From Candidatus Komeilibacteria bacterium (lineage in GTDB: Bacteria > Patescibacteriota > Patescibacteriia > UBA1558 > GWA2-36-10), in NCBI GenBank assembly GCA_018656065.1, contig JABHZY010000024.1, positions 75,980 to 139,979 on the forward strand: 64,000 bases of DNA, given 5' to 3'. The position numbers and the translations under genes are program-made. The notes beneath the pieces were generated by a model, which had not been told where the DNA came from, ran no database searches, and saw nothing but the letters and a program-made list of their open reading frames with translations. Position 1 is the first letter of the stretch; each line of letters begins with the position of its first letter. Below are positions 1-64,000 of the stretch, piece by piece.

Positions 1-1921
1 TAAATAAAGCATCTTCCTCTGATTTATTTGATCTAGTTATTTTAACAGTATTTATTATCTCTCCATTAGTTGAAATTTGAGCTTGATGATCAATTGTTTG
101 ATAAATATTATTATCGGTTTTGCCGCCAGCAATATTAGTATTAATAACAGCTAAATAATCTTTATTATAATTTAAACTTTTACCTGACCAACCAAAATCA
201 ACTAAAGATTCTTGAGTTAGTTTATTTTCACTATATATTTGAATGTCTTTATTGGCTAAAGTTTTCGCAAAAACTTCTACAATTTCTTTGTGTTTATCAT
301 TGTTGGATAATAATTTTTCTAAAACAATTGGCACTAGGTCAGCTATAACTGCTTTAGGCTCATTGGACTCTTCATCATAATTAAGCTCTACTTCTTCTTG
401 TAAAACATCAAAAATATTTTCTTGATTTATAACAATATCATAATCCTCTAAAGTAACTGGCCCTAAAACAGCCAATAAATCTTCTAAAACATTAGCATTA
501 ATAGCAATAACACCGTCTAGAGAACTAGCTCCGGCCTGCTGATAAAACCACATTATTTTTTTGGCAGAAGTAGGAAAATCATACCACCAATTTGCATCCC
601 AAATATTAAATCCTGAATTTATCAATGATAAAGCTTGAGGTGCCTTGAGTCTAGGACCCTGCCCAGCCTCTAAATCATATAAACCTCCTGTAGGAATCTC
701 TAGATTAACAATCTTACCTTGATAAACATCAAATAAAGCAAAACTGCCAATAAAACCTCCAGTGGGTCTTATTTCATTATTATTTTGAAAAAGCACTACA
801 TATCTTTTTTCACTATCATGTCCTAATAAATCTGAACTTAATGAAAAGATATCATTTAATTCTTCTAAATTAGCGATAGTAGAAGGCAAATATGTTTTTA
901 GTCCATCAAAGTATGGTCTAAAATTAGCTGGTAAAAGATTTGTCGAAATACCATCTAAATTTGTATTAGCTGCTTCTAGATAAGGTAAAGTTTTAGTTAT
1001 TTGATCATTAAGTAATACTATGTATTCTGTTGGATTACCATTGGTCTGCAGAGTCTGATTCAAAACTGTGGCTGCCTCAGAGATATTTGTAGCTACACTC
1101 AGCATATTTCTACTAAGAGAAATGGGCTTACCAACTACTGGCATCAAACTAGCAACGTTTAGCGTCCATTTTTGATATTCATTTAGAACGTCCTGTGCTT
1201 GAGAAAAATTGTCTAAAGCATTTTCAAAATTACCTTGAGCATCTTGATAAGAATTTTCTGAAGCTGATATGACTCCTGATTGAAGACTTATTAAACCTTC
1301 TTGACTAAAATCTAATATCTTCCCTTTATCATGCTTTATTTGTCCAAACATTACCATGCCTCTAATAGGTAATAATATAACAGCTACAATAACTGCAAAA
1401 AGTAAAGATTTGTTTAAGGCTACATTAAAATTAGATATTTTTATCTTTGGTAATTGCCAAGAAATATTTTTAGTGGTTTTTTTCTTAGTACTTGGTTGTT
1501 CTAATTTACTATATACTTTAGTAAAAGAGTCTTTATATTTTACAAAATTAAATTTCGGTTTTTTCGGAATTTCAACTTTTGTTTTTCTCAAATCTATTAC
1601 ATGATCTGAAGTTGCTGTTAAATCCTCTGCTTCTTCTATTTCTATAATTGAACGTTCTTTTACTTTTTTCTGTGCCTCTGGTTTTACTTCCCTTCTACTA
1701 CGTTCAGGATCTGCAACTTTTTTAATACTAGTCAAAATTTGAGAATAAGATAAATCTTGTTTGATTAATTTATCAAGCTCATTTAAAGCTTTTTGCTTTT
1801 CTTCTTTTACATTTTCTGAGTCTATATCATTATCAAATAAAAATTGATCTAAGTCATCTACTAGATCTTTTTTTATTTCTAAAATATCTGATTTTTTATT
1901 TTGTATTTTTTCCTTAGCCAT
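1..1921 (-). CDS. DUF4012-family envelope-associated protein; partial, since the C-terminal part of the gene runs off the window start
   Basis: Long minus-strand ORF with start ATG at 1921 continues past position 1. N-terminal TM helix. Contains the motif YVVLFQNNNEIRPTGGFIGSFA that is typical of DUF4012. Lies next to a glycosyltransferase cluster. Confidence 0.55.
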   Translation of the reverse strand, partial: MAKEKIQNKKSDILEIKKDLVDDLDQFLFDNDIDSENVKEEKQKALNELDKLIKQDLSYSQILTSIKKVADPERSRREVKPEAQKKVKERSIIEIEEAEDLTATSDHVIDLRKTKVEIPKKPKFNFVKYKDSFTKVYSKLEQPSTKKKTTKNISWQLPKIKISNFNVALNKSLLFAVIVAVILLPIRGMVMFGQIKHDKGKILDFSQEGLISLQSGVISASENSYQDAQGNFENALDNFSQAQDVLNEYQKWTLNVASLMPVVGKPISLSRNMLSVATNISEAATVLNQTLQTNGNPTEYIVLLNDQITKTLPYLEAANTNLDGISTNLLPANFRPYFDGLKTYLPSTIANLEELNDIFSLSSDLLGHDSEKRYVVLFQNNNEIRPTGGFIGSFALFDVYQGKIVNLEIPTGGLYDLEAGQGPRLKAPQALSLINSGFNIWDANWWYDFPTSAKKIMWFYQQAGASSLDGVIAINANVLEDLLAVLGPVTLEDYDIVINQENIFDVLQEEVELNYDEESNEPKAVIADLVPIVLEKLLSNNDKHKEIVEVFAKTLANKDIQIYSENKLTQESLVDFGWSGKSLNYNKDYLAVINTNIAGGKTDNNIYQTIDHQAQISTNGEIINTVKITRSNKSEEDALF

Positions 1922-1974
1922 AGCTGTTATCAAGATATATTATACCAGAATTTTTGCAAAAAACAAAGACATTT

Positions 1975-3582
1975 TTATTTAATATAGTAGGGAAACAAAA
2001 CAAAAGTATTATCTATGGGAATATACAGATGATCTTCCATTTTTAAGTTCTCTACAAACATATCTGCATCTCTAGAGAATACATAAATAGTGTCTTCATC
2101 CAAATGCCCGGCCTGTATTTTTTCCATCTGATTAGCCAAATACTCGTCCTGCCCAACTATAGGTCTAGCAAAATGTCCATTGTTAACACTAATATCATTT
2201 TGCGCTGCAAACATAGCAAAAATCATATAATTTTTATGTGGAATAACTGGATAAAAGGCTAAATGTTGATAATTTTGGCTAGCTTCTTTAAATTCAGTTG
2301 TTAAAATTGTTTCTCTAAATACTTGCCCCTCAAAAGTTTGTCCTCTTTGTTTTAAAATACCACTTAGATCATAAAATTGAATACTTAAAGTAATTATCAA
2401 AATCAATAAAGCTAATTTATATTTTAAAGTTTTTAGAATATAAAAAGATGATAAAACTAAAATATAAAACACTGGCCAAAAAAATCTACCAGAAGATCTA
2501 AATAATCCCAATACATCTTCACTTAAAAATTTACCCAAAGGTAAAGAAAATAATATATAAAAATTAAAAGCTACAACATGACTAATAGAAATTAAAATTA
2601 ATATTAAAGAAATTAAAATTAATGGCCATTGTTTATAAATAAATTGTTTTAAATTAGTTTTTACAAAAAATTTAACAGCTGATGCAAATAATAAAAGTAA
2701 AGTACCAAAGCCCAAATAATTAAAGCCTTCTGCTTGATAACGAATAATACCTAAATCTGGCAAAATATTTGACCAGCCCATAGGATTGAATATTGCATTG
2801 AGATTCATAGAAAAATCTCCATAGCCGGGTGCTTTAGCATTACCTGTCAAAAACAAACCTAAAATATAAGCTAATAAAAAAATTAAACCTTCTTCAAAAA
2901 CTAAAAAATATAATGTATCTTTTAAACCTATTTTTTTTCTAACAAAATATAAATTTAATAAATCTACTAACAATAAAAATAAATTAATAAAAAGTAAGTA
3001 TGGATGTACTAATAAAGATACAACTAAAATTAAAGACCATTTTAGATAACTTATTTTATTATGTTGAGCTAAGATAGTCCACAAGGCAGCTAGTATTAAA
3101 AAATGACCGCCTAATGCAAAATGACCGCCCAGACGAAAAAGCATTATAGGACTAAGTATAAAAAATAAAGACGCTAGTATAGCTGCTAAACGTTTTTTAA
3201 AAAATAAAGAAGATAATAAGTATCCGAAAACGCCTTGTAATACAAAACAAATAGCTATCCATAAACCAAAATATTGAAATGTTTGTGGCAATATGAAACG
3301 GATTGATTTAAAAAATATAGCCAATATTGGAATAGAATCTGTAAAACTAACAGCTATTCCAAATGGATAAGCGTAATTTGAGGCTAGGCCAATTGGCCAT
3401 GACCAATCAGCAACACTATACATTATCCAACCAAGATATTGCTGGACTGGATCTGGTCCCGCAGTAAGCAACCAAGCATCATATCTAGGATCTAAAATCT
3501 CACCGTAAATTAAAAGAAAGGCTACAAAACCCAGAATAGCTACTATTGTTATACTCAAAATGTTTTTTTGTTTATCTGACAC
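1975..3582 (-). CDS. polytopic membrane protein, putative GT-C-like glycan transferase or polymerase (YfhO-like)
   Basis: 535 aa with more than 10 predicted TM helices and a C-terminal soluble domain. Sits in a glycosyltransferase locus. Product assignment is only by architecture. Confidence 0.4.
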   Translation of the reverse strand: MSDKQKNILSITIVAILGFVAFLLIYGEILDPRYDAWLLTAGPDPVQQYLGWIMYSVADWSWPIGLASNYAYPFGIAVSFTDSIPILAIFFKSIRFILPQTFQYFGLWIAICFVLQGVFGYLLSSLFFKKRLAAILASLFFILSPIMLFRLGGHFALGGHFLILAALWTILAQHNKISYLKWSLILVVSLLVHPYLLFINLFLLLVDLLNLYFVRKKIGLKDTLYFLVFEEGLIFLLAYILGLFLTGNAKAPGYGDFSMNLNAIFNPMGWSNILPDLGIIRYQAEGFNYLGFGTLLLLFASAVKFFVKTNLKQFIYKQWPLILISLILILISISHVVAFNFYILFSLPLGKFLSEDVLGLFRSSGRFFWPVFYILVLSSFYILKTLKYKLALLILIITLSIQFYDLSGILKQRGQTFEGQVFRETILTTEFKEASQNYQHLAFYPVIPHKNYMIFAMFAAQNDISVNNGHFARPIVGQDEYLANQMEKIQAGHLDEDTIYVFSRDADMFVENLKMEDHLYIPIDNTFVLFPYYIK

Positions 3583-3584
3583 TC

Positions 3585-4943
3585 TTAGTAAATATTAGTA
3601 AGTAAAATATTTTTGGCAATTAATAAATATAAAATCCATGGTCCAAAAGCTAAAATAATCCACCAAATCTTATTTTTGAATATATTCCACCACTCTCTAT
3701 AGGCAAAGAAATTTAAAATTGGATAAGTAAAATATATAAAGTGCGCCTTTAAAACTCCGGCTTCTAAATAAGGTAAACGTAAATTATGATATAAAGATGC
3801 TGACCAGCCACCAACTAATACAACTAACAACAACAGATCATTATCCTCTATCTTTCGTTTTTTAATGGCCTTCCATAAAAAAGCTAACCAACCTACAAAC
3901 CAAATAAAGAAAATACCCAAAGCTAGACGATTAGTGTTAAGCATTGCTTGCCAAAGTTTAGCTGTAGTATAACGACCATTGCCTACCAATATTTTCTGAT
4001 CTTCTGGATTATTTTCTATACCCGGATAGTTAAATAAATTATAATAATCACCAAAACTATCGCTGAGTAATATAGAAAAATATGAATCCGGCTTGGAAAA
4101 CCAATATGGATAGTCTGTAAAAATATGAGTATTTATATTAAATATATACTTCCAACCATCACTTTTGATAATACTTTGTTTAGGTTTGTCGTCATAGATG
4201 TTTATGGAAAAATAAGTATTATAATTTTGTTGTTTGTAAGCAATCCAAGGAATATTTACAAAAAATACTACAAAAAAGATAATAAAAATATATTTCAAAA
4301 AATACTTTTGCTGGCTAAAAATATATTTTAATAAATAAAACACAATAACAGCTAGTAAAATTATTAAGGCGCTTATTTTTACTAAAGATGCTAAAGCTAA
4401 AATCAATGCCCAATAAACAACTTTTAATTCTTTACCCTTAGTTGCTAATTTAAATTTATAAAATAAAAGTAATAATAAAATTATTAAAGTATGTAAAAGT
4501 AATTCATTATTTATATAAGCTGATAATTTAACACCAACAAATAATATAGAAAATATGAAAGTATTAAGCAGAGCCAGCCATTTATTTTTTTTACTATAGT
4601 AATATGAAAACTGCCAAATTAAACCTAGAAAACCAAAATATATTAAAACATTAAATGTTTCCCACCAATTAAGCCCTTCTATACCTAAAAGCTGCCCAAA
4701 CTTAATCCAGCCAGTCAAAATATAATAATAAAGAGGTTCGTGCCAAGCTAAATATGTCTCATCTAAAGTAGCTAAGCGATTTTCATAAAGAATCGTTTCG
4801 GTATAAGTAATGTGTCCTCCACCATCATCAGCCCAATAAGTATTATATGACTTTATATTTTGCAAACGAATAAAAAAAGCTATTGCTAATATTAATAGCA
4901 AAGCTAAAAAGTAAAGTTTGTTTTTTCTAATCAATTCAAACAT
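3585..4943 (-). CDS. polytopic membrane protein, putative ArnT/PMT-like (GT-C fold) glycosyltransferase
   Basis: 452 aa, many TM helices, tightly coupled to neighbours in the glycosyltransferase cluster. Confidence 0.4.
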   Translation of the reverse strand: MFELIRKNKLYFLALLLILAIAFFIRLQNIKSYNTYWADDGGGHITYTETILYENRLATLDETYLAWHEPLYYYILTGWIKFGQLLGIEGLNWWETFNVLIYFGFLGLIWQFSYYYSKKNKWLALLNTFIFSILFVGVKLSAYINNELLLHTLIILLLLLFYKFKLATKGKELKVVYWALILALASLVKISALIILLAVIVFYLLKYIFSQQKYFLKYIFIIFFVVFFVNIPWIAYKQQNYNTYFSINIYDDKPKQSIIKSDGWKYIFNINTHIFTDYPYWFSKPDSYFSILLSDSFGDYYNLFNYPGIENNPEDQKILVGNGRYTTAKLWQAMLNTNRLALGIFFIWFVGWLAFLWKAIKKRKIEDNDLLLLVVLVGGWSASLYHNLRLPYLEAGVLKAHFIYFTYPILNFFAYREWWNIFKNKIWWIILAFGPWILYLLIAKNILLTNIY

Positions 4944-6033
4944 TATCTAATTTTTTATAGATCTCCAAAATCTCTTCTGACATCTTACGCCATGAATATT
5001 TATCTATTTGTTTATAGCCTGTTCTGATTAAATTATTACGCAAGTCATTATCATTTATAATCTCAAACATTTTCTTTTTAAGATCTTCTCTGTCCTTAGG
5101 ATTAAAATATAATGCGCTGTGTCCTAATACTTCTGGTAAAGAGCTAGAATCACTAGATAAAACTGGCAAGCCATAACTCATAGCTTCTAATGGTGGTAAG
5201 CCAAAGCCTTCATATAAAGATGGAAAAATATAAGCTCTAGCATTTTTATAATAACTATCTAACTTATCATCTGCTACGTAACCAGTAAAAATAACATTAG
5301 GACAATCAATGTCTTTAGCTAATTTTTCATAAAAATAATTTTTTTGTCCTACTAATATTAAATAATATTCTGAATGTTTCTGCCAAAATTCTTTAAAAAC
5401 TTCTATCAAAAATTCTAAATTTTTATGAGGATAAGCATTGCCAATATAAAGAAAATAGTTTTGTGGTAAATTAAAGGGCTCTTTTTGGCTACTAAAATAT
5501 GTACTAACTCCTTCATAAATCACCTCAATTTTTTTAGCCTCTCTATCTTCTAATTGGAAATATTCTTTGATATCTTTAGCTGTAAATTTAGAAACTGCTA
5601 TTATTTTTTTAGAATTTTTAACAGCATTTCTAATCACTTGTTTATAAAACCAATACTTTATCTTAAACCAAAAGGTATTTAAAGTACTAGCTTTACGACT
5701 TGGAAATTTAGTCATTATTAAATCATGGATGGTTACTACAAAATTACCACTATAAAAAATTGGCACGTTAAAATGTGGAAAATGGACTAGATCTGGCTTT
5801 AATTTATATAAAACCCAAGGTAATACAATTTGCTCTTTTATTCCATACCAATGACAGTCACAAATTTTAATTTCAAAATTATCCGGCAAATTAATTTCAG
5901 GAGTTTCTTTAAAAAGTAAAATATAATGATTTGATTTATCTAATTTTTTAAGTTCACTTAAAAACTCTTGATTATAACGACCAAGTCCACCGGGTTTTGT
6001 ACCAAAAATTCTAAAATCAATTACAATTCTCAT
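4936..6033 (-). CDS. GT4-family glycosyltransferase
   Basis: C-terminal EGFGLPPLEAMSYGLPVLSS motif (GT-B, retaining GT4 signature). Confidence 0.8.
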   Translation of the reverse strand: MRIVIDFRIFGTKPGGLGRYNQEFLSELKKLDKSNHYILLFKETPEINLPDNFEIKICDCHWYGIKEQIVLPWVLYKLKPDLVHFPHFNVPIFYSGNFVVTIHDLIMTKFPSRKASTLNTFWFKIKYWFYKQVIRNAVKNSKKIIAVSKFTAKDIKEYFQLEDREAKKIEVIYEGVSTYFSSQKEPFNLPQNYFLYIGNAYPHKNLEFLIEVFKEFWQKHSEYYLILVGQKNYFYEKLAKDIDCPNVIFTGYVADDKLDSYYKNARAYIFPSLYEGFGLPPLEAMSYGLPVLSSDSSSLPEVLGHSALYFNPKDREDLKKKMFEIINDNDLRNNLIRTGYKQIDKYSWRKMSEEILEIYKKLDNV

Positions 6034-7151
6034 TTTTTATAGCTATTAAATAAATCTAACATTTGTTGAGCTTGGTTTTCCCACTTAGGAACCTTAAAAC
6101 TACTAGCCGATTTTTTAAACTGTTTAATTAATTTTTCATCCTCAGTTAAAAACTTCAAAGCTTTATATATATCACTAATGTTATAAGGATCAACGTATAA
6201 AGCCTGTTGTTTGTTCATTTCCGGAAGGGCTGTTTTATAACTTACTATTACTGGTGTTTTATAAGAAATTGCTTCCATTGGTGGAAAACCAAAGCCTTCA
6301 TATAAAGAGGGCCAAATTAAACCCTGACTCATATAATACAAAGCATCTTTAGCTGGAGATTCTACATAATTTAAATAATGAATAAAAGGTCTTTTTTTAA
6401 TTTTTTGTAACAATTTTCTATAAACCCAACCCTTCTTACCAACTACTACCAAATGCACATCTGGAGATTCTAAATGATATCTATCAAAAGCTTTGATGAT
6501 ACTCTCTATATTTTTACGAGGCTCAAGTGTGCCTAAATAAATAAAAAACTTATCTGGAAGATTAAAATCTTTTAGTATATCTCTAGCTCTATCCTCATTC
6601 ATTGGAATAGAATTAATACCAGGATTAATTATAGTAATTTTATCTTCAGTTAAAGGAAAAAAACGCATTAAATCTCTTTTAGTATTGCCAGAAACAGCTA
6701 TAATTTTATCAGCCTGTCTAACCAATTTTTCTACATTTACCATTTTATGCCAATATCTTCTTCTTAAAGAATAAAATTCTCTACTATGTAAAAAAGATAA
6801 ATCATGAACTGTCAAAATCATTGGATATTTTTTTGATAAATTACAAAAATTAATATTAGGCATCCAAAAAAGATCTATGTCTTTAAAAAAATTTTCACAA
6901 ATATTAGAATTAATTCCCAATAATAAATTTAAATTCAAAACTTTATTAGCAATTGGAATATGAAAATGTTTAACATTTGATTGATTAAAATCTAATTGCA
7001 TATAAGGGTCCTTCTTCAAGCCCGAACTGAATAAATAATAATTATTTTCTTTATCCAATTCTAAAAGATGAGTAATAGCATAATAAATATATTTGCCAAT
7101 ACCTGTTAACTTTTTATTTCCTAAAGCTCTGATGTCTATACCTATATTCAT
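6030..7151 (-). CDS. GT4-family glycosyltransferase
   Basis: EGFGFPPMEAISYKTPVIVS motif; overlaps neighbours by 4 nt (operon). Confidence 0.8.
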   Translation of the reverse strand: MNIGIDIRALGNKKLTGIGKYIYYAITHLLELDKENNYYLFSSGLKKDPYMQLDFNQSNVKHFHIPIANKVLNLNLLLGINSNICENFFKDIDLFWMPNINFCNLSKKYPMILTVHDLSFLHSREFYSLRRRYWHKMVNVEKLVRQADKIIAVSGNTKRDLMRFFPLTEDKITIINPGINSIPMNEDRARDILKDFNLPDKFFIYLGTLEPRKNIESIIKAFDRYHLESPDVHLVVVGKKGWVYRKLLQKIKKRPFIHYLNYVESPAKDALYYMSQGLIWPSLYEGFGFPPMEAISYKTPVIVSYKTALPEMNKQQALYVDPYNISDIYKALKFLTEDEKLIKQFKKSASSFKVPKWENQAQQMLDLFNSYKK

Positions 7152-8245
7152 AAAGCTTCAATCAAGTTAAGTATCTTTTCCTTAAATCTTTTTTCATCAA
7201 ATTTTTTGGCATGCTCTCTAATAATTTTAGAATCAAATTTAGCATGATCAAATCTTAATATCTTGTGAGCTAAGGATTCCCAAGTCTGTTCTTCAAAAAA
7301 CAAACCAGTCTGATTATCAATCACTGTCTCTAATGCACCGCCCTTAGCATAAGCTATTACTGGCCTACCAGAAGACATTGCTTCTAAAGCAGATATACCA
7401 AAATCTTCTAATTGCGGATAAATAAATGCCTTACAACGCGCTAAATGATAATTCCTTTCTTTATCTGATACCTCACCTAAAAATTCAATGTTGGAATGAG
7501 CCATCTTTTTTAATTTTCTAAGTTCAGAACCTCCTCCAATTATTTTAAGTGGTAATTTCAAATTATTAAAAGCCTGAATTGCCAAATCTACTTTTTTATA
7601 TGGTCTAAGACGAGAAACTATAAGATAATAATCTTCTACTTCCTCCGAGATATGAAAATCGGCTACTCGAACTGGTGGATGGATAACTACTGAATTTTTT
7701 TTATAATGTTTTTTTATTTTATTAGCTATAAAATGTGAATTAGCTATAAAATGATCTACTTCTTGAGCTTTAGAAAAATCCCAATTTTGTAATTTATTTA
7801 AAACTTTAGGTAAAAAATTCTTTAATAATTTTCCTTCTGGTAAATTACCTATATATTCTTCTTTATCATCCCACAAATATCTAGTCGGTGCATGACAATA
7901 ACAAATATGCTTATTATTATGCCCTGTTTTTACGCCTTTAACAAAAGCCGAAGATGAAGAAATAATTAAATCATAACTACTTAAATCTGTTTTCTCCCAA
8001 ACCCTAGGCATTAACACTAAAAAATATTTAAAAAGTTTATTAATACCTGGAATTTTCTGTAAATTAGAAGTGACTATATTTTTCTGATTGAGTATTTTTT
8101 TAGTTATTTTAGGATCATTTATTAAAGTAAAAATAGGCGCTTGAGGATTTAAAGTAGCTAAAGCTACTAGAACTTTTTCAGCTCCACCTATTTGAAACAA
8201 ATGATCATGAGCCAGGGCAATTTTTTTCATATTATCCTTGATCAC
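7148..8245 (-). CDS. GT4-family glycosyltransferase
   Basis: EDFGISALEAMSSGRPVIAYAKGG motif; GGSE N-terminal motif. Confidence 0.75.
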   Translation of the reverse strand: MIKDNMKKIALAHDHLFQIGGAEKVLVALATLNPQAPIFTLINDPKITKKILNQKNIVTSNLQKIPGINKLFKYFLVLMPRVWEKTDLSSYDLIISSSSAFVKGVKTGHNNKHICYCHAPTRYLWDDKEEYIGNLPEGKLLKNFLPKVLNKLQNWDFSKAQEVDHFIANSHFIANKIKKHYKKNSVVIHPPVRVADFHISEEVEDYYLIVSRLRPYKKVDLAIQAFNNLKLPLKIIGGGSELRKLKKMAHSNIEFLGEVSDKERNYHLARCKAFIYPQLEDFGISALEAMSSGRPVIAYAKGGALETVIDNQTGLFFEEQTWESLAHKILRFDHAKFDSKIIREHAKKFDEKRFKEKILNLIEAL

Positions 8246-9620
8246 CTTTAATAACTGCCATTGGAGTTTTTAATAAGATTATCAAATCAAGTAGTACAGA
8301 CCAATTTTCTATATAAAAAATATCTAACTTAGCTTCTTCACTAAAATCTAAATTAGCTCGTCCAGAAACTTGAGCCATGCCAGTAATACCTGGTTTGATA
8401 AATAATAATTTCTTATAACCTTTTTGATATTTATCAACTTCAGCTGGTTCGTGTGGTCGTGGACCCACTAAGCTCATACTAGCCCCTAAAACATTAATAA
8501 GTTGTGGTAATTCATCTAGACTGGCTCGCCTTAAAAATTTACCAACTTTTGTAACTCTGGGATCATCTTTCATTTTAAAAAGCGGACCATCAACTCTTTC
8601 GTTATATTGCATCACTTCTGATTTCATTTTATCAGCATCTTTAACCATAGAACGAAATTTATACATTTTAAAAATTTTTCCTTTATTACCGACTCTAGAC
8701 AATTTCACAAAAATTGGTCCTTGAGAATCCAATTTAATAGCTATGGCTATAATTATAAACACTGGTGATAAAATTATTAACAATAAAATAGCTACTATTA
8801 AATCAAATGTTCTTTTATAAACATGACGCCAACCATCTAGCGGCGTACCTTGAATTTCAATAACAGGTAAACCAGCTACGGAATTTATATTAAAATGTAA
8901 ACTTTGAGTTTGAAAAAGACTGGCCACATATCGAAGATTCAAATGATTCTCCTGACAATAAGTTAATAAATTAAGAGCTTCTTTTTTTTCTATACTAGAG
9001 TCTGTCTGAATCAAATTATCAATTTGTTTATTTTTTATTTGACTTACAATATCTGATGAATTTTCTAAATCCCCCAAACTATTAAACTCCGCTATAATTT
9101 TATAACCCATCTGAGGACTTTTATTATAAGTATCTACAATTGCTTGGCGACTAATATCGCTGCCTAATACTATCACTTTAGATAGCCCGTGCCCTTTTTT
9201 GAGAAAATAATTTCGAATAGCAAAAACTATTATTCTAGATATAAAAAGATAAATAATAGTAAGTCCCCAAGAAAAAATTATAATAAAACGAGAAGAAAAT
9301 AATTCCTTCTGCCAAAAAATAGCTAAAATAATTATAATGCCAACTGTAGATACTCCTGTAAAAATTTTTGGTAATTCTTTAGCCAACTTTTTATCTCGCA
9401 TAGCATAAAAACCACTCATAGCAAAAACTATAATAGACATAAAAGCCACCTTAAAAGCTAAGCTAGCAAACTCTGATAAAGGCATTTCATAAAATACTGG
9501 CCTTATCTCTTCTATTGATTCTGAAAATCTTAAAAAATAAGCCGATAAAGCAGCTAGAACTACTATTGCATAATCAATAGGCACTAAAGCAATATTTACA
9601 ATAAAATTAGCTTTTTTCAT
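8232..9620 (-). CDS. undecaprenyl-phosphate sugar phosphotransferase (WbaP/CpsE-like priming transferase)
   Basis: N-terminal TM helices plus C-terminal sugar-transferase signature DELPQLINVLGASMSLVGPRP. Confidence 0.85.
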   Translation of the reverse strand: MKKANFIVNIALVPIDYAIVVLAALSAYFLRFSESIEEIRPVFYEMPLSEFASLAFKVAFMSIIVFAMSGFYAMRDKKLAKELPKIFTGVSTVGIIIILAIFWQKELFSSRFIIIFSWGLTIIYLFISRIIVFAIRNYFLKKGHGLSKVIVLGSDISRQAIVDTYNKSPQMGYKIIAEFNSLGDLENSSDIVSQIKNKQIDNLIQTDSSIEKKEALNLLTYCQENHLNLRYVASLFQTQSLHFNINSVAGLPVIEIQGTPLDGWRHVYKRTFDLIVAILLLIILSPVFIIIAIAIKLDSQGPIFVKLSRVGNKGKIFKMYKFRSMVKDADKMKSEVMQYNERVDGPLFKMKDDPRVTKVGKFLRRASLDELPQLINVLGASMSLVGPRPHEPAEVDKYQKGYKKLLFIKPGITGMAQVSGRANLDFSEEAKLDIFYIENWSVLLDLIILLKTPMAVIKGDQG

Positions 9621-9677
9621 AGTATAGATATAATATCATTTGCCCCTTATTTAGTAAATATCTATTAACTATTATCC

Positions 9678-9707
9678 TTGACAAAACTAGTAAAATATTG
9701 TATATAT
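9678..9707 (+). promoter_or_regulatory. sigma70-type promoter for rnpB
   Basis: TTGACA at 9678-9683, 17-18 nt spacer, TG + TATATA/ATATAT -10 around 9699-9707, about 10 nt upstream of the RNase P RNA 5' end. Confidence 0.55.
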
Positions 9708-9716
9708 TAAACATAA

Positions 9717-10060
9717 GGTTTAAATAGACCGAGATGATTGCTAATTATAGCGTAAAGCTATAATTAGAGGAAAGTCCGAACACCACAAAAAAGATAGTTG
9801 GTAACGCCAACCGTTTCTAATGCAAATTAGGGATAGGACAAGTGCAACAGAGAATATTCCTTCCTTCGGGATAAGGGTGAAAATGTCAGATAATTAGCTG
9901 ACACGTCAACATGGTGACATGTAGAAAGAGGTAAACTTCTATCCGGTGTAAGGCCAAATAGGCCCTTCGGGGCGGGTAGGCTGCTTGAGATTACAAGCAA
10001 TTGTAATCCTAGATAGATGATCATCCTAGACAGAATTCGGCTTATGAGGTCTATTTAAGC
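9717..10060 (+). ncRNA. rnpB: RNase P RNA (bacterial type)
   Basis: Conserved P4 halves GAGGAAAGUCCG and ACAGAAUUCGGCUUAU, AGGGUGAAA element, P3 hairpin (ctaattatagc/gctataattag), and a 13/14-nt P1 pairing between 9717-9730 and 10047-10060. Confidence 0.8.
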
Positions 10061-10170
10061 CTTTTTTATTACCTTAAAAAGTAGTTGACATATTTTATAT
10101 TTTATGATATATTATAATGTCCGCAAAAATCCTCTCAACATTCAAGCAATCAGCTGAAGGAGGTGAAATC

Positions 10171-10401
10171 ATGGACACCAAACCGGAAACCATCGAAATA
10201 AAGGAGTCAAATCAAGATGTTTGCAATGGATGCAACGCGACAAATCCCAGTAGATGTAGCCGATGCAATGGATGCTTATCCAAAATTGCCGGCGGTTATC
10301 AGGGCTACTGCGGATGTACATGCAAACACTCGGTTTGCCCTATTTGCGACACTGCCCGTCCTTTCGGGTATTGCCCTCACTGCGACGACAGCGAGGACTG
10401 A
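10171..10401 (+). CDS. small Cys-rich protein (76 aa, 14 Cys in CxxC/CxC pairs), function unknown
   Basis: RBS AGGAGG 8 nt upstream of ATG 10171. The track ORF 10117-10401 shares this frame. Locally GC-rich relative to the flanks. Followed by an A-run hairpin T-run bidirectional terminator at about 10465-10497. Confidence 0.5.
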   Translation: MDTKPETIEIKESNQDVCNGCNATNPSRCSRCNGCLSKIAGGYQGYCGCTCKHSVCPICDTARPFGYCPHCDDSED

Positions 10402-10494
10402 CCAGTTAAAGGAGGTCTACGGATTCATAATTTGTAAATCTCCTTTTCTTTTTGTTTAAAATAAAAAAACAGCTTAATTTAATAGGCTGCTTTT

Positions 10495-11592
10495 TTATTC
10501 CAAAATATAATCTAAAGTCTGACGAGCAACTTTAGACCAAGAAAACTGTTTGGCTCGTTCTAGACCTTTTTGCCTCAAATCACTCCTCTGCTCTTGATTA
10601 TTAAATATAATTTCAATTTTATTTTTTATATCTTCTATATCATCAGGATCAAAATACAAGGCAGACTCCTCGGCTACTTCTTTGAGCGCAGAAATATTTG
10701 AACAAACAACTGGTACTCCTGAAGCCATAGCCTCTAAAACTGGCAAACCAAAACCCTCAAACTTAGAAGGGAACACAAAGCCTGATGCCGAAGCCATTAA
10801 AGTCGGATAATTTGCTTGACTGACATAGCCCAAAAGCAATATATCCTCTTTTACATTTTCAGCCTGACACATTTTTTCAATTTCATCGTAACCATAATTA
10901 CCTGGACGACCACCTAAAACTAATGGCCATTTACGGCTGGTTTTTTTATATGCTTTAATAAGATTTAATACATTCTTTTTTGTTTCTAATCTACCAATAT
11001 AAAGTAAATATTTATCTGGATAATCATGCTTATCAATAAATGATTGTTTTAATTCATTGTCTATAGGTAAAAAAGTATCTTCTTTATAGCCTAAATGAAT
11101 AACTTTTATTTTATGCTTAGCTTTAGGAAAATATTTTATTATATCCTGCCTAGTAGCTTCAGAAATAGTAATAATCTTATCCGCTCGCTTGATAGCCAGA
11201 TTATGAGAAAATCTTTGATAAATACGTTCTAGCGGATGATAAAGCTCTGGATTTCTATAAAAACCAAGATCATGAATAGTCACAATCATCTCTCCTCTAC
11301 CAAAAAGTGGTAAAGCGTTAGTAGCAAAAAATTTATCAACAGGTCTAACAAAAAGTTCCCAGGCTAATCTAAAATGTGTCCAAAATTTTCTAAATGGCCA
11401 CGGCAAAGATTTTAAACAAAAATTATCCGGTGCATCTTTGAGATCACCGGCTATATATTTATTATAATAAATAACAAACTTATTTTCTTTATCTATTTTT
11501 TTAAATTCTTGGAGTAAATGCCAAGCATACCATTCGGTACCGGTCTTGTATTTTTTATTAGCTCTAGTAGCTTCTAGTCCTAATGTTTTCAT
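10495..11592 (-). CDS. GT4-family glycosyltransferase
   Basis: EGFGLPVLEAMASGVPVVCS motif. Confidence 0.8.
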   Translation of the reverse strand: MKTLGLEATRANKKYKTGTEWYAWHLLQEFKKIDKENKFVIYYNKYIAGDLKDAPDNFCLKSLPWPFRKFWTHFRLAWELFVRPVDKFFATNALPLFGRGEMIVTIHDLGFYRNPELYHPLERIYQRFSHNLAIKRADKIITISEATRQDIIKYFPKAKHKIKVIHLGYKEDTFLPIDNELKQSFIDKHDYPDKYLLYIGRLETKKNVLNLIKAYKKTSRKWPLVLGGRPGNYGYDEIEKMCQAENVKEDILLLGYVSQANYPTLMASASGFVFPSKFEGFGLPVLEAMASGVPVVCSNISALKEVAEESALYFDPDDIEDIKNKIEIIFNNQEQRSDLRQKGLERAKQFSWSKVARQTLDYILE

Positions 11593-11602
11593 TACTATTA
11601 AA

Positions 11603-12616
11603 TTATTTAGCAGATAATATACTTCGTTTATATGATTCTAGATTCTCTAAAGCAATACCAGTACCACGAGCCACACAAAGAAGTGACTCATCAGCCACAT
11701 AAGCTGGTACACCAGTAGCTTGAGACAATAATTTATCCATATTACGCAACAATGAAGTTCCGCCTGATAAAACCATACCTTTATCCATAATATCAGCAGA
11801 TAGCTCCGGTGGCGTTTGATAAAGCACAGATTTTACAGCTGCAATTAAACTCTGTAATTCATTTTGCAAGGCTTCAGTTACATCATCAGAATTTACTGTA
11901 ATAGTACGCGGCAAACCAGACACCATATCACGACCCTTAATATCCAAAATTAGCTTTTCCTCTTTTGGTAAAAATTGAGCACTACCAATCTTTATTTTTA
12001 CTTCTTCAGCAGTTCTTTCTCCAATAGCTAAATTATATTTTTTCTTAATATGTTCAGCAATAGCTCCATCATATTTATTACCACCAATTCTAACTGAAGT
12101 ATTAGCTACTACGCCTCCTAAAGAAATAACTGCTATTTCACTAGTACCACCTCCCATATCAACAATCATATGCCCAGAAGCACTACCAATAGGAATATCA
12201 GCTCCTATGGCGGCTGCTATAGGCTCTTTAATGATATAAGCTGCCTTGGCACCAGCATTTAGCGTAGCATCAATTACAGCCCTTCTTTCAGTAGATGTAA
12301 TACCAGCCGGCACGGCAATCATAACTTCTGGACGAAATATCTTCATTCCTCCTACCGCTTTATTTATAAAATATTTGAGCATGCTTTCCGTAGTACGATA
12401 ATCTGCAATTACACCATCTTTAAGTGGTCGAGAAGCAATAATAGAATCTGGGGTACGTCCAATCATTTCCTTAGCTTCATCTCCTACAGCTAAAACTTTT
12501 TTGTCCAAAACTGAAATAGCCACTACTGATGGCTCATTTATTACAATACCTCGCTTTGGAATATATACCAAAGTATAAGCAGTACCTAAATCTATACCAA
12601 TTTTTTTTATAAACAT
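11603..12616 (-). CDS. MreB-like actin homolog (second paralog)
   Basis: N-terminal GIDLGTAYTLVY, DMGGGTSEIAV, actin-fold ATPase motifs. Confidence 0.8.
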   Translation of the reverse strand: MFIKKIGIDLGTAYTLVYIPKRGIVINEPSVVAISVLDKKVLAVGDEAKEMIGRTPDSIIASRPLKDGVIADYRTTESMLKYFINKAVGGMKIFRPEVMIAVPAGITSTERRAVIDATLNAGAKAAYIIKEPIAAAIGADIPIGSASGHMIVDMGGGTSEIAVISLGGVVANTSVRIGGNKYDGAIAEHIKKKYNLAIGERTAEEVKIKIGSAQFLPKEEKLILDIKGRDMVSGLPRTITVNSDDVTEALQNELQSLIAAVKSVLYQTPPELSADIMDKGMVLSGGTSLLRNMDKLLSQATGVPAYVADESLLCVARGTGIALENLESYKRSILSAK

Positions 12617-12622
12617 GAATAA

Positions 12623-13081
12623 TTATTGAATCTCTAAAATCTTACATTTTGTTTTACCACTTGGCAAGTCTACCTCTACTTCATCACCAATTGTCTTACC
12701 CATTAACGCTTCACCAAATGGTGATTCTAGCGATATTTTACCCTGCACTGGATCAGCTTCAGTACTACCTACGATAGTAAAGTCTAATATCTGGCCTTCT
12801 TTATCAATCTTTACCTGACGGCCAACTTGAACCTTACCATCATCTTTCATTTTTTCAGCTACAAGAGAAGTTTTTACTAGATGTTCTAATTCTAAAATAC
12901 GACCCTCTACAAAAGACTGTTCTTCTTTAGCTTCTTGATATTCAGCATTTTCTGATAAATCACCCAATTCTTTAGCTGATTTAATTCTTTCAGATACCTC
13001 AGGGCGTTTTTTAGTCTTTAAAATCTCTAACTCTTCCTTGAGTTTATTAAGACCTTCTTCAGTTAAAACTTTATTGTCCAT
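12623..13081 (-). CDS. greA: transcription elongation factor GreA
   Basis: N-terminal coiled-coil LTEEGLNKLKEELEIL plus C-terminal FKBP-like domain; 152 aa. Confidence 0.9.
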   Translation of the reverse strand: MDNKVLTEEGLNKLKEELEILKTKKRPEVSERIKSAKELGDLSENAEYQEAKEEQSFVEGRILELEHLVKTSLVAEKMKDDGKVQVGRQVKIDKEGQILDFTIVGSTEADPVQGKISLESPFGEALMGKTIGDEVEVDLPSGKTKCKILEIQ

Positions 13082-13126
13082 AATAAATTATTTTTATTTC
13101 TAATTAGTATACTAAATATTATCAAA

Positions 13127-15034
13127 TTATTGAGAAAAATACCACTCCATAAATTCTCTAGTAATAGTAACTGCCAAACCTCTATCACCACCCTCTTCTA
13201 CTAATACGGTAGTTACTATCTTAGCATCTTCATAAGGAGCAAAAGCAGCCATCCAAGAATGCGGAGTTTTATTTCTATTAAACTGGGCCGTGCCCGTTTT
13301 ACCAGCTACATCAACTGTTACTGACTGGAGGCTCTGAGCTGTACCATCGGTGATCGTCATACGTAAACCTCTCTTTATAGTATTTAAATTATCAGATGCT
13401 ATAATATTAGTCAAAAGTGTCTTAGGTTTAAAAACAGTTGTATTATCCCCTACTTTACTTTCTTTTATAAAATGTGGTTCATAAACATGGCCATCATTAG
13501 CAAAATAAGACATCATTGTAGCAGCTTGCAATGGTGTACTTAATAAATATCCCTGTCCGATGGAAAGATTATAAGTATCACCAAGATACCATCTTTCATC
13601 AAAAGTAGCTTCTTTCCATTCTTTAGAAGGTAAAAATCCATCAACTTCTGAATTCAAATCAATGCCTGTTAATTTACCTAGACCAAATTTTCTAGAATAT
13701 TCAATAATCTTATCAGACCCCAATCCTAAACTAAGCCATTCATTATTTCCACCACCAATAGAATAAAAAAATGTATTAACTGAGTCAGCAATAGCCCAAT
13801 ATATATTAGTTAATCCATGCCCTCCGCTACGCCAATCTGGAAAAAAACTACTACCTATCTGAACACCGCCTGTACTATTAACTGTAAAACTAGAATTAAT
13901 AAGCTTTTCTTCTAAGGCAGCTGCCGATACCACTGCTTTAAATATAGAACCCATTGGATAGGTACCAGATATAGTTCTATTTAATAATGGTAAATTTTCA
14001 TTAGCTACTATTTCGCCATATTCTTCATCATTTAACAAAGTAGTGAAAATATTATTATCATAACTAGGTAGAGATACCATAGCCAAGACTCCACCATCCT
14101 TAGGATCAAGTATTACTGCTGCCATCTTAGGATTATCATAAAGTTCAGCGTTTTTTTGCATTATCTCAAATAACTTGGCTTGAGCTTTAGCATCTACAGT
14201 TAAAACTAAGTCTGAACCATCTATTGGTTCGATCATTGATAAAATATTTTTTTCTCTAAATAAAGCGTCTACTTCAATTTGCCTTATACCATCTTGCCCC
14301 TTGATAGAGTTTTCATACATTAATTCTAAACCTGTTTTACCAATTCTATCATAATAATTATATCTTCTATTGGCTATGTCATCTTCTGTCACTGCCCCTA
14401 AATAACCCATGGCATGACTAAGTCCCAAATAATTAAAATATTCACGACGAGGTTCATAAGCTACATCAATACTAGGTTGCGATTCTGATAATATAATTAA
14501 CCTCATAGCTAAATCATAAGGTAAATTTTCGTACATCAATATTTTAGTTGATTTATTTTCTTCATTATAAATATTATTTTCTAATTCATCTTTTGAGATA
14601 TCTAAAATATTAGATAATTTATTAAATAAATCCTGCTTAGCTAATTCATCTTCAGGAAAAATATCTTTATCTAAATAAAGAAAAAAATAAGAAATATTTT
14701 TCACTAATAAATCACCAAAACGATCATACATCAAACCACGATTAGCTTTAATAACGTCAGATTTAATACGATTACCCTCAGCTATATTTCTAAAATATTC
14801 TCCTTTGATGGCCTGTAAATAAAAAGCTCGTCCAAATAGAATAAATAAACAAATAAAAAAAATAAGAAATAACCAACGTATTTTTTTATCTTCGAAAAAT
14901 CTACCTAATTGTTGAGTTTTATCAACTAAGCCAAAATCCAAATAATCACCACTCTTTTTTTGCTTTATAAAGCCACCTACTTTTGAGTCGCGTATTTGTC
15001 CTTCTTGAATTTTAAAAGGATTGTTTTTGATCAT
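13127..15034 (-). CDS. mrdA: penicillin-binding protein 2 (elongasome transpeptidase)
   Basis: N-terminal TM, dimerisation domain, SxxK (GSIFK), SxN (SVN), KTG (KTGTA) motifs; sits in the mreBCD operon. Confidence 0.85.
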   Translation of the reverse strand: MIKNNPFKIQEGQIRDSKVGGFIKQKKSGDYLDFGLVDKTQQLGRFFEDKKIRWLFLIFFICLFILFGRAFYLQAIKGEYFRNIAEGNRIKSDVIKANRGLMYDRFGDLLVKNISYFFLYLDKDIFPEDELAKQDLFNKLSNILDISKDELENNIYNEENKSTKILMYENLPYDLAMRLIILSESQPSIDVAYEPRREYFNYLGLSHAMGYLGAVTEDDIANRRYNYYDRIGKTGLELMYENSIKGQDGIRQIEVDALFREKNILSMIEPIDGSDLVLTVDAKAQAKLFEIMQKNAELYDNPKMAAVILDPKDGGVLAMVSLPSYDNNIFTTLLNDEEYGEIVANENLPLLNRTISGTYPMGSIFKAVVSAAALEEKLINSSFTVNSTGGVQIGSSFFPDWRSGGHGLTNIYWAIADSVNTFFYSIGGGNNEWLSLGLGSDKIIEYSRKFGLGKLTGIDLNSEVDGFLPSKEWKEATFDERWYLGDTYNLSIGQGYLLSTPLQAATMMSYFANDGHVYEPHFIKESKVGDNTTVFKPKTLLTNIIASDNLNTIKRGLRMTITDGTAQSLQSVTVDVAGKTGTAQFNRNKTPHSWMAAFAPYEDAKIVTTVLVEEGGDRGLAVTITREFMEWYFSQ

Positions 15035-15515
15035 GACGCTTCACCCAAAAATTATAATAAATTAAATGTAAAAATATTACTAAAAATATATTAATGCCTG
15101 TCATTTTTAATATAGGTTTTATCAAATTATTATCAATAATATATAAATCCCAATTAAAAATTAAATCACTTGCCCAAAATAACAACCAAAATACTACAAA
15201 AGAAAATAAAGTAAGCAATATGATAGACAAAATATTTTTAGAACTTAGAATAGTAACTTGCAAACTTTTTAATACAAAAACAATAATAACAAATATAACG
15301 GCATGCAAACCAAAAATTCCTGTGAAAGAATCTATAAAAAATCCAGCCAATAATGCAAAAGTGTAATATACCCACTCCTTTTCAGAATTAAAATAAATTA
15401 ATAAAAGTGCGACTAAAAATGGCTGCAAAAATTGCCAACCATTATCATAGAAGTTTAGAAATAAGTATAAGAAACTACTTATCAAAAATATTAATATAAA
15501 ATAGAGATACCTCAT
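15012..15515 (-). CDS. mreD: rod shape-determining protein MreD
   Basis: 167 aa, 5 TM helices, between mreC and mrdA. Confidence 0.6.
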   Translation of the reverse strand: MRYLYFILIFLISSFLYLFLNFYDNGWQFLQPFLVALLLIYFNSEKEWVYYTFALLAGFFIDSFTGIFGLHAVIFVIIVFVLKSLQVTILSSKNILSIILLTLFSFVVFWLLFWASDLIFNWDLYIIDNNLIKPILKMTGINIFLVIFLHLIYYNFWVKRHDQKQSF

Positions 15516-16252
15516 GATTGAGTAATAACTGCTAAAGTAAACAAAACCTCATAATTTATCAAAGGTAGCACAGATGCTTCCTTAAAAAGCTCTTCCTGTT
15601 CAAATTCTACATTCTCTATCTGACCAACTACCAAACCAGAAGGTATCTTAGGATCAATATCTGCAGTAACTACTATATCTCCTTTTTTTATTTCTTGTTC
15701 TTGAGGTATAAAACTAAGCTCCATTACTAAACCTAAAGAACCACTAAGTATGCCCGAAACATTTCTATCATCACCTATTTTGACAGCTAACTTAGAAAAA
15801 TGATCCGTTAAAAGTCTAAGCTTTGAGGAGTCTATTCCTGCATCTATAATTTTACCAACTACAATGCCATTGCTAACTACTACGGCTTGTCCATTTTCTA
15901 TGCCTCTATCTCTACCCGCATCTATAATTAATATATTACGGTTCAGTGGATCTCTACTTAATATATTAACTACAGCTAAATTATATTCCTTTTTATTTTT
16001 TAATTCTAATAATTCACGTAGTTCATTATTTTCTTGTTTAAGTTCTTTAAGTTGATTATTTTCTACTAAAAGATTCTTATACTCTTCTTCAAGATTATCA
16101 GGAAAACTTAATAAAGTTGTATTAAATTTTTCTGGACTAAAACTTTTTCTAAAAATTATTCCTAAATCAAAAATTTGCCCGTTTTTAAATAATATAAACA
16201 GAGCAATTATTGTGATAAAAATTAAAAAAAATTTTAAATTTTGTCTTAGCAT
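15512..16252 (-). CDS. mreC: rod shape-determining protein MreC
   Basis: N-terminal TM, coiled coil, beta-rich C-terminal domain; follows mreB. Confidence 0.75.
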   Translation of the reverse strand: MLRQNLKFFLIFITIIALFILFKNGQIFDLGIIFRKSFSPEKFNTTLLSFPDNLEEEYKNLLVENNQLKELKQENNELRELLELKNKKEYNLAVVNILSRDPLNRNILIIDAGRDRGIENGQAVVVSNGIVVGKIIDAGIDSSKLRLLTDHFSKLAVKIGDDRNVSGILSGSLGLVMELSFIPQEQEIKKGDIVVTADIDPKIPSGLVVGQIENVEFEQEELFKEASVLPLINYEVLFTLAVITQS

Positions 16253-16263
16253 AGGCTATTTAA

Positions 16264-17316
16264 CTATCCCCATCCCATATCTTTAGTAGAAGGTAAAAGT
16301 ATTTCTCTTAGATTATCTAAATCATCCAAAACTTTACCAGTACCTCTAACTACAGCTGTAAGAGGTTCATCAGTAATATGAACTGGCATCTTTGTTTCTT
16401 GAGATATCAGAATATCCAAACCTTTTAACAAGGCTCCACCACCTGTTAGCACCATACCTCTTTCATAAAGGTCTGAGACTAATTCTGGTGGTGTATTTTC
16501 AATAGTTGCTTTTATGTTTTCTACAATTAATTTAATTGGCTTGATAATAGCTTCACGAATATTAGCTTCTGTTACTTGTACTTCTTTTGGTAAACCAGTT
16601 AAAAGATCGCGACCACGCATAGTAGTCTTTACAGGCTTATCACTAGCCATAATTGATCCTATTTGGATTTTTATTTTTTCAGCAGTACGTTCACCTAAAA
16701 GTAAATTAAATTTATCACGAGCATATTGAATAATAGCCTCATTAAATTTATCACCAGCCAATTTAAGTGATTTCCAAGAAACTACGCCTCCTAGAGAAAT
16801 AACAGCTATTTCTGTGGTACCACCACCAATATCCACTATCATAGAACCTGAAGCCTCTTGAATTGGTAAACCAGCTCCAATAGCAGCTGCCATTGGCTCT
16901 TCTATAAGTAAAACCTCTGAAGCACCAGCTCCCATCACAGAGTCTTCTACTGCCTTTCTTTCTACTTCTGTTACATCTAAAGGAATACCAATTACCACTC
17001 TTGGCCGAGGCATAAAAGTAAATGATTCTTTATGAACTTTTTCAATAAAATGCTTAATCATTTTTTCAGATACTTCAAAATCAGAAATAATTCCATCTAC
17101 TAATGGCCTAGTGACTGTAATATGTTGTGGAGTTTTACCAAGCATAATCTTAGCATCATCACCAACAGCTATAATTTTTTCTGTACGATTATTGATAGCT
17201 ACTATAGAGGGTTCATTGACTACAATGCCTTGATCTTTAACATAAACCAAAATATTGGCTGTACCTAGGTCAATGCCAATATCTTTGGAAAAGTTTTTAA
17301 AAAGTCCTTTAAACAT
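16264..17316 (-). CDS. mreB: rod shape-determining protein MreB
   Basis: GIDLGTANILVYV, DIGGGTTEIAV motifs; 350 aa. Confidence 0.9.
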   Translation of the reverse strand: MFKGLFKNFSKDIGIDLGTANILVYVKDQGIVVNEPSIVAINNRTEKIIAVGDDAKIMLGKTPQHITVTRPLVDGIISDFEVSEKMIKHFIEKVHKESFTFMPRPRVVIGIPLDVTEVERKAVEDSVMGAGASEVLLIEEPMAAAIGAGLPIQEASGSMIVDIGGGTTEIAVISLGGVVSWKSLKLAGDKFNEAIIQYARDKFNLLLGERTAEKIKIQIGSIMASDKPVKTTMRGRDLLTGLPKEVQVTEANIREAIIKPIKLIVENIKATIENTPPELVSDLYERGMVLTGGGALLKGLDILISQETKMPVHITDEPLTAVVRGTGKVLDDLDNLREILLPSTKDMGWG

Positions 17317-18560
17317 TATTTGTAAAATTTATTAATTTTTTTAATAACACTATCTAAATCTAACAATTCTTTACTATGGTCTTTTCTATAAATAAGCTCT
17401 AATTCTGATTGTTTATCAGAAATAATTAATTGCAGACAATTACCTAATAAATCAGCGTCTTTGAATTTCTTACCGAATGATATATCTCTATCATCAAATA
17501 ATACTTCTAGGCCATTTTCACGTAATTTTTCATAGACCTTATTAGCTCGTTCATTTGTCTTATCATTTTTTGACAGATTTAGCAAATGAACATGGTATGG
17601 TGTAGTAGCTTTAGTCCATATAATACCGTCTTTGTCATGACTAGCCTCTACTACAGTACCCATAACACGCCCTAGACCAATGCCATATGAGCCCATAAGC
17701 ACATTTTTCATCTGGCCATCTTCAGTAGTATATTTTAGCCCTAAGGACTCTGAATATTTAGTGCCAAGTCTAAAAATATTACCAGCTTCAACAGTTTTAG
17801 CTTCTTCTGTCTTAACTCCACATTTTGGACATTTATCACCAGCTTTAATTTTGGTAATTTCTTTATTTTGAGCCCAACCACATTCAGTACATAAAACAGT
17901 AATATCTTCTCCAGCCTCTGTCTTAACCATGAATTCATGAGAAAACTGTTTACTCATAGATCCACCAGAAGCTTCAACTGAAAAAGCCTCTAACCCTAAT
18001 CTTTTAAAAATAGTCAAATAAGCATCATGCACTCTAAAATAATATTCATCTAAATCTTTTTCATCTGCGTGGAAACTATAAAGATCTTTCATAGAAAATT
18101 CACGACCACGAAGTAAGCCAGACTTTGCTCGTTTTTCATTTCTAAACTTGTCTTGAATTTGATAAATATATATTGGTAAATCTTTATAAGATTTGATTTG
18201 TTGTTTGGCTAGTTCAGTCACTACTTCTTCATGGGTAGTAGCTAAACCTACTTCGCTACCATGACCATCTTCAAATTGATACATAATATCTTCCATCTCA
18301 GACCAACGACCAGTTTTATCCCAAAGCTCTTTTGGTTGCAAAGCTGTCATTAACATTTCTTGACCATCTACCGCATCCATCTCTTCTCTAATTATATTTT
18401 CAACTTTACGAAAAACTTTAAGACCAAGTGGTAAGTAGTTATATACACCAGCCATATGTTTTTCTATAAACCCGCCACGAATAAGTAATTCAGCGTTAAT
18501 AGATTTTTCATCTTTACTGACTTCTCGTCTGGTTTTTCCAAATAATTTTGATTGTATCAT
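17316..18560 (-). CDS. proS: prolyl-tRNA synthetase, short form (class II; editing insertion apparently absent)
   Basis: Class II motif 2: FRNEKRAKSGLLRGREFSMKDLYSF. Zn-ribbon insertion: CTECG...CPKCG. C-terminal anticodon-binding domain. Confidence 0.7.
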   Translation of the reverse strand: MIQSKLFGKTRREVSKDEKSINAELLIRGGFIEKHMAGVYNYLPLGLKVFRKVENIIREEMDAVDGQEMLMTALQPKELWDKTGRWSEMEDIMYQFEDGHGSEVGLATTHEEVVTELAKQQIKSYKDLPIYIYQIQDKFRNEKRAKSGLLRGREFSMKDLYSFHADEKDLDEYYFRVHDAYLTIFKRLGLEAFSVEASGGSMSKQFSHEFMVKTEAGEDITVLCTECGWAQNKEITKIKAGDKCPKCGVKTEEAKTVEAGNIFRLGTKYSESLGLKYTTEDGQMKNVLMGSYGIGLGRVMGTVVEASHDKDGIIWTKATTPYHVHLLNLSKNDKTNERANKVYEKLRENGLEVLFDDRDISFGKKFKDADLLGNCLQLIISDKQSELELIYRKDHSKELLDLDSVIKKINKFYK

Positions 18561-18562
18561 AT

Positions 18563-18895
18563 TTAATCTTTTAATAAATTGATAATGCGTTCTTTCTCAA
18601 CTTCCAAAATACCTCCATCATAATCTCCGCTATGAGCTGTCTGTCCTTTGTGACAAGCTCCCTTTTGATCAAGATGTAATGAAAATTCAATTCCATCTTT
18701 TGTTTCTTTATTATAAATATGGAAACGCGGAAATTCACCACCCTCTAGACGTCTAGAAAAACTTTTGCCGTTTCTATGTGGATGATAACCAATCCGCCTA
18801 GCTAAGGCCAAAATATTATATTTATTGTTATTAATCAAAAATTTCATAAATTTACATAAACCAAGATGTGACTGCATTCCAAATACCAGCACCAT
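18563..18895 (-). CDS. hypothetical protein with a His/Cys cluster (a later start at M17, about 18847, is possible)
   Basis: ORF only. The HPHRNG...HLDQKGACHKGQTAHSGDYDGG motif suggests metal binding. No family recognised. Confidence 0.3.
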   Translation of the reverse strand: MVLVFGMQSHLGLCKFMKFLINNNKYNILALARRIGYHPHRNGKSFSRRLEGGEFPRFHIYNKETKDGIEFSLHLDQKGACHKGQTAHSGDYDGGILEVEKERIINLLKD

Positions 18896-19961
18896 AGATT
18901 TTAAAATCTCTCAAAGTAACTGCCACTAATATCGCCACTAATATAATAAAACCACTATTATGTATCCAAGCTTCTGCTTTTTCATTTAATTTTTTACGAG
19001 TAATAGCTTCAAGTAATATAAATAAAGCTCGACCACCATCAAGAGCTGGGAATGGGAAGAAATTAATAACTCCTAAATTGATAGATAGTATAGCAGCAAA
19101 ATATACAATGTTAATAAAACCAAGTTTTACAATTTGCCCAGTCACCACTGCTACTGCTACTGGCCCACCAAATCCTGAAGCTAAATTACCTTCCGTGATA
19201 AGATCCTTAACTAAATTATACAAAGCGGCCACAATGCCGACTATCATAGCAATAGTCACTTTGAATCCCTGAACTATACTGCCAAAAAAACCATACTCTA
19301 TAATACCAGTCTCAGTGATACCAACTCCTATCATTAACTCTCCGCCCTCTTCTAGAATTTCGTGTTTTAAATTATACGTTTCTTCTTGATTATCTCCTTT
19401 ACGTACAGCTAATGCTATATCTTCGCCTCTTAGAAATTCTAATTGAGTATAAACATCTTCATAATTATCAAAAGCCTGTCCATTAACTTCTAATATTTTA
19501 TCACCAACATCTAGACCAGCTTTATCAGCTGGACTATCTTTAGCTATTTGCAGAATAACTACATTCTTATCTTTAATTTCTTTGCCAATAGTATCTTCGG
19601 TTAACTCTTGTGGAAAACCAGCCATAAATACTATAGAAAGCAACACAAAAGCTAAAACAAAATTCATAAATACACCAGCTGAAATAATGATTAATTTTTT
19701 CCAAGCTGGTTGATTTACAAAACTCCTAGGATCATCCTGACCCTCGCCTTGTTCACCGGTAATTTTTACAAAACCGCCCATTGGTATCCAATTGATAGAA
19801 TATTTTACACCTTTTCTTACCCACGAAACAATCTTTGGCGGAAAACCAATTGCAAATTCTTCTACGTCTACTCCTAACTTTATAGCGCTAACAAAATGCC
19901 CAAGTTCATGAACTAATATTAAAACACCTAAAATTATTATAAATATTATAACTGCTTCCAT
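18852..19961 (-). CDS. rseP: site-2 protease RseP (M50 zinc metalloprotease with PDZ domain)
   Basis: HELGHF HExxH motif in TM1, central PDZ domain, LDGG motif near the C-terminus. Confidence 0.85.
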   Translation of the reverse strand: MEAVIIFIIILGVLILVHELGHFVSAIKLGVDVEEFAIGFPPKIVSWVRKGVKYSINWIPMGGFVKITGEQGEGQDDPRSFVNQPAWKKLIIISAGVFMNFVLAFVLLSIVFMAGFPQELTEDTIGKEIKDKNVVILQIAKDSPADKAGLDVGDKILEVNGQAFDNYEDVYTQLEFLRGEDIALAVRKGDNQEETYNLKHEILEEGGELMIGVGITETGIIEYGFFGSIVQGFKVTIAMIVGIVAALYNLVKDLITEGNLASGFGGPVAVAVVTGQIVKLGFINIVYFAAILSINLGVINFFPFPALDGGRALFILLEAITRKKLNEKAEAWIHNSGFIILVAILVAVTLRDFKIYGAGIWNAVTSWFM

Positions 19962-19965
19962 AAAA

Positions 19966-20520
19966 TTAAATTGTCATTATTTCTTTTTCTTTTTCGTCGC
20001 CGATTTGTTTAATCTTTTCATTATACTCTTTAACTAATTCATCTAATTCTTTTAAAGCTCCAAACCTATCATCTTCAGAAATTTGTTTACTTTTCTCTAA
20101 AGAAATTATTTCTTCTTTTACTCTTTCTCTATTATTTCTTAAGGTAATACGTGAATCTTCAGCTTTTTTATGAAGTATTTTTACTAATTCTTTACGAGAT
20201 TCTTCAGTCAAAGGAGGGAAATTTAATCTAACTAAATCTCCATCCACCACTGGATTAACATTTAAATCTGCTTGGTTAAGAGCTCTTTCTATATCAGCTA
20301 ATATACTTTTATCCCAAGGTTTAATCACGATACTTTGAGGCTCTGGGCTAGTGATAGCCGCTAACTGTAAAAGTTCTGTATTAACTCCATAACTTTCTAC
20401 AGAAATATTTTCCACTAAACTAGGCGAAACTCGGCCCGTTCTTAATGAAGTAATATCCTCTTGAAAAAAACTAATAGTTTTTTCAAATTCTTCCTTGTGT
20501 TTTTCAATTAAATTATTCAT
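19966..20520 (-). CDS. frr: ribosome recycling factor
   Basis: 184 aa, full-length similarity to the RRF fold (LRTGRVSPSLVENISVESYG). Confidence 0.9.
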   Translation of the reverse strand: MNNLIEKHKEEFEKTISFFQEDITSLRTGRVSPSLVENISVESYGVNTELLQLAAITSPEPQSIVIKPWDKSILADIERALNQADLNVNPVVDGDLVRLNFPPLTEESRKELVKILHKKAEDSRITLRNNRERVKEEIISLEKSKQISEDDRFGALKELDELVKEYNEKIKQIGDEKEKEIMTI

Positions 20521-20530
20521 TATTTTAAAA

Positions 20531-21859
20531 TTATTTTTTCTTAATTTGATAAGCTCCTAAATATAAAAATCTATTATCGAGTGAAAATGACAATGAACGA
20601 GCGCTATGATTAGTCGGTAAGTCATCAATAGCCCAGCTTCCACCATTGTCTATAGAATGATAAAGAGCTTTTGAAGTGGCGTAAAATAATTCATCAGTAT
20701 TTTTCGGATTTACCAATACTGCAAATATAGCCTCTCCTTTATTTGGTGGTGTAAGTAATTTGATCTGCTTCCAAATTGGACCATATTTATCTACCATTAC
20801 TCTATAAATAGCTCCATTATTAGCATAAATAACTGCATCCTCAACACTTCTATCTAAAGTAGCTGTGATCACAGATTTTGCACTTTTTATCTTTTTTAAA
20901 GCTACATATTTGTCTGTTTTTTCATAATCAATTTTTTCTTGCTTTGTTAAATACTGACAGGTAACCCTATTTTTTTCTTCTTGGGCATCTTCTAACAATT
21001 GAGCTTTACGATCTTCATCGTCAACACCTTCAGTATACTCTTTTTTTTCTGCTTTACTTAGACCTTTGCAAGTCTTCTTAAGTTTAGCCTCTTCTTTATC
21101 AGCTAAAAATTCTTCAAATTTAATATCCTCATCCACTTCAGCTCTATCAACTCTTAAATCTAAAAGATTTTCCCAAGTATCACCATTGTCTAAGCTTTTA
21201 AATATTCCCTTACTTTGAGTAACAGCATAGACTATTTGACTTTCTTCATTTTCTCCTACAAAAATTTTTCTTATATTATTACTAAAACGCTTTATAACAT
21301 CCCAAGACTTTCCATAATCCTTACTACGTAAAAAAGATCCTCCAGAAGTTCCAGCGTAGATTACACTATTATTATTATAACTAACCGCTAAAGATTTAAT
21401 ATATTTATCCTTAGCTGGTTCAAAATATACTTTTTCCCAGGTACGAGAACAATCAGTAGTTTTATAAATAGCATTATGAACAGCCACAAAAATAGTACAA
21501 TTCCTTTCTTGATCCACTACTATATCATTTATAGTACCCTTACCATCTAAAGTTCTGGTCCAGCCTTCGCCATAATCATAACTATAGAATATTCCATCAT
21601 GCTGTGTTCCTAAATAAATAGCACTATCATCTAAAGGATCAAAAGTCATAACCGTAACGCTAGCGGCATCAAAAGTAGCCTTTTTAGTTCCTACTGTGAA
21701 AATAGTATTCATTTTACTCCAAGTAGCTCCTAAATCATTACTCCTAAAAAATCCGCCCGTTAAATTTTCTGGCGCTTTAGATTTATTTGAAACACTAATA
21801 CACCCTGATAAAAACAGTGGTAATATGAGGACCAAGGCAGCTAATTTTTGTTTTTTCAT
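20531..21859 (-). CDS. lipoprotein with BNR/Asp-box repeats (beta-propeller)
   Basis: Lipobox LSGC. At least six S-x-D-x-G-x-T/S-W repeats: SNDLGATW, SYDYGEGW, TTDCSRTW, SKDYGKSW, SLDNGDTW, SIDNGGSW. Confidence 0.6.
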   Translation of the reverse strand: MKKQKLAALVLILPLFLSGCISVSNKSKAPENLTGGFFRSNDLGATWSKMNTIFTVGTKKATFDAASVTVMTFDPLDDSAIYLGTQHDGIFYSYDYGEGWTRTLDGKGTINDIVVDQERNCTIFVAVHNAIYKTTDCSRTWEKVYFEPAKDKYIKSLAVSYNNNSVIYAGTSGGSFLRSKDYGKSWDVIKRFSNNIRKIFVGENEESQIVYAVTQSKGIFKSLDNGDTWENLLDLRVDRAEVDEDIKFEEFLADKEEAKLKKTCKGLSKAEKKEYTEGVDDEDRKAQLLEDAQEEKNRVTCQYLTKQEKIDYEKTDKYVALKKIKSAKSVITATLDRSVEDAVIYANNGAIYRVMVDKYGPIWKQIKLLTPPNKGEAIFAVLVNPKNTDELFYATSKALYHSIDNGGSWAIDDLPTNHSARSLSFSLDNRFLYLGAYQIKKK

Positions 21860-21863
21860 ATTT

Positions 21864-22928
21864 TTATTCGATACTTAAAAATAAATTTTCCCACATTAAT
21901 TGTGGTGATATATTATAATTTAATTTTTGTTTAGCTTTATTTATTAACAGAAGATTATTTATTAAACTTTGTTGATTAAATTTTTGAGACAAAGCGTTTA
22001 TTTCTTTATTATAAATTTCGTTTACTATTGGTCGATCTAGCTTAACCCATAAAATATCTCTTAAAAAAACTTCAAAAAGATCTAAATATTCTCTAGTTAG
22101 ATTACCTAATTCATATAATTTGTAACCTGGATATTCTTTTTTCAAAATTTCAAACCATTTATCTATAGCTTGCATATAATAAAAAGTTCCGCCTGCCATC
22201 ATTTTTAGTATAAAACTTGAGCTTTTCTTAAATTGTTCTAAATCATCTGCCATTAATCTCAAGGCTACGCCTGGTCTACCAAAAGATAAATTAATAATTG
22301 TTTCTTTTTCTTCATTAGAAAACTTATAATTTTCTAACCAAGCTTTCATATCTTCTTTAACTAAAGATTTAAATTTTACTAACTGAGCTCTAGATATAAC
22401 AGTACTAGGTAAATTAGCAATGGAATCAGCTATCATAATAATAGTAGTATTAGCTGGCGGCTCTTCTAAAGTTTTAAGTAAGGCATTAGCACTGAACAAA
22501 TTAATAGTCTCCGTACCATAAATAATAGCGATCTTTCTATGCCCACTAAGATTAGACATGGAAATTTTATGTAAAAATTCACGAATATTATCTACGCTCA
22601 AAGCTTCTCTATCACCTACTTTATAAAGATCTAAAAAAGTACCTCGATTTATCATCTGACAATAATCACACTTATCGCAAGGCTTACTTTTGTCAGATAA
22701 ACAAAAAATACTTCTGACAAAGTAATCTGTGACTGTTTTTTTACCCAAACCAGCTGGACCATAAAACAAATATGTATTGGCCAGCTTATCTTGACTAATA
22801 GTCTCTTGTAAAAACTTTAATTGGTTTTTATGACCATAAATAGGCCACTTATATGGCTGTGACATTACATATAAAATACCATTTTCTAAGCTAAAAATCA
22901 ACCTGTGAATAAAAGAAAACCGTTGCAA
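21864..22928 (-). CDS. holB: DNA polymerase III delta-prime subunit
   Basis: LFYGPAGLGKKT P-loop-like, Zn module CDKCDYCQ, SRAQ sensor motif; 354 aa. Confidence 0.7.
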   Translation of the reverse strand: MQRFSFIHRLIFSLENGILYVMSQPYKWPIYGHKNQLKFLQETISQDKLANTYLFYGPAGLGKKTVTDYFVRSIFCLSDKSKPCDKCDYCQMINRGTFLDLYKVGDREALSVDNIREFLHKISMSNLSGHRKIAIIYGTETINLFSANALLKTLEEPPANTTIIMIADSIANLPSTVISRAQLVKFKSLVKEDMKAWLENYKFSNEEKETIINLSFGRPGVALRLMADDLEQFKKSSSFILKMMAGGTFYYMQAIDKWFEILKKEYPGYKLYELGNLTREYLDLFEVFLRDILWVKLDRPIVNEIYNKEINALSQKFNQQSLINNLLLINKAKQKLNYNISPQLMWENLFLSIE

Positions 22929-22960
22929 TCATAAATGACTACAACGGTATATGCCTGATA

Positions 22961-23212
22961 CTAACTAGCAGCTGACTCGGTTTGCTTACGAACCCTCTCG
23001 CGTTCCTCAATACACTGAGTGTAATACTCTTTGTTTAGACGATCGAACTCGCGTAAACTGATAGCAGTCCGATGATCTTCGGGTTGCAAACTGCAGAGCT
23101 TATACCAAGGATTAAATAATCCCCCCGGATTGTGAGTCTCAACTTGCCCATCACAATCCTCATAAGGACAGTCGTCCCCAATAAGCAAATCATCCCACTT
23201 CGGCTCTTTCAT
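22961..23212 (-). CDS. small GC-rich inserted gene (83 aa, 4 Cys), unknown function
   Basis: About 330 nt of visibly higher G+C than the flanks. SD AGGAGAG 4 nt upstream of ATG at 23212. The track ORF extends to 23251. Confidence 0.45.
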   Translation of the reverse strand: MKEPKWDDLLIGDDCPYEDCDGQVETHNPGGLFNPWYKLCSLQPEDHRTAISLREFDRLNKEYYTQCIEERERVRKQTESAAS

Positions 23213-23315
23213 AATCTCTCCTAATAAGTTGCGGGAAATTAATCCCTCCAATAGACGATCCGAATCAATATCGAATCAAGAACAGACCAAAATATAATAA
23301 AAAAACAGACTTTTG

Positions 23316-23711
23316 TCAAGTCTGTTCATCAAGTGCTTTATTGACCAAAGCATCCGCTTCTTTGTTATTCTCTCGCCGTACATGAGCAAAGCTAATTTTT
23401 TTAAATTTGAGACTCAAATTCCAAGTTTTAACGAATACTTTAGCTAATTCCTTATTTTTTACTTTATATTCTTGCTTAAGTTGTTTAACAACTAATTCAC
23501 TATCCAGATAACACTCTAATTCTTTAATATTATTTTTTATAGCTAATTTTAATCCATGTTCTAGGGCTTGATACTCAGCTTGATTGTTAGTAGTTTCACC
23601 AATATATTTAGAAAAGTCTGCTATTTTATCCTCTCCCTTATAAAAAACACCACCAATAGCGGCTGGGCCTGGATTACCTCTAGCTCCTCCGTCTGTAAAA
23701 AGCTTAACCAT
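23316..23711 (-). CDS. rnhA: ribonuclease HI
   Basis: TDGGARGNPGPAAIG plus NNQAEYQAL motifs; A-run hairpin terminator downstream at about 23285-23315. Confidence 0.8.
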   Translation of the reverse strand: MVKLFTDGGARGNPGPAAIGGVFYKGEDKIADFSKYIGETTNNQAEYQALEHGLKLAIKNNIKELECYLDSELVVKQLKQEYKVKNKELAKVFVKTWNLSLKFKKISFAHVRRENNKEADALVNKALDEQT

Positions 23712-25401
23712 TATTTTTAATATCTTTAATAATCAATTGTATTTCTCGATTGCCATTCCATTGATTGATACTTAAATTATATACTATATCTATTTTATCT
23801 CCCAACTCTAATGGCATTTTACCTAAGCCAAAAGCAATTGCTCCTTTTTTCTTATTACCTTTAGAAACTTCTAACTTCAAATGCTTTCCATCGTTACCAA
23901 CTTGTCTTAAAGAAGTGACTGATAAACCCGTAGACATAAATAAGGGTTCTGGATTTTTTTGTCCATAGGGACGAAATTTTTCTAGCAAATCAACTAGATC
24001 CCAAGATATTTCTTCAAAATCTATACCTAATTCTATTTCTAAACTTGATTTAAACTGTGCATCCTTAAGTTTATCAGCTGCTCTCTCTTTCATCTTTTTT
24101 ATAAACTCTTCCTGTTTAACTGGATCCATAGAAAAACCACAAGCCTGCGGATGTCCACCATATTTAATAAGTAATTCCTCATTATCTTGTAAAGCTTCAA
24201 TAATATTAAATTCTGGAACACTTCTCCCGGAGCCAACTATATTATCCTCTACCTTAGTCATCACAAAAGCTGGCCTTGAATACTCACGAGATAATCTTCC
24301 AGCCACTAGACCAGTTAAACCACTGGACCATTCTGGATTATAGAAAGTTAGTAGGGAATCATCTTCGTTTATTTTTTGAGCTTTAGCCTCACGAACAATT
24401 TTCTCAGTTAATTTTTGTCTATCTAAATTTGATTGGTTAAGTTCTGTGGCAAGTTCTGTGGCCTTAGCATCATCTTCTTCAACCATCAAAAAATAAGCTA
24501 GGTTAGCATGATCCATACGACCAGCAGCATTGACTCTTGGTGCTAAAGAAAAACCAATTGATCTAGTATCAATTTTATTAACATCTAAATTAGCAATTTC
24601 TATCAGCTTTTTCATTCCTAGACGCTGTGTTTTTTTAAGAACCAGCATTCCATATTTAACTAATGTCCTGTTTTCTCCTAATAAAGGCACCATATCCGCT
24701 ACAGTAGCTAAAGCCACCATATCTAATAACCATTTTTCATTAAGCTCTTTTTCTTTGGCAGATAAATCATTCTTAACATGAGAAAGTAATGCCTGAGCCA
24801 ATTTAAAAGCCACACCTCCACCGGCTAAAAATTTAAAAGGATATTTTTCATCTTTAACTTGCGGATGAATAATAGCTAGGGCTTTAGGTAATTTCTCAGG
24901 GACAGTATGATGATCAGTAATAATAACATCTAAACCTTTTTCATTAGCTATATTTACTTCTTCGTAATTACTAATTCCACAATCACAAGTGATAACTACT
25001 TTACTTTTACCAGCTAATTCTTCTACTGCTTTTTTATTTAAGCCATAGCCTTCCTTTTCACGATGAGGTAAATATACTTCCACATTAGCTTTCAAATTTT
25101 TAAGCACACTGCGAAGTATAACAGCTGAAGAAACTCCATCGGCATCATAATCACCATAGACAGTTATAAGCTCTTTATTTTTTATAGCTTTATATATTCT
25201 CTGACAAACTTTTTCCATATCTTTAAAAAGATGTGGATCATGAACATCCTTACTATAATCCGGACTTAAAAACTCATCAATTTCTTTTTGAGTTTTGAGA
25301 TCACGGTTATATAATAATTGAACTACAATAGGATGTAATTCTGGAAATTCATCTATAAATTCTTGACTAGGCTTTTGAGGTAATTTCCAAATATATGACA
25401 T
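23704..25401 (-). CDS. recJ: single-stranded-DNA-specific exonuclease RecJ
   Basis: DHH motifs (VYGDYDADGVSS, ITDHH), DHHA1 domain (GGHPQACG). Confidence 0.85.
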   Translation of the reverse strand: MSYIWKLPQKPSQEFIDEFPELHPIVVQLLYNRDLKTQKEIDEFLSPDYSKDVHDPHLFKDMEKVCQRIYKAIKNKELITVYGDYDADGVSSAVILRSVLKNLKANVEVYLPHREKEGYGLNKKAVEELAGKSKVVITCDCGISNYEEVNIANEKGLDVIITDHHTVPEKLPKALAIIHPQVKDEKYPFKFLAGGGVAFKLAQALLSHVKNDLSAKEKELNEKWLLDMVALATVADMVPLLGENRTLVKYGMLVLKKTQRLGMKKLIEIANLDVNKIDTRSIGFSLAPRVNAAGRMDHANLAYFLMVEEDDAKATELATELNQSNLDRQKLTEKIVREAKAQKINEDDSLLTFYNPEWSSGLTGLVAGRLSREYSRPAFVMTKVEDNIVGSGRSVPEFNIIEALQDNEELLIKYGGHPQACGFSMDPVKQEEFIKKMKERAADKLKDAQFKSSLEIELGIDFEEISWDLVDLLEKFRPYGQKNPEPLFMSTGLSVTSLRQVGNDGKHLKLEVSKGNKKKGAIAFGLGKMPLELGDKIDIVYNLSINQWNGNREIQLIIKDIKNNG

Positions 25402-25469
25402 AAAAATAAAATCACGTAAGTTAACGTGATAATATTGTATCAGTAATTGATATGTTTTGACAAATAACC

Positions 25470-25856
25470 CTACTTTATCTTAAGAACCTTAATCTTACGA
25501 ATATTTTTTGAACTACTTTTTTGAACTACTTTTTCTTCTAGCTTAGGAAGTGTTTTTATTTCCGGCTTAGAATGTTTGGCGGACTTTTTTTTCTTAGCTT
25601 TCCCAGGTTTTAAATATTTTAATTCCTGTTGCAAAAACCACAAAGCAAAAGTTAACATAAATAAACCAACTAATGTTAACAAGAAAAATGGATTATTAAA
25701 ATTAAAAAATGAAAACTCTGGTTTATGAACTTCTTGATATTCATCAACAATAGCCACAACCTCTTGATTGAGTTCATTTAATTTATTGTCAGTCTCTAGT
25801 AGATTATCCATAATTGGATCCTCCACTTGGACTATTTTTTTTATTTGCTCAGACAT
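25470..25856 (-). CDS. hypothetical small membrane protein
   Basis: ORF; one TM helix plus a Lys-rich tail. Confidence 0.3.
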   Translation of the reverse strand: MSEQIKKIVQVEDPIMDNLLETDNKLNELNQEVVAIVDEYQEVHKPEFSFFNFNNPFFLLTLVGLFMLTFALWFLQQELKYLKPGKAKKKKSAKHSKPEIKTLPKLEEKVVQKSSSKNIRKIKVLKIK

Positions 25857-26980
25857 TTGATTGTTTTATTTGCAATATTAATCATCTCAGCTTCTTCAAT
25901 AACTAACACTTTACAATTTTTTGGTTTTTGTATTTTTTTAAGTATCATTTTACGTATAATAGCGCTATTTTGACCAATACCCCCTGTGAAAACTATGGCA
26001 TCTAATTTTTTACTCATACCAATATAAGAAGCTAAAAAACGCGCAACATTATAAACAAAGATTGATATGGCTAACTTAGCTCTCTTTCTGTCTAATGGAC
26101 TATATTTATGACTAGCTTTGAAACCACTAACCTTATAACCAGCAGCTGATAAAATGTCTCTCAAATCCCTCATATTGGTCAATCCTAGTAGGCCAGACTT
26201 TTTATTTAATAAATCTTCAATATCTTTGTTTTTCATCTTTAGCTCAGAGGCTAAATAAAATACTATAGCCGTTGGTACATCTCCACTCCTAGTAGACATA
26301 GTTAAGCCTTCATTAGGAGAAAATCCCATAGTAGTATCTATTACCTTACCATCCATATACCAAGCCAGACTAGATCCGGAACCAAGGTGACAAGTAACAG
26401 CTTTGAATTTGTTTATTTTTTTATCTAATTTTTTAGCTGCTAACTTAGTAACCATTTCGTGATTCAAACCATGAAAGCCATATTTTCTGATTTTATGCTT
26501 ATTATATAAAAAATTTGGCAGAGAATATTGATAGACTTCTGGTTTTAATCCACTGTGCCAAGAAGTATCAAAAGAAACTGACATTTTTACTCGTGGCCAA
26601 GTTTGCCTAACTAATTTCATTAACTCCAAAGTAACAGGGTTATGAAGTGGAGCTAACTTATTGTATTTAACAATTTTTTTTAAAAAACTATTATTAACCT
26701 TAACTGTATCAGTAAATTCTTCTCCGCCATGAACGATTCTAAAACCTACATAACGAATATCATAAACATCTAAAATTTCATATAAATAATCCCACCAATC
26801 TTTGAGATTATAACCAGTCTGATAATTTATGGTTTTCTTTTTATATTTTAAAACACTTTTATCTCCATGTAAAGAAATTGATCCATCTAAAACTTGTTTA
26901 CCAATTTTTTTAGTAACTTCAAAAACAGTAAATTTTAAACTACTACTTCCTCCATTTAAAACTAATAAATGTTTTTTCAT
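25841..26980 (-). CDS. ackA: acetate/propionate kinase
   Basis: N-terminal LVLNGGSSSLKF (acetokinase signature 1); 379 aa. Confidence 0.8.
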   Translation of the reverse strand: MKKHLLVLNGGSSSLKFTVFEVTKKIGKQVLDGSISLHGDKSVLKYKKKTINYQTGYNLKDWWDYLYEILDVYDIRYVGFRIVHGGEEFTDTVKVNNSFLKKIVKYNKLAPLHNPVTLELMKLVRQTWPRVKMSVSFDTSWHSGLKPEVYQYSLPNFLYNKHKIRKYGFHGLNHEMVTKLAAKKLDKKINKFKAVTCHLGSGSSLAWYMDGKVIDTTMGFSPNEGLTMSTRSGDVPTAIVFYLASELKMKNKDIEDLLNKKSGLLGLTNMRDLRDILSAAGYKVSGFKASHKYSPLDRKRAKLAISIFVYNVARFLASYIGMSKKLDAIVFTGGIGQNSAIIRKMILKKIQKPKNCKVLVIEEAEMINIANKTIKCLSK

Positions 26981-27543
26981 ATATCTAAATCTACTACACT
27001 ACAGCTAAGTAAACCTGCTGCATTTGCCTCGTCAGTATCTAAATGAATAACTGTACTATAGTTACCAATTCTAACGGTTATTTCTCTAATCTCCATAGCC
27101 CGCGGACCTCTGACTATAGCCCTCACCTTTTGACCAGCTTTAAGTTTCCATTTTTTAGCATCTTCTTTGGATATATGCAGATGTCTCTTAGCTATAATTA
27201 CCCCTTCTTTGAGTCTAACGCTACCTTTTGGCCCTTTGATGGTTACACCGCCTGGACTAGCCTTAAGATCTCCTGACACACGAAATTCAGGCTTAACACC
27301 TATATTTCTAGCGTCAGTCAAAGATAATTCAATTTGAGTTTGTTTTCTAACTGGCCCTACTATACGAATCATTAACTTTCCCTCTGGCCCTTTAATTTCT
27401 ACTTTTCCCTTAGCTGCAAATTCACCTGGTTGAGATAATTTTTTAATAGCTTTAAGCTCATAACCTTTACCAAAAAGCTTATCCAGATGAGCTCTAGAAA
27501 GATGTAAATGTCTAGCTGAAATTTCTGCTTTTACTTTTTTCAT
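26977..27543 (-). CDS. PduL-type phosphate acyltransferase (phosphotransacetylase analog)
   Basis: Two tandem PduL-like repeats with RHLHLS / RHLHIS motifs. Translationally coupled to ackA. Confidence 0.6.
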   Translation of the reverse strand: MKKVKAEISARHLHLSRAHLDKLFGKGYELKAIKKLSQPGEFAAKGKVEIKGPEGKLMIRIVGPVRKQTQIELSLTDARNIGVKPEFRVSGDLKASPGGVTIKGPKGSVRLKEGVIIAKRHLHISKEDAKKWKLKAGQKVRAIVRGPRAMEIREITVRIGNYSTVIHLDTDEANAAGLLSCSVVDLDI

Positions 27544-27544
27544 A

Positions 27545-28573
27545 CTATAAATTATACTTTTTCAAATCTTTAGCTGTAAGCAATCCTTCTTGAGCGCCTA
27601 TTTTCATAATTACTGAATTACTATTCAAAACCCCTAATTTTAAAGATTTTTCTAAGTCCCAATTATATTTAATCAAACCAGCTGTTAATCCGGAACCAAA
27701 TGAATCTCCAGCACCAGTTGTATTAATGCCTTTACGTTTTAAAGCTGCTTTGAAATACATTTTTTTACCATCATACATATAAGCACCCTTAGGTCCGTCA
27801 GTAATAACAGTCAATCTTTGACCATATTGATGTAAAAATTTAAGAATATTTCTAATATTATCTTTAGTATCTTTTCCTTTAACGCTCATTACTAATTCTA
27901 AAGCTTCATCACGATTAACATCAAATACAGCTGTGCGTTTCATATACTTAGCTAATCCTTTAAGGCCTAATTTCAATTGGTTGGTGCCTGGATTCCAAGC
28001 AATCTGACAACCCTTTTTCTCACAATGATCAAAAAGACGATTTAAGCCAGGTTTAAAATTACCCGACAAAGAAGTAAGATATACCCAGGGTGTATTTATT
28101 TTTTTGATGACTGACTGACTAAGTTCAATTTTATTATTAGCACCTCGATAAGCAAATATTACATGTTCTTTAAACTTGCCAACATTTATAATAGATGAAG
28201 TCCCCGTTTTCAAATTCTTTTGTATTTGTAATAATTTAGTAGATACTTTTCTAGATTTTAAATAATCTATCATTTCTTTGGCTACCAAATCATCTCCCAG
28301 AGACAAAATAGCTTGAGTTTTTATTCCTAAAGAGGCTAAAGATACCGCGGCATTCATACCACCGCCACCAAAAACAAAATGTACATCTTTACTATAAAGC
28401 TTAGCTCCATATTCAAAACCAATTAATTTTTGACGAAGCAAGTCTGCTTTATTATCAATAATCACCATGTCATCCGTATAAAACATAATGTCACGGGTTG
28501 CACCGCCTATAGTGGTAATTTTATTTTTTAACATTTCTTTAAATATAACGATTGTATTCCTTAATTCTGTCAA
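27545..28573 (-). CDS. PfkB-family carbohydrate/nucleoside kinase
   Basis: GGGGMNAAVSLA (GG motif) and NTTGAGDSFGSG (GAGD motif) motifs. Confidence 0.8.
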   Translation of the reverse strand: MTELRNTIVIFKEMLKNKITTIGGATRDIMFYTDDMVIIDNKADLLRQKLIGFEYGAKLYSKDVHFVFGGGGMNAAVSLASLGIKTQAILSLGDDLVAKEMIDYLKSRKVSTKLLQIQKNLKTGTSSIINVGKFKEHVIFAYRGANNKIELSQSVIKKINTPWVYLTSLSGNFKPGLNRLFDHCEKKGCQIAWNPGTNQLKLGLKGLAKYMKRTAVFDVNRDEALELVMSVKGKDTKDNIRNILKFLHQYGQRLTVITDGPKGAYMYDGKKMYFKAALKRKGINTTGAGDSFGSGLTAGLIKYNWDLEKSLKLGVLNSNSVIMKIGAQEGLLTAKDLKKYNL

Positions 28574-28766
28574 TTATCATTTTCATAATGTAAATAAAAA
28601 CCGTAAACATACCCGTTACAAAAATCATTTGACCTTTAAATCCAACATCGAAGGAAGCTAATTGCTGGACAAGAGTAATAGCTACTAAAATTCCTAGTAC
28701 AACTACTGCTGTAAAAAGAAGCATAACTAAAGTAAAAATTAATTCTACAACTTTATGCAAAGACAT
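28539..28766 (-). CDS. hypothetical small membrane protein
   Basis: 75 aa, two TM helices. Confidence 0.3.
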   Translation of the reverse strand: MSLHKVVELIFTLVMLLFTAVVVLGILVAITLVQQLASFDVGFKGQMIFVTGMFTVFIYIMKMIIDRIKEYNRYI

Positions 28767-28815
28767 AATTATTATTTTTAATTATTTGATTATATTATAA
28801 CAAAAATAGAGACAA

Positions 28816-29289
28816 TTAGCTAATGTCTCTAAATTTTATAATATGGTATCCAGCCACTGCCATGGCCACCCCAACATTGAGTGATTCTTTAATGCCGTTC
28901 ATGGGTAAAGAAATAGTTGTGTCGACTTGTTTAAGCATAGTCTCAGACACACCGTGTACTTCATTTCCTAATAAGAGTGCCATAGGAAATTTTGGCTTAA
29001 AATCCAAATAATCAATAGAGCTATCGCCAGTTTCCAAAGCTACAATTTTGACACCTTCTTTTTTTAATTTTTTAATCAAATAAGAAAGACTTTTATAATG
29101 CTGCCAGGACACAGCCTCTTCGGCTCCCAAAGCTACTTTAGATATTTCTTTTCTTGGTGGAGTACCAGAGTAGCCAGTCAAAAACAGCCGATCTACTCCT
29201 AGAGCATCGGCAGTTCGAAACATCGTGCCTATGTTATATAGGCTACGAATATTATGAGCGATGATATATAAATCTTTATTCGTTGTCAT
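28816..29289 (-). CDS. SpoU/TrmH-family (SPOUT) RNA 2'-O-methyltransferase
   Basis: LLLGNEVHGVS and SLNVGVAMAV motifs of the SPOUT knot. Confidence 0.8.
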   Translation of the reverse strand: MTTNKDLYIIAHNIRSLYNIGTMFRTADALGVDRLFLTGYSGTPPRKEISKVALGAEEAVSWQHYKSLSYLIKKLKKEGVKIVALETGDSSIDYLDFKPKFPMALLLGNEVHGVSETMLKQVDTTISLPMNGIKESLNVGVAMAVAGYHIIKFRDIS

Positions 29290-30883
29290 GAAAAACTTCT
29301 TCTTTTTTCTCTCTCATAAATCCAAGCCAATCTTCAAAAGCAGCTACAAACAATTTAAATGGCGCTTCAATGATGTAATCCATAATAAAAGCAAAAAGAT
29401 TTATACTCTTAAATCTAGCAGACATCCAACGTCCAGCTGAAACAACTGGTAATGCAAAAAAGTTTATAAAGAATGATAAAACGCCCTCTTTTTTCTTTTC
29501 TATTCGGAGTTCTTTGGCAGTAGCCCTAATACGAATAGCAAAAAAACTAACCGCTGTTAAGAAGAATAAGAATATTGCGCCACTGAGTAGGTTAAATTCT
29601 AAACGTCTAAGGAAATATATAATAGCTCCAAAAACTACAATATATAAAACTGTGTACATAAAATAATAAAAAACTTGATAAGAAAGATTTTTATTATATT
29701 TAGTTTTGAGCTGACACAAAATAGATTGCTCAGGCTTGTTGTAAACTACATTGTGTAAATTCTCCAAAATTAAGTCTGTATTTTTTTTACTCAATGGTCT
29801 AATAGTAAGTGTCACTAAAAACATTAAAAATACTGGAAATAAAACATTAATACCTAAATTAGTATAGTGCACTCCATCTAAAACATACATTTCGTATGGA
29901 AATTCAACAAGTAAAGCTATTAAAGATTTTGTAATAAAAATATAAACTATTGCTCTAATTGAAGCACGAGATATTCTATTTTTAATGCTTTTATATTTTT
30001 TATTAATGAGTAGCTTGGCTTCTGCCTCCAGCATATCTGGATTAGCCAAAAGCTCTTGAATACCACTACCATGACTTAGAATCAACTCATGTAAAATCTT
30101 AAAAGTAACTACTGGCTCTTTAATAGACTTTAAAATTCTACGTTGGTATGGGTGTCTAAGATGGTGATGAATATTTTTATAGATCTCTGGCAGGTGAGTA
30201 GCCATTATTTTAATAGTGTCTCTATCAGCGTTAAGCCATTTATCATAAAATAAATTCAAAAGATGAAAAGATATAATAGTATCGTCTGACTTTACTATAG
30301 ATTTATGAATAGCAATATAGAGTTGAAGATTCTTTTCCCTAATACTAAGATCATCATCACCCTTTAACTTAACCCTGGGTTTGCTAATCTCATACATGGC
30401 CTCAATGACCGCATCGCCAATATCTTCAGGATTAAGTAATATATCAATTTCACAAGCCTCAAGAGCGATTAACCAATCAAAATATTCTCTGATCTCGTCG
30501 CCGTGATACAAATCATTCATTAAAGAAAATAAATCATTGTATTTTTTTATAATCTTTTCTACTTCGGCTATTTTATATTCAGGAATGGTTTTATTTGGAA
30601 GATAACGAGAACGCACTAAATCTTCTATTAAGCCAGTGGCAATTTGTGGCTTAAGAAGCTCCATAATAAAACGTCGTTTAATATTTCTTTCAATAGCAAA
30701 ACGACGAAGTAAATGAACTTCTTTGAAATCAACAGTGTTACGAAGTTTTTCGTATAAAGCTGAAAAATGACTAGTTATTTCTTCAACTTCTACCAAACTT
30801 TCTTCTTGAGCTGCAAGTTCTCTTTGCCTGTAAATCTGTTCTAATTTTTTATAAAGTAGAATGATTTCTTGCGATATTTTCAT
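29276..30883 (-). CDS. hypothetical membrane protein (N-terminal soluble domain, C-terminal multi-TM)
   Basis: ORF only. Confidence 0.3.
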   Translation of the reverse strand: MKISQEIILLYKKLEQIYRQRELAAQEESLVEVEEITSHFSALYEKLRNTVDFKEVHLLRRFAIERNIKRRFIMELLKPQIATGLIEDLVRSRYLPNKTIPEYKIAEVEKIIKKYNDLFSLMNDLYHGDEIREYFDWLIALEACEIDILLNPEDIGDAVIEAMYEISKPRVKLKGDDDLSIREKNLQLYIAIHKSIVKSDDTIISFHLLNLFYDKWLNADRDTIKIMATHLPEIYKNIHHHLRHPYQRRILKSIKEPVVTFKILHELILSHGSGIQELLANPDMLEAEAKLLINKKYKSIKNRISRASIRAIVYIFITKSLIALLVEFPYEMYVLDGVHYTNLGINVLFPVFLMFLVTLTIRPLSKKNTDLILENLHNVVYNKPEQSILCQLKTKYNKNLSYQVFYYFMYTVLYIVVFGAIIYFLRRLEFNLLSGAIFLFFLTAVSFFAIRIRATAKELRIEKKKEGVLSFFINFFALPVVSAGRWMSARFKSINLFAFIMDYIIEAPFKLFVAAFEDWLGFMREKKEEVFHDNE

Positions 30884-30992
30884 AGCTAAAATATACCATA
30901 ATTAAGCTTTTTCTTCAATATAATATATATCATAATAATAAGACAAAAGCAAGTCATTTGCTTTTATAAAAATAAGCTGCTAAAATATTTAC

Positions 30993-31376
30993 ATGAGTGA
31001 AAAAGATCTAATAAAAAAAGCTGGTTTAAAAATTACATCTGCCAATATGTCTGTTTTTAAGGCCTTAAAAAATAACCACAACCCCCTATCTGCGAAAGAA
31101 ATTTGGAATGGACTTAATAAAAAAATAAACCTTGTTTCTATATATAGAATATTAGAACGTTTTTCATTAGCTGGACTAATTAATGAAGATACTATTAATC
31201 ATGCTCGTCAAGAAAAAGTATATCACCTCTCCTCTGCTCATCATCACCATATGTTTTGTCAATCTTGTGAAAAAATATTTTGCATACCTTGTAAGTTAAA
31301 TATCGACTTACCCAAAAATTTTAAATTAATAAAACATCAAATCCAACTAACTGGATTATGTAATAAATGTAAATAA
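30993..31376 (+). CDS. zur: Fur-family metalloregulator (likely Zur)
   Basis: Winged helix (SIYRILERFSLAGLI), HHHH and CxxC...CxxC metal sites. Immediately upstream of the ZIP transporter. Confidence 0.75.
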   Translation: MSEKDLIKKAGLKITSANMSVFKALKNNHNPLSAKEIWNGLNKKINLVSIYRILERFSLAGLINEDTINHARQEKVYHLSSAHHHHMFCQSCEKIFCIPCKLNIDLPKNFKLIKHQIQLTGLCNKCK

Positions 31377-31380
31377 AAAT

Positions 31381-32271
31381 ATGTTATTAATCTACATCAT
31401 CGTGGCCACAGTAGCAGTCAGCCTATTGTCACTTATCGGCCTTAGTTTATTCTTCAAAAAAAGATACTCTCAAAAAATAATGGAAGCAACTGTATCTTTA
31501 GCTGCGGCTGTGCTATTAGGAAATGTATTTTTCCATATGTTACCTGAAATAGTAGAAGAATCTCATCATGAAAACTTTGATTTTCAATCTTTGGCTTTTT
31601 GGATGCTTGGTTCAATTGTATTTTTCTTCTTTACTGAAAAATATTTACATTGGCATAATTGTCATCATCATCAAGATCATGGCAATAATAAACACCAACA
31701 CAATGAAAAATGTACTCACCCTATGGGTATAAATATTTTAATCGGCGATGGTCTACACAATTTAATTGATGGTATGGCCATTGCAGCAGCTTTTATGCTT
31801 GATGTTCAATTGGGCGTCTTGGCAACCATTGCTATAGCTCTACACGAAATTCCTCAAGAAATTGGTGATTTTAGTTTGCTTCTATACGCAGGTTATTCTA
31901 AAACCAAGGCATTGCTATGGAATTTGATTTCTGCTCTAATGGCTGTCTTAGGAGGAATAATTACTTATTTCTTTGCCCAAAGTGGTGATACACAACTAAT
32001 ACTGACTTCTATTGCAGCTGGTAGTTTTTTATATATTGCCATGAGCGATATTATGCCCCATCTTCATAATTCAAAAAATAATCATTATAAGGTGCAGGTT
32101 TTATGGTTTGTTATAGGTTTAATATTAATATATTCTATTAATCAATTTATTAGCTTTGGACATACACACGAAGCTATTCACGAACCTAATAATCAAGCTA
32201 TTCACGAACATATCGACGATCATGAGCACGAAGAAAATCATGAAGATGAACATGATTATGACCATCAATAA
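31381..32271 (+). CDS. ZIP-family zinc transporter (ZupT-like) with His-rich loops
   Basis: 8 TM helices, HEIPQEIGDF signature, His-rich segments. Confidence 0.8.
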   Translation: MLLIYIIVATVAVSLLSLIGLSLFFKKRYSQKIMEATVSLAAAVLLGNVFFHMLPEIVEESHHENFDFQSLAFWMLGSIVFFFFTEKYLHWHNCHHHQDHGNNKHQHNEKCTHPMGINILIGDGLHNLIDGMAIAAAFMLDVQLGVLATIAIALHEIPQEIGDFSLLLYAGYSKTKALLWNLISALMAVLGGIITYFFAQSGDTQLILTSIAAGSFLYIAMSDIMPHLHNSKNNHYKVQVLWFVIGLILIYSINQFISFGHTHEAIHEPNNQAIHEHIDDHEHEENHEDEHDYDHQ

Positions 32272-32293
32272 ATAGTTTTCATTTATATAAATT

Positions 32294-32319
32294 AAGGACC
32301 TTTAAATAGGTCCTTTTTA
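32294..32319 (+). terminator. rho-independent terminator after the ZIP transporter
   Basis: aaggacc/ggtcctt 7-bp stem, T-run. Confidence 0.6.
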
Positions 32320-32321
32320 TA

Positions 32322-32350
32322 TTGACAAAATAACTAAAATATGATATAAT
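32322..32350 (+). promoter_or_regulatory. consensus sigma70 promoter (TTGACA-N17-TATAAT)
   Basis: TTGACA 32322-32327, TATAAT 32345-32350; drives the first gene of the GC-rich cassette. Confidence 0.6.
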
Positions 32351-32410
32351 AATATATCTTCAATTGGAATTCGCCGATGAAGATATACCCTGTCAAATGG
32401 AGCAAACAAT

Positions 32411-32872
32411 ATGAATACGATGAAAATCGTGCTCTCCCTGATTATCATGCTGATTTTCACGGGCGTCGTCCTGGCTGATGACGAATCGCTCAGGCCCGAA
32501 CTGAACAACGCCGTCCAGCAGCTGGAAAGCAACTGGAACAGCATGACCCCCTACCAGCGTGGTGATCAAGAGCAGGAAATCGCCAGATTGGTCCTACTGC
32601 CAAAGGACTATATCGGAACCATGTTCAGGTACCACTACCTGTACACCGATACGGCCTACTTCTCCGAATGCCCCGAGGAACGGAGAGATAGGATGTGGAA
32701 CTATATCCTTGAACGGCAGAGGTGGGATACGCATGATATGCAGGTGTTGGCCAACAACTTCTACATTGAAGGCTACCACTTCGAAGCTAGGTTGTTGTTC
32801 AACCACAACCTCGATAGGCTCCAACCTATCAATCCCAACCTCGAACCCGAGGACACCTTGGAACTAGAGTAG
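32411..32872 (+). CDS. secreted protein of the GC-rich cassette, unknown function
   Basis: Signal peptide MNTMKIVLSLIIMLIFTGVVLADD. GC-rich codon usage unlike the host. Confidence 0.5.
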   Translation: MNTMKIVLSLIIMLIFTGVVLADDESLRPELNNAVQQLESNWNSMTPYQRGDQEQEIARLVLLPKDYIGTMFRYHYLYTDTAYFSECPEERRDRMWNYILERQRWDTHDMQVLANNFYIEGYHFEARLLFNHNLDRLQPINPNLEPEDTLELE

Positions 32873-32900
32873 CAGCCACCAACGCTGCTTCACCCTCTCG

Positions 32901-32930
32901 GATCCCGACCGGAAATCGGGATCTTTTATT
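32901..32930 (+). terminator. rho-independent terminator
   Basis: GATCCCGA/TCGGGATC 8-bp stem plus T-run. Confidence 0.6.
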
Positions 32931-32947
32931 TGTTCTCAGACTTACTA

Positions 32948-32976
32948 TTGACAAAAATAAATATACATGCTAGTAT
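32948..32976 (+). promoter_or_regulatory. sigma70-like promoter (TTGACA-N17-TAGTAT)
   Basis: Same architecture as the tRNA-Gln promoter at 35407. Confidence 0.5.
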
Positions 32977-33025
32977 GACTTGAAACATTAAAATTTCATT
33001 CAATGAAGCTTTGAAGAACTGTCTG

Positions 33026-33071
33026 TATTTGGACGCTTGGACAGTTTGGAGCTAGTAGCGTAACCGGCATT
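33026..33071 (+). repeat. structured leader repeat, copy 1
   Basis: Sequence tatttggacgcttggacagtttggagctagtagcgtaaccggcatt. Contains TTGGAC-gc-TTGGAC direct half-sites. Flanking aactgtc/gacagtt arms form a hairpin. Confidence 0.5.
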
Positions 33072-33195
33072 GTGTAATGAATCTCAACAAATGAGCTTGA
33101 TTTACTTAAAATGCCTGGATGGGTATTTTTTTGTATTTTAAGTTCTTTATACAACATAATAGGAAAAACATCAGTGAGGCAATGAAAAACCGCCT

Positions 33196-33285
33196 ATATT
33201 TGGACGCTTGCACCCGGTAAATTATTCTTAGGAATAAATAAACCGAGGTCAAGGGTGGTTTGGAGCTAGTAGCGTAACCGGCATT
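33196..33285 (+). repeat. structured leader repeat, copy 2 (with a 47-nt stem-loop insertion caccc...gggtg)
   Basis: Same 5' (tatttggacgcttg) and 3' (gtttggagctagtagcgtaaccggcatt) blocks as copy 1. Confidence 0.5.
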
Positions 33286-33310
33286 TAGATGCTTGTTATA
33301 TTTAGTTAAG

Positions 33311-33333
33311 ACGCCTTCTCTGAGGCGTTTTTG
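33311..33333 (+). terminator. intrinsic terminator / attenuator immediately upstream of the REC gene
   Basis: acgcct-tctctg-aggcgt hairpin plus TTTTT, 28 nt before ATG 33361. Confidence 0.55.
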
Positions 33334-33360
33334 TGTTTCCCCCAACAGGAGGTGCCTGCA

Positions 33361-33771
33361 ATGGCCCGAGTTTTCATTTTTGACAACGATCCGACCATGG
33401 CTCTGACTATGGCCTTTGGTCTGGAATCTGAAGGGCACGAAGTCCTGACCAACATCGAGACCAACGAATCTGGCGGACATCACGCTGAGCTGAACACTAC
33501 CAAGGTGATTCGCAAAATGCTCGAGTGGAAACCGGTCCCCGATGTAATTATCATCGAGTGCTTGGAAGTCGACAGCGAACGTTTCATGAGCATCCTCCAG
33601 GGTGCTGGTATGCAGCACCTGACGGTCCTAGCGATGTCACATCGCTATAAGAACAACACTCGCCTGCAACGACTGATGAGTGAGTACGGCGCCTTCTGCA
33701 TGCCGAAACCACTCAACGTCAATAATCTTGTGGAATATGTTCAGGAGCTCTCGACAAGTCCGGTTGGCTGA
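33361..33771 (+). CDS. receiver-only response regulator (CheY-like REC domain, no output domain)
   Basis: RBS GGAGG. N-terminal ARVFIFDNDP and further REC-like motifs. The track ORF 33331-33771 shares this frame. Confidence 0.65.
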   Translation: MARVFIFDNDPTMALTMAFGLESEGHEVLTNIETNESGGHHAELNTTKVIRKMLEWKPVPDVIIIECLEVDSERFMSILQGAGMQHLTVLAMSHRYKNNTRLQRLMSEYGAFCMPKPLNVNNLVEYVQELSTSPVG

Positions 33772-33836
33772 TTTAGCACAGCTTCTCTGCAAAGCTGGGG
33801 GGAATTCCCTAGACGAACGGAGAGGAGGTGATAATT

Positions 33837-33959
33837 ATGTTCAACGCTCTGACTTCGAGGATGATGAAGGGTAAGGGAGCCGTCGTGGTGTGCACGCTGT
33901 GTGTCATCGGCTTCCAGACCCTGAATCTGATTGATCTGTTCTGGTGGTTGCGCAAGTAA
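33837..33959 (+). CDS. micro-ORF A (40 aa), hydrophobic, C-terminal LIDLFWWLRK
   Basis: Strong RBS GGAGAGGAGGTG 6 nt upstream of the start. Paralog of micro-ORF B. Conserved hairpin 33984-34001 follows the stop. Confidence 0.4.
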   Translation: MFNALTSRMMKGKGAVVVCTLCVIGFQTLNLIDLFWWLRK

Positions 33960-34133
33960 CCTCTATGAAGTGTTAACCCCTGTGTCACTCTAAGGAGTGG
34001 CCAACCGGGAGCCTGTCAAAATGCTAATCCCCCCAGCGATTGGCAGGCCCCCACCCTCCTTACCTATAGATTAACTAATATAACTTCTATAGCTGGGAAC
34101 ATATATCTCAAGCTTATAAGAGGAGGTTACACC

Positions 34134-34199
34134 ATGGACTTTGTTTATATCGTAACGGGCTTGTCCCTGATCGATTTGTGGTGGTGGTTACGCAAGTAA
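34134..34199 (+). CDS. micro-ORF B (21 aa), C-terminal LIDLWWWLRK with three consecutive Trp codons
   Basis: RBS AGGAGG. Same C-terminal motif and same downstream hairpin (34223-34240) as micro-ORF A. Confidence 0.4.
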   Translation: MDFVYIVTGLSLIDLWWWLRK

Positions 34200-34299
34200 C
34201 CTAGTTGAGCACTAACTCCTGCGTCACTCTAAGGAGTGACCAACCGGGGATTTGTCGAATAGTCACGTTCCCAGTTATCGACGAATCCCCATCCCCGAC

Positions 34300-34322
34300 C
34301 TTACTCACATGGTGTGAGTAAG
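34300..34322. promoter_or_regulatory. perfect 10-bp inverted repeat (CTTACTCACA-tgg-TGTGAGTAAG), candidate operator
   Basis: Lies 28 nt upstream of the lipoprotein ATG. No T-run follows, so it is not a terminator. Confidence 0.4.
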
Positions 34323-34349
34323 TAACTCCACCTCACAGGAGGAAAAATC

Positions 34350-35057
34350 ATGAAGAAGTACGCATTTCTGACCCTGAGTATCCTGGCGCTTCTGGCCCTG
34401 GGTGCTTGCAGTGACACCGACAAGATCACCGATGTCCAATCGGACAACAACAACCAGCCGACCATTACGGCCGGCGAAATCCACACCGAGTTCCTCGAAC
34501 TGCTCTACGCCGAGAATGACTTCGCCAAGCGCGAGAAGTCAAGCCAGGTCTCGAGCGCCACTACGACGGCCAACGAGATTCTGATTCGTCACGGCCTGAA
34601 GCCGATGTCGGAAGCCGATGTCGAAACGGAACTCCAGCGGGGTCGCGAAATGGCTCAGATGGACCCTGTTCAGTTGATTGAGAGCATCTTGACTCCCGAA
34701 GAACTGATCTGGTGGGATCGTTTCTCTTGGGAAGCCAAAGTTTTCGACGCCAAGAAGGTCTACCGGCAACACTGCAACCTGTACGGTGCCCCTACCGAAG
34801 GCAGCATGCTGAGCAACCTGTTGGACATGAGCCTGTCCTCGGCCGAGTTTTGGGATGTCTACCGTGAAAAGGACATTCCGACTTACCAGAACCCCTACAT
34901 ACCGATGACCAAAAGCTGGCGCGGTGTGCTCCGTTTCGTGGTGGCCGTAGTCGTCGATGGTGGTGCAGGAGCAGCGTGTGCTGCTGGTGGCCCCATCGTA
35001 TCAGGTGTTGTTGGCGGCCTGGCTAGCGCCGGTGCTGACGGCATGATTTTCGACTAG
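34350..35057 (+). CDS. lipoprotein with Gly/Ala-rich hydrophobic C-terminal tail
   Basis: Lipobox LALGAC. C-terminal VVAVVVDGGAGAACAAGGPIVSGVVGGLASAGADG. GC-rich. Confidence 0.55.
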   Translation: MKKYAFLTLSILALLALGACSDTDKITDVQSDNNNQPTITAGEIHTEFLELLYAENDFAKREKSSQVSSATTTANEILIRHGLKPMSEADVETELQRGREMAQMDPVQLIESILTPEELIWWDRFSWEAKVFDAKKVYRQHCNLYGAPTEGSMLSNLLDMSLSSAEFWDVYREKDIPTYQNPYIPMTKSWRGVLRFVVAVVVDGGAGAACAAGGPIVSGVVGGLASAGADGMIFD

Positions 35058-35099
35058 CCACTCGCCTTCAGAGATTCTAACCTTAAACCCTTTAAGGGG

Positions 35100-35336
35100 G
35101 TGAATGCTATGCAGGATTACCTGTTAATCATTCTCTTTTGCATCATTGGTTCCGTCGTCGGTAACTTGGTGCTGAAGAATGATCGTTTTTCCCGTTTCTT
35201 AGGAATAGGCCTAGGATTGTCACCGGCATTTGCTATCATCGAGCATATGCCACTCCTCCTACTGGCCGCCCTGCTCTTCGGTCCGCTGCTTGCTTGGCGA
35301 CGACATCATGTTCGTTGTCAATCTAGCCCGACCTAG
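35100..35336 (+). CDS. small two-TM membrane protein (likely start ATG 35109)
   Basis: SD AAGGGGG 9 nt upstream of ATG 35109. Hydrophobic 70-75 aa. Confidence 0.4.
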   Translation: MNAMQDYLLIILFCIIGSVVGNLVLKNDRFSRFLGIGLGLSPAFAIIEHMPLLLLAALLFGPLLAWRRHHVRCQSSPT

Positions 35337-35355
35337 AGTAGGTCTCAAAGCCCAG

Positions 35356-35395
35356 AAGGACCCGTCACTGCATATGCACACGGGTCCTTTTCTCT
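35356..35395 (+). terminator. strong rho-independent terminator ending the GC-rich cassette
   Basis: 10-bp stem aaggacccgt/acgggtcctt plus T-run. Confidence 0.7.
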
Positions 35396-35406
35396 TATCT
35401 ATAATA

Positions 35407-35435
35407 TTGACAAATTGTCCAAAAAATAGTAGTAT
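35407..35435 (+). promoter_or_regulatory. tRNA-Gln promoter (TTGACA-N17-TAGTAT)
   Basis: TTGACA 35407-35412; -10 at 35430-35435. Lies 22 nt upstream of the tRNA. Confidence 0.5.
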
Positions 35436-35456
35436 ATTACTGCTTTTATTAAACCT

Positions 35457-35530
35457 TCGGAGATCGTCTAATGGTAGGACACCTGGTTTTGGTCCAGGCA
35501 ATCGGGGTTCGATCCCCTGTCTCCGAGCCA
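35457..35530 (+). tRNA. tRNA-Gln (anticodon UUG), CCA encoded
   Basis: Manual fold: acceptor TCGGAGA/TCTCCGA, D-arm GTCT/GGAC, anticodon stem CCTGG/CCAGG with loop TTTTGGT, T-arm CGGGG-TTCGATC-CCCTG, 3' GCCA; 74 nt. Confidence 0.75.
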
Positions 35531-35580
35531 AATCGAGATAAGTTATTACGCACGAGACGCGTAGTATATAATATATTAAA

Positions 35581-35610
35581 AAACAACCACTTTATGAGGT
35601 TGTTTTTTAA
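35581..35610. terminator. bidirectional terminator (A-run, AACAACC/GGTTGTT hairpin, T-run)
   Basis: Serves the tRNA on the plus strand and the 35616-36089 gene on the minus strand. Confidence 0.55.
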
Positions 35611-35615
35611 CTCTA

Positions 35616-36089
35616 TTATTTACAAATACCAGTTGAGCCATATGCATATGTACCAAATGCCATACCACCCTCGCTGCGTGCAAAATGACCATTATTTTTA
35701 TCAACATGAAAAATGTCACTAGCACCACTTGAATAAGCTATCATCCCAACTACAATTATATTCTCATCTTCAAATAATTTACTTATCGGTGCCTTGCCTC
35801 CTAGCGAGCCAAGCATTTGCGGATTTTTAGTATTAAGGTCAAGAAGTCCTATTACTGTGCCTACACTATTCTCATTGCTAGAATAAATTATTTCACATGA
35901 TAAATCATTATTCATAATAAAAAATTTATTATCTGGCAAATCCATATAGAGAATATCTCTCTCAATAGGCTCATCAACTCCCCCTCCTTTATAAAAAGAA
36001 ACTACTGCAATAAAAGTTATAATAAGTAGAAAACTCATGACCTTGATAATGGTCATCTTAGTTTTTTTACTGTTTTCTTTTTCGCTCAT
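35616..36089 (-). CDS. hypothetical membrane-anchored protein
   Basis: ORF; N-terminal TM helix. Confidence 0.3.
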   Translation of the reverse strand: MSEKENSKKTKMTIIKVMSFLLIITFIAVVSFYKGGGVDEPIERDILYMDLPDNKFFIMNNDLSCEIIYSSNENSVGTVIGLLDLNTKNPQMLGSLGGKAPISKLFEDENIIVVGMIAYSSGASDIFHVDKNNGHFARSEGGMAFGTYAYGSTGICK

Positions 36090-36103
36090 ATATTTATTTT
36101 AAT

Positions 36104-36718
36104 TTATATGAATTTTTTAAAATCTTCAATTTTTATAATTTTAATTTCTACATTTTTAAATTTAATCTTATTCTGTGGAATATTAATTACAGATTTATGA
36201 CCAAAAATAAGAATTGGTTTAATAAACTTACTAGACTCTTCCCCAAATTTTATATCTTTAACTAAGCTACAATGCATTAATAAATCATTTAATACTTTTG
36301 TATGGTCATAATTAGAAACTTTGAGTAAATTATTTTTAAAGGTTACTAATCCAGCCCAATTTTTTACTTCTATGCCAAAATATTTATTATTTTTAGTTAC
36401 TAAAAAATCTAAATCTCCATATTTAGTATTAATATTTTGTTCGTAATTAATATCTAATTTTTTTAATTTTTGAGCTAGCTGTGTTTCTAAATCAAGACCT
36501 TTGCTATAAGGTGTTTGTTTTTTTATGTATCCTTCTGTAATATTAATTATTGCTATACTAATAATAGCTAATAATATCCCTATTAAAAAACTACCTATTT
36601 GGCTTTCAAATGGATAAATATGTCCTATAAAAAATGCACATACTATTAATAAAGCCACTATAAAATTATTATAGAGCTTATATTTTGTAATTTTACCCTC
36701 TAGATAATCGTTTGCCAT
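36104..36718 (-). CDS. NERD-domain (nuclease-related) protein with two N-terminal TM helices
   Basis: Motif GLDLETQLAQKL...YGDLDFLV...FGIEVKNWAG matches the NERD signature. Confidence 0.6.
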   Translation of the reverse strand: MANDYLEGKITKYKLYNNFIVALLIVCAFFIGHIYPFESQIGSFLIGILLAIISIAIINITEGYIKKQTPYSKGLDLETQLAQKLKKLDINYEQNINTKYGDLDFLVTKNNKYFGIEVKNWAGLVTFKNNLLKVSNYDHTKVLNDLLMHCSLVKDIKFGEESSKFIKPILIFGHKSVINIPQNKIKFKNVEIKIIKIEDFKKFI

Positions 36719-36725
36719 ATATTTA

Positions 36726-36965
36726 TTAAAAAATAATAATCACATTTATTGCTGTAGCTACGATTAGAAGAATTGTAAGTCCAATCATAATCCAAGACTG
36801 AATGGTCATAACCCTTGATTGTTTGTCTAACATTTGCGCAAGACCTATCATAGCATAAGCACTCGCTTCACTAGTTCTATTTAGTATTTTATTATCTTCC
36901 CTAGAATAATAATCATCGTTCATAGTTTCTAGTAGTTTTTTGGCTACTTTAGTTTCTTCATTCAT
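36726..36965 (-). CDS. hypothetical small TM protein
   Basis: ORF, 79 aa. Confidence 0.25.
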   Translation of the reverse strand: MNEETKVAKKLLETMNDDYYSREDNKILNRTSEASAYAMIGLAQMLDKQSRVMTIQSWIMIGLTILLIVATAINVIIIF

Positions 36966-36974
36966 ATACCTATT

Positions 36975-37277
36975 TTAATTATTTTTATCCACCAAAATAA
37001 AATAAAAAATTACCACTACAATATCAAGCATTATCCACAAACTTTTTTCATACAAATGAATCGGTAAAAATGGATTAAACAACGCAGCGATAGCAATAAG
37101 TAACCAAAACCAACCATCTGTTCTTTTCTTAATCCCATACAAGGTATAGGCATAAAAAGCGGATACACCTGTTACAATAAATTTTAAAAAATTATAATAA
37201 CCATAAGGAACATCAAAAAAAGATACTACAATTATTATTGTTGCTATTATTGCTGGAGTTTTGCTAATTTTTTTCAT
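36975..37277 (-). CDS. hypothetical membrane protein
   Basis: ORF, 100 aa, 3 TM. Confidence 0.25.
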   Translation of the reverse strand: MKKISKTPAIIATIIIVVSFFDVPYGYYNFLKFIVTGVSAFYAYTLYGIKKRTDGWFWLLIAIAALFNPFLPIHLYEKSLWIMLDIVVVIFYFILVDKNN

Positions 37278-37286
37278 AAATTCTAA

Positions 37287-37781
37287 TTATTCTTCAGAAA
37301 TATAATCAATAATACTTTTAAATGTAGAAAAATTATCTGAACTATCTGCATCTTCAGAAATTTGAGCACAAATCATTATCCAAAGTTGCATATTTTTTTT
37401 AGTATTATCTTCACCTTTAAACATTTCTAATAAAATTTCAATTTTACGTTTTTCTAAGCCAAGAACCACAGAACACGATTCAATTAATTTATCCGCGTTA
37501 TATTCTCTGTCATTTGAAGATACATCCCATATTATAATTGTGTTCCATATATTTTTTAATTTATTAGAATTCAAATCAGATATACTTGTTCGAAACATGC
37601 CTTCATCTGGATGAAACATTATCAAAATCATTTGTTGAGCTAAAAAGAAACCCCTGCGTATTATATTCTGCGATGGAGTATCACTTAAACCAAAAATCTT
37701 AGAATCTAACTCATTGGACATTGGAGTATTTATAGAGTTAAATTTATAAATTTTACCACTTAAAGCGCTGAATAATCCCAT
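37287..37781 (-). CDS. hypothetical protein (MGLF paralog 1)
   Basis: Shares the N-terminal MGLF and the F(F/L)xxQM(I/T)L block with the adjacent gene. Confidence 0.3.
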   Translation of the reverse strand: MGLFSALSGKIYKFNSINTPMSNELDSKIFGLSDTPSQNIIRRGFFLAQQMILIMFHPDEGMFRTSISDLNSNKLKNIWNTIIIWDVSSNDREYNADKLIESCSVVLGLEKRKIEILLEMFKGEDNTKKNMQLWIMICAQISEDADSSDNFSTFKSIIDYISEE

Positions 37782-37786
37782 ATAAT

Positions 37787-38332
37787 TTATTGATTATTTT
37801 TTATATATGTATAAACACCATTTGTTAATGTGTTGGATAGTGTTGTAATCAAATACATAGCAAAAAAAGGATCTAATTCATCCACATAACCAAACTCATG
37901 CATAAAAAGTCTTGTATATTTTATTGCGTACTTACTAGATTCCTCTTCTGTTGAAGGAAAATTTTTAGATAGATTATTATACTTAGATAAGTCTTTATCT
38001 GTGAAATCAAAAACATTTTTAATATGATCCAATTTTATTACTCCAGATCCATGATTTTTGTAACTTAAAAAATAGTACATAAAACATAGTTTAAAAAGAT
38101 TCTTTACTGTTTCTTTATCTAGATTATCCTTTTCATTTGAAATATAATTAAAACCTTCGTCTTTTTTTTCTAAAAGTAACTCCAAGGTCATCTGTGCTCC
38201 CATTAAAAAAGCTTCAGAAAAAATTTCAATATGCCTGTTATTTGATTCTCTGGGAATCCTTTTAATATAAAAACTGATTATACTATCAATTTCATCAATT
38301 TCAGAAAATTTATTTTTTTTAAATAACCCCAT
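37787..38332 (-). CDS. hypothetical protein (MGLF paralog 2)
   Basis: Tandem paralog of 37287-37781. Confidence 0.3.
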   Translation of the reverse strand: MGLFKKNKFSEIDEIDSIISFYIKRIPRESNNRHIEIFSEAFLMGAQMTLELLLEKKDEGFNYISNEKDNLDKETVKNLFKLCFMYYFLSYKNHGSGVIKLDHIKNVFDFTDKDLSKYNNLSKNFPSTEEESSKYAIKYTRLFMHEFGYVDELDPFFAMYLITTLSNTLTNGVYTYIKNNQ

Positions 38333-38343
38333 ATAGTCTATTT

Positions 38344-38877
38344 TTATATTAACTTTTTATAAATATTATGATTCAAATCGTCAAAAACAACAAAAATTAT
38401 TTCATCAAATGCATCTTGATATTTTTCAATATACTTATTCACTATATCCATAGCTACTTTAGCTGCCTTATCCTTAGGATAACCATACACACCTGTTGAT
38501 ATAGCTGGAAAAGCTATTGTTTTTAAATTATTTTCTCTAGCTAAATCTAAACTTCCTTCGTAACAACTAATCAATAAACCCTTTGGATCATCATCTGAGG
38601 CATAAATTGGTCCTACAACGTGTATTATATGTTTAGCCGGAAGATTATAACCTTTTGTTATTTTAGCACCTCCTACATGACAACCACCTAACCTAGCGCA
38701 TTCTTCTAATAAGTCTTCCCCAGCCGCCATATGGATAGCTCCATCGACTCCTCCTCCACCTAATAGTGTTGGATTAGCTGCATTTACTATAACATCTACA
38801 TTAATAGTTGTTATATCACCTTTTTTTATTGTTATTTTAGTGTTCATAATATTAATACCAACAAATATCTTGCTCAT
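38344..38877 (-). CDS. macro domain protein (ADP-ribose binding/hydrolase, MacroD/YmdB-like)
   Basis: Motifs VDVIVNAANPTLLGGGGVDGAIH and HVVGPIY; the true start is probably ATG 38847. Confidence 0.8.
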   Translation of the reverse strand: MSKIFVGINIMNTKITIKKGDITTINVDVIVNAANPTLLGGGGVDGAIHMAAGEDLLEECARLGGCHVGGAKITKGYNLPAKHIIHVVGPIYASDDDPKGLLISCYEGSLDLARENNLKTIAFPAISTGVYGYPKDKAAKVAMDIVNKYIEKYQDAFDEIIFVVFDDLNHNIYKKLI

Positions 38878-39757
38878 TAGTAATAGCCTTTTTGTCTATA
38901 AGATATTTTATAGCCTCATCATGACTACCCAAAGTATCAATCAATCCATTATCTAGAGCCATCTGTCCTAATACTGTAGAGCCATCTGCTAATTGTGTAA
39001 CTTTATCAACTTCTAGCCCTCTGTTTTGAGCAACCTGATCAATAAAATATCTATACATAATATCTATATCTCTTTGCCACAAAGCCTTTTCTTCTTCCGT
39101 AATTATTTTGTCTGGATCTCCAGTGTCTTTGAATTTTCCAGAATTGAGTTCTATATAAGTAATGCCTTGTTCTTCGTTTTGTTTAGTATAATTTAAATGA
39201 GAAGCTGTAATACCAATACTACCAACATCTGATAAAGGTGAAGCAATTATATAATCAGCTCCTGTCGCCGCCAAATAAGCTGACGACGCAGCTCCATCTC
39301 TAATAACCACCACTGTTGGTTTTGTAGCTTTCTTAAGAGCGTTAGCTATTTCTTCTCCAGCTACAGCACTTCCCCCATATGAACTAATTTCTAGAATTAT
39401 AGCCGAAACACTACTAGACTTTTCTGCATCATTGATTGCCCAAAGAATATCATCAGCTGATGTACTAATAGACACTAGCTCTTCTGACTCATCTCCTGTT
39501 ATCATGGCATATGTAGTCAATTCTCCATTAAGCATTATACCCATAACTGAACAATAGTCTTGATAATCTTCTTCTACATATTCTTCATCATAATATCCAT
39601 AATCATCCTCATCCATCTCATCAAATAAAGATATGAGTTGATTCTCTGCATCATATTTAATTATTATAATAGATGCTGATATAAAAATTAATCCCGCTAT
39701 TACAGCAAAAAATACAGAAAGAGCTATAAAAATTCTTTTCCAATTTAGTTTTGTCAT
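38852..39757 (-). CDS. S49-family peptidase (SppA-like / phage prohead-protease-like), N-terminal TM plus acidic linker
   Basis: Crotonase/ClpP-fold S49 motifs: SYGGSAVAGEEIANAL, DGAASSAYLAATGADYIIASP, DVGSIGI. Confidence 0.65.
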   Translation of the reverse strand: MTKLNWKRIFIALSVFFAVIAGLIFISASIIIIKYDAENQLISLFDEMDEDDYGYYDEEYVEEDYQDYCSVMGIMLNGELTTYAMITGDESEELVSISTSADDILWAINDAEKSSSVSAIILEISSYGGSAVAGEEIANALKKATKPTVVVIRDGAASSAYLAATGADYIIASPLSDVGSIGITASHLNYTKQNEEQGITYIELNSGKFKDTGDPDKIITEEEKALWQRDIDIMYRYFIDQVAQNRGLEVDKVTQLADGSTVLGQMALDNGLIDTLGSHDEAIKYLIDKKAITNEQDICWY

Positions 39758-39943
39758 AATTCTATTTTTTATTTATAAAAGATTCTAAATTATCTATTTT
39801 ATACTTCTTATTAAAATCAACTATAGAAATATTATTAATAATTTTTTTGATTAAAACTTCATCAGAAGGACGAGCAGTTGTTGCAATAAAATAAATACCA
39901 ACATCTTTATCTTCCTATGCAATCTTAATGAATATTCATATAT

Positions 39944-40093
39944 CTACTTCTTGCCCGGCTTAACTTTATAAACCAGAAGTTCACGCTCCAAGCTCAAAGC
40001 GATTATTTCTTTATCTATAATCTTTATACGTTTCATGGTCTCTAAAAATTCATCAGACCTTAAACGTTTTACTTTTGTATTTATTTTTTTCAT
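39944..40093 (-). CDS. small ORF (49 aa), unknown
   Basis: The ORF runs from ATG at 40093 to TAG at 39944 (MKKINTKVKRLRSDEFLE...). It lies between the REC and S49 peptidase genes and is below the track threshold. Confidence 0.2.
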   Translation of the reverse strand: MKKINTKVKRLRSDEFLETMKRIKIIDKEIIALSLERELLVYKVKPGKK

Positions 40094-40094
40094 A

Positions 40095-40508
40095 TTATCC
40101 AAATTTAGGTTTATAGTTTATTGGGTCTTCAAAGTATTCTTTTATTTTAGCTATAAATTCTGACGGTATATGATTAGCTGTTACAAAATAATCAGTAACT
40201 CCTAATTCTTTACCTTTAATTATATCTTCTTCCTGTGATAGATTTGTCAGCATGAAGATTGGAATATTTTTAGTTCTCTTATCTTTCATTAATATTTTTG
40301 TAGCCTTATATCCATCCATTACTGGCATGATAATGTCCATAATTATTAAATCAGGATTAATTTCTAAAATGTATTTTACAAATTTATCAGCTTTATCTGT
40401 CTCTGGATGTTCCTTCCAAATATGTTCAAAATTATTCTGTTTAAATTTTACTTGATACATCTTACCTAAAAAAGTGTCATCATCAAATTGTAAAATTTTC
40501 TTTACCAT
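40095..40508 (-). CDS. receiver-only response regulator (REC domain)
   Basis: Acidic pocket FDDD, phospho-acceptor-like IMDIIMP, MLTN; 137 aa, no output domain. Confidence 0.65.
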   Translation of the reverse strand: MVKKILQFDDDTFLGKMYQVKFKQNNFEHIWKEHPETDKADKFVKYILEINPDLIIMDIIMPVMDGYKATKILMKDKRTKNIPIFMLTNLSQEEDIIKGKELGVTDYFVTANHIPSEFIAKIKEYFEDPINYKPKFG

Positions 40509-40525
40509 AATATTATCATAAAAAA

Positions 40526-40894
40526 TTAGTATTTTTTAAATATATTTCTTAATAACACTGGTATTTTATTAAGTGGCCAGAAAATGACAAATCTTGGATA
40601 TGGTCTAATTATTAAATATATAACTAAGCTAATAATAAAAATAATAAACCACCCCCAGGCTGCACCTTCTTCATCACTACAATATCTTGAACAAGAATTG
40701 TAAGAAGTAATAAAAATAAAAGCTAAAAATAATGATAAATAAACAAATAACCCCAATACTGCCTGAAACTTAATTTTATGTTTTTTAACTTTTTTTCGTT
40801 CTGACGTGGATTTTTGGGCAAAAACCCCTTCTCCACAGTACCCGCAAAATGAACTAGTGTGAGCTATATTTTTATTGCATTTAGAACATTTCAT
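40526..40894 (-). CDS. zinc-ribbon membrane protein (paralog 3)
   Basis: N-terminal CSKC-x13-CGYCG, then 2 TM helices. Confidence 0.45.
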   Translation of the reverse strand: MKCSKCNKNIAHTSSFCGYCGEGVFAQKSTSERKKVKKHKIKFQAVLGLFVYLSLFLAFIFITSYNSCSRYCSDEEGAAWGWFIIFIISLVIYLIIRPYPRFVIFWPLNKIPVLLRNIFKKY

Positions 40895-40897
40895 ATA

Positions 40898-41422
40898 TTA
40901 ACTTTTTATAAATGTATTTTTTGCTCTTTTTGATTTCCATAGATACAAAGACCATACAATGGTGTACAAAACTTGTTTTATTGTATCTTCTCCGTATTCT
41001 CCGTCATAAATAAAAATCATGATCAAAAGAACACTACCTATAACGTTTATAATTAAAAACCATTTCTTAAAAGACTTTTTCTTTTTGACCATCAAATAAA
41101 TTAACCACGCAGAAGCAATGATAGCTACAGTACTACCACCTAAAGAATATGCATCAAAACCAAAAGCATCTAGCTCTGTAAAATAATAAAACACCTCAAT
41201 AATTGGACTAATAAAAACTCCAAATGCTAAAAGAGCTAACCAGCCACCAAACCCTTCTTGTTTGTTTTTTTCTTCATTAATAGATTTTATTTGTTCGATG
41301 TGTGATTCAGTTTTTTTAACACCACACTTACCACAAAATTCATGATCTTCTACAATATTATTGCCACATTTATGACATAACATAGATTTTATATTAATAA
41401 TTATTAAATGTATTTTTACCAA
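40898..41422 (-). CDS. zinc-ribbon membrane protein (paralog 2; likely start ATG 41383)
   Basis: CHKC-x11-CGKCG, then 3 TM helices. Confidence 0.45.
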   Translation of the reverse strand: MVKIHLIIINIKSMLCHKCGNNIVEDHEFCGKCGVKKTESHIEQIKSINEEKNKQEGFGGWLALLAFGVFISPIIEVFYYFTELDAFGFDAYSLGGSTVAIIASAWLIYLMVKKKKSFKKWFLIINVIGSVLLIMIFIYDGEYGEDTIKQVLYTIVWSLYLWKSKRAKNTFIKS

Positions 41423-42164
41423 CGGTATCTATATCAATATTCCCATTATAACTAGTTTCTAACTCTAACTCCCAAATAGTATATTCGGAACTTGTTGTGT
41501 CGAAATCAAACGTACCATCAAATTCAAAAAAACTTGGTTTTAAAGTAAATTCTTTTGAATAAGAATCCCAATCATTTCCCTGAGTTGCAATGACTTTATA
41601 GTTACCATCAGATATACCTGTGACTGTAAAAATATTATTTTTTTTAACATAAAAAGTAATAATTGACTTGTTAGTTCTCGTACTAACAAGTTTTATTACA
41701 GCGTCCTCATTAGTTCCATTATCTATAGTTAGCTCTCCCTCGCCACTTAAATAATAGCTAACAGAATCAATTGTAAAACCATTAGTTAAAGATCTAATAT
41801 TGGCAGGTGGTTTTACATAAGTAGGAGTATTTACATTTTTATTATTCTCAGATACATAATTACTATCTGAATCATTAGATGCCGCTATAATAATAATGAC
41901 TATTACTATAACTAGTATTATGAAAAATTTAGAATATCTCATTATCCAATCTTTAAATTCTCCTGAGGGTTTATTATCTGTTGTCTTTTTGGCTTTATAA
42001 ACACTAGATTCATTTTGTGCCAAGCTAGTATCTACTGGTGAGCCACAGTCTGTACAAAAACTAGAATTAGCTTCTATAAGTTTACTACAATTATTGCAGT
42101 ATTTTGTCACTTCTACATCATCATTTGTGGATAGAAAATCAGTTTTTAAATCTAATTTTTTCAT
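41394..42164 (-). CDS. zinc-ribbon membrane protein with extracytoplasmic domain (paralog 1)
   Basis: CNNC-x11-CTDCG, 1 TM, about 150-aa C-terminal beta-rich domain. Confidence 0.45.
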   Translation of the reverse strand: MKKLDLKTDFLSTNDDVEVTKYCNNCSKLIEANSSFCTDCGSPVDTSLAQNESSVYKAKKTTDNKPSGEFKDWIMRYSKFFIILVIVIVIIIIAASNDSDSNYVSENNKNVNTPTYVKPPANIRSLTNGFTIDSVSYYLSGEGELTIDNGTNEDAVIKLVSTRTNKSIITFYVKKNNIFTVTGISDGNYKVIATQGNDWDSYSKEFTLKPSFFEFDGTFDFDTTSSEYTIWELELETSYNGNIDIDTVGKNTFNNY

Positions 42165-42179
42165 AATTTTATAATTATT

Positions 42180-43259
42180 TTACCATCTCTCTAAATGAGC
42201 TAATGACTCATATCGATTAATTTCATTAATATCAATTGGATTATAGCGTTTTATGTCATCTTCAATCATTTTTTGATCTATATATGGCTTATCATCATTC
42301 GCTGCACTTCGAGAAACATTTTCAAGTATACCCTCTATAATATCTGAACTAGCATAATTTTCAGTTAAATTAGCTAATGTATCAAAGTTAATTTTTTTAC
42401 TTGTTGGTCTGCCAGATAAACCTATTTTAAATAATTCTTTTCTTGCTTCAAAATCAGGTGGTGATACATATATTCTTTTGTCCATTCTACCAGAACGTAA
42501 TATTGCCATATCAATTCTATCTGGATAATTTGTTGCAGCTACAACTAAAATTTTGTTATCACTTGCGTCATTTAATTGCATGAGAAACTCATTAATTTCT
42601 TCTTCTTTATGAGATGAGGAATCCTGTAAACCATCTCTTTTGGGGACCAATCCGCTAATCTCATCAAGAAAAATAATTGCTGGGGCATTCATTTTTGCCA
42701 TTTCAAATACTTTACCAATATTACTAACTGAACCATGAATAAAAGGCGTCGCAAGATCAGAATGTTTTATTTCATAATATTTATACTTTAGTTCTTCGGC
42801 TAATTTCCTAACTATAAATGTTTTACCGCAGCCGGGTGGTCCATATAGTAAAACTCCATTAGGAATTGACACTTTAAATTTTTTAAAACGTTCTGGTTGT
42901 AAAAGCGGGTTAATAACGTCTTTTAACAATAATTCTTTAAGTTTTCTCATCCCAGCCACACTTTGAAAGCCTTTTAATATAGTTAAGTCTTCTATAACGG
43001 ATGTTATTTTTTCATTAGAATGTTCCTTAACAATTAATCCGAGATAACTTTTATCACCATATTTTATTTTCAATAAATCTTTTTTTCTACTTTCATTAAC
43101 TATATCTTCATGAATTAAATTCGTAAATAAATATAAAAAATCATCATCTGATAATTCGTATATTTCTGTAAAATAAAGTTTTTCTATTCTACGAACCACA
43201 AGAACATCTTTCTTTATTTTAAACCCATTATGTAGTGTTGGTTTATTTTGTATAGTCAT
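42180..43259 (-). CDS. classic-clade AAA+ ATPase with unknown N-domain
   Basis: Walker A GPPGCGKT, Walker B IIFLDEISGL, second region of homology ATNYPDRIDMAILRSGRMDKRIYV. Confidence 0.8.
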   Translation of the reverse strand: MTIQNKPTLHNGFKIKKDVLVVRRIEKLYFTEIYELSDDDFLYLFTNLIHEDIVNESRKKDLLKIKYGDKSYLGLIVKEHSNEKITSVIEDLTILKGFQSVAGMRKLKELLLKDVINPLLQPERFKKFKVSIPNGVLLYGPPGCGKTFIVRKLAEELKYKYYEIKHSDLATPFIHGSVSNIGKVFEMAKMNAPAIIFLDEISGLVPKRDGLQDSSSHKEEEINEFLMQLNDASDNKILVVAATNYPDRIDMAILRSGRMDKRIYVSPPDFEARKELFKIGLSGRPTSKKINFDTLANLTENYASSDIIEGILENVSRSAANDDKPYIDQKMIEDDIKRYNPIDINEINRYESLAHLERW

Positions 43260-43261
43260 AA

Positions 43262-44914
43262 TTATGCTTTATTTACTATTCTAGACTTATATACCCATGC
43301 AGCTATCCAAAAAATGAACCCCACACCATAGAACCATACTGTAAGCCATCCTAAGATATATAATATATTATGAACATGCATTTTTTTACTTATGTTACTA
43401 AGTTTATGTGTTAATCCAGAATATAAAACGCAATCAAAAAGTACTGTCACTATATTTCGTTCATATGTGTCTCCTAACTTATTTTGTATAGCAGTTAACA
43501 TATCTCTTCGCATTTCATCCAATTGACTTAAATTATCAATATTTGCATCTTTTATTGTTTGAACTACACTATTTAAAACCTTATCAATTGCTTCTTTATC
43601 AAGTTCAAATAAATCAAAATTATCATATATTAATTGATACATTTCATCAAACATTGGCAATGCACTTTCTTTGTTGATTGACCACTGCTCTACCGTTTCT
43701 TCATACATTTTCATTATATATAATATAAGAGCCATTTTTTTCTGCTCCTGAAGTTGTTGGATTCTTTTTACGTTTTTTGGTTTTTTGGTTTTTTCATCAG
43801 CTAAATATTCATCAGCTTTTTGCATTGCTTCTTGATATTTTTTCTCTTCAAATAAATCTAATAACGGTTTTAATTCTTTTGCATCTTTTTCTACATCCTT
43901 AAGTGTTTTTTTATCTTGTTTAAGCTTATTAGTTAAACTATCGGTACCTGCTATTTCTTCAGCTACATTAATTAAAGAAATAGATATATCGGTTTCACTT
44001 AAATTATTGTGTAAATCAAGAACAATTAATCTTAAAGCATTTGCTACACGATCTCTTAATGATTTAACTTTCGTATCATCATATAGACCTATGTCTATCA
44101 ATTTATTAAGTTCGCCTTGTATTACTTCTATAGATTGTTGAATTTCTTTTTTTTCTTCGTCATCGAAAATACCATCTTCACTAACATTAAGACCCTCGAG
44201 TTTTGAAACATGTTCGGATAAAATATTAACAGTGGGGTTAATATATTCTTTTTCAACGTTAGAACCATGAGTATCAAATAATTCATTGAAATGTAATATG
44301 ATACTTGGGTCATTATGTTTTTTAGCAAGATCACTAAAAATATCTGCTAATAATTTTGTAGCCTGTTCTTGTAATTCTTTATATAAAGTATTATCTACTC
44401 CTAAATCATCATGAAGATCATATACCTTTTTAAAACTGTTCCAAAATTTATCAGATTCGATAATCTCTTTCCATAAAATTAAAACTCTATCTAGATATAA
44501 TTTATTCACATTAGTTTCTAAAAAAGATATCAATAAAATTGCTAAATTTTTTCTATACCCATATGATTTAATTGTATTACCAATAGCTTTATCATCCCAA
44601 ACACGAATAGCATCTTCTATATTATTAGATTTCAATAGCCCAACTGCTTGTTCATCTAAATTGTCTCGTATCTCAAACCAAAAAAAGTATTCAAAAATTT
44701 TCTTTCTTGGTAAAGCCAAGCGCTCAGCTGCTTTTTTTACTTCAAGTTCATTTTTACGTAATGGAACTTCATTTATATCTAAATCATAAGTGGGAATATC
44801 ATCAATTTTGTTACGCGCTATAATCTCTCTTAATCTTTTAGCTATATCACTTGTTGTAGCAGTAGTATCTAAACCAAGAGTCCGATAAGCGTTGTTAGAT
44901 ATGTAGTTACTCAT
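43262..44914 (-). CDS. J-domain-like co-chaperone candidate with C-terminal membrane anchor (no canonical HPD)
   Basis: N-terminal AYRTLGLDTTATTSDIAKRLREI resembles J-domain helix II. Long helical middle. C-terminal TM helices. Start/stop abut the Hsp70 and AAA genes. Confidence 0.4.
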   Translation of the reverse strand: MSNYISNNAYRTLGLDTTATTSDIAKRLREIIARNKIDDIPTYDLDINEVPLRKNELEVKKAAERLALPRKKIFEYFFWFEIRDNLDEQAVGLLKSNNIEDAIRVWDDKAIGNTIKSYGYRKNLAILLISFLETNVNKLYLDRVLILWKEIIESDKFWNSFKKVYDLHDDLGVDNTLYKELQEQATKLLADIFSDLAKKHNDPSIILHFNELFDTHGSNVEKEYINPTVNILSEHVSKLEGLNVSEDGIFDDEEKKEIQQSIEVIQGELNKLIDIGLYDDTKVKSLRDRVANALRLIVLDLHNNLSETDISISLINVAEEIAGTDSLTNKLKQDKKTLKDVEKDAKELKPLLDLFEEKKYQEAMQKADEYLADEKTKKPKNVKRIQQLQEQKKMALILYIMKMYEETVEQWSINKESALPMFDEMYQLIYDNFDLFELDKEAIDKVLNSVVQTIKDANIDNLSQLDEMRRDMLTAIQNKLGDTYERNIVTVLFDCVLYSGLTHKLSNISKKMHVHNILYILGWLTVWFYGVGFIFWIAAWVYKSRIVNKA

Positions 44915-44915
44915 A

Positions 44916-47417
44916 TTAATTTGTTATACCTGATAAATTATCCCCTAAAATTTCCTGCTCTTCTTTAGGTAATAAAGACATTAAGCCTCGTACACTTTCT
45001 TGTAAACCATCTTCATCACCATTTTCTATGGCAGCTTTCCCTTTATTAATATAATATTTTGCCTCATCATCATTAGTAAAATTATAACCACCCTCTGTTA
45101 ATCTCTCATATTGAGCAGCCCAAAAAGCCGGATTTTCAATCATTATAGACATACCAAGATCTGTTATTTGTTCATTGATTCTCAAAAGTAGCTCTTTATC
45201 ATTTTTTTCAATAGCTGTCTCACCTTCTTTTTTTAATATATTAAACTGTTCTTGTTTTTCAATTTTTTTATCTTCTTTTAGTAAAACAACAATAAATTTC
45301 TGAGTATCTTCACAGCTGCTTTTAAATTTTTTAATTAAAACTGAAATCTCTGAATCTTTTTCAATGCGCGCTAATTCATTTTGTAATTCACGTAGTTCTT
45401 TTTGCGCCTTTCTTCCATCATCTTGGTCAGTCGAAGCATTTTTTATATTGTTTGATATGGAAGATAACTTTTCCTGAAATGATTTACGTTCTGAGGTTGA
45501 ACTAACATTTGATAAATCGCTTACTTGTTTTCTAGCTGTCTCAGTTTCTTCAATAAGCTTCTGTTTATCTATATCTTTTGCAAAAATTGAACCTCTTGCA
45601 TTAAACGATTTATCTATTTGTTCAATATACGCATAAACAGAAACCTGTCGGGATTCATCAACTTCAATAGTTAATTCAATTGGCGTACTAGCTGGTAAAT
45701 CCTTTGGAATATCACTACCCTTAATTAATAAGTTACAAACTTCCATATTTTTATGTGGATCATCAGACTCTCCTTCTTTAATCCAAATTGGAAGTTCAAC
45801 GTCCTGTCCTTTTTCCAATTTTTTAATTGTTTTATATGTAGTTGGCTCTGATTTTAATGGTAATATACTCCCACGATCAAATATTGGTACAAATTTATTT
45901 TTATAACTAAAATTATTAGCACTATCACGTTGAGCTATAACTATACCTATTGTGTGTGCAATTGGAGCATTTGATACTGAAAGTCCATGAGTAATTGAAA
46001 ATGAATCAGGATCTATTGTTATTGGTTTATTTTTATCATTAAACAAATATAAATAATACACATTTTGTTTGTTTGTTTCTAATGGTAAAGTATCATAAAA
46101 TTTTCCATTCTTAAGTTTAATTTTCTGACTACTATAATGCCCACTATCACTCTGTATTTGGAGAGAATAAGCCTCTTCAATACCATCAAGTTCTTTAATA
46201 ATTCCCGATATTGCAGTTTCAGTTTCAGATGTCAATGTATCATAATTAAGATCTATAGATAATATATTGTTTTTTAACTTTTTTTTATGCTTACGAATAT
46301 TATCTGGTATTTTTTGACTAGTAGAAAAAATACTAGCGCCTCTAGCTATAGATGTTAAAGGATCTGAGGTAGTATCAACATCAATTTTTAAATCATATTC
46401 TAATCGTTGACGAATATAAGGCACTAATGTTGATCCCCCAACAAGAACTATCTTGGATATGGCTGATTTTTTTATACTAGATGATTTTATTACTTTATTA
46501 GTAAGTTCAATTGTTTTATCAATTTTTATTTTTATTAATTTTTCAAATTCTTTTCTAGTAAAAATAAATGAAAAATTTATTTCATTCCCATTGTCATCCA
46601 TACCAATATCACTAATTTCAATCGTAGCTTTTTCATATTGTGATAAATACACTTTAGATTGTTCAGCCATGTACTTAAGTTTGGCAAATATGGTTTTAAT
46701 ACTAGAATCAGAATTTGACCGATCAATATTAGCAACAGAATATTTTTCTTGAATTTTAGGAATAATTATTTGATCAACTATAATGTTGTCAAAATCTTTA
46801 CCTCCTAAAAAATTATCCCCTTGATGCTCAAGCACACTAAGAGTTCCACCTTTTGAAGATATAAGAGCTATATCAAAAGTTCCGCCTCCTAAATCGTATA
46901 CTAACCAGTTTTCATCTTTAGATTTCATGAAGCCATATGAAATAGCTGCTGCTATAGGTTCTTGTAATAAAACTACATAGTCAAATCCAGCTAAATTACC
47001 AGCTCTTTTTGTGGCCTCTGATTGAAGAATTGAGAAATGTGCAGGCACAGTTATAACTACTGCTGAAGTATCAAAATCAGGATATTTACGTAATATATCT
47101 TCTTTTAAATTTTTTATAATCTCTGCTGATATTTCTTCTGCTAATAAGCCCTTTTTTAATCTAGGAAAAACCACTTTTTCAGCACTACCCATTAATCTTT
47201 TAATCTCTGCTTTATAATTTTCTACGTCTTCACGTAATGATTCCTTTGCCGTTTTACCAACAATTATATTACCTGATTTATCAACGCCAACTACGGAATG
47301 TGTATATTCGTCATTAAATATGTTTTTTACAATTTCTACATTTCCTCCTATATTTACTGCTACTTCGGAATTTGTAGTGCCTAAATCAATACCAATTTGT
47401 ATGTTTTGTGTATTCAT
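44916..47417 (-). CDS. Hsp70-family ATPase (DnaK/HscC-like) with extended C-terminal region, 833 aa
   Basis: IGIDLGTTNSEVAV, VYDLGGGTFDIALI, LVGGSTLVPYIRQ actin-fold/Hsp70 motifs. The rest is beta-rich then coiled coil. Confidence 0.85.
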   Translation of the reverse strand: MNTQNIQIGIDLGTTNSEVAVNIGGNVEIVKNIFNDEYTHSVVGVDKSGNIIVGKTAKESLREDVENYKAEIKRLMGSAEKVVFPRLKKGLLAEEISAEIIKNLKEDILRKYPDFDTSAVVITVPAHFSILQSEATKRAGNLAGFDYVVLLQEPIAAAISYGFMKSKDENWLVYDLGGGTFDIALISSKGGTLSVLEHQGDNFLGGKDFDNIIVDQIIIPKIQEKYSVANIDRSNSDSSIKTIFAKLKYMAEQSKVYLSQYEKATIEISDIGMDDNGNEINFSFIFTRKEFEKLIKIKIDKTIELTNKVIKSSSIKKSAISKIVLVGGSTLVPYIRQRLEYDLKIDVDTTSDPLTSIARGASIFSTSQKIPDNIRKHKKKLKNNILSIDLNYDTLTSETETAISGIIKELDGIEEAYSLQIQSDSGHYSSQKIKLKNGKFYDTLPLETNKQNVYYLYLFNDKNKPITIDPDSFSITHGLSVSNAPIAHTIGIVIAQRDSANNFSYKNKFVPIFDRGSILPLKSEPTTYKTIKKLEKGQDVELPIWIKEGESDDPHKNMEVCNLLIKGSDIPKDLPASTPIELTIEVDESRQVSVYAYIEQIDKSFNARGSIFAKDIDKQKLIEETETARKQVSDLSNVSSTSERKSFQEKLSSISNNIKNASTDQDDGRKAQKELRELQNELARIEKDSEISVLIKKFKSSCEDTQKFIVVLLKEDKKIEKQEQFNILKKEGETAIEKNDKELLLRINEQITDLGMSIMIENPAFWAAQYERLTEGGYNFTNDDEAKYYINKGKAAIENGDEDGLQESVRGLMSLLPKEEQEILGDNLSGITN

Positions 47418-47420
47418 AAT

Positions 47421-47936
47421 TTATTTTTTATTCTTCAATAAAATAACCTTCGCTTTATTTACAAAATGCCCTTTTACTATAATTGCTGGTTCGATAGTTT
47501 CTTTTATCATTGGCCATTTTAAATTATCCATTTGCTCAACAGATAATATTTCTACATTCATTCCCTCTGTATATTTTTCTTCATGATATTCACGAATCTC
47601 TACATCATGACGTTTAAGATAACCTTTCAATTTATGCACTGAATTTTCCATGATCTTTTTCTTATTATCATCGATGGAGTCAGACAAGCTATTTATTTTT
47701 CTTTCTAATCTCCATACCTCAATAGCTAGCTCAACAAAATCTTTAGTATCTTGAGAGATTTGTAAAAATTTTGACTGTACAGATGATTTAATCTCTGTCT
47801 TAAGCATAATTACTGACTCCTGTAATCTATTAATAATATTCAATAAAAGCTTAATTGTTGCTATTATCCCAATTAAAATAAAAACTATAGCTACTGAAAT
47901 AACTAAAATTTTAAAATCAACCATTAATAAATTCAT
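47421..47936 (-). CDS. membrane-anchored GrpE-like nucleotide exchange factor candidate
   Basis: N-terminal TM, long helix, C-terminal ...VEIL...IIVKGHFVNKAKVILLKN resembling the GrpE C-terminal beta domain (KGY.LNgRviRpA.V). Stop lies 3 nt before the Hsp70 start. Confidence 0.4.
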   Translation of the reverse strand: MNLLMVDFKILVISVAIVFILIGIIATIKLLLNIINRLQESVIMLKTEIKSSVQSKFLQISQDTKDFVELAIEVWRLERKINSLSDSIDDNKKKIMENSVHKLKGYLKRHDVEIREYHEEKYTEGMNVEILSVEQMDNLKWPMIKETIEPAIIVKGHFVNKAKVILLKNKK

Positions 47937-47961
47937 ATATATTAATAAATTATTAGTAAAT

Positions 47962-49305
47962 TTAGTATGGATCTGTACAAATATATACTCCGTCCTCTAC
48001 ATAACCTGCGTATCTACTATTTCTTCCAACATCTCTTTCACAAATAACATTGATTGAAGCAGTAGTAACACAAGATGTTCTATCTATATTCCAATCATAA
48101 CTATAACCACAACCACATACTCTTTTATCATTTTGTATATAAGAGTAACTACCTGTCCCATATGCGTTAATGCAAGAATTATTAAGTGCATCTATAGTAT
48201 AACACGCAGTTCTATCATTATTCCAATAATATCCTGATTTACAAGCACAAATATTAGTTTTACCATCTTCTGAATATTCTAAGAAACTTGTTCCCGGATA
48301 ACTTTTTGCACAAGATTGATCTCTTGCAACTATTAAATCTATACAGCTAGTGCGAGCAGTATTCCAATCATACCCACTAATACAATCACAAATTGGACCA
48401 CCGTTATCACCCTTTTTACCACTATAACGACTTTTATTCCCATATGCATCTTTACATATTTGATCATTTGTTTTTGGAACAATAGGCACAATAACACATA
48501 TTGTTTTCGAAACATTCCACATATAACCAGATAAACACCCACAAATTGGATCACCATTAGAATCTATATCTCCAGTCGAATAACTATATACTCCGTGATT
48601 ATCTATACAAATCTCTTTATTACTTTTTGTCTTTGGAATTATTGGAATATATATGTCATCTTCCTTATCTTCCGTCTTTTGATCTACTATAACATTTATA
48701 TCATCTTTTTTAATTTCAACTGAATCATCTATTTTTGAAATTATGTTTTCTGGAATTAATGTGTGGTACATCCATCCGGTTGCCTTTGTCCAACTAGATT
48801 GTGGCAATTCTTCTGCCTGCGAAGTGTTATTATCAAAATATCCACGCTCGATAAGATTCACTTTATACCACTCACCAGAAGATTCAATAATCTCTATACG
48901 AGGCAACATCGCGCCATATTGAATAACATCACAATCAAATGAAGGACACTCTCGTAAATTTTCATTTCCTATGCCTTCAAAGACCATTGGTATGTCTGCA
49001 CCATCTATTTTATTAAAATCATCAGTCTCAGAAGTTATAATATCTGAAGTTATGATATCTTTAGTTAAATCTGTTGGAATATCATTATCTGAATTAATTT
49101 TTGAAACAATAAGAAAAATAAAAAAAAGACCAATAATACTAAAAATTAAAATGTTCATCCATTTAACTTTATTACTATTAGACACTTTTTTATTAGAATC
49201 TAATTCTTTATTTGAATTAATACTATTGGCTTGCTTTGTTTTTAAAGAGTCTTTATCGTCAAGGAAACTAAGATCAATATTTAAAGACTTTCTCTTCTTT
49301 TTCAT
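47962..49305 (-). CDS. membrane-anchored extracytoplasmic protein with SH3b-like domain and about 5 Cys-rich repeats
   Basis: Signal anchor. GEWYKV...GWMY (SH3_3-like). Repeats of the form C..AYG..S.YSG..GD.G.PICxCxSGYxWNxxRTxC. Confidence 0.4.
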   Translation of the reverse strand: MKKKRKSLNIDLSFLDDKDSLKTKQANSINSNKELDSNKKVSNSNKVKWMNILIFSIIGLFFIFLIVSKINSDNDIPTDLTKDIITSDIITSETDDFNKIDGADIPMVFEGIGNENLRECPSFDCDVIQYGAMLPRIEIIESSGEWYKVNLIERGYFDNNTSQAEELPQSSWTKATGWMYHTLIPENIISKIDDSVEIKKDDINVIVDQKTEDKEDDIYIPIIPKTKSNKEICIDNHGVYSYSTGDIDSNGDPICGCLSGYMWNVSKTICVIVPIVPKTNDQICKDAYGNKSRYSGKKGDNGGPICDCISGYDWNTARTSCIDLIVARDQSCAKSYPGTSFLEYSEDGKTNICACKSGYYWNNDRTACYTIDALNNSCINAYGTGSYSYIQNDKRVCGCGYSYDWNIDRTSCVTTASINVICERDVGRNSRYAGYVEDGVYICTDPY

Positions 49306-49421
49306 GTGTTTATCTAAATTTAAATAGAATATTTAAAGATATTTAATTTCATAATAAAATTCTCTTTTATCATCCCACTTTTAACTTCAAAAGTCAATAA
49401 TTATACTAACACTAGAGAAAA

Positions 49422-50738
49422 CTAGCTTTTAAGAGTTAATAACTTATTATTTAACATTAATCTACTTTGAAAACAACCCAGTAACTCTCTTTTTTCTAAT
49501 ATACTCCCTTCTCTTAATATATACTTTGCATAATTTCGTATATCAATATCAGCAATTACAACTCTGTCTTTTACTCCCAATAATGCTTGTTGAAATTTTT
49601 TAAACCTCTCAACCTCAATTTTAATCTTCTCTTTAATTCCAATTTCATTGATATCTATAGTTCCAATCAATTTCTCAAATTGCTTAACTAAATCTAATTC
49701 ATTTATATACCCACATTTACAAAATCTATCTCTTGTTTTTGCACAACTGTAGTAGATATAACGATGTACATTACCATTTTTCTGTTTCTTTATTTTCTGC
49801 TCAGCAGTTATACCAGAACCACATAATCCACATTTCATTAATCTAGTAAAAGCAAACTCTTTGTTATTAACCTTAACAATGTGTTTTTGCATTTGTTCTT
49901 GAGTCGCATCAAACAACTCTTTAGTGATAATAGGCTCATGTTTACCTGTATACCAATTACCACTTCTCTTCGGATACTCAAAAACACCATAATAGAAGGT
50001 ATTTTTGAAGAGTACGTAGAGATTACCTAATGTAAGATTTTTATTACCTACTGTCTTAAAATTTAAATCAAATTTTAGCCAATGGTAAACTTTACGACCA
50101 CTCCATTTTTCATAAGCAACTTTTTCAAATATCTGTTTGATAATAGGGGCGCGGTCTGGGTCAATAATAGCCTCACATTTATGATCCATATTTTTATCTT
50201 TTAAATATCCAGTTGGAGCGGGCGCAGGCCATAAACCCATCTCAACTCTTGCTTTAAGTCCCCTTCTTACATTTATACTTTTATTATCATTCTCTAACTT
50301 TGCCTGCGAACATAAAATCATTAAAAGAAATTTTTCGTTTGGCGAGTTCTTAAACTGTTGACCATAGGTACGTATCTCAATTAATAACTTCTGATCCATA
50401 AGATCTACTAAACTTCCTAGATCTCCGGCATTTCTACTTAGCCTATCTGGCGCCCAAGTTATAATCCCGTTATATCTCCCACGCCTTATATCTTCAAGTA
50501 TTTCTTTAAACACTGGACGTTGTCCAGAATCTTTAGCAGAATGAGCTTCTCTACGTATATCTATAATCTCAAGCTCATCACGCTCTGCGATTGCAAGCAT
50601 TTCTTTAACTTGTGAATCAATAGAAAGAGCCTGTTTCTCGTCTGATTCAGTTGATTTACGAGCATATAAACAATACTTAATTTTAACGTCTGTGACTTGT
50701 TTTTCCTTACCAATTAAGGATGTTTTATTGTTTTCCAT
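49422..50738 (-). CDS. large serine recombinase (resolvase/integrase)
   Basis: Catalytic N-domain YARKSTESDEKQ...RLSRN, recombinase domain, Zn ribbon CGLCGSG...YYSCAK. Confidence 0.8.
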   Translation of the reverse strand: MENNKTSLIGKEKQVTDVKIKYCLYARKSTESDEKQALSIDSQVKEMLAIAERDELEIIDIRREAHSAKDSGQRPVFKEILEDIRRGRYNGIITWAPDRLSRNAGDLGSLVDLMDQKLLIEIRTYGQQFKNSPNEKFLLMILCSQAKLENDNKSINVRRGLKARVEMGLWPAPAPTGYLKDKNMDHKCEAIIDPDRAPIIKQIFEKVAYEKWSGRKVYHWLKFDLNFKTVGNKNLTLGNLYVLFKNTFYYGVFEYPKRSGNWYTGKHEPIITKELFDATQEQMQKHIVKVNNKEFAFTRLMKCGLCGSGITAEQKIKKQKNGNVHRYIYYSCAKTRDRFCKCGYINELDLVKQFEKLIGTIDINEIGIKEKIKIEVERFKKFQQALLGVKDRVVIADIDIRNYAKYILREGSILEKRELLGCFQSRLMLNNKLLTLKS

Positions 50739-50892
50739 ACCTTAATTGATGACACATTTCATAGCTTCTGCTAAGCACTACGTTGTCGACAACTTGTTGG
50801 CAACTTTCCTTAGCAAAACATCAAATAAGCGTTATAATATAGACGTAAACATACATAATATGTATAATTGAAATAATTATTAAATTAAAAAT

Positions 50893-51696
50893 ATGTCAGG
50901 ATTTTTTGCATTTTTATTATTTTTATCATTACTTAGCATACCTATTGGATTGATAAAGCCTAGTCTTTTTAATAAACTATTTAAAAAAGATATGACTAGG
51001 AAGAAATTGACTATCATTTTTGTTATTACTAGCTTTGTATTATTTTTTGCTTTTGGGTCTACTGTTGATTCTACCGTTGACATTCAAGATAATAAAACTA
51101 TTGATGTTCAAGATGATAAAATAGCTCTTAAAGAAAATAATGAGCCCACTGACACTCAAAAAGAACCTAACGAAGAAGAAAAAAATACAGTAGTAAATGA
51201 AGAATCTGAAGAAACGAATAATACAAACGAAGAAGAAAACACAGTATTAAATAATAAATCCGAAGAGTCTAATACTAACACAGATGAAAATGATATTACT
51301 CCTCCACCAACCCAAGTAGAAGAGCCAATAATAGATCCAGCTCCTCAAACAACTAGGGAAAGCGCATTAGTAATTTTAAAAGAAAATGCTAAACAAGAAT
51401 GGGGAGAAGACTACAGTATGGTTCAATATGAATATGAAGGCCAAGTAGAAGCCTATGATTGGGTTATGGCTAAAACCGAATATCCAGATATTATGAATAA
51501 GGCCAAACAAGAATGGGGAAATGATTATAAAATGGTTAAGTATGAATATGAAGGTCAAGTAGAAGCCTATGAATGGATAGAAGCCCAAACAGAATATCCA
51601 AACATTATGAGTAATGCTAAACAAGAATGGGGAGATGATTATAAAATGGTTAAGTATGAGTACAATAAGCAGGTTGAAGCTTATGATAACTTATAA
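50893..51696 (+). CDS. membrane-anchored acidic protein with three 39-aa tandem repeats
   Basis: TM. E/N/T-rich low-complexity region. Three copies of AKQEWG-DY-MV-YEYEGQVEAY-W--A-TEYP-IM. Confidence 0.4.
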   Translation: MSGFFAFLLFLSLLSIPIGLIKPSLFNKLFKKDMTRKKLTIIFVITSFVLFFAFGSTVDSTVDIQDNKTIDVQDDKIALKENNEPTDTQKEPNEEEKNTVVNEESEETNNTNEEENTVLNNKSEESNTNTDENDITPPPTQVEEPIIDPAPQTTRESALVILKENAKQEWGEDYSMVQYEYEGQVEAYDWVMAKTEYPDIMNKAKQEWGNDYKMVKYEYEGQVEAYEWIEAQTEYPNIMSNAKQEWGDDYKMVKYEYNKQVEAYDNL

Positions 51697-53133
51697 TATC
51701 CATACTTCTGGCATTGGCTGATTTAAATCTCTAGTGATCTCATTAATTAACAGGGAAAAAGCATCAGATAAATCATCATGCTTCTCACTACCAAATCCTA
51801 ATAGTTGCTGTCTTAGTGTATCTATTCCTTGTCTAGGAAATAATACATTACCAGCTTGTATCTGATGTGTAGTTGCGGATAGACGTGATCTTTTGTCTGC
51901 TCCAGCTACAGGAACACCCACTACGTTAATATGACTATATTCTGATTGTAAATTCTGCACTAAGTATTCTTGGGCCGCTACACTTTCAACATAAAATGTT
52001 GCACCAGATCCAAATGTATTATGAAGTAATAATGTTTCCTGTATAATCTCAGGAAAAGTTATCCTCTTATTTATAGGATTAGGTAAGATATATATTTTTG
52101 CATCTTTCCCATAACCATAAACTTTTGCACAAACCATCGCTGTACAATCAGCAGTGGTTTTTTGAGATATAGCTAAATCAATTCCTATCGCAACACTTCT
52201 TAAATTTCTTTCGTTTGGTAGTTCATCATAATAATGTAACCAACCCTCTTGAATCAACTGGCCCTCATCAGATATTATTCTTAACATGTATTCTCTATTC
52301 CAAGCAACTTCATTTCCTATCTTCCTACATTCCATCTCAACATCTTTATCTGTAGGATATTTACCAGGCCAAAGACAATTACCCTTTTCATCAACTAAAG
52401 GAAAATAAAGGAATCTCCCATCTGTACGATTATTATCAATGTCACTCTTGAGCCTCATGAGAAGCGAGTCCTCATGTAGTAAATTACCAACCACTACCAA
52501 TCTTGCGTCTTTATCTCCAGCAGGAACCACCTCTCCTTTTAACCATTGATAGGTCTTGTTCCTACCTTCTAAGGTCTTTGCTGATGTCATATTTTCAACA
52601 TCGTCACAAATAATTAAATCTGGTCTATGCTCATGATGCCTAATTCCACGAATACTTTGTTCAGCGGAAGCAACAGTAATACGAGCATTGGTATTTGAGA
52701 ATACTAGAGAATGTGAACCCCATTCATCACTATCTTCACGAAATGGTCCTAAATCTCTTTTTAATAGGTCATTATCTTCTAGCTCTCGACGTAGATTCAT
52801 CATATGTTGTTTTGCCTGAGCCTGCGTTTGGCAAAAAATAGTAACAAATCTTTTCTGTTGGCTTCCAAGGATGGCCCAAATTGGGTAAGCAGTGGTAACC
52901 ATTGTAGATTTACCCGACCCTCTAAAGGCTACTACAAATAGATCTTCATTATCACTTTTTTCCAGTACATGGATGATTTCTTTCTGGAAGTCTGCTGTTG
53001 CATATTTTATATAATGTGCAAAATAAAAGTGAAAGAAGTAAGAAAAGCTTTCTTTAGTTATTGCTACTCTTACTTTTTTATCCTTTGTCATTTGATCTAC
53101 TAGCTCTTGTGGTATCATTTTTTTCTTTAACAT
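51691..53133 (-). CDS. phage terminase large subunit
   Basis: Walker A FRGSGKST, Walker B LIICDDVE, C-terminal RNase-H-like nuclease (AIGIDLA). Confidence 0.8.
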   Translation of the reverse strand: MLKKKMIPQELVDQMTKDKKVRVAITKESFSYFFHFYFAHYIKYATADFQKEIIHVLEKSDNEDLFVVAFRGSGKSTMVTTAYPIWAILGSQQKRFVTIFCQTQAQAKQHMMNLRRELEDNDLLKRDLGPFREDSDEWGSHSLVFSNTNARITVASAEQSIRGIRHHEHRPDLIICDDVENMTSAKTLEGRNKTYQWLKGEVVPAGDKDARLVVVGNLLHEDSLLMRLKSDIDNNRTDGRFLYFPLVDEKGNCLWPGKYPTDKDVEMECRKIGNEVAWNREYMLRIISDEGQLIQEGWLHYYDELPNERNLRSVAIGIDLAISQKTTADCTAMVCAKVYGYGKDAKIYILPNPINKRITFPEIIQETLLLHNTFGSGATFYVESVAAQEYLVQNLQSEYSHINVVGVPVAGADKRSRLSATTHQIQAGNVLFPRQGIDTLRQQLLGFGSEKHDDLSDAFSLLINEITRDLNQPMPEVWIL

Positions 53134-53527
53134 ATTCTTTATTGTTATCTGATAAAATATCCGCCAATTGCAGAGCTTTGTGAACTACTGCAGTTTGTGA
53201 CGGAGTAAGTTCTCCTGAATCTTCAAATTTAGAAGTAACTTCTACTTTGTCTCTAAAACGTGGATTTCGATGATTAAGCCAAAACCTTATAGCAGAAAAA
53301 TTTTTTTCTTTTATAAGAGTCAATAATTGGCTTTCAGACATATCATTAACCAAGTCTTCACCTTCGACTAATGCCTCATCCATAGCTTTAGAGAATTTTT
53401 TATCGTCTCGCTTCCAACGATAGATACTATTTCTTGATATGCCAGTTTTCTCGCAAGCTACTTGCACTATTGGAACTTTTTTTAGCTCCGCAAGAAAGCT
53501 GTCTCTAATTCTATTTTTCTTAGACAT
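53078..53527 (-). CDS. HTH protein, terminase small subunit-like
   Basis: N-terminal helix-turn-helix (CEKTGISRNSIYRWK). Position is immediately upstream of TerL and overlaps it by 56 nt. Confidence 0.4.
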   Translation of the reverse strand: MSKKNRIRDSFLAELKKVPIVQVACEKTGISRNSIYRWKRDDKKFSKAMDEALVEGEDLVNDMSESQLLTLIKEKNFSAIRFWLNHRNPRFRDKVEVTSKFEDSGELTPSQTAVVHKALQLADILSDNNKEYVKEKNDTTRASRSNDKG

Positions 53528-54794
53528 GATCCACCTTTGCCTTTCTACCGGTTAACTTCTCATATCTTCTGATAGTCAAATCACAAAATATAGGTTCTAG
53601 CTCAATTGCATAAACTTTTCGCTTTAGTTGTTCACTAGCAATAATAGTACTACCTGAACCAGAGAATGAATCTAGAATGATATCTCCTGGCCTACTACAA
53701 CGCCTTATAGCCTTCTCATGAAGCTTTGGTGGCTTACTAGTCGCATGTTCATATTTTTGACCAGATAAACGCTTTACAAGCCATATATCAAGCTCGTCAG
53801 AAGCTTCGGCAAATAGGTTGTTACCTGTAGTCATCTCTTTATTCAATACTTCGTTGAGATTGTTAATATTAGGTGTAATATATGGTTTACCCAGCACTCC
53901 ATATACCACAGGCTCATAACATTTATTGAAGGCGACCTTTGGCGTGGGATTCTGTGAATTTTTTAACCACAAACACACTCGCTTATTCACAATACCGAGT
54001 TCTCTGTATAATTCTTGTATCAAACCAATATAAGTTTGATCACACCAATAGAAGATGTGACTATTGGCAGCTGTAACCGATAAAGCAGTAACTAAAGTTT
54101 CTTTTATAAAGTTTTTATACTCTTCATAAGTGCGTTTATCATTTACATTACCACCATAATCTTTCTTACCTCCAATTCCCTTAGAATAATCTAGATTTAT
54201 ATTGTAAGGTGGATCACTATATATCATTGAAGCTTTTTCATCTCCAAACAATCGTTTGAGATTTTTTGGATCAGTAGAACTACCACATAACAACTTATGT
54301 GGTCCTAAATAAATTAAGTCACCCAGCTTTGTTTTTGGTGTCTTAATTTTCTTAAGTTCTTCTTCGACATCAAAATTCTCATCTTTGACTTCTAGCTCCT
54401 CGTCCCATAAATGAGCCAGGTCTATTTGATCAAAACCTATATCAACTAACAGATCGAGATCAAAAGACTTTAATTTTTCAAAATCCCAAGAGCCACCTAA
54501 GGTGTTGCTAGCTATAAGGTAACGCTCGGATTCTTCTTTGGTTAGTTGTCTGTTAGGAATACGAACATCAATAAGCTCTTCGCCTCGACCTAATAGCTGT
54601 AGAGCCTTGATTCTCTGATGGCCAGCTAATATTTTGCCATTTAGATCAATAGCTGGTATTTCCACTAAATTGAACTTTTTCAAATTCTTTTGTAAATCTG
54701 ACATTTGCTTATCAGAAATAGTACGAGGATTAACGTCTTGTGGAATAAGATCATTTACTCGTTTTGACACTGTGTGCCATTTCAATTTTTCCAT
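53520..54794 (-). CDS. ParB-like nuclease domain fused to beta-class DNA N6A/N4C methyltransferase
   Basis: ParB N-domain (EIPAIDLNGKILAGHQRIKA). DPPY motif (IYSDPPYN) precedes the FxGxG motif (ILDSFSGSGST). Confidence 0.8.
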   Translation of the reverse strand: MEKLKWHTVSKRVNDLIPQDVNPRTISDKQMSDLQKNLKKFNLVEIPAIDLNGKILAGHQRIKALQLLGRGEELIDVRIPNRQLTKEESERYLIASNTLGGSWDFEKLKSFDLDLLVDIGFDQIDLAHLWDEELEVKDENFDVEEELKKIKTPKTKLGDLIYLGPHKLLCGSSTDPKNLKRLFGDEKASMIYSDPPYNINLDYSKGIGGKKDYGGNVNDKRTYEEYKNFIKETLVTALSVTAANSHIFYWCDQTYIGLIQELYRELGIVNKRVCLWLKNSQNPTPKVAFNKCYEPVVYGVLGKPYITPNINNLNEVLNKEMTTGNNLFAEASDELDIWLVKRLSGQKYEHATSKPPKLHEKAIRRCSRPGDIILDSFSGSGSTIIASEQLKRKVYAIELEPIFCDLTIRRYEKLTGRKAKVDHV

Positions 54795-54878
54795 AATTTT
54801 ATTATTTAATTATTAATTAAAAAACCGTAATCGACTTTGATTACAGCTTATAATAACTAATAAAAGTATGGGTGGGGT

Positions 54879-55712
54879 TTAAGGAGTATCTTTAAACCCT
54901 ACAGATTTTTTCAGTTTCTCAATGTTACTAACTATATTTCTAATAGTCCCCCAACTAGAAATTCCGTACTTTTCTCTTATTACTTTTTCAGTTTCATGAT
55001 CCGTTCTTTCATTATACCAACATTTATCTCTTTTATATTTTGAAGTTGGTTTTTTTCTAAACTCTTTATAAATATTATATATCTCCAAATCTCTATGAAA
55101 ATTTTTATATTCCTTGTGTTTTACTTTATATTTTGACAAAGTAGCTTGTTCTTCTTTAATTATTGGCCATAATTTTTCAAGATCTTCTTTTCTTGTATGT
55201 GGTAATATTTTAATAAATAATTCGGCTTCACCTATTTTTTCATTCCTTTTCCAAGTAATAATTAATGGGGTATTAGTAAACTCTCTTTTATTGAAAAAGA
55301 TGTATTCGATAACAAAATCTTTAAATCTCCTATAGTTTTTATCCTTTCTTTTAATGTTATATTCTCTAAGAAGATCATCTATATCACTACCATATACAGG
55401 AGGTAATTCTCTATACTGAAGTTTTTCTATCTTATCTTGTTCTTTTTTACTCCAACTATCCTTACCTCTAGTTATTTTACTAATTTTATTTTTAAATTTT
55501 TCGCTATATTCAATCTTAGCTCTACAGTCAAAGTATCTATCATTCCATTTTAGATATTCTTTGTAGCTTTTAAATCCATTGTCTGGTATTGGACAACCAA
55601 ACTTATTGAACTTTTTAATTAATTGATCTATAAATTTAATAAATTTAGGATCAGCCATTATAAATTCAGCCTTATAATAATCTGTATTATGTATTTTTCT
55701 TATCTTCTTCAT
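54879..55712 (-). CDS. hypothetical basic protein
   Basis: ORF, Lys/Arg-rich; no recombinase motifs found. Confidence 0.3.
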   Translation of the reverse strand: MKKIRKIHNTDYYKAEFIMADPKFIKFIDQLIKKFNKFGCPIPDNGFKSYKEYLKWNDRYFDCRAKIEYSEKFKNKISKITRGKDSWSKKEQDKIEKLQYRELPPVYGSDIDDLLREYNIKRKDKNYRRFKDFVIEYIFFNKREFTNTPLIITWKRNEKIGEAELFIKILPHTRKEDLEKLWPIIKEEQATLSKYKVKHKEYKNFHRDLEIYNIYKEFRKKPTSKYKRDKCWYNERTDHETEKVIREKYGISSWGTIRNIVSNIEKLKKSVGFKDTP

Positions 55713-55752
55713 AACTTGATTTTGCCACTTTTTAGGCGTAAAGTAAAGTCAT

Positions 55753-56259
55753 ATGGGATTATCAGATAAAACAATAAAAGAGTACCAAAGGATATTCAAG
55801 GAAAGCTACAATCATCCTGTCTCCTATGAAAAAGCTGAGGAATATGGGAATAGATTAGCTGACTTTTTCCAATTAATAGTTGATATGGATATGGCTAATG
55901 AAGAGAAAAAGGCTCGTTTAAAAGAATCTCCCAAAGGATTTCCTTTAGATGATGGCTCTACTTATAATTGTTGCGTGTGTTATAGACAAGTAACTGGTAA
56001 AGAAGGTTGGTATGATAAATATGGTAATAAGTGCCTAAATTGCCAAAAAGCCCTGGATAAAAAGGTAATTCCAGGCTATATTTGTAATGATAGAGATAGC
56101 TTCTATTTAATCTGGGAATTAAAAGATAAATTTGGCATTCATCACACTACTGCCAGAAAGATGGTTAGAGAAGGTAAATTAAAAGCTAGAATTATACAAA
56201 ATGAGCATGGTAAGCTTCATGAGTATGTGTTTATAATAAAAGAAAATAAAAAATTATGA
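55753..56259 (+). CDS. hypothetical protein with Cys cluster
   Basis: Cys cluster CCVCYRQ...CLNCQ. Overlaps the next gene by 4 nt. Confidence 0.3.
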   Translation: MGLSDKTIKEYQRIFKESYNHPVSYEKAEEYGNRLADFFQLIVDMDMANEEKKARLKESPKGFPLDDGSTYNCCVCYRQVTGKEGWYDKYGNKCLNCQKALDKKVIPGYICNDRDSFYLIWELKDKFGIHHTTARKMVREGKLKARIIQNEHGKLHEYVFIIKENKKL

Positions 56260-57059
56260 AAATTGTTTATATAGATGAATCTGGTAAAGATAAAAAAAGT
56301 CCTTTTGCTGTTCTGTGTGGTATCTCATTTGATCATAATAGAATGAGTAAAACAAAAAAAGATTGGCTTCATTTTATTAAATGGTTAAACAAAGAGGGAG
56401 TAAGAACATCTGAAATGCATACTTCTCAATTTTTTGCTGGCAAAGGTTGTTGGTACACTCTTAAGGGTGATAAAAGAAAAAAAATTACCGAAGGTGTAAT
56501 TCATTGGATTAATAAAAGGGCGCATGAATTTTGCGTTGTTGCCGCTGATAAAAAAATTTTTACTGCTAAAAAAGATGAAAAAATATCTGTATATAAAAAT
56601 ATCTGGTTTTTCTTATCTACGCATTTAATATTTGCCTTTAGCAAAAGATATCAGGGAGAAAATGGTACAAAGGGAGACTTTATAGGTATATTTGATGAAG
56701 GGTGTGTCGGATCAGAGTTTAGTGATTTTATTTTGTCAGATGACGCAAATACTTTATTTAAGGAATATACAGGTGTTAAAAAATGTTTAATTAAGTTGAG
56801 CGATGCTCCACTTTCAGCTAACTCAAAACATTCTAGTCTAATTCAAATAGCTGATTTTATAGTTTTCTTTGTTAGAAGAAAAATAGAATTAGAATATAAT
56901 ATGAAAGAAGAATATTTAGGTGAAAAAAAGGATATTGATATTTTTTATAAAGGTCTTTTAAAAAATAAAATGCAACAAAGATTTATTTATAAAAAAGCTG
57001 GCAGATCTAATATTGAAGATATTTTTTATTCAACAGCGCCAGATTTTTTAAAAAAATAA
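56256..57059 (+). CDS. DUF3800-family protein
   Basis: N-terminal KIVYIDESGKD (the YIDESG hallmark). Confidence 0.5.
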   Translation: MKIVYIDESGKDKKSPFAVLCGISFDHNRMSKTKKDWLHFIKWLNKEGVRTSEMHTSQFFAGKGCWYTLKGDKRKKITEGVIHWINKRAHEFCVVAADKKIFTAKKDEKISVYKNIWFFLSTHLIFAFSKRYQGENGTKGDFIGIFDEGCVGSEFSDFILSDDANTLFKEYTGVKKCLIKLSDAPLSANSKHSSLIQIADFIVFFVRRKIELEYNMKEEYLGEKKDIDIFYKGLLKNKMQQRFIYKKAGRSNIEDIFYSTAPDFLKK

Positions 57060-57224
57060 ACATTACACCTTACTGTAACTATATAACGTAAATACGTGTC
57101 ACTTTTGTCACTTTTTAGTAGCGCTCGAGACGCGTCGAAATACTATCATAAAAATACTCCCAAAAGCCTTACAGGGCTTGATTCTAAAAAGTTCTAGCAC
57201 GAGACGGCGAGCCAAATAAAAAAA

Positions 57225-57250
57225 CATCAACCTCTGTTGGTGCTTTTTTA
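57225..57250. terminator. bidirectional terminator
   Basis: A7, catcaac-ctct-gttggtg hairpin, T-run. Confidence 0.5.
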
Positions 57251-57304
57251 TTTATGTGTTTGTGATATACTTATTGTATGAATAAATATTAAATAAAGTT
57301 AAAA

Positions 57305-57550
57305 ATGGATAAATACGAATGTTATAATTGCAAAAAGATATCTAACCCTGATGATCCAGATACTAATTGGATTGTACTACATAAAAGAAATCATAAAAGA
57401 TTATTGGGTTGTGATTGTGGATATGGATTATATCCAGGACAGATTACTTCATTAGTTGCAAGTCCTGATGAAGTTGAAGATCAAAAAGAACAATTGATAA
57501 AAGCAGGTGTAAACCTTGATAAAAAGAAAAAAGCTGCTAAGAAAAAATAA
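57305..57550 (+). CDS. small zinc-finger-like protein with Lys-rich tail
   Basis: CYNC...CDCGYG; 81 aa. Last gene before the attR-like repeat. Confidence 0.35.
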   Translation: MDKYECYNCKKISNPDDPDTNWIVLHKRNHKRLLGCDCGYGLYPGQITSLVASPDEVEDQKEQLIKAGVNLDKKKKAAKKK

Positions 57551-57574
57551 TCTATTTTCTATCACTCAAATCAT

Positions 57575-57608
57575 GGCAATCGGGATTTGATCCCCTATCT
57601 CCGAACCA
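57575..57608 (+). repeat. imperfect direct repeat of the tRNA-Gln 3' end (attR-like)
   Basis: ggcaatcgggatttgatcccctatctccgaacca against the tRNA 35497-35530 ggcaatcggggttcgatcccctgtctccgagcca: 30/34 identical. Confidence 0.6.
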
Positions 57609-57615
57609 TAAAAAA

Positions 57616-57643
57616 ACACGCCTAAAGCGTGCTTTTTTGTTTA
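57616..57643. terminator. bidirectional terminator
   Basis: A-run, cacgc/gcgtg hairpin, T6. Confidence 0.5.
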
Positions 57644-57645
57644 TT

Positions 57646-58317
57646 TTATTGCGGCTTCCAACCACTTATCAAACTAGCATCCTCAAATCCATTTCTTATA
57701 GCCTTAATAAACTCTGTTTCCAATTCATGCTGATCTTTGGTACAAGTTGCTTGCGGCTGTTGATAAAACAAGAAAAAGCCATCAAATTGTTTTATGTCTG
57801 CTTCACGACCTTCAAAAAAATCTGCACTTGCCATTCCTGGACTACTAGGTGTATCCGATATCCAAGAAATCCGACCACCGGCGTCCTCTTCACAATACTT
57901 ACTTATCTCATTCAAAGATTTAGTAGAAAATCCAACAGTAAAATCTTCAACATCTTTGTAAATAACCTCATTAATTAATGAAGAATCAATTGGAATCTGA
58001 AAACCCAGTTCAGTAATTTTTAACATTTTAGTTATTTGGATAGAAGTGCCATAATCCATTTCAGGGTTTCTGCAAACACACATAGGATTTTCTAGCTGTC
58101 TGCCGGCAGAATCATAATCAGTCAAACAAACCTCATCATCATCTTCCCCTTTACATATATGTCCCATGTCAATACAGTCTTTATTAGTCTGACAATATTC
58201 TTTTTGCTCATTAGAATTTGACGATGGTTGATGAATAACTTTTGAATTATCAATATTGATACTACAACCAGCTCCCATTAATAAAAATATACTTAGTGTT
58301 AAAATTATTTTTTTCAT
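57646..58317 (-). CDS. secreted Cys-containing lipoprotein, unknown function
   Basis: Lipobox LMGAGC; 223 aa. Confidence 0.4.
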   Translation of the reverse strand: MKKIILTLSIFLLMGAGCSINIDNSKVIHQPSSNSNEQKEYCQTNKDCIDMGHICKGEDDDEVCLTDYDSAGRQLENPMCVCRNPEMDYGTSIQITKMLKITELGFQIPIDSSLINEVIYKDVEDFTVGFSTKSLNEISKYCEEDAGGRISWISDTPSSPGMASADFFEGREADIKQFDGFFLFYQQPQATCTKDQHELETEFIKAIRNGFEDASLISGWKPQ

Positions 58318-58321
58318 AATT

Positions 58322-59926
58322 CTATTTCACGGCTACTTTGATAAAATCTCGAAATAATGGGTGTGGTCTTAATGGACGAGATTTAAATTCTGGATGAAAT
58401 TGGCTAGCTACAAAATATGGATGATCTTTAAGCTCTATAATTTCTACTAACTTTTTATCTGGTGATAAACCAGCAAATCTCATGCCCGCCTGTTCAAGCT
58501 GTTCTTTATAAGCCATATTAAACTCATACCTATGTCTGTGACGCTCGGAAATCTTTGGTATGCCATAAGCTTTATAAGATAATGATTTCTTATCTAACAC
58601 ACAAGGATAAGCTCCTAAACGAAGCGTGCCTCCTTTATCTTCATCTTTGTGATGACCTGGTAAAATATGAATTACTGGATTTGGAGTTTTAGCATTAAAC
58701 TCAGTAGAATCTACCTCTTCAGTACCTAAAACATGTCTAGCAAATTCAATAGTAGCCACTTGCATACCTAGACAAAGACCTAAATATGGTTTTTTATGCT
58801 CTCTGGCATATTTAGCAGCCATTATTTTACCTTCAACTCCTCTAGCTCCAAAACCACCTGGTACCACTATACCAGCTGCTTTTTTTAATTTAGCTAATTC
58901 TTTTTTATCTTTTTTCTCTAATTTACCAGCATTAATCCAAAGTAAATCCAGTTTAGCATTATTATGATAACAAGCTGATTTCAAAGATTCTACCACAGAA
59001 ATATAAGCATCAATATTTTCATTATACTTACCTACTAGAGCAATAGATAATTTCTTTCTAGTCTTCTTAATCTTAGAAACTAAAGCTTTCCATTCACTTA
59101 AATCTGGTTTTTTCTTAGGTAATTTTAATTTTTCAAAAATAATTTCTGAAATATTAGCTTTTTCAAAAAGAATTGGTACTTCATAAATAGTCTTAACAGT
59201 CAAAGCTGGAATCACAGCTCTAGGATCTACATCAGCAAACATAGCAATCTTTTTTAACTCATCTTTACCCACTTTAAGATCAGACCTAGTCAAAATTATA
59301 TCTGGCTGAATACCACGACGATGTAATTCTCTTACTGACATCTGTGTTGGCTTTGTTTTAAGCTCCCTAGAAGCTATTAGATAAGGTAATAAAGTTAAAT
59401 GTACAAACATTACATTCTCATCTCCCATTTCATTATGAAACTGACGCAGAGCTTCTAAAAATGGTTCACCTTCAATATCGCCAACCGTACCTCCAATTTC
59501 CACTAATAAAAAATCGGCCTTTGATTCTTTAGCTGCATTACGAAGATAATCTTTTATTTCATTAGTAATATGAGGCACAATTTGAATAGTCTTACCTAAA
59601 TATGCACCAGCCCGCTCTCCTTTAAGCACTGTTTCATATACTCTGCCAGTAGTTAGGTTTGATAACTTGGATAAACTAGTATCAATAAATCTCTCATAAT
59701 GTCCTAAATCAAGATCAGTTTCACTACCATCGTCAGTTACAAACACTTCACCATGTTGATAAGGACTCATTGTACCAGGATCTATATTTAAATATGGATC
59801 TAACTTGCTAGTATAAACAGAATAACCGGCTGATTTGAGTATTGCTCCGATAGATGCAGAGGCGATTCCTTTGCCTAATCCCGAACATACTCCGCCGGTT
59901 ATAAAGATGTATTTAGTCTTAACCAT
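58322..59926 (-). CDS. pyrG: CTP synthase
   Basis: N-terminal KYIFITGGVCSGLGKG; glutamine amidotransferase domain with GLCLGMQ. Confidence 0.9.
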   Translation of the reverse strand: MVKTKYIFITGGVCSGLGKGIASASIGAILKSAGYSVYTSKLDPYLNIDPGTMSPYQHGEVFVTDDGSETDLDLGHYERFIDTSLSKLSNLTTGRVYETVLKGERAGAYLGKTIQIVPHITNEIKDYLRNAAKESKADFLLVEIGGTVGDIEGEPFLEALRQFHNEMGDENVMFVHLTLLPYLIASRELKTKPTQMSVRELHRRGIQPDIILTRSDLKVGKDELKKIAMFADVDPRAVIPALTVKTIYEVPILFEKANISEIIFEKLKLPKKKPDLSEWKALVSKIKKTRKKLSIALVGKYNENIDAYISVVESLKSACYHNNAKLDLLWINAGKLEKKDKKELAKLKKAAGIVVPGGFGARGVEGKIMAAKYAREHKKPYLGLCLGMQVATIEFARHVLGTEEVDSTEFNAKTPNPVIHILPGHHKDEDKGGTLRLGAYPCVLDKKSLSYKAYGIPKISERHRHRYEFNMAYKEQLEQAGMRFAGLSPDKKLVEIIELKDHPYFVASQFHPEFKSRPLRPHPLFRDFIKVAVK

Positions 59927-59931
59927 GATAT

Positions 59932-60387
59932 TTATTCTGATTTAATATTGATAAAAAAGCTGATTAATTGATTACTTGGTAGTCGTAAAAATACATTATG
60001 CTTGCCCAATTCTTTAAGTAAGCTCGGTTTGACAAACCAATTATCATGAATTTCTAAATTAAATTTATTTTTAACCTCTGCTATTATATCATTAGTTGAG
60101 ATTCCTTTAAAGAGGGTGTTTTTATCAGATACTTTGCCAGTAAAAGATATACTTTGTTTATTTAATGTTTTGGCTATTTTTTGATAATTTTCTTCTTGAG
60201 CTGAAACTTTGGCGTCAGCTTTGTTCTGCTGCGCTTGGAAACTAGCTATATTGGCTGGACTTGCTAAAACAGCTTTGTCTTGAGCTAATAAAAAATTATT
60301 AGCATAGCCATCGGAAACCTCCTTAATATCTCCTTTGAGACCTAGTGATTTTATATCTTCAGTAAGTATTACTTTCATATTATTCAA
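59932..60387 (-). CDS. rplI: ribosomal protein L9
   Basis: MKVILTEDIKSLGLKGDIKEVSDGYANNFL; probable start at M4. Confidence 0.8.
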   Translation of the reverse strand: MNNMKVILTEDIKSLGLKGDIKEVSDGYANNFLLAQDKAVLASPANIASFQAQQNKADAKVSAQEENYQKIAKTLNKQSISFTGKVSDKNTLFKGISTNDIIAEVKNKFNLEIHDNWFVKPSLLKELGKHNVFLRLPSNQLISFFINIKSE

Positions 60388-61648
60388 ATATTAATTCTTT
60401 AGCACGCTCAAGTTGTGGATCTATATCAGCTTCATAATCTTCTATTGTCAAATCAATTTCAAAATCAGGTAGAATACCCTCACCTTCTATAGTCCGTCCA
60501 TTTGGAGTAAGCCAACGAGCTACAGTTAATTTAATTGAAGAGTCATCTTTAAGTTCCATTAATTGCTGAACTGAACCTTTACCAAAAGTAGTCATTCCAA
60601 CCACCTCGGCCATTTCATAATCTTGCAATGCTCCTGCTAAAATCTCAGAGGCTGAAGCAGATCCCTCATTAACTAAAACTATTGTTTTTAAATGTGATAA
60701 ACTATTTTTCTTAGTAGTTTTATAATCTCTATCATCTCTTTTATCAGAAAAAGTTTCTCTGACTACTGTAGAATTTTGTTCTAGCCAATAACTAGCAATA
60801 TCAACTGAGGTAGACAAATAACCACCTGGATTATTTCTAACATCGATAATTATACCCTCTGGATTATCTTTTAATACATCTTGGACTACTTTAGCAAAAC
60901 GCTCATCTGTATCATCATTAAAATGTGTAATCTCTACAATAGCAATGTTATCTTCTAATCTGTAAATAACACTAGGAATATCTATTTTATCTCTAATAAT
61001 ACTAACATCTCTTGGTACTTCTGCTCCTTTTGAAAATATAGTTAATATTACTTCTACACCTTTATCTCCCCTAATATGAGTGACTGCCTCGTTAGAGCTC
61101 ATAGCAGTGATATCTAGCCCATCTACAGCCAAAATCCTGTCACCAGACTTTAATCCTGCTAGATCAGCTGGCGTACCAGCTAAAGGAGCAATAACTACAA
61201 TAAATCCTTCGCGACGTCCAATCTCTGCGCCAATACCAAAGAAACTACCTTCTAGTTCTTGAGAAAACTCTTCAGTTAATTCTGGATCAAAAAATAAAGT
61301 GTGAGGATCCCCTAAAGCATCTACCATGCCAGAAATAGCTCCATAAAATAAATCCTGATCATCTATCTCAGATTTTTCTAAATATTCATCATGAAGCAAA
61401 TTCCAAACCTCTTCAAATAAATCAATATCTATTTCATCTTGTTCAAAAAAAATATTCTTTAATTCTTCAGAAGTCTGCTGTATCACTTGTTCAGATGTCT
61501 GAGGTTCTTTATATTGAGTGCCGGCTGCCATACCAGCTACAAAAAAAGCTAGTAACAAAAAAATATAGGCATAAATTTTAGATGTTTTATACCATTTAGC
61601 TTCTTTCTTATTATCTACAAATTGATTATTGTCACTAAATTGATCCAT
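60380..61648 (-). CDS. ctp: carboxyl-terminal processing protease (S41)
   Basis: N-terminal TM, PDZ domain (GLKSGDRILAVDG), S41 catalytic region (TFGKGSVQ). Confidence 0.8.
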   Translation of the reverse strand: MDQFSDNNQFVDNKKEAKWYKTSKIYAYIFLLLAFFVAGMAAGTQYKEPQTSEQVIQQTSEELKNIFFEQDEIDIDLFEEVWNLLHDEYLEKSEIDDQDLFYGAISGMVDALGDPHTLFFDPELTEEFSQELEGSFFGIGAEIGRREGFIVVIAPLAGTPADLAGLKSGDRILAVDGLDITAMSSNEAVTHIRGDKGVEVILTIFSKGAEVPRDVSIIRDKIDIPSVIYRLEDNIAIVEITHFNDDTDERFAKVVQDVLKDNPEGIIIDVRNNPGGYLSTSVDIASYWLEQNSTVVRETFSDKRDDRDYKTTKKNSLSHLKTIVLVNEGSASASEILAGALQDYEMAEVVGMTTFGKGSVQQLMELKDDSSIKLTVARWLTPNGRTIEGEGILPDFEIDLTIEDYEADIDPQLERAKELIFE

Positions 61649-61685
61649 AATTTTTATTTATACTCTAGGCTGAGCCTATCGAAGC

Positions 61686-62990
61686 CTAATCTTCTACTCT
61701 TTTAATTTTAGCTCCCATATTAGACAAACGAAGGTCTAATTCCTGATAGCCTCTATCAACTTGGTAAATATTAGTTACTTTTGATTCTCCTGAAGCAGCT
61801 AAAGCAGCAATAATTAAGGTAGCTCCAGCCCTAAGATCAAAACTAGTAATTTCTTTGCCGAAAAGAGGTGCTGGACCTATAACTACTACTCTATGAGGGT
61901 CAGATACTACTAAATTAGCTCCCATTTTTTGTAATTCAGCTACATATTTTAAACGACCATCATACATCCAATCATGAATTAATGACGTGCCCTTAGCTTG
62001 AGTCATCATAACTGTAAATGGCTGAATTAAATCTGCTGCAAAACCTGGGTGAGGCATATCATGTAATTTCTTAATAGCTTTAAGATCTACTTTGCCATTT
62101 ACTTTTATATTAGCTAATTTATAATTTGGATTGGCTTTGAGGTCTAAATATTCAATATCCAATTTTAAACCAACTTCTTTATATTTTTCAATCTCCAAAG
62201 CCATGAATTGTGGAGCTGTATTTTCAATTACAAATTCTGACTTAGTGGCACCAGCTAATGATATAAATGTCCCAGTCTCTATTGGATCAGGCATTATATA
62301 ATATTCACCACCTCTTAAATTATTAACTCCCTTAATATTTAAAGAATGAGTACCAATACCTTCTATTTCAGCTCCCAATGATTCCAAAAACCAACAAAGA
62401 TCTTGTACTGAAGGTTCGGCAGCTACAATATTTATTCTAACATTTCCTTGATTGAGTACTGAAGCCAAAATCATATTTTCTGTACCTGTTACAGAAAATT
62501 CACTTAAAGTGATTTCTTCTTCAGCTGGACGTTTTTTCTCTAAGGTATAAGATTTATCATCATCCTCATTTCTACTAACATCAACACCTAATTTTTTAAA
62601 CCCAATAAAATGAGAATCTAAAGAACGTGAGCCGATCTGACAGCCACCTGGTTCTTTAGTATTTAATTTACCAAAGCGACCAACCAGAGCTCCCATCAAA
62701 AGAATGGAAGATCTCATAGCCGAAACCAACTTCATATCCATTTTATTAGGATCTGCATCAGCATTATCAATCTTAAGACTATTTCTATCTATCCAAGTGA
62801 CTTTGGACCCCATAGAAACCAGAATTTGGATCATCTTTTTAACGTCCTCTATCAAGGGTACATTATGTAAGACAATCTCTTCTTTACTTAGTAAAGTTGC
62901 GGCAATTATTGGAGTAGCTGCATTTTTAAACCCAGCTACTTTGATGGACCCATGCAAGCTGTTTCCACCTTGAATTATAAAACTAGACAT
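61686..62990 (-). CDS. murA: UDP-N-acetylglucosamine 1-carboxyvinyltransferase
   Basis: Full-length EPT fold; N-terminal FIIQGGNSLHGSIKVAGFKNAATPIIAA. Confidence 0.9.
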   Translation of the reverse strand: MSSFIIQGGNSLHGSIKVAGFKNAATPIIAATLLSKEEIVLHNVPLIEDVKKMIQILVSMGSKVTWIDRNSLKIDNADADPNKMDMKLVSAMRSSILLMGALVGRFGKLNTKEPGGCQIGSRSLDSHFIGFKKLGVDVSRNEDDDKSYTLEKKRPAEEEITLSEFSVTGTENMILASVLNQGNVRINIVAAEPSVQDLCWFLESLGAEIEGIGTHSLNIKGVNNLRGGEYYIMPDPIETGTFISLAGATKSEFVIENTAPQFMALEIEKYKEVGLKLDIEYLDLKANPNYKLANIKVNGKVDLKAIKKLHDMPHPGFAADLIQPFTVMMTQAKGTSLIHDWMYDGRLKYVAELQKMGANLVVSDPHRVVVIGPAPLFGKEITSFDLRAGATLIIAALAASGESKVTNIYQVDRGYQELDLRLSNMGAKIKRVED

Positions 62991-63050
62991 AGTATAGTAA
63001 TATTGAATTATTTATATAAATAATACCCTAAATTTGAATTTATAACAAGA

Positions 63051-64000
63051 TGGAAAAAACTCTTAGAAAAATCACTGTCTCAATATTTTTTATATTATTT
63101 TTTATTTTAGCTCCACTATTAACCGCCTATTCTTTGGGCTATAGATATGACTTTTCAAATGGAAGCATTCAAAAAAATGGAGCTTTTTATGTTAAATCCT
63201 ATCCACGTGATGCAGAGATTTTTGTTGATAATAAAAAGAATAGAAGTAAAACCCCTACCCAGGTAATAAACGTCCTACCAGGTGAACATGAATTAGTAAT
63301 AGAGAAAAATAATTACATTTCTTGGACAAAAAATTTAGATGTTTATTCTGGAGAAACTACTTTTGCTGAAGACATTGTATTATTTTTAGAAAATAGACCA
63401 AAAACTATTTTGGGAACTGGTAGTGATAATTTATTAATTAATAAAAATAAAGACAAATACGCTTTTCTAGATAATGATTACCAACTTCTAATCACTGATA
63501 TTGAACAAGCTAAGGTTTTTGAAATTAATACTTTAGATAAAAGTTATGAATTAGTAGATTGGTCCTCAGATAATCAAAAAATATTATTACGTAACGATAC
63601 AAAATATTTTAGTTTTGATATAGATCAAAAAGAATTAAATGCTATCCCTATAATAGGAATAGATAAAATGATTTGGGAAAATAATTCTAATACACTTATT
63701 TATCTCAAAGAAAATAAATTATATAGGCATCACCATAAAAATGCTTGGGATTCTTCTGGCCAAGCTGACGAACTATTAGATATCCAACATTATATAAATG
63801 ATTTTGCTATCAAAGATAAATGGTTAATTATTCAATATACTTTTGATAAAAACAATTTTGTTCAACAACTTAATAAAAACAACTTGGAAATTATACAAGT
63901 TATAAATAACGTTAACCTGGGAAATTTAGATGTCTTGCTAGCTGAAGATAATAATATTATTTTTACTCTAGGTTCAAAATTATATATTAAAAATATTTTT
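63051..64000 (+). CDS. PEGA-domain membrane protein; partial, since the 3' end runs off the window
   Basis: ATG 63051, N-terminal TM, PEGA-like block PRDAEIFVDNKK...PGEHELVIEKNNY; open to the window end. Confidence 0.5.

Follow-up and report, generated by a model that had tools for sequence, protein, structure and literature searches.

Tandem c-di-GMP riboswitches have been described upstream of surface genes in Paraclostridium, where doublets and triplets of c-di-GMP-II riboswitches (RF01786) precede a surface-anchor protein gene (PMC9481103), and in Bacillus thuringiensis, where the triple-tandem c-di-GMP-I riboswitch Bc3-5 precedes a collagen adhesion protein gene (PMC4759541). A literature search found no paper linking c-di-GMP riboswitches with CPR. 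The locus analyzed here, part of a 64-kb stretch of DNA (hereafter, the window) from a MAG of Candidatus Komeilibacteria, a CPR bacterium (host identity from the NCBI name and from the assembly GCA_018651305.1), resembles the Paraclostridium tandems in that complete class II aptamers with their own expression platforms are arranged in series ahead of cell-surface genes; in both cases, a steeper response to c-di-GMP is expected (PMC9481103). Unlike these tandems, however, the riboswitches of the window belong to a member of CPR/Patescibacteria, are predicted to have OFF polarity, and regulate an uncharacterized set of genes for a receiver, micro-proteins and a lipoprotein, with cargo that varies between close relatives. 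With Bc3-5, the locus shares complete tandem c-di-GMP riboswitches and, apparently, control of a surface or adhesion gene through termination, but Bc3-5 is of class I, comes from another phylum and controls one stable cargo gene, whereas the riboswitches of the window are of class II (PMC4759541).

The riboswitches and the genes they precede lie within a block, 32390–35400, that is the sole GC island of its kind across the 64 kb. The GC content of the block is 49.8% compared to 30.7% for the host (z = 8.6; in 3-kb windows, 0.498 against 0.307 ± 0.022, maximum 0.351, for the host), rising abruptly from 0.27–0.32 to 0.48–0.59 between about 32390 and 35400, with the drop at the right edge at about 35370 and an AT-rich dip at 32950–33250 that corresponds to the promoter and the riboswitch leader. 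The tetranucleotide distance from the host mean has z = 12.9, GC3 is 0.53–0.78 in the six open reading frames (ORFs) of the block against 0.194 ± 0.036 (maximum 0.316) in 49 host ORFs, and GC1 and GC2 are shifted likewise. The change in composition and codon usage at about 32390 and 35400 that the first-pass annotation had noted by eye is thus borne out by GC, tetranucleotide and GC3 analysis, including the sliding-window checks proposed there, and all the ORFs that it listed are present, namely, those for a secreted protein, a receiver-only protein, two Trp-rich micro-ORFs, a lipoprotein and a small membrane protein (all features of the block, as well as the tRNA-Gln, are on the plus strand). 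Our reading, which we consider probable, is that this is a foreign 3-kb block that consists of two layers, gene A and the riboswitch operon, and occupies a conserved variable slot of the CPR chromosome. The slot would be bounded by the ZIP gene and the riboswitch promoter on the left and by tRNA-Gln on the right.

Gene A (32411–32872) encodes a 153-aa orphan protein with a signal peptide (GC3 0.73), for which a search of 5.8 billion proteins detected just its own cluster and no donor. The gene is preceded by a promoter-like site (32322–32350; TTGACA-N17-TATAAT, 12/12 match, extended -10 TG) and followed by a terminator-like site, its intrinsic terminator (32900–32934), beyond which the promoter-like site of the riboswitch operon is located (32948–32976; TTGACA-N17-TAGTAT, 10/12 match). 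For the consensus promoters previously attributed to the cassette, the sites at 32322 and 32948 are candidates; the total count of promoter-like sites is at the chance level (13 vs 9.1 ± 3.2 expected), and the site at 35407 belongs to the tRNA. Terminator-like sites, in contrast, are more common than expected by chance (10 vs 3.0 ± 1.7), in line with the terminators reported earlier. The 32322 site duplicates the promoter ahead of aptamer 1, which is present in one copy in the relatives L029 and L030 and in two copies in the window. Because the promoter is single in these relatives, which lack gene A, yet doubled in the window, gene A is, on the evidence of sequence comparison, a separate nested insertion in the promoter region of the riboswitch operon. 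Instead of the single cassette originally envisaged, there are at least two nested units, and the first layer would have arisen when this orphan gene for a secreted protein, which has a promoter and a terminator of its own, was inserted before the riboswitch operon.

Transcription from the 32948 promoter would have to traverse, one after the other, two complete c-di-GMP-II riboswitch units. The identity of the aptamers is established at the sequence level: aptamer 1 (32995–33078; RF01786, 74.3 bits, E = 5.5e-16) scores above the RF01786 gathering score of 53.5 bits, and aptamer 2 (33166–33291; 49.7 bits, E = 5e-9), a variant form, shared with L029 and L013, in which 44 nt are inserted in the loop, scores just below it. 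At 20–50 nt past each aptamer, there is a hairpin followed by a run of 5–7 U, the terminator of unit 1 (33107–33132; hairpin and U7) and the terminator-like hairpin of unit 2 (33308–33335). In unit 1, the 5' arm of the terminator, AAAUGCCUGG, is the complement of CCGGCAUU within the aptamer; across 12 units, the 5' arm pairs with CCGGCAUU or UGAGRCG of the aptamer before the 3' arm is made. Because this complementarity between the 5' arm of the terminator and conserved nucleotides of the aptamer is present in every unit, we infer from thermodynamic folding that each unit is an OFF switch; the characterized c-di-GMP-II switches of Clostridioides difficile are ON switches, which counts against this polarity. 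Under the OFF scheme, the unliganded RNA would form an anti-terminator, allowing read-through, and binding of c-di-GMP would free the terminator, with the tandem arrangement expected to sharpen the response. Aptamers are located directly upstream in every low-GC lipoprotein/receiver locus (L017, L022, L024, L026, L029, L030 and L037) and were found at none of the five loci of 54–66% GC (L014, L018, L023, L039 and L040). No diguanylate cyclase or phosphodiesterase genes are encoded in the 64-kb window. The first-pass annotation had missed the tandem c-di-GMP-II riboswitches, the key regulatory feature of this locus.

The operon transcript would encode, immediately past the riboswitches, a stand-alone 136-aa protein (33361–33771) with a receiver fold and Glu in the acceptor site. 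The fold assignment, which agrees with the receiver-only regulator suggested from the initial inspection, is established by structure prediction (AlphaFold2 model, pLDDT 90.4) and by a Foldseek search against the PDB, in which the top 50 matches were almost all receiver domains, including those of RR468, PhoP and VicR (best E = 8e-7, TM 0.75/0.82). No Pfam match, including PF00072, was detected at an E-value of 0.1 or better, whereas the canonical receiver encoded at 40095–40508 of the same window does match PF00072. Compared to CheY-like single-domain response regulators, such as RR468, the protein shares the (beta/alpha)5 fold (TM 0.75/0.82), the Asp after beta1, the Ser/Thr after beta4 and the Lys-Pro after beta5 (Asp8 and Lys116-Pro117 are retained in the alignment) but has Glu66 at the end of beta3, where the phospho-acceptor Asp is expected, lacks a PF00072 match and has no cognate kinase near its gene. 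In its relatives, the acceptor is mostly Glu, with Asp in P0019, P0020, P0022 and P0023. The family is tiny, with 12 relatives among 1.84 billion representatives; those that are named are all from CPR, and no donor was identified for the receiver gene.

Downstream of the receiver gene, two hydrophobic micro-proteins rich in Trp would be translated from the transcript, and a two-hairpin element that shows covariation follows each of the micro-ORFs. Micro-ORF 1 (33837–33959; 40 aa, ending in LNLIDLFWWLRK) and micro-ORF 2 (34134–34199; 21 aa, MDFVYIVTGLSLIDLWWWLRK) both have an AGGAGGT Shine-Dalgarno sequence, and the two copies of the element are located at 33972–34058 (covariance model, 102.4 bits) and 34211–34296 (94.5 bits). 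The AGGAGGT motif precedes the micro-ORF in five copies, and nearly all substitutions within LIDLFWWLRK are synonymous, a pattern that demonstrates conservation of the kind seen in translated sequences. WW or WWW sits 3–4 codons ahead of the stop of these ORFs, which have strong Shine-Dalgarno sequences. In the two-hairpin element, compensatory changes in 15 of the 20 pairs likewise demonstrate covariation of the predicted hairpins; the model recovered L024 and L030, neither of which was in the seed, and the element had no match in Rfam. In L030 and L024, hairpin 2 of this element has the form of a terminator with a U-tract, and the element would act as one; in the window, as well as in L031 and L014, the U-tract is missing. 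Because the hairpins of the window end without a U-tract, we propose that transcription runs on into the lipoprotein and membrane-protein genes. Upstream of micro-ORF 1, GCTGGGGGG (33794–33802) matches, as an exact reverse complement, CCCCCCAGC of the hairpin 2 loop (34030–34038), a possible long-range pairing that would bracket the micro-ORF; the match is present also in L031 and L030 and is invariant. The second copy of the element is followed by hairpin 3 (CTTACTCACA-TGG-TGTGAGTAAG, 34300–34322, read in the sequence), replaced by a hairpin of other sequence at the same place in L031 and L014, and by CCTCACAGGAGG (anti-SD/SD) between hairpin 3 and the lipoprotein start.

This arrangement is similar to leader-peptide systems (trpL-type attenuation and the arrest peptides TnaC, SecM and MifM) in that a short upstream ORF is well translated and has tandem Trp codons by its stop, and in the conserved hairpins, with a U-tract terminator in L030 and L024, that immediately follow the micro-ORF ahead of the regulated genes; furthermore, as in MifM, the N-terminal part of micro-ORF 1 is hydrophobic. 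The micro-ORFs, however, have no sequence similarity to trpL, TnaC, SecM or MifM, their peptide sequence is kept beyond the Trp codons alone, no competing anti-terminator pairing has been demonstrated, and the hairpins of the window lack the U-tract. The 21-aa product of micro-ORF 2 could equally be a functional membrane protein.

The last two genes of the operon encode a 235-aa lipoprotein (34350–35057; lipobox LGAC, identified from the signal peptide and the family alignment) and, adjoining it, a 75-aa small membrane protein (35109–35336); the operon terminator (35346–35386; AAGGACCCGT ... ACGGGTCCTT followed by TTCTCTT, read in the sequence) forms the right edge of the GC-rich block. The signal peptide of the lipoprotein ends in the lipobox (MKKYAFLTLSILALLALGAC), with Cys20 nearly invariant in the family alignment, and the protein is all-alpha, with a hydrophobic, Gly/Ala-rich C-terminal helical hairpin. 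A Foldseek search of the lipoprotein against the PDB yielded nothing significant (best E = 0.47); colicin A and Bcl-2-type bundles reached just E = 3–5 and TM below 0.2. The pair belongs to an uncharacterized family of 31 clusters that is split by context: it is controlled by riboswitches in low-GC CPR, with c-di-GMP-II aptamers ahead of the pair in five CPR-like genomes of low GC, and lacks the aptamer in five genomes of 54–66% GC, with σ54/HTH_8-type regulators nearby in three of these five. The output of the operon is likely to be a c-di-GMP-dependent remodeling of the cell envelope or surface.

The pair had been loosely compared to a secreted peptide with its immunity protein, and in the corresponding scenario, the lipoprotein is a pore-forming or bacteriocin-like toxin, the small membrane protein confers immunity and the other parts of the operon regulate release. 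The amphipathic helical bundle with its Gly/Ala-rich hydrophobic C-terminal hairpin, the hypervariability and horizontal exchange of the locus, and the frameshifting deletion in the lipoprotein gene of one strain are all compatible with a toxin, and the strict adjacency of the two genes in all seven loci checked (the window, L014, L017, L018, L023, L031 and L040) is consistent with, but not specific to, such a function. We nevertheless regard the scenario as unlikely and the original comparison as lacking positive support: searches of Pfam, NCBIfam and PADLOC produced no match of the pair to any bacteriocin, toxin, immunity or defense family, there is no significant structural match, an export or processing gene is missing, and the lipobox implies anchoring in the membrane rather than release.

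The envelope-related operon occupies a slot whose right-hand frame, the host promoter (10/12 match) and tRNA-Gln(UUG) at 35407–35530, is conserved and lies outside the foreign DNA. The relatives L029, L030 and L024 share with the window the flanks (83–89% amino acid identity for L029 and L030), the riboswitch, the receiver and tRNA-Gln; the frame ZIP-riboswitch-receiver-...-tRNA-Gln is kept, and the cargo within the same slot is different. Recurrent replacement of cassettes by recombination would account for this pattern. A direct recombinant was seen in L013 alone, in one contig with 2.75x coverage, and could be an assembly join via an identical 83-mer.

Location next to a tRNA gene, previously read as insertion at a tRNA integration hotspot, would fit a classical integrase-mediated genomic island targeting tRNA-Gln. 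As in such islands, composition and codon usage are deviant, accessory genes adjoin the tRNA, and the content varies between relatives; in addition, the 3' side of the same tRNA is used by a recombinase island, a putative serine-recombinase-like gene adjoins tRNA-Gln in L030, and tRNA-Gln fragments are found upstream of the tRNA in L029. However, the cassette precedes tRNA-Gln on the 5' side, with its left border in the promoter/riboswitch region, none of its six products matched an integrase or recombinase, and no att sites or flanking direct repeats were found around it. Furthermore, the riboswitch and receiver portion is common to relatives with other cargo, gene A lies outside the riboswitch-tRNA interval, and the real island of the classical kind is a separate one of ~22.7 kb on the opposite, 3' side (35531 to about 58300), to which the recombinase at 49422–50738 belongs. 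A classical tRNA-targeted insertion of the cassette is therefore not supported, and an integrase-mediated island appears highly improbable.

An equally poor prospect is an old resident operon that was never acquired and in which selection acting, for instance, on RNA structure or on slow translation via rare codons keeps the GC content high. The syntenic riboswitch-receiver frame in four related genomes, the association with riboswitches in all low-GC loci, the location of the module near ZIP/Fur genes in three CPR lineages (the window, L017 and L037) and the structured RNA that makes up part of the block are compatible with residence. RNA structure, however, does not explain GC3 of 0.53–0.78 in six ORFs with shifted GC1 and GC2. 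L026 and L037, which are other CPR genomes, have AT-rich copies of the whole homologous module that function with GC3 values of 0.19–0.20. The receiver genes of L029, L030, L024 and the window are only 65–72% identical, and their GC3 ranges from 0.35 to 0.77 among relatives with 83–89% identical flanks. Finally, the lipoprotein of the window is closer to the copy in a 62% GC MAG labeled Fibrobacteraceae (72% amino acid identity, 75% nucleotide identity over 1 kb; the membrane proteins are 79% identical) than to any other CPR copy. Acquisition of the block from a higher-GC source, as first proposed, is supported by the nearest relatives of the pair coming from genomes of 54–62% GC. Because of the AT-rich copies in L026 and L037, the lipoprotein/membrane family itself may have a long history in CPR, and high-GC bacteria may have been either its donors or its recipients; the proximity to ZIP/Fur genes in three lineages hints that the module has long resided there or is functionally linked to these genes, as opposed to having been inserted repeatedly at random.

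Tentatively, and with more doubt than confidence, these observations can be joined in a reading in which, in Komeilibacteria-like CPR bacteria, the conserved aptamers at the left end of the slot and tRNA-Gln at its right end serve as homology anchors between which sets of envelope genes are swapped by recombination, some captured from unrelated mid- or high-GC diderms, possibly the hosts or neighbors of these episymbionts. A second regulatory layer, undescribed so far and common to all types of cargo, would then consist of the receiver, the WW micro-protein and the two-hairpin element. If this is the case, incoming surface genes would at once come under c-di-GMP control.

An assembly chimera or contaminant, in which a foreign GC-rich fragment was joined into an AT-rich contig, has virtually no chance of being correct despite the abrupt steps in composition and the short contigs that contain little beyond the cassette (L008): the promoters within the block are AT-rich, in the host style, the relatives have the same frame, and both junctions are found, identical, in at least 10 assemblies from varied projects and assemblers, including contigs of 448 kb, 291 kb and 178 kb, which lays to rest the concern raised in the first-pass annotation. 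The GC-rich block is a genuine part of a CPR chromosome, foreign in its composition, and the order Fur-ZIP-cassette-tRNA-NERD recurs in at least 10 independent assemblies (ENA, JGI, NCBI and Logan; contigs up to 448 kb).

The GC-rich segment between the ZIP gene and tRNA-Gln (32390–35400) represents genuine accessory DNA of foreign composition in a CPR bacterium. The block is organized in two layers, and at its core lies an operon encoding envelope proteins under the control of tandem c-di-GMP-II riboswitches. It belongs to two already known kinds, riboswitch-controlled surface genes and horizontally exchanged islets. The abrupt change of base composition and codon usage reported in the first-pass annotation is borne out by GC, tetranucleotide and GC3 analysis. 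The GC content steps from 0.27–0.32 to 0.48–0.59 at ~32390 and back down at ~35370–35400; in 3-kb windows, the block reaches 0.498 versus 0.307 ± 0.022 in the host (maximum 0.351; z = 8.6), and its tetranucleotide distance from the host mean corresponds to z = 12.9. The GC3 of the six block ORFs is 0.53–0.78 versus 0.194 ± 0.036 (maximum 0.316) in 49 host ORFs, with GC1 and GC2 likewise shifted. The closest tetranucleotide resemblance is to genomes of ~50–54% GC, and no second GC island of this kind was found across the 64-kb window.

A large non-coding RNA was rejected as an interpretation of the block given the long ORFs, signal peptides, GC3 signal and conserved protein families. The possibility of mis-assembly or contamination, raised in the same annotation, did not hold up either. 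NCBI attributes the protein to a Candidatus Komeilibacteria bacterium MAG. Proteins identical to the lipoprotein, ZIP and gene A recur, with identical neighbors on both sides, on many independently assembled contigs (including ENA ERZ4200974, a 448-kb contig, ERZ27237574, ERZ27237584 and ERZ23491424, JGI 3300072015, NCBI GCA_018651305.1 and several Logan runs); therefore, a chimeric or contaminant source is, for practical purposes, ruled out.

The block opens with gene A (32411–32872), an orphan secreted-protein gene with its own promoter and terminator, for which a homolog search returned gene A alone. This gene is not present in the related contigs L029 and L030, where one promoter links ZIP to the first aptamer; in the window, there are two copies of this promoter, with gene A in between. 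Consensus-type promoters are located at 32322 (12/12 match), 32948 and 35407 (10/12 each); as a class, promoter-like matches are not above chance (13 versus 9.1 ± 3.2 expected), whereas terminator-like sites are enriched (10 versus 3.0 ± 1.7 expected). The ORFs in the original inventory of the cassette stand, but two c-di-GMP-II aptamers, detected by an Rfam search, had been overlooked: aptamer 1 at 32995–33078 (74.3 bits versus a gathering score of 53.5) and aptamer 2 at 33166–33291 (49.7 bits, E = 5e-9, with a 44-nt insertion in a loop), each followed by a hairpin with a U-run (33107–33132 and 33308–33335, respectively). Downstream are the genes for a receiver-fold protein (136 aa, 33361–33771), two Trp-rich micro-ORFs (33837–33959 and 34134–34199), each followed by a copy of a two-hairpin element (33972–34058, 87 nt, and 34211–34296), a third hairpin with an anti-SD/SD motif, a lipoprotein (235 aa, 34350–35057), a membrane protein (75 aa, 35109–35336) and the operon terminator (35346–35386). 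Searches of the six cassette products against Pfam, NCBIfam and PADLOC yielded nothing meaningful. Scans of viral contigs with the lipoprotein and receiver profiles detected no relatives, and hence, nothing points to carriage by phages.

The polarity of the riboswitches was addressed by folding 12 units from six genomes, each as a transcript ending at the terminator loop. In all 12, the 5' arm of the terminator pairs with conserved aptamer nucleotides (3' CCGGCAUU or 5' UGAGRCG), and the 3' arm of the terminator mimics the same aptamer segment. An anti-terminator built from aptamer nucleotides would represent an OFF-switch architecture; because it would consume these nucleotides, we infer from thermodynamic folding that c-di-GMP promotes termination, and the tandem arrangement would be expected, on the same thermodynamic grounds, to sharpen the response. 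Unconstrained MFE folding of the aptamer with its platform gave no clear polarity; only the truncated-transcript analysis did. The L029-type cassette additionally carries a third c-di-GMP-II aptamer 3' of the receiver gene (L029 5523–5606; L013 3158–3241), and the L029-type cargo is gated separately from the receiver. Doublets and triplets of c-di-GMP-II aptamers have been described previously, mostly ahead of a surface-anchor gene in Paraclostridium (PMC9481103); in literature searches, we found no paper linking c-di-GMP riboswitches to CPR. Diguanylate cyclases have been reported from CPR MAGs (PMC9938205). None is encoded in the 64-kb window, and all hits of a search for GGDEF, HD-GYP and PilZ motifs in the window and the flanking loci were spurious (acetate kinase, Macro domain).

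The receiver has no Pfam match and only 12 relatives among 1.84 billion representatives. Its AlphaFold2 model is a confident (beta/alpha)5 fold (pLDDT 90.4), with receiver domains (RR468, PhoP, VicR) as the best PDB matches (TM 0.75/0.82). The acceptor position is occupied by Glu in the window protein and by Asp in some of the relatives; Asp8 and Lys-Pro are retained.

Judging from related contigs, the cargo of this slot turns over and is partly common to high-GC bacteria. The window, L029 (an 860-kb contig) and L030 (a 306-kb contig) share SpoU, a 535-aa gene, ZIP and tRNA-Gln, along with Fur in the case of L030, with 83–89% amino acid identity of the L029 and L030 flanks to the window; L024 has the same synteny at a greater distance (70–78%). 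At the equivalent place, L029, L030 and L024 all have a receiver gene and c-di-GMP-II aptamers, followed by other small lipoprotein or secreted-protein genes, which are only 27–44% identical between L029 and L030 and are of a third type in L024. On the right side of the slot, only the tRNA and its promoter are similar among the relatives. The receiver genes of L029 and L030 are 65–72% identical to that of the window, and their GC3 varies from 0.35 (L029) through 0.63 (window) to 0.77 (L030), compared to about 0.2 in the flanks. A single ancient insertion would account poorly for these values because, at the observed divergence of the flanks, synonymous sites should have equilibrated; repeated replacement of the slot content is therefore the favored scenario. 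A candidate reservoir genome for the receiver-headed modules is represented by L031 (1–4376, ~50% GC), in which two such modules occur in tandem: the first, of the window type, comprises a receiver, a micro-ORF, the hairpins, a lipoprotein and a membrane protein, and the second, of the L024 type (34–35% identity), comprises a receiver, a 318-aa protein and a 196-aa lipoprotein. Contig L013 is a mosaic that matches the window type at 100% as far as position 2381 and the L029 type at 100% from position 2299 onward; the 83-nt overlap (2299–2381) is exactly aptamer 1 (window 32995–33078), which is identical in both lineages. This might reflect either a real crossover inside the aptamer or the joining of two sequences at the identical 83-mer during assembly; the mosaic is seen in one contig at 2.75x coverage, with no second contig carrying the junction among the 10 of 24 gene-A contigs listed.

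The lipoprotein belongs to a family of 14 clusters in a single-sequence search and 31 in a profile search, none with a Pfam domain. The protein is modeled as all-alpha, with a Gly/Ala-rich hydrophobic hairpin at the C-terminus, and no structural match reached significance (best E = 0.47). A small membrane-protein gene lies immediately 3' of the lipoprotein gene in the window, L014, L017, L018, L023, L031 and L040. In low-GC, CPR-like loci, the lipoprotein gene is preceded by two aptamers (window, host GC 31%, lipoprotein GC3 0.70; L017, 35%, 0.50; L022, about 35%, 0.80; L037, 26%, 0.20) or one (L026, 28%, 0.19). No upstream aptamer is present in the mid- to high-GC loci (L014, host GC 62%, lipoprotein GC3 0.76; L018, 59%, 0.70; L039, 54%, 0.60; L040, 54%, 0.58; L023, host GC 66%), where genes for σ54 activators or HTH_8 proteins (in three of the five loci), SurA, MacB or TonB-type proteins are found in the vicinity. 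The closest relative of the window lipoprotein is the copy in L014, a contig labeled uncultured Fibrobacteraceae (72% amino acid identity; 75% nucleotide identity over 1002 nt; 79% identity for the membrane protein); its identity to the other CPR copies is only about 50%. The locus may offer an example of rewired regulation following gene transfer, in which control would have passed from a σ54/HTH_8-type context to a riboswitch. The riboswitch-lipoprotein module adjoins ZIP genes in three CPR lineages, and Fur as well in two (window 30993–32271; L017 8381–8752 and 10973–11737; L037 2222–2971), which could reflect an ancestral gene order that has been conserved or a functional connection with metal homeostasis. 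In one population (L011 ~7553–7560, corresponding to window 34467–34598; ENA ERZ4200981, 5.2x coverage), the lipoprotein gene has lost 124 nt between short ACGGCC repeats, which shifts its frame; some strains may therefore be able to do without this gene or be in the process of losing it.

The five micro-ORF copies (two in the window and one each in L031, L030 and L024) all terminate in (M)GLALIDLFWWLRK and are preceded by an AGGAGGT Shine-Dalgarno sequence (5/5), and the last ten codons differ almost exclusively by synonymous changes (CGC/CGT/AGG and TTG/TTA/CTG/CTC, for example); together, these features of the sequences argue that the micro-ORFs are translated. For the two-hairpin element, a covariance model built from a 4-copy seed recovered the copies in L024 (45 bits) and L030 (31 bits), both outside the seed. 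In the model-fitted alignment, 98% of the cells pair, versus 34–47% in slid controls, and 15 of the 20 pairs show compensatory changes; a hand-made alignment of four sequences is 97% paired, with 7 compensated pairs. The element has no match in Rfam. Hairpin 2 is accompanied by a U-tract, and then a new promoter, in L030 and L024, and lacks a U-tract in the window, L031 and L014. Exact reverse complementarity links GCTGGGGGG (33794–33802), 5' of micro-ORF 1, to CCCCCCAGC in the hairpin 2 loop (34030–34038) and is also seen in L031 and L030; a putative long-range pairing, CUGGGGGG/CCCCCCAG, possibly encloses micro-ORF 1.

CPR bacteria (Patescibacteria) are ultrasmall, mostly uncultured episymbionts, and to our knowledge, little has been established about how they control their surface and their contact with the host. 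The locus shows c-di-GMP riboswitches in use across several CPR lineages, with hypervariable lipoproteins and small membrane proteins, partly common across phyla, as the targets, and provides a concrete, testable way into c-di-GMP signaling in CPR. It also introduces three uncharacterized conserved elements: a family of stand-alone receivers of the Glu type, a micro-protein of 21 aa containing WW, and an RNA element with two covarying hairpins. Riboswitches have been proposed as gene-control tools in Patescibacteria (PMC11665869), for which native examples would be useful.

The tRNA integration hotspot initially suggested for the cassette applies to the opposite, 3' side of tRNA-Gln. The cassette, on the 5' side, encodes no integrase, and a search for att-like repeats around it gave only AT-rich chance matches. 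The distance from tRNA-Gln to pyrG (58322–59926) is about 22.7 kb in the window versus about 0.5 kb in L029; the AT-rich interval missing from the latter (35531–58300) encodes a large serine recombinase (49422–50738), an N6/N4 DNA methylase (53520–54794), a canonical receiver (40095–40508), NERD, DUF6804, Macro and DUF3800 proteins, an S49 peptidase, an AAA ATPase and an 833-aa HSP70-like protein. The 3' side of the tRNA is therefore a genuine hotspot for integration. The interval probably consists of one or more integrated mobile elements; a simple exact-match search found no att repeat for it. Directly after tRNA-Gln, L030 contains a 531-aa ORF (7192–8787, minus strand) that, judging by its N-terminal sequence, looks like a large serine recombinase. 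Just 5' of the intact tRNA-Gln of L029 (~8500–8560), there are fragments resembling the 5' half of this tRNA (TTCGGAGAT... and CGTCTAATGGTAGAACA), which may be a scar of past recombination. Elsewhere in the window, a bacterial class A RNase P RNA is located on the plus strand at 9722–10060 (215.8 bits).

Follow-up and report, generated by a model that had tools for sequence, protein, structure and literature searches.

Which regulatory element fills the leader ahead of a receiver-like gene in a Patescibacteria (Komeilibacteria-like) genome, and in which direction would it act on the operon that follows? The locus lies in a stretch of DNA of 64,000 nucleotides, called here the window. An initial annotation had described in this leader two structured repeats followed by a terminator, and had compared them either to tandem riboswitches or attenuators, or to binding sites for a response regulator. 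The features now assigned are collected in Table 1.

Table 1. Coordinates of the leader elements and downstream genes in the window
Feature	Position	Strand	Basis or details
Intrinsic terminator of the upstream gene	32900-32932	+	Terminator scan: stem 32900-32924, then T-run
Sigma-70-type promoter	32948-32976	+	TTGACA 32948-53, 17-nt spacer, TGcTAGTAT; -10 hexamer TAGTAT 32971-76
Aptamer 1, c-di-GMP-II riboswitch	32995-33078	+	Rfam RF01786, 74.3 bits
Putative antiterminator 1	33064-33118	+	CCGGCAUU 33064-71 pairs with AAUGCC-GG 33110-18
Intrinsic terminator 1	33108-33132	+	AAAAUGCCU, loop GGAU, GGGUAUUUU; hairpin 33108-33129, U7 33126-33132
Aptamer 2, c-di-GMP-II riboswitch with inserted hairpin	33166-33291	+	Rfam RF01786, 49.7 bits
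Inserted P3-loop hairpin of aptamer 2	33207-33253	+	Fold -15.6 kcal/mol, z -4.4
Intrinsic terminator 2	33308-33332	+	AAGACGCCUU, loop CUCU, GAGGCGUUUU; hairpin 33308-33331, U5 33328-33332
RBS GGAGG and 136-aa single-domain receiver-like protein	33348-33771	+	RBS 33348-52, ATG 33361, stop 33769-71
Probable co-transcribed cargo	33837-35336	+	Sequence reading and ORFs
Two small peptides ending LIDL(F/W)WWLRK	33837-33959 and 34134-34199	+	ORFs
235-aa lipoprotein	34350-35057	+	ORF
75-aa membrane peptide	35109-35336	+	ORF
Hairpin with U-run after the cargo	~35358-35391	+	

The leader is set apart by an intrinsic terminator from the upstream gene, which encodes a 153-aa secreted protein (32411-32872). 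The promoter proposed at 32948 is indeed present: 10 of 12 positions match, the -10 box carries a TG extension, and both the -35 box and the TG-extended -10 are conserved at equal distance from aptamer 1 in two related loci (L102 and L006). It is the only strong promoter that a scan found at the leader. To judge from its sequence, transcription would start near 32983. The leader measures about 378 nt, and a scan of its + strand for ORFs returned none that was credible and no credible leader peptide, in agreement with the untranslated leader of about 380 nt first described. A weak promoter-like site (TCAACA-17-TAAAAT, 33084-33112) is also seen ahead of the second unit.

Two class II c-di-GMP riboswitches in series

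The initial annotation could match the repeats to no known riboswitch class. This no longer holds, as both copies align over the full length of the Rfam model of the c-di-GMP-II riboswitch (RF01786, positions 1-84) and, read from their sequence, are complete copies of this already known class. In the Rfam cmscan, aptamer 1 lies well above the gathering threshold of 53.5 bits (E-value 7e-15 over the whole 64-kb window). Aptamer 2 falls below this threshold (E-value 6.5e-8 over the same window) because a 44-nt hairpin is inserted in its P3 loop; the insertion-bearing aptamers of relatives score between 42.7 and 59.7 bits. For the window copies, the canonical model outscores the GAG and GCG variants of its clan. 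The repetition itself is real, with 28 of 28 positions identical between 33044-33071 and 33258-33285, but the limits first proposed (33026-33071 and 33196-33285) were too narrow, since the similarity reaches further 5′ (79% between 33000-33042 and 33171-33213).

In aptamer 1, P1 is formed by 32995-33005 with 33068-33078, P2 by 33007-09 with 33051-53 and P3 by 33016-23 with 33040-47, while the pseudoknot joins ACGCU (33033-37) to AGCGU (33057-61). The aactgtc/gacagtt arms reported around copy 1 do exist, but they are the P3 stem inside the aptamer and not flanking arms. In aptamer 2, P1 corresponds to 33169-76 with 33282-91, P2 to 33178-80 with 33265-67 and P3 to 33187-94 with 33254-61, and the ACGCU/AGCGU pseudoknot pairs as in the first copy. 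All of these pairs are canonical in both aptamers. Every invariant core nucleotide is present in aptamer 2, and the core motifs GA.GC...GAA, UAU.UGGACGCUU and GGAGCUAGUAGCGUAACCGGC are found in both copies. Both aptamers would be expected to bind c-di-GMP.

The structure is also conserved within the clade, as assessed with a set of 25 aptamers. The leaders of L001-L005, five contigs encoding an identical protein, are 100% identical to the window and bring no covariation information. Across the 25 aptamers, 84.6% of cells are paired as compared to 72.2% in shuffled alignments, and the covariation score is 0.429 versus 0.196, a level that none of 500 shuffles attained. Covariation is seen in P2, P3 and the pseudoknot: pairing amounts to 97% in P2, to 95-96% in P3, where all eight pairs show compensatory changes, and to 100% in the pseudoknot, two of whose five pairs are compensatory (ACGCC/GGCGU and GCGCU/AGCGC). 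The inner part of P1 is conserved or covarying, and the outer part is poorly aligned, with 65% pairing overall. The Infernal scan that had been suggested as a check identifies a real structured RNA, with conserved structure in homologues.

Terminators, antiterminators and the polarity of the switches

Two complete riboswitches stand in series, each with its own terminator. The idea of tandem aptamers acting by termination is thus retained, but not that of one terminator shared by both. The terminator that follows copy 1 was missing from the earlier reading. It is conserved with other loops in relatives (GAAA in L006, GGAG in L053). Terminator 2, with pair probabilities of about 0.9, ends 28 nt before the start codon, exactly as first annotated. 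The two units are probably carried by one transcript.

For each terminator, an alternative pairing may be drawn. In unit 1, CCGGCAUU, the 3′ strand of the aptamer core and of P1, is complementary to AAUGCC-GG, the 5′ arm of terminator 1, and the resulting duplex (-10.3 kcal/mol, the best partner among 24 units) encloses a linker hairpin. These sequences are conserved in L006, L102 and L053, and the duplex may well function as an antiterminator. In unit 2, the 5′ arm and loop of the terminator, GCCUUCUCUGA, can pair with the 5′ segment UCAGUGAGGC of the aptamer (33171-80), GAGGC (33176-80) facing GCCUU (33313-17). This second antiterminator is the weaker one (-7.5 kcal/mol), and 21 non-cognate partners are better.

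The consequences were evaluated with thermodynamic folds, which take no account of the pseudoknot, of the ligand or of the kinetics of folding during transcription. The free minimum-energy structure of unit 1 is the antiterminator (-33.1 kcal/mol), and the terminator appears only with the aptamer enforced (-25.5 kcal/mol). Accordingly, constrained folding gives terminator 1 a probability of 0.00 with the aptamer free versus 0.97 with the aptamer sequestered. For unit 2, the corresponding values are 0.71 and 0.93, and the energies of the antiterminator and terminator conformers differ by no more than about 1.3 kcal/mol. Within the clade, the terminator probability of 18 of 24 units passes from below 0.5 with a free aptamer to above 0.5 with a sequestered one. 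Duplexes that join the 5′ segment of an aptamer to the 5′ arm of its cognate terminator have a mean energy of -9.70 kcal/mol as compared to -7.65 kcal/mol for non-cognate partners, a value that none of 20000 permutations reached, relatedness among units not being corrected for. Paired changes are observed between the two strands, as in AAUGAGAUGU/ACAUCUCAUU, UGAGAC/GUCUCA and GAAGC/GCUUC. Pairing of the aptamer 3′ strand with the terminator 5′ arm was also considered as a clade-wide rule and rejected, cognate duplexes being no better than non-cognate ones (p ~0.9); it is found only in unit 1 of the window and its orthologues.

Because this covarying complementarity joins aptamer strands to the terminator 5′ arm, it corresponds to an OFF logic. 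Without c-di-GMP, aptamer segments would pair with the terminator 5′ arms as antiterminators and allow read-through; the segment involved would be the 3′ strand CCGGCAUU in unit 1, and unit 2, like most relatives, would use the 5′ strand (U)GAGGC. Bound c-di-GMP would lock these segments in the aptamer, the terminators would form and the operon would be switched off. RNA polymerase would have to clear both terminators before reaching the operon. The read-through probabilities of two serial units would then multiply, giving a tighter, steeper and pseudo-cooperative response. That c-di-GMP promotes termination is the polarity that the folding models favor, with reasonable but not strong confidence; the prediction is clear in the first unit but weak in the second. 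There is much firmer ground for the overall description of the leader, which very probably consists of two serial class II c-di-GMP riboswitches transcribed from the promoter at 32948-32976, each with a terminator and most likely OFF.

The alternative that deserves the most attention keeps the same tandem of c-di-GMP-II riboswitches but inverts their sense, c-di-GMP promoting read-through and the operon being induced at high c-di-GMP. The characterised class II (Cdi2) riboswitches of C. difficile are ON switches, and so is every transcriptional switch of class II with experimental characterisation that the same review (PMC11477304) cites. The classic ON design, with the terminator built on the AACCGG strand, is also found in 71 of about 111 metagenomic aptamers carrying the core motif, and the thermodynamic argument is weak for unit 2, where the terminator is already predicted in most of the free ensemble. 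However, the terminators of the window do not overlap the aptamer 3′ strand, so that a folded aptamer cannot block them; no helix was found that disrupts the terminator only in the folded-aptamer state; and the covarying complementarity described above follows the OFF logic. An ON polarity is therefore considered rather unlikely, perhaps a minority chance worth keeping in mind. The ON behavior of the C. difficile switches, together with the sub-threshold score of copy 2 and the weak switch of unit 2, was counted against the preferred OFF reading.

The second copy, the receiver-like gene and its cargo

The insertion of aptamer 2 sits just 3′ of the pseudoknot strand. A stem-loop insertion of 47 nt had been reported in copy 2; the hairpin does fold, but the inserted portion (33210-33253) measures 43-44 nt, where the RF01786 model has a single nucleotide. 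Likewise, caccc and gggtg had been taken as the stem of the insertion. A hairpin exists, but these arms overlap the P3 3′ strand and hence form a helix alternative to P3. A homologous insertion occurs in L096, where compensatory changes keep the pairing, and unrelated hairpins occupy the corresponding site of the P3 loop in seven more relatives.

These observations bear on the possibility that only aptamer 1 works, copy 2 being a decaying duplicate whose terminator is constitutive or a simple attenuator. Its score below the gathering threshold, the small switching amplitude predicted for unit 2 and its poor antiterminator would fit such a decay. On the other hand, the invariant core nucleotides and the P1, P2, P3 and pseudoknot pairs are all intact in copy 2, the inserted hairpin is stable and stands at a site that also bears a hairpin in seven more aptamers of the clade, and its homologue in L096 has preserved its pairing. 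The identity of the 28-nt 3′ core to that of copy 1 speaks for selection or a recent conversion rather than decay, and a constitutive terminator just ahead of the gene, formed with a probability of about 0.9, would keep the gene silent. Loss of function in copy 2 thus appears improbable.

The gene that follows the two riboswitches had been annotated as a receiver-only regulator. The receiver fold is borne out, but the 136-aa protein has no match in Pfam, Response_reg included, and carries a Glu at the phospho-acceptor position. A profile search relates it to PDB receiver domains (E 3e-6). Its AlphaFold model (pLDDT 85.1, pTM 0.82) is predicted to adopt a CheY-like (beta-alpha)5 fold, and Foldseek aligns it with the receivers of RR468 and PhoB (TM 0.74-0.81; 0.74/0.81 to 3dge_C), the best 50 matches all being receivers. 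Glu66 of the window protein, likewise a Glu in close relatives, is aligned to the phospho-acceptor Asp at the end of beta-3 (pDviiiEc versus pDLIVLDi); of the receiver-like relatives, only L042, L083 and L098 retain the Asp. The replacement of Asp by Glu suggests that the protein may be independent of phosphorylation.

The small peptides, lipoprotein and membrane peptide encoded further downstream probably belong to the same operon, whose extent may be placed with the same caution: scanning the + strand from 33771 to 35336 for terminators revealed no terminator-like site. Comparison of the cargo proteins to Pfam, NCBIfam and PADLOC gave nothing meaningful, and the LIDL(F/W)WWLRK peptide is conserved in L006 and L042. 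The loci L006, L042, L049, L058, L016, L110, L083, L096 and L098 likewise have two or three aptamers ahead of receiver-like genes, and relatives carry further aptamers inside the operon. A third aptamer or a member of some other RNA family was sought with Rfam in 33760-34360, behind the receiver gene, and nothing credible emerged. A motif search for GGDEF, EAL, HD-GYP and PilZ in the window and 18 related loci recovered none, apart from a spurious GGEEF in acetate kinase; the lack of visible GGDEF, EAL and HD-GYP genes in the window and related loci is also counted against the preferred reading.

The association with receiver-like genes argues against each aptamer-terminator unit being mainly a stand-alone RNA of about 150 nt, acting in trans or as a c-di-GMP sponge. 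It is true that both terminators would release short transcripts and that the weak promoter-like site at 33084-33112 precedes unit 2. But at least 10 loci keep such units immediately ahead of homologous receiver-like genes, the third aptamer of L006 abuts a Shine-Dalgarno sequence without a terminator, and covariation between terminator and aptamer is the signature of a cis expression platform, which leaves this proposal with very little likelihood. Finally, the repeats can hardly be protein-binding half-sites, chance occurrences or decayed coding repeats: TTGGAC-GC-TTGGAC does occur in copy 1, as had been noticed when TTGGAC-N2-TTGGAC was proposed as a response-regulator site, but the first TTGGAC is a pseudoknot strand and the second is the P3 3′ strand, the latter reads TTGCAC in copy 2 and varies freely in relatives with compensatory changes that preserve its complementarity to the P3 5′ strand, the protein encoded downstream lacks a DNA-binding domain, the Rfam E-values given above exclude chance, and no conserved ORF covers the repeats.

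Relation to known c-di-GMP riboswitches

The c-di-GMP-II class was reportedly described by Lee et al. in 2010. The window aptamers share its three helices P1, P2 and P3, its pseudoknot and the whole set of conserved core nucleotides, they match the full model (RF01786), and the intrinsic terminator platform is common to both. In the classic arrangement, the terminator lies on the AACCGG strand and the switch is ON, whereas in the window a separate downstream hairpin has a 5′ arm that pairs with aptamer strands and the predicted polarity is OFF. Aptamer 2 differs further by its extra P3-loop hairpin, and the hosts differ as well, the class being found in Clostridia or Deinococcota and the present leader in Patescibacteria.

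Tandem arrangements of class II riboswitches are also documented, with 59 doublets and 9 triplets (Sherlock et al., 2022, RNA Biol, PMC9481103). As in the window, these are complete riboswitches in series with their own platforms, for which a steeper, pseudo-cooperative response is expected. They mostly precede a surface-anchor gene (COG4932) in Paraclostridium and its relatives, while the pair in the window, from a CPR lineage, stands before a receiver-like gene and its unannotated cargo. The triple-tandem c-di-GMP-I riboswitch Bc3-5 of Bacillus thuringiensis (PMC4759541) likewise places several complete riboswitches acting by termination in one 5′ leader, but it uses a non-homologous aptamer class, GEMM-I, in another host. 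Another related case is cmrRST of C. difficile (PMC11477304), where a c-di-GMP-II riboswitch controls a signal-transduction operon starting with response-regulator genes. There, the products are DNA-binding regulators and a kinase under an ON switch; in the window, a stand-alone receiver has Glu in place of Asp, no kinase is nearby and the switch is predicted to be OFF.

The RNA class and its tandem doublets and triplets are thus already published, and this is not a new RNA class. The new elements are the phylum of the host, the genes with which the riboswitches are associated, their probable polarity and a GC-rich cargo. In the literature searched, there was no paper tying natural riboswitches or c-di-GMP effectors to CPR bacteria. 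A broader picture may tentatively be imagined, although the odds are somewhat against it in its full form: a clade of Patescibacteria (CPR) would read c-di-GMP with class II riboswitches set in arrays of two, three or more, rewired to OFF by covarying antiterminators and many of them bearing a P3-loop hairpin, these arrays gating a cassette of foreign composition (about 20 points of GC above the genome) that comprises the Asp-to-Glu receiver, the ...LIDLFWWLRK peptides and the lipoprotein. If so, c-di-GMP-controlled transcription would replace phosphorylation as the input of the receiver, and the cassette may govern a programme of attachment versus free living, or of host interaction, in these episymbionts.

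Regulation in the ultra-small Patescibacteria is almost uncharted, and with a conserved RNA effector placed before a receiver-like gene, a c-di-GMP regulon becomes available for testing. The leader suggests that natural class II switches of OFF polarity exist, and it might offer a native ligand-controlled expression element for a group without inducible genetic tools. Diguanylate cyclase genes have been reported as enriched in sediment-attached ultra-small MAGs (Patescibacteria and DPANN).

The c-di-GMP-II aptamers of the leader

The two structured repeats upstream of the receiver-like gene, which the initial annotation could not place in a riboswitch class, belong to a known one. In an Rfam search of the whole window, both align to the full-length model of the c-di-GMP-II riboswitch aptamer (RF01786), copy 1 with 74.3 bits (E 7e-15) and copy 2 with 49.7 bits (E 6.5e-8), the gathering threshold being 53.5 bits. 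Copy 2 departs strongly from the model at one point only, within the loop of the P3 hairpin, where it has 44 nt in place of 1 nt. RF01786 outscores the variant families of its clan. The P1, P2 and P3 pairs are canonical throughout in both copies. The motifs singled out earlier find their place in this structure: TTGGACGCTT is the pseudoknot loop strand, with ACGCU pairing to AGCGU in "gtagcgtaa", and ggagctagtagcgtaaccggc is the conserved 3′ core. The aactgtc/gacagtt arms of copy 1 indeed pair but, instead of flanking the copy, they form P3.

The remaining landmarks of the leader hold up well. The promoter-like site is present, matches 10 of 12 positions, carries a TG extension and is the top promoter-like match within the 3-kb neighbourhood. 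The direct repeats are real (28/28 identical) and their likeness reaches further 5′, at 79%. The final hairpin and its T5 tract are found 28 nt upstream of the ATG, and a further hairpin with a U7 tract, previously overlooked, immediately follows copy 1. No credible open reading frame was found on the + strand of the leader.

Conservation was assessed on 25 aptamers of the clade to which the window locus and its relatives belong. The Rfam structure with its pseudoknot is 84.6% paired, versus 72.2% in shuffles and 32-47% with partners slid. The covariation score is 0.429 versus 0.196, and 0 of 500 shuffles were equally high, relatedness among duplicated units being not fully corrected for in these tests. 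Compensatory changes occur at 8/8 P3 pairs, and the pseudoknot is 100% paired with 2 compensatory pairs. The structural conservation in homologues on which the earlier proposal had been made to depend is therefore found. Judged from sequence and covariation, the leader holds two c-di-GMP-II aptamers that are genuine and conserved.

Features of the locus and of related contigs
Feature	Source	Positions	Remark
FUR-family regulator and ZIP metal-transporter genes	window	30993-32271	ZIP with His-rich tail
GC-rich block	window	32300-35450	40-53% GC
Promoter	window	32948-32976	TTGACA, 17-nt spacer, TAGTAT
Aptamer 1	window	32995-33078	
Aptamer 2	window	33166-33291	
Direct repeats	window	33044-33071; 33258-33285	
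5′ repeat likeness	window	33000-33042; 33171-33213	
Unit 1 terminator, U7	window	33108-33132	
P3-loop hairpin	window	33207-33253	copy 2
Final hairpin; T5	window	33308-33331; 33328-33332	unit 2
Receiver-like gene	window	33361-33771	136 aa
Small hydrophobic peptides	window	33837-33959; 34134-34199	21-40 aa, ...L(A/S)LIDL(F/W)WWLRK* ends
Same peptide	L006	about 6430-6511	
Same peptide	L042	about 472-530	- strand
Local duplication	window	33927-34020; 34167-34259	83% identical
Lipoprotein gene	window	34350-35057	235 aa
Terminator-like site	window	about 35358-35391	
Second promoter-like motif	window	35407-35435	TTGACA-N17-TAGTAT
tRNA-Gln	window	35457-35530	
Aptamer region	L006	5385-5980	three aptamers
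Small ORF	L006	5668-5871	67 aa, TTG start, between aptamers 2 and 3
Third aptamer	L006	5898-5980	
Second noted stretch	L006	8192-9787	

The P3-loop insertion and the expression platforms

The insertion in copy 2 is present, though not with the 47 nt first given: its length is 43-44 nt because the repeat spacing is 214 versus 171 nt, in agreement with the Rfam alignment. With P3 enforced, the region folds as a hairpin (-15.6 kcal/mol, z -4.4). A related contig, L096, has a homologous insertion whose stems are retained via compensatory changes (ACC/GGU to GCC/GGC, CACCC/GGGUG to UGCCC/GGGCA). The CACCC/GGGUG helix overlaps the P3 3′ strand and is thus an alternative to P3, as seen in two sequences only. 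Seven other clade aptamers carry unrelated hairpins of 27-74 nt at the identical site. Taken together, the fold, the compensation in L096 and these seven hairpins indicate that the insertion is an optional peripheral helix rather than damage. It also explains the sub-threshold Rfam scores of such copies (42.7-59.7 bits).

Two platform designs are encountered. In about 71 of the 111 metagenomic motif-bearing aptamers, the AACCGG strand of the aptamer forms part of the terminator stem. In this classic design the folded aptamer blocks termination, so that c-di-GMP would promote read-through (ON). In window-type units the terminator is a separate hairpin that follows the aptamer at a distance of 5-35 nt. 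In the unconstrained minimum-free-energy fold of unit 1 (-33.1 kcal/mol), CCGGCAUU (33064-71) pairs with AAUGCC-GG (33110-18) and the terminator is absent; with the aptamer enforced (-25.5 kcal/mol) the terminator forms. Its pair probability rises from 0.00 for the free aptamer to 0.97 for the sequestered one. The pairing sequences are retained in L006, L102 and L053, three related loci whose terminator loops differ. Most other units show complementarity and co-variation between the aptamer 5′ segment (P1 and P2 5′ strands) and the 5′ arm of the terminator, as in AAUGAGAUGU/ACAUCUCAUU, UGAGAC/GUCUCA, GAAGC/GCUUC and AAGUGAGGCA/UGCCUCACUU. Cognate duplexes average -9.70 kcal/mol versus -7.65 for non-cognate ones, with 0 of 20000 permutations as low, kinship among duplicated units being not fully corrected. 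For 18 of 24 units, the prediction is a terminator that stays suppressed while the aptamer is free and forms once the aptamer is sequestered; in these folding models, such a pattern is the signature of OFF switches, in which c-di-GMP promotes termination.

Window unit 2 makes a weak case for OFF switching. Its antiterminator (GAGGC/GCCUU plus UCAG/CUGA, -7.5 kcal/mol) is the minimum-free-energy conformer of the RNA ending at 33335, with a terminator-containing fold within about 1.3 kcal/mol, and the terminator probability is 0.71 free versus 0.93 sequestered. With the signature spread over the clade and unit 2 weak, an OFF polarity overall appears somewhat favoured. All statements on function derive from the sequence, its covariation and thermodynamic fold predictions.

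The window aptamers are members of the same family as known c-di-GMP-II riboswitches. Tandem arrays of these have already been described, 59 as doublets and 9 as triplets, most of them upstream of a Paraclostridium surface-anchor gene (PMC9481103). The characterised C. difficile class II switches are ON (PMC11477304), whereas window-type units would probably be OFF. A class II switch ahead of the response-regulator operon cmrRST is also already known. With aptamer class and tandem arrangement known, what sets this leader apart as a variant is its probable OFF platform, the hairpin in the P3 loop and the arrays inside a GC-rich cassette. No report of natural riboswitches or c-di-GMP effectors in Patescibacteria was found in the literature searched; diguanylate cyclase genes have been reported in ultra-small groundwater MAGs including Patescibacteria (PMC9938205). 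The DNA examined (window and related loci) contains no GGDEF, EAL or HD-GYP gene.

The receiver-like protein

Pfam yields no match to the 136-aa product. Its family profile matches solved receiver domains (E 3e-6), and the AlphaFold model (pLDDT 85, pTM 0.82) has TM-scores of 0.7-0.8 to the RR468, PhoB and DivK receivers. Between beta-2 and alpha-2 the predicted model has an additional beta-hairpin, formed by residues 32-42. Glu takes the place of the phospho-acceptor Asp in the window protein and close relatives; Asp is kept in L042, L083 and L098, which are more distant. Structural neighbours include 2jb9, titled as a constitutively active PhoB D10A/D53E double mutant. We infer that this receiver would not need phosphorylation; the input of the protein would be its own level, as set by the riboswitches.

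Related loci and the GC-rich cassette

Several independent metagenomes contribute 23 contigs that encode the identical protein, always in the same AT-rich context with PTAC, PfkB, SpoU, FUR and ZIP; therefore the locus is not an assembly chimera. A 100%-identical protein is deposited at NCBI under "Candidatus Komeilibacteria bacterium". L006, a GTDB representative ("Patescibacteria group bacterium" MAG), encodes a 71% identical homologue and has three c-di-GMP-II aptamers at the corresponding site (71.7, 65.2 and 66.7 bits). The third lacks a terminator and adjoins the receiver gene's Shine-Dalgarno sequence, an arrangement that points to translational control. A serine-recombinase-like gene of L006 lies on the opposite strand, overlapping a tRNA. 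Scanning metagenome contigs with the core motif GAGCYAGTAGCGTAACCG gave >119 loci; in 10 of these submitted to Rfam, almost all had two or three aptamers. Many are preceded by ZIP and followed by a homologous receiver-like gene (L042, L049, L058, L016, L110, L083, L096, L098).

Downstream of the receiver gene, no terminator-like site was found before the one listed; therefore two small ...LIDL(F/W)WWLRK peptides, the lipoprotein and a 75-aa membrane peptide are probably co-transcribed with it. Three species (window, L006, L042) have kept the peptide 3′ of the receiver-like gene, and no family match was found for it. The local duplication comprises the peptide 3′ end and a 47-nt non-coding element containing the hairpin gtcactctaaggagtgac; neither L006 nor L042 conserves this element, and Rfam gives no match for it. 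The lipoprotein has a signal peptide with Cys and a Gly/Ala-rich hydrophobic C-terminal tail. It has no match in Pfam, NCBIfam or PADLOC, and a 46% identical homologue lies about 150 nt 3′ of a tandem aptamer pair in L043/L115.

The riboswitch-controlled genes form a GC-rich block, versus about 30% GC for the genome, which ends at tRNA-Gln. AT-rich intergenic promoters and leaders persist within it, and its composition is not ameliorated at 70% protein identity. The same GC-rich cargo stands behind c-di-GMP-II aptamers in L006, L058, L110, L016, L042, L043 and L096, and in the first three the site is syntenic, with ZIP upstream. The FUR and ZIP pair immediately upstream is kept beside the cassette in L006 and L102, and ZIP alone in L058 and L110. 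The promoter-like motif preceding tRNA-Gln is the same as that of the riboswitch leader. Elsewhere in the window, under 9722-10060 and 60531-60727, Rfam matches were noted to bacterial RNase P class A RNA (215.8 bits) and, sub-threshold, to Rickettsia sRNA47 (37.6 bits versus a gathering threshold of 60, E 4e-6).

Follow-up and report, generated by a model that had tools for sequence, protein, structure and literature searches.

Judging from their conservation, the two Trp-rich micro-ORFs in the window (the whole 64,000-nucleotide stretch of DNA analyzed here) are real genes for a hydrophobic peptide of ∼21 residues, the last ten of which are near-constant across several bacterial phyla and phages. 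The conserved 3′ block that follows each of them is a two-hairpin RNA module. Our best guess for the peptide, read from its composition and gene neighborhood, is that it is a small membrane-embedded partner of signaling proteins. The two cassettes consist of the following elements.

33794-33803, + strand: 5′ box of cassette 1, GCTGGGGGGA, complementary at 10/10 positions to the hairpin 2 loop at 34028-34037 (pair I13)
33819-33830, + strand: RBS of micro-ORF 1, GGAGAGGAGGTG, read from the sequence, ending ∼7 nt before the ATG
33837-33959, + strand: micro-ORF 1, ATG at 33837 and TAA at 33959, 40 aa, MFNALTSRMMKGKGAVVVCTLCVIGFQTLNLIDLFWWLRK
33946-33961, + strand: small hairpin of cassette 1, GGTTGC-GCAA-GTAACC, enclosing the last three codons (Leu-Arg-Lys) and the stop of micro-ORF 1; visible in the sequence and recovered in the minimum-free-energy fold
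33984-34001, + strand: hairpin 1 of cassette 1, GTCACTC-TAAG-GAGTGGC, 7 bp with the loop TAAG
34007-34052, + strand: hairpin 2 of cassette 1, a 13-bp stem with one A-C mismatch and a 20-nt loop; no U-tract after it and no terminator called
34086-34100, + strand: 5′ box of cassette 2, TCTATAGCTGGGAAC, complementary to the hairpin 2 loop at 34267-34281 (pair I2)
34118-34127, + strand: RBS of micro-ORF 2, AAGAGGAGGT, read from the sequence, ending ∼7 nt before the ATG
34134-34199, + strand: micro-ORF 2, ATG at 34134 and TAA at 34199, 21 aa, MDFVYIVTGLSLIDLWWWLRK
34186-34201, + strand: small hairpin of cassette 2, GGTTAC-GCAA-GTAACC, enclosing the last three codons (Leu-Arg-Lys) and the stop of micro-ORF 2; visible in the sequence and recovered in the predicted fold
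34223-34240, + strand: hairpin 1 of cassette 2, GTCACTC-TAAG-GAGTGAC
34246-34290, + strand: hairpin 2 of cassette 2, a 13-bp stem GGGGATTTGTCGA / TCGACGAATCCCC (inverted-repeat pair I7), pairing with box 2 through loop positions 34267-34276; no U-tract after it

The original prediction described two Trp-rich micro-ORFs with strong RBSs and a shared LIDL(F/W)WWLRK-stop end, and this was confirmed on the sequence, with consecutive TGG codons (two in micro-ORF 1, three in micro-ORF 2) standing three codons before the stop. The cassettes are related by repeats at a spacing of 239-240 nt, one of 36 nt (33927-33962 and 34167-34202, 86% match) and one of 47 nt (33974-34020 and 34213-34259, 83% match). 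A codon-degenerate motif pattern allowing up to two mismatches matched only the two micro-ORF sites in the window, against an expectation of 0.02, and two matches were reached in 0/100 shuffles as a chance control. Micro-ORF 1 is a member of the LIDLFWWLRK family with an N-terminal extension and has close variants (P0015 and P0016); micro-ORF 2 has the length and layout typical of the 77 unique family peptides (compare MHDMYFVMGLALIDLFWWLRK in L021 and L101). Gene calls in the assemblies examined include the 40-aa copy only, and just in some of them, and a protein search with micro-ORF 1 as the query returned no matches beyond two near-identical short proteins. The arrangement of the locus recurs in at least ten independent metagenome assemblies, and it is therefore not an assembly artefact.

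The family was collected by a codon-degenerate scan with the pattern IDL[FW]WWL[RK][RK]-stop, which gave 73 loci in genome_contigs (species-representative genomes) and 16 in viral_contigs, where a rough information-content estimate puts the chance expectation at 2-3. Nearly all are ORFs of 19-22 codons with an RBS; 82 ORFs gave the 77 unique peptides, lengths of 22 and 21 aa being the commonest, and 68 have an ATG behind a purine-rich RBS. The layout is an N-terminal Met and an acidic residue, 8 to 10 hydrophobic residues, and a C-terminal G-L-(S/A)-L-I-D-L-F-W-W-L-R-K. Conservation extends to positions outside the scan pattern, with Gly at −13 in 48/79 sequences (using four codons), Leu at −12 in 68/79 (five codons) and Leu at −10 in 60/79, and the alternatives that the pattern allows are little used (F 74, W 5; R 75, K 4; K 64, R 14, H 1). 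When the Trp-Trp positions were left free, only Trp-Trp members were recovered, plus chance matches. Copy 1 of the window and L021 differ by synonymous changes only across the ten-residue tail and stop codon. Residues outside the pattern are thus conserved and codons vary freely, so the peptide itself is under selection; as judged from this codon variation, selection is shown to act on the peptide and not on the Trp codons as such. It had been argued that the duplication and the conserved 3′ structure speak for function, and the synonymous codon variation in a conserved peptide bears this out. A tblastn search with family peptides gave no match in GenBank phages and one non-significant match in plasmids (a search in which the low-complexity filter may hide matches), and a literature search on the peptide string found no paper with the peptide.

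The cassettes lie between a receiver gene and a lipoprotein gene, whose surroundings comprise the following features.

32948-32976, + strand: sigma-70-type promoter-like site, TTGACA-17-TAGTAT with TG, ahead of the riboswitches; a consensus match only
32995-33078, + strand: c-di-GMP-II riboswitch aptamer 1 (Rfam RF01786, 74.3 bits, above the gathering score of 53.5)
33166-33291, + strand: second c-di-GMP-II-like aptamer (RF01786, 49.7 bits, just under the gathering score of 53.5; E = 3e-9 in a local scan)
33308-33331, + strand: terminator-like hairpin with a T-run, from the terminator scan
33361-33771, + strand: gene for a single-domain receiver (CheY-like) of 136 aa, identified by a homolog profile against PDB receiver domains
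34300-34322, + strand: hairpin 3 in the leader of the lipoprotein gene, CTTACTCACA-TGG-TGTGAGTAAG (inverted-repeat pair I15)
34350-35057, + strand: lipoprotein gene, 235 aa, with a lipoprotein-type signal peptide ending in Cys (LLALGAC) and a Gly-rich hydrophobic C-terminus; no known family
35100-35336, + strand: small membrane-protein gene, 75-78 aa; such a gene follows the lipoprotein gene wherever the contig reaches that far

As a consensus match, the site at 32948-32976 probably marks where the transcription unit with the micro-ORFs begins. The second aptamer carries a 44-nt insertion in a loop, the tandem arrangement is also found in candidate-phyla-radiation (CPR) relatives, and the hairpin at 33308-33331 is the probable expression platform of the second riboswitch. 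A profile of ten receiver homologs (alignment A4) matches the CpxR, PhoB, and PleD receiver domains in the PDB (E = 2e-9 to 6e-8), and Pfam Response_reg matches four of the ten members; the window protein alone falls below Pfam significance and, in our own reading of the alignment, has Glu in place of the expected phospho-accepting Asp (..IIIECLEVD). Hairpin 3 is part of the lipoprotein gene and not of the micro-ORF cassette; L101, L020, L014, and L026 have a hairpin of different sequence at the same position. Homologs of the lipoprotein number only 14 among 5.8 billion protein clusters, and Pfam, NCBIfam, PHROGs, and PADLOC gave no match for the micro-ORF peptides, the lipoprotein, or the small membrane protein. 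An Rfam scan of the window region found riboswitches and tRNA only, a consensus scan of both cassettes (33555-34452) found no terminator-like or promoter-like site on either strand, and a literature search on c-di-GMP-II and CPR yielded nothing relevant. One transcript from the promoter at 32948 would run past two c-di-GMP-II riboswitches and cover the receiver gene, the two cassettes, and the genes for the lipoprotein and the small membrane protein; we take it to read through hairpin 2 solely because the U-tract is missing there.

In 56 of the 73 genome loci, the micro-ORF lies ∼160 nt downstream of a PDZ-GAF-SpoIIE phosphatase gene. At these phosphatase-linked loci it stands behind a GG-N10-GC, sigma-54-like promoter element and is the last cistron, an intrinsic terminator starting 12-20 nt after the stop codon and the next gene (e.g., crcB) being convergent, so that nothing is left downstream for the micro-ORF to regulate. 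The RBS of this type is predicted to pair with the I-D-L-F codons, a helix equivalent to the stop-codon hairpin of the window is also predicted, and an Rfam search of eight such loci found nothing at E values up to 0.1. Krumholzibacteria-like genomes carry the cassette without a riboswitch and with the sigma-54-like promoter instead, at one locus in each MAG, syntenic with the phosphatase gene. In CPR loci, as in the window, the micro-ORF comes after the receiver gene, 600-1200 nt downstream of tandem c-di-GMP-II riboswitches. In L085, the gene after the micro-ORF is convergent and the lipoprotein operon of that MAG is on another contig; in a related MAG (contigs JABHSK01), the micro-ORF cassette and the lipoprotein operon occupy separate contigs with their own riboswitches; and most lipoprotein homologs have no micro-ORF. 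Viral loci have no recurrent neighbor gene. How far the first hairpin lies from the stop codon varies between lineages, from 12 to 45 nt.

The conserved hairpin block originally placed 3′ of each micro-ORF, GTCACTC-TAAG-GAGTG(A/G)C, was recovered at 33984-34001 and 34223-34240, its start 23-24 nt past the stop codon in each cassette. The second, longer hairpin of each cassette was absent from the original prediction, as was the complementarity of its loop to an upstream box; its stems differ in sequence and the pairing is kept. Both hairpins are predicted in 13/13 blocks though the sequences differ. The covariation check proposed for the hairpin was run across relatives and revealed compensatory changes in both hairpins. 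Hairpin 1 changes on both sides in 7/7 pairs, and 19 of the 26 pairs in a curated arm alignment do so. In the same alignment 95.1% of cells are paired, a percentage inflated because the arms were picked from each sequence's own predicted fold, against 71.9% in shuffles (0/500 reach the observed value) and 42-52% in controls with the partner slid by 1-3 columns. A covariance model (R1) matches 33981-34058 at 91.9 bits and 34220-34296 at 86.3 bits and found the block in window-type cassettes only, with none in phosphatase-linked or viral loci; a looser RNA-block pattern gave three loci in viral contigs. In the metagenome collection, the pattern AGTGRCCAACYGGGR-N12-19-TCCCCCC recovered window-identical contigs, the contig of L021, two chance matches in high-GC DNA, and nothing else. 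The tails after the hairpin 2 copies of the window (CACCCTCCTTACC and ATCCCCGACCTTAC) lack the U-tract of a Rho-independent terminator, and no site was called there. A U-tract does follow hairpin 2 in L038, L055, L070, L099, and L078, so in these low-GC relatives hairpin 2 is the intrinsic terminator of the cassette.

The loop of hairpin 2 is complementary to the 5′ box, which sits ∼30 nt upstream of the start codon, ahead of the RBS. The box-loop duplex of cassette 1 has a predicted energy of −24.1 kcal/mol (z = −4.1 versus shuffled loops) and that of cassette 2 −17.9 kcal/mol (z = −4.6), pairings with the loops of other cassettes all being −14.6 or weaker; box 2 is unlike box 1 in sequence, and the loop of cassette 2 has changed to match. 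The duplex is present in 10 of the 12 cassettes, with lineage-specific sequences in copy 2 of the window, L038, L070, L099, and L103. It is absent in L011, L106, and all phosphatase-linked loci, where a comparison of the 5′ UTR with the terminator loop found no pairing (median z = 0.5, 1/51 below −2). Candidate features of the block that we dropped were a hidden RBS (TAAGGAG) in the loop of hairpin 1, where the loop is unconserved (CTTG in L101, TTCTC in L020); a short reading frame across the hairpin 2 loop (..LIPPAIG..), found in two sequences only and missing from copy 2; and an anti-RBS role of the C-rich tail behind hairpin 2, which the fold of cassette 1 shows and those of relatives do not.

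The original prediction held that an RNA block kept where the ORF is lost would make this an RNA element with incidental ORFs. Such blocks do occur (those of L020 and the first one in L078 lack an ORF, and the one in L011 has a decayed ORF), but the converse is far commoner, more than 70 loci having the ORF without this RNA block. ORF and block each occur alone and are therefore separable modules, the ORFs not being incidental; with amino acids conserved at variable synonymous sites and a start codon and RBS regularly present, we give the RNA-only explanation next to no credence. Equally far-fetched is a trpL-type attenuator, in which a shortage of charged tRNA-Trp would make ribosomes pause on the tandem Trp codons, switching the downstream hairpins and thereby lipoprotein expression. 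The micro-ORFs had been proposed as a Trp-sensing leader of the trpL or TnaC kind for the lipoprotein gene, and it holds that this gene, and not trp genes, lies downstream, no tryptophan genes being found in the neighborhood. A short ORF with a run of two or three Trp codons close to its end, followed by hairpins and then a gene, does resemble such a leader. The proposal is nevertheless not supported, as conservation covers the whole 10-12 residue tail across phyla, beyond the Trp codons, and the ORF is mostly the last cistron. Hairpin 1 starts too far downstream for a ribosome halted on the Trp codons to reach it, a search for conserved alternative pairing with the ORF or its Trp codons found none, and in place of a mutually exclusive antiterminator and terminator with a U-tract, the predicted folds keep both hairpins together and neither window hairpin has a U-tract. 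Where a cognate pathway operon would be expected, there are genes for a lipoprotein and a small membrane protein, and the lipoprotein homologs without a micro-ORF and the split contigs of the JABHSK01 MAG also speak against control of that gene. Nor does the peptide resemble TnaC, with its Trp, Asp, and C-terminal Pro at fixed spacing: the ..IDLFWWLRK end has no Pro, and its Asp and Trp are elsewhere. For scans of this kind, Trp codons stacked before a stop are insufficient to call an attenuator.

Two further explanations take the peptide as the active product. A type I toxin, that is, a membrane-damaging peptide whose mRNA is silenced by fold-back and checked by an antisense or other small RNA, is unlikely but has a number of features on its side. 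The peptide is 19-22 aa long, mostly hydrophobic, and basic at its C-terminus, and the cassette is duplicated in tandem in the window and in L103, has copies on viral contigs, and is distributed patchily across phyla. Fold-back would join the 5′ box to the 3′ loop in the window type, where this long-range 5′-3′ pairing covaries, and the RBS to the coding region in the phosphatase-linked type, as predicted for the I-D-L-F codons; hok, aapA1, and tisB mRNAs use such structures. Type I toxins usually diverge fast, whereas the present sequence is almost invariant across phyla, and the single phosphatase-syntenic locus of each Krumholzibacteria-like MAG looks vertically inherited, not selfish. Moreover, in the window and its CPR relatives the micro-ORF sits within, or at the end of, an operon that is under regulation, PADLOC and PHROGs gave no match, and the opposite strand of the window cassettes (33555-34452) has no sigma-70-like promoter in a consensus scan that cannot exclude one. 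We regard as rather improbable a mechanism in which the nascent peptide stalls the ribosome translating it at the stop codon, in the manner of TnaC or PepNL, with no requirement for Trp sensing, and so affects nearby RNA structure, mRNA stability, or termination. It would account for a conserved part that is exactly the last ten residues, which occupy the exit tunnel at termination, for a tail that always abuts the stop codon at a total length held to 19-22 aa, and for Trp-Trp being invariant in all members recovered, even with those two codons free in the pattern. The stop codon also lies within a small predicted hairpin, the phosphatase-linked terminator stem, 12-20 nt after the stop, is in reach of a terminating ribosome, and stop-codon arrest peptides are known down to 14 aa (PMC11890864). 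However, most loci have no same-strand downstream gene to control, the variable distance from the stop to the first hairpin fits poorly, and the hydrophobic N-terminal half, unneeded for an arrest motif, is also conserved in character. The sequence is unlike TnaC (the W-D-P spacing is missing) and unlike PepNL, which ends in Ile-Asp (PMC11890864). We would give similarly long odds to the broader idea that the LIDLFWWLRK tail is a near-universal ribosome-directed motif and the micro-ORF a portable module, one that keeps a ribosome waiting at its own stop and sets the fate of the transcript; if true, it would be used by several phyla and phages under c-di-GMP or sigma-54 control, and the box-loop closure and stop-codon hairpin would belong to the same switch. 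Compatible with this idea are the match between the conserved residues and those expected in the exit tunnel, the fixed length and placement against the stop, and the lack of an evident conserved protein partner.

We favor, at roughly even odds, a role for each micro-ORF as a self-contained cassette for a hydrophobic peptide of ∼21 residues that acts as a membrane-inserted partner or modulator of signaling or envelope proteins. Control of peptide production would fall to c-di-GMP in CPR bacteria and to sigma-54 in Krumholzibacteria-like bacteria, and box-loop pairing would tie both ends of the mini-mRNA together. The peptide would form a single short membrane-inserted helix, its Trp pair lying at the interface and its Arg-Lys end facing the cytoplasm, and serve there as a small partner or modulator of the signaling or envelope proteins produced with it. 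The neighbor varies (a membrane phosphatase, a soluble receiver domain, or nothing consistent in phages), so no single conserved partner is evident. Nine or ten residues kept nearly unchanged across phyla exceed what a plain membrane anchor would call for, a hint that the target is very conserved and could be the ribosome. Of the alternatives raised originally, small hydrophobic toxins or signaling peptides, the small hydrophobic peptide stood and is closer to the evidence than the Trp reading, whereas an exported signaling peptide did not, as there are no export genes and no signal sequence. A RiPP precursor was dropped together with it, RiPP modifying enzymes (radical SAM, cyclodehydratase, protease-transporter) being absent among the neighbors in the window, phosphatase-linked, and viral loci. 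A separate observation, which counts against a membrane partner, is that the hydrophobic stretch is short (∼15 residues) and has an Asp.

The micro-ORFs define an unannotated gene family of a size that gene callers skip; within the libraries searched, the peptide has no counterpart among families, RNA models, or papers. That the last nine or ten of its 21 residues are near-constant in Krumholzibacteria-like genomes, CPR bacteria, and phage contigs alike points to a very conserved target. The neighboring PP2C-type membrane phosphatase or receiver, together with sigma-54 or c-di-GMP control, ties the gene to envelope signaling in almost entirely uncultured lineages. The terminator-type hairpin, with a loop that pairs with a box ahead of the RBS and clear compensatory changes, is a compact example of end-to-end closure of an mRNA.

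Among known systems, c-di-GMP-II riboswitch regulons (RF01786) resemble the window and CPR operons in opening with one or two class II aptamers; here, the riboswitch is upstream control only, as Krumholzibacteria-like cassettes have a sigma-54-like promoter and no riboswitch. With trpL, TnaC, and PepNL (PMC11890864), the cassettes share a short ORF, Trp codons near the stop, an RNA structure after it, and a conserved C-terminal end; they differ in having mostly no regulated downstream gene, no tryptophan context, no terminator/antiterminator alternative over the ORF, and an unrelated peptide sequence. The likeness to hok/sok, aapA1/isoA1, and tisB/istR lies in the short hydrophobic peptide, the structured mRNA with long-range 5′-3′ pairing, and the tandem and mobile copies. 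Unlike those systems, the cassettes are conserved across phyla, syntenic, and placed inside a riboswitch-controlled operon, their 5′ partner pairs with a hairpin loop and not with the 3′ tail, and a consensus promoter scan found no antitoxin RNA or antisense promoter. MgrB, SafA, PmrR, AcrZ, and KdpF are examples of small membrane proteins acting as modulators of sensors or transporters. The window peptide has no sequence similarity to these as compared through family libraries only (no Pfam or NCBIfam match), is shorter than most at 21 residues, is far more conserved across phyla, and belongs to a family whose neighboring gene differs between lineages. What it has in common with them is the form of a tiny, single-helix hydrophobic peptide with its own RBS, encoded beside signaling or envelope genes and under a specific regulatory signal.

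The window carries two micro-ORFs, short genes that end in LIDL(F/W)WWLRK and a stop codon, between a receiver gene and a lipoprotein gene. The features of this region are:

32948-32976, promoter-like site upstream of the riboswitches
32995-33078, c-di-GMP-II riboswitch (74.3 bits)
33166-33291, second c-di-GMP-II aptamer (49.7 bits, just below threshold) with a 44-nt insertion
33308-33331, terminator-like hairpin after the second aptamer
33361-33771, receiver gene, directly after the riboswitch region and before the micro-ORFs
33837-33959, + strand, micro-ORF 1 (ATG to TAA), 40 aa, tail LIDLFWWLRK
34134-34199, + strand, micro-ORF 2 (ATG to TAA), 21 aa, tail LIDLWWWLRK
34350-35057, lipoprotein gene, 3' of both micro-ORFs
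following the lipoprotein gene, a gene for a membrane protein of 75-78 aa

The original prediction described the local elements correctly: both micro-ORFs have strong ribosome-binding sites (long, purine-rich, ending ~7 nt before the ATG), the 10-residue tail is shared, and the hairpin GTCACTC-TAAG-GAGTG(G/A)C is present in both copies (33984-34001 and 34223-34240). A repeat finder returned two repeat pairs in the window, 239-240 nt apart, one over the peptide tail and stop (36 nt, 86% identical) and one over the downstream block (47 nt, 83% identical), and a codon-degenerate search for the tail with up to 2 mismatches matched only these two sites in 64 kb (0.02 expected). At least 10 independent metagenome assemblies show the same gene order, which rules out an assembly artefact. 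Neither terminators nor promoters were called, even as look-alike sites, on either strand of 33555-34452, and a single transcription unit from 32948 to ~35336 would follow from this. The receiver gene alone had no Pfam match; a profile of ten homologues, four of which match Pfam Response_reg, finds the receiver domains of CpxR, PhoB and PleD at E = 2e-9 to 6e-8. Neither the lipoprotein nor the 75-78 aa membrane protein matched a known family in Pfam or NCBIfam.

The G+C content is ~30% in the window and ~50% in an island at 32.4-35.4 kb (32400-35400), where the coding parts are GC-rich and the promoters, riboswitches and spacers are AT-rich and host-like. The lipoprotein coding sequence is GC-richer in relatives from the candidate phyla radiation (CPR) too (L014 and L026; L-numbers denote related loci on other contigs), and the composition suggests that the island came from GC-richer bacteria and had its control regions rewired afterwards. 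A GC-rich gene at 32411-32872 (within 32322-32924) encodes a 153-aa secreted protein of no family; the gene is a separate unit, with a perfect promoter (TTGACA-17-TATAAT, 32322-32350) ahead of it and a terminator of its own at 32900-32924. The island lies on the 5' side of a tRNA-Gln gene (35457-35530, in the region 35407-35530, with its own promoter-like site), which marks its right edge. Elsewhere in the window, bacterial class A RNase P RNA was found at 9722-10060 (215.8 bits).

We scanned genomes (one per species) and viral contigs with the pattern ATH GAY YTN TKB TGG TGG YTN MRN MRN TRR and obtained 73 and 16 loci, respectively, with two or three chance matches expected in the genome set from a rough information-content estimate. 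L059, L082, L039, L065 and L110/L116 are chance matches; the others are short ORFs with a ribosome-binding site. Of 82 ORFs, 68 start with ATG; the 77 unique peptides are most commonly 22 or 21 aa long and come from sources labelled Krumholzibacteriia, 'Fibrobacteraceae', Eisenbacteria, Parcubacteria, Roizmanbacteria and unclassified MAGs, as well as two low-GC MAGs labelled 'Gammaproteobacteria'. At positions outside the scan pattern, 48 of 79 sequences share a Gly at -13 (four codons used), 68 share a Leu at -12 (five codons) and 60 a Leu at -10. The F/W position holds F in 74 and W in 5, with C and L, which the pattern also permits, unused, and the basic positions hold R (75) or K (4), then K (64), R (14) or H (1). 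A viral scan with both Trp positions left free returned seven known members, all Trp-Trp, and four chance matches. Residues kept while codons vary, the few permitted alternatives used and the invariant Trp-Trp argue for selection on the amino acid sequence, and at the sequence level give firm grounds for regarding the micro-ORFs as encoding a conserved peptide. The family has no match in Pfam, NCBIfam, PHROGs or PADLOC, and a text search of our paper library did not find the peptide string.

At 56 of the 73 genome loci (phosphatase-linked loci) the micro-ORF is found ~160 nt past the end of a same-strand gene whose ~850-aa product combines PDZ, GAF and SpoIIE (PP2C phosphatase) domains with many membrane helices. 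Just past the stop of this gene there is a conserved GG-N10-GC element (..CCGGnCCnnTTCTTGC..; 21 of 21 loci checked), a sigma-54-like sequence that fits the -24/-12 pattern. A classic terminator stands 12-20 nt past the micro-ORF stop and the next gene is usually convergent (crcB, for example), so that a leader would have no target there. When these loci are aligned (L035-L107, A6) and folded as a consensus, the I-D-L-F codons (UGAUCGAUCUCUUU) are predicted to base-pair to the G-rich ribosome-binding site (GGGGGGAUCGG). Such pairing would explain why the AT-ending codons GAT, CTC and TTT are kept in very GC-rich genomes; most of its pairs are invariant, and compensatory change in only two pairs weakly suggests that it may form.

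The CPR and similar low-GC loci L038, L055, L070, L085, L099 and L103 have the micro-ORF after a receiver gene, with one or two c-di-GMP-II riboswitches 600-1200 nt upstream; in L085 the gene next after the micro-ORF is convergent. Riboswitches of the c-di-GMP-II class arranged in tandem are a repeated feature of CPR and CPR-like genomes (the window, L014, L026, L038, L055, L070, L085 and L103), where they precede either the receiver and micro-ORF unit or the lipoprotein operon. L085 and L014 belong to one MAG (contig prefix JABHSK01), in which the micro-ORF cassette (a 5' box, ribosome-binding site, micro-ORF and 3' RNA block of hairpins 1 and 2) and the lipoprotein operon are on different contigs, each behind its own riboswitches; judged from gene arrangement, the window has simply joined these two units. 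L085 also encodes, at 2459-3097 and ~1.3 kb from the cassette, an HD-domain protein (Pfam HD, HDOD and HD_5) that may be a c-di-GMP phosphodiesterase of the HD-GYP type. A second tandem micro-ORF pair, with the tails ..VIDLFWWLRK and ..LLDLFWWLRK and one hairpin block per ORF, lies at 4900-5250 of L103, with another c-di-GMP-II aptamer just downstream (5392-5476). Viral contigs showed no recurrent neighbour of the micro-ORF. L104 and L118 share their length and match position (6866-6895) and are apparently one 43,833-bp contig. One entry assigns it to a 'Parcubacteria group' MAG (64% G+C) and the other, from IMG/VR, to a virus, so that phage DNA may lie behind some of the MAG matches; the micro-ORF on this contig precedes a further ORF for a small membrane protein.

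Homologs of the lipoprotein are rare, only 14 among 5.8 billion protein clusters, and their contigs were retrieved and the upstream regions compared side by side. L021/L022 (50% G+C) has the order receiver gene, micro-ORF (MHDMYFVMGLALIDLFWWLRK), RNA block, lipoprotein gene, and its nucleotide differences from window copy 1 in the ten-residue tail and stop are all synonymous. L020 has the RNA block directly after the receiver gene's stop, with no micro-ORF, and L011 (60% G+C) has, ahead of the block, a 32-aa ORF similar to micro-ORF 1 in its N-terminal half but without the Trp-rich tail. The CPR relatives L014 and L026-L029 have tandem riboswitches immediately 5' of the lipoprotein gene and no receiver gene, micro-ORF or RNA block. 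Micro-ORF and block are both missing from L015 and L023, where a gene for a sigma-54 activator and a promoter sequence of the sigma-54 type lie nearby; in GC-rich bacteria (L015, L016 and L018) the homologous operons have such promoters, with activator genes nearby, in place of the riboswitches. In a six-frame scan of the lipoprotein loci, the peptide motif was confined to the window's lineage and L021, so the micro-ORF is not a general feature of this operon. A hairpin at 34300-34322, ~20 nt 5' of the lipoprotein gene's ribosome-binding site and also present in L101, L020, L014 and L026, is conserved in position and pairing but not in sequence (CTTACTCACA/TGTGAGTAAG, GTCTACTAGCA/TGCCAGTAGAC, CTACCTGG/CCTAGGTAG, CTGTCCGGA/TCCGGACAG) and probably belongs to the leader of the lipoprotein gene.

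RNAfold predicts two hairpins in all 13 RNA blocks collected despite differing arms, those of hairpin 1 being GUCACUC/GAGUGAC in the window, GCCACUA/UAGUGGC in L101, GUUACCU/AGGUAGC in L038, GUAAUCA/UGAUUAC in L070 and AGCGUCA/UGAUGCU in L103. The box, which in most cassettes has its 3' end 28-35 nt ahead of the start codon, finds its complement in the loop of hairpin 2: GCUGGGGGGA with UCCCCCCAGC in window copy 1, AGCUGGGAAC with GUUCCCAGUU in copy 2, GGCUGGAGG with CCUCUGGCC in L038, GGCUGGGG with CCCCGGCC in L070, GGCCGGGG with CCCUGGCC in L099 and CAGUGUG with CACACUG in L103. The duplex energy against shuffled loops gives z of -2.1 to -4.6 in 8 of 12 cassettes, and the copy 2 box finds a better partner in its own loop than in any other cassette's. 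Box-loop pairing was not found in L011, L106 or the phosphatase-linked loci. Where present, it would tie the ends of the mini-mRNA together, which may bear on stability, on control of translation or on how efficiently transcription terminates; the two window cassettes fold more stably than shuffles (z = -3.3 and -3.4).

For a pair count, arms were excised by hand and joined by constant linkers for gapless alignment. Standard pairs fill 95.1% of cells; shuffles give 71.9%, and none of 500 gets as high. Choosing arms from each sequence's own fold inflates the first figure but not the variety of pair types. Covariation, which the original prediction proposed to look for in the hairpin, is there, with changes on both sides in 19 of 26 pairs (hairpin 1, 7/7; hairpin 2, 6/9; box-loop, 6/10), and sliding the partner by 1-3 columns lowers pairing to 42-52%. 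A U-tract after hairpin 2 in L038, L055, L070, L099 and L078 makes it an intrinsic terminator there; a terminator scan did not call window hairpin 2 as one. The RNA block is, with good confidence, a structured, terminator-derived module with a long-range contact. A covariance model of both hairpins found it only in the window's cassette type, and an exact-pattern scan of the metagenome collection gave no new instances. In L078, hairpin 2 and a small extra hairpin directly follow the receiver gene's stop (~1150-1240) and the full cassette (box, micro-ORF, block) comes after them, so the RNA module can stand at the end of a different cistron. CAAC(C)GGGG occurs at the 5' foot of a GC-rich hairpin after the micro-ORF in viral L108, L114, L119 and L121 and in window hairpin 2 (34002-34010 and 34241-34249), which hints that a terminator-type hairpin may travel with the ORF. 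The refuting case named in the original prediction, an RNA element with incidental ORFs, has a mixed answer: the block does occur without an ORF (L020) or without the Trp tail (L011), but the peptide is conserved and the ORFs are not incidental. Peptide ORF and RNA block are clearly separable.

We turn to function. A Trp-sensing leader peptide controlling the lipoprotein gene, as originally proposed, is not borne out: the whole peptide is conserved, Trp genes are absent and there is usually no downstream gene. A trpL-type attenuator is contradicted, with no alternative hairpin overlapping the ORF and no U-tract in the window. Neither the peptide ORF nor the RNA block, we are confident, senses tryptophan for the lipoprotein gene. 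Both window copies contain a 6-bp hairpin with a GCAA loop (33946-33961 and 34186-34201) in which the codons for the final Trp and Leu pair with a stretch made up of the Lys codon, the stop and the next two bases; L101 and L038 could form a similar helix, one is predicted for the phosphatase-linked loci, and L055, L070 and L085 cannot form it. This location of the stop codon would suit TnaC- or PepNL-like termination arrest by the nascent peptide, as would invariant residues that always abut the stop and are those nearest the peptidyl-transferase centre; yet there is usually no gene to regulate and the peptide is unrelated in sequence to known arrest peptides, and we regard arrest as unlikely.

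A type I toxin is a fair fit on some counts, namely the peptide type, the fold-back mRNA and the tandem and phage copies, but is unlikely overall, as invariance across phyla and syntenic single copies do not fit. A promoter scan found no antisense promoter at the window cassettes. We prefer to see the peptide as sitting in the membrane, where it would be a small partner of signalling or envelope proteins expressed with it, a reading based on composition, neighbourhood and regulated expression to which we give roughly an even chance. Small hydrophobic proteins and fold-back mRNAs are of known kinds. Within Pfam, NCBIfam, PHROGs, PADLOC, Rfam 15 and our literature library, nothing matches this peptide family, how strongly it is conserved, the regulatory contexts in which it occurs or the contact between box and terminator loop.
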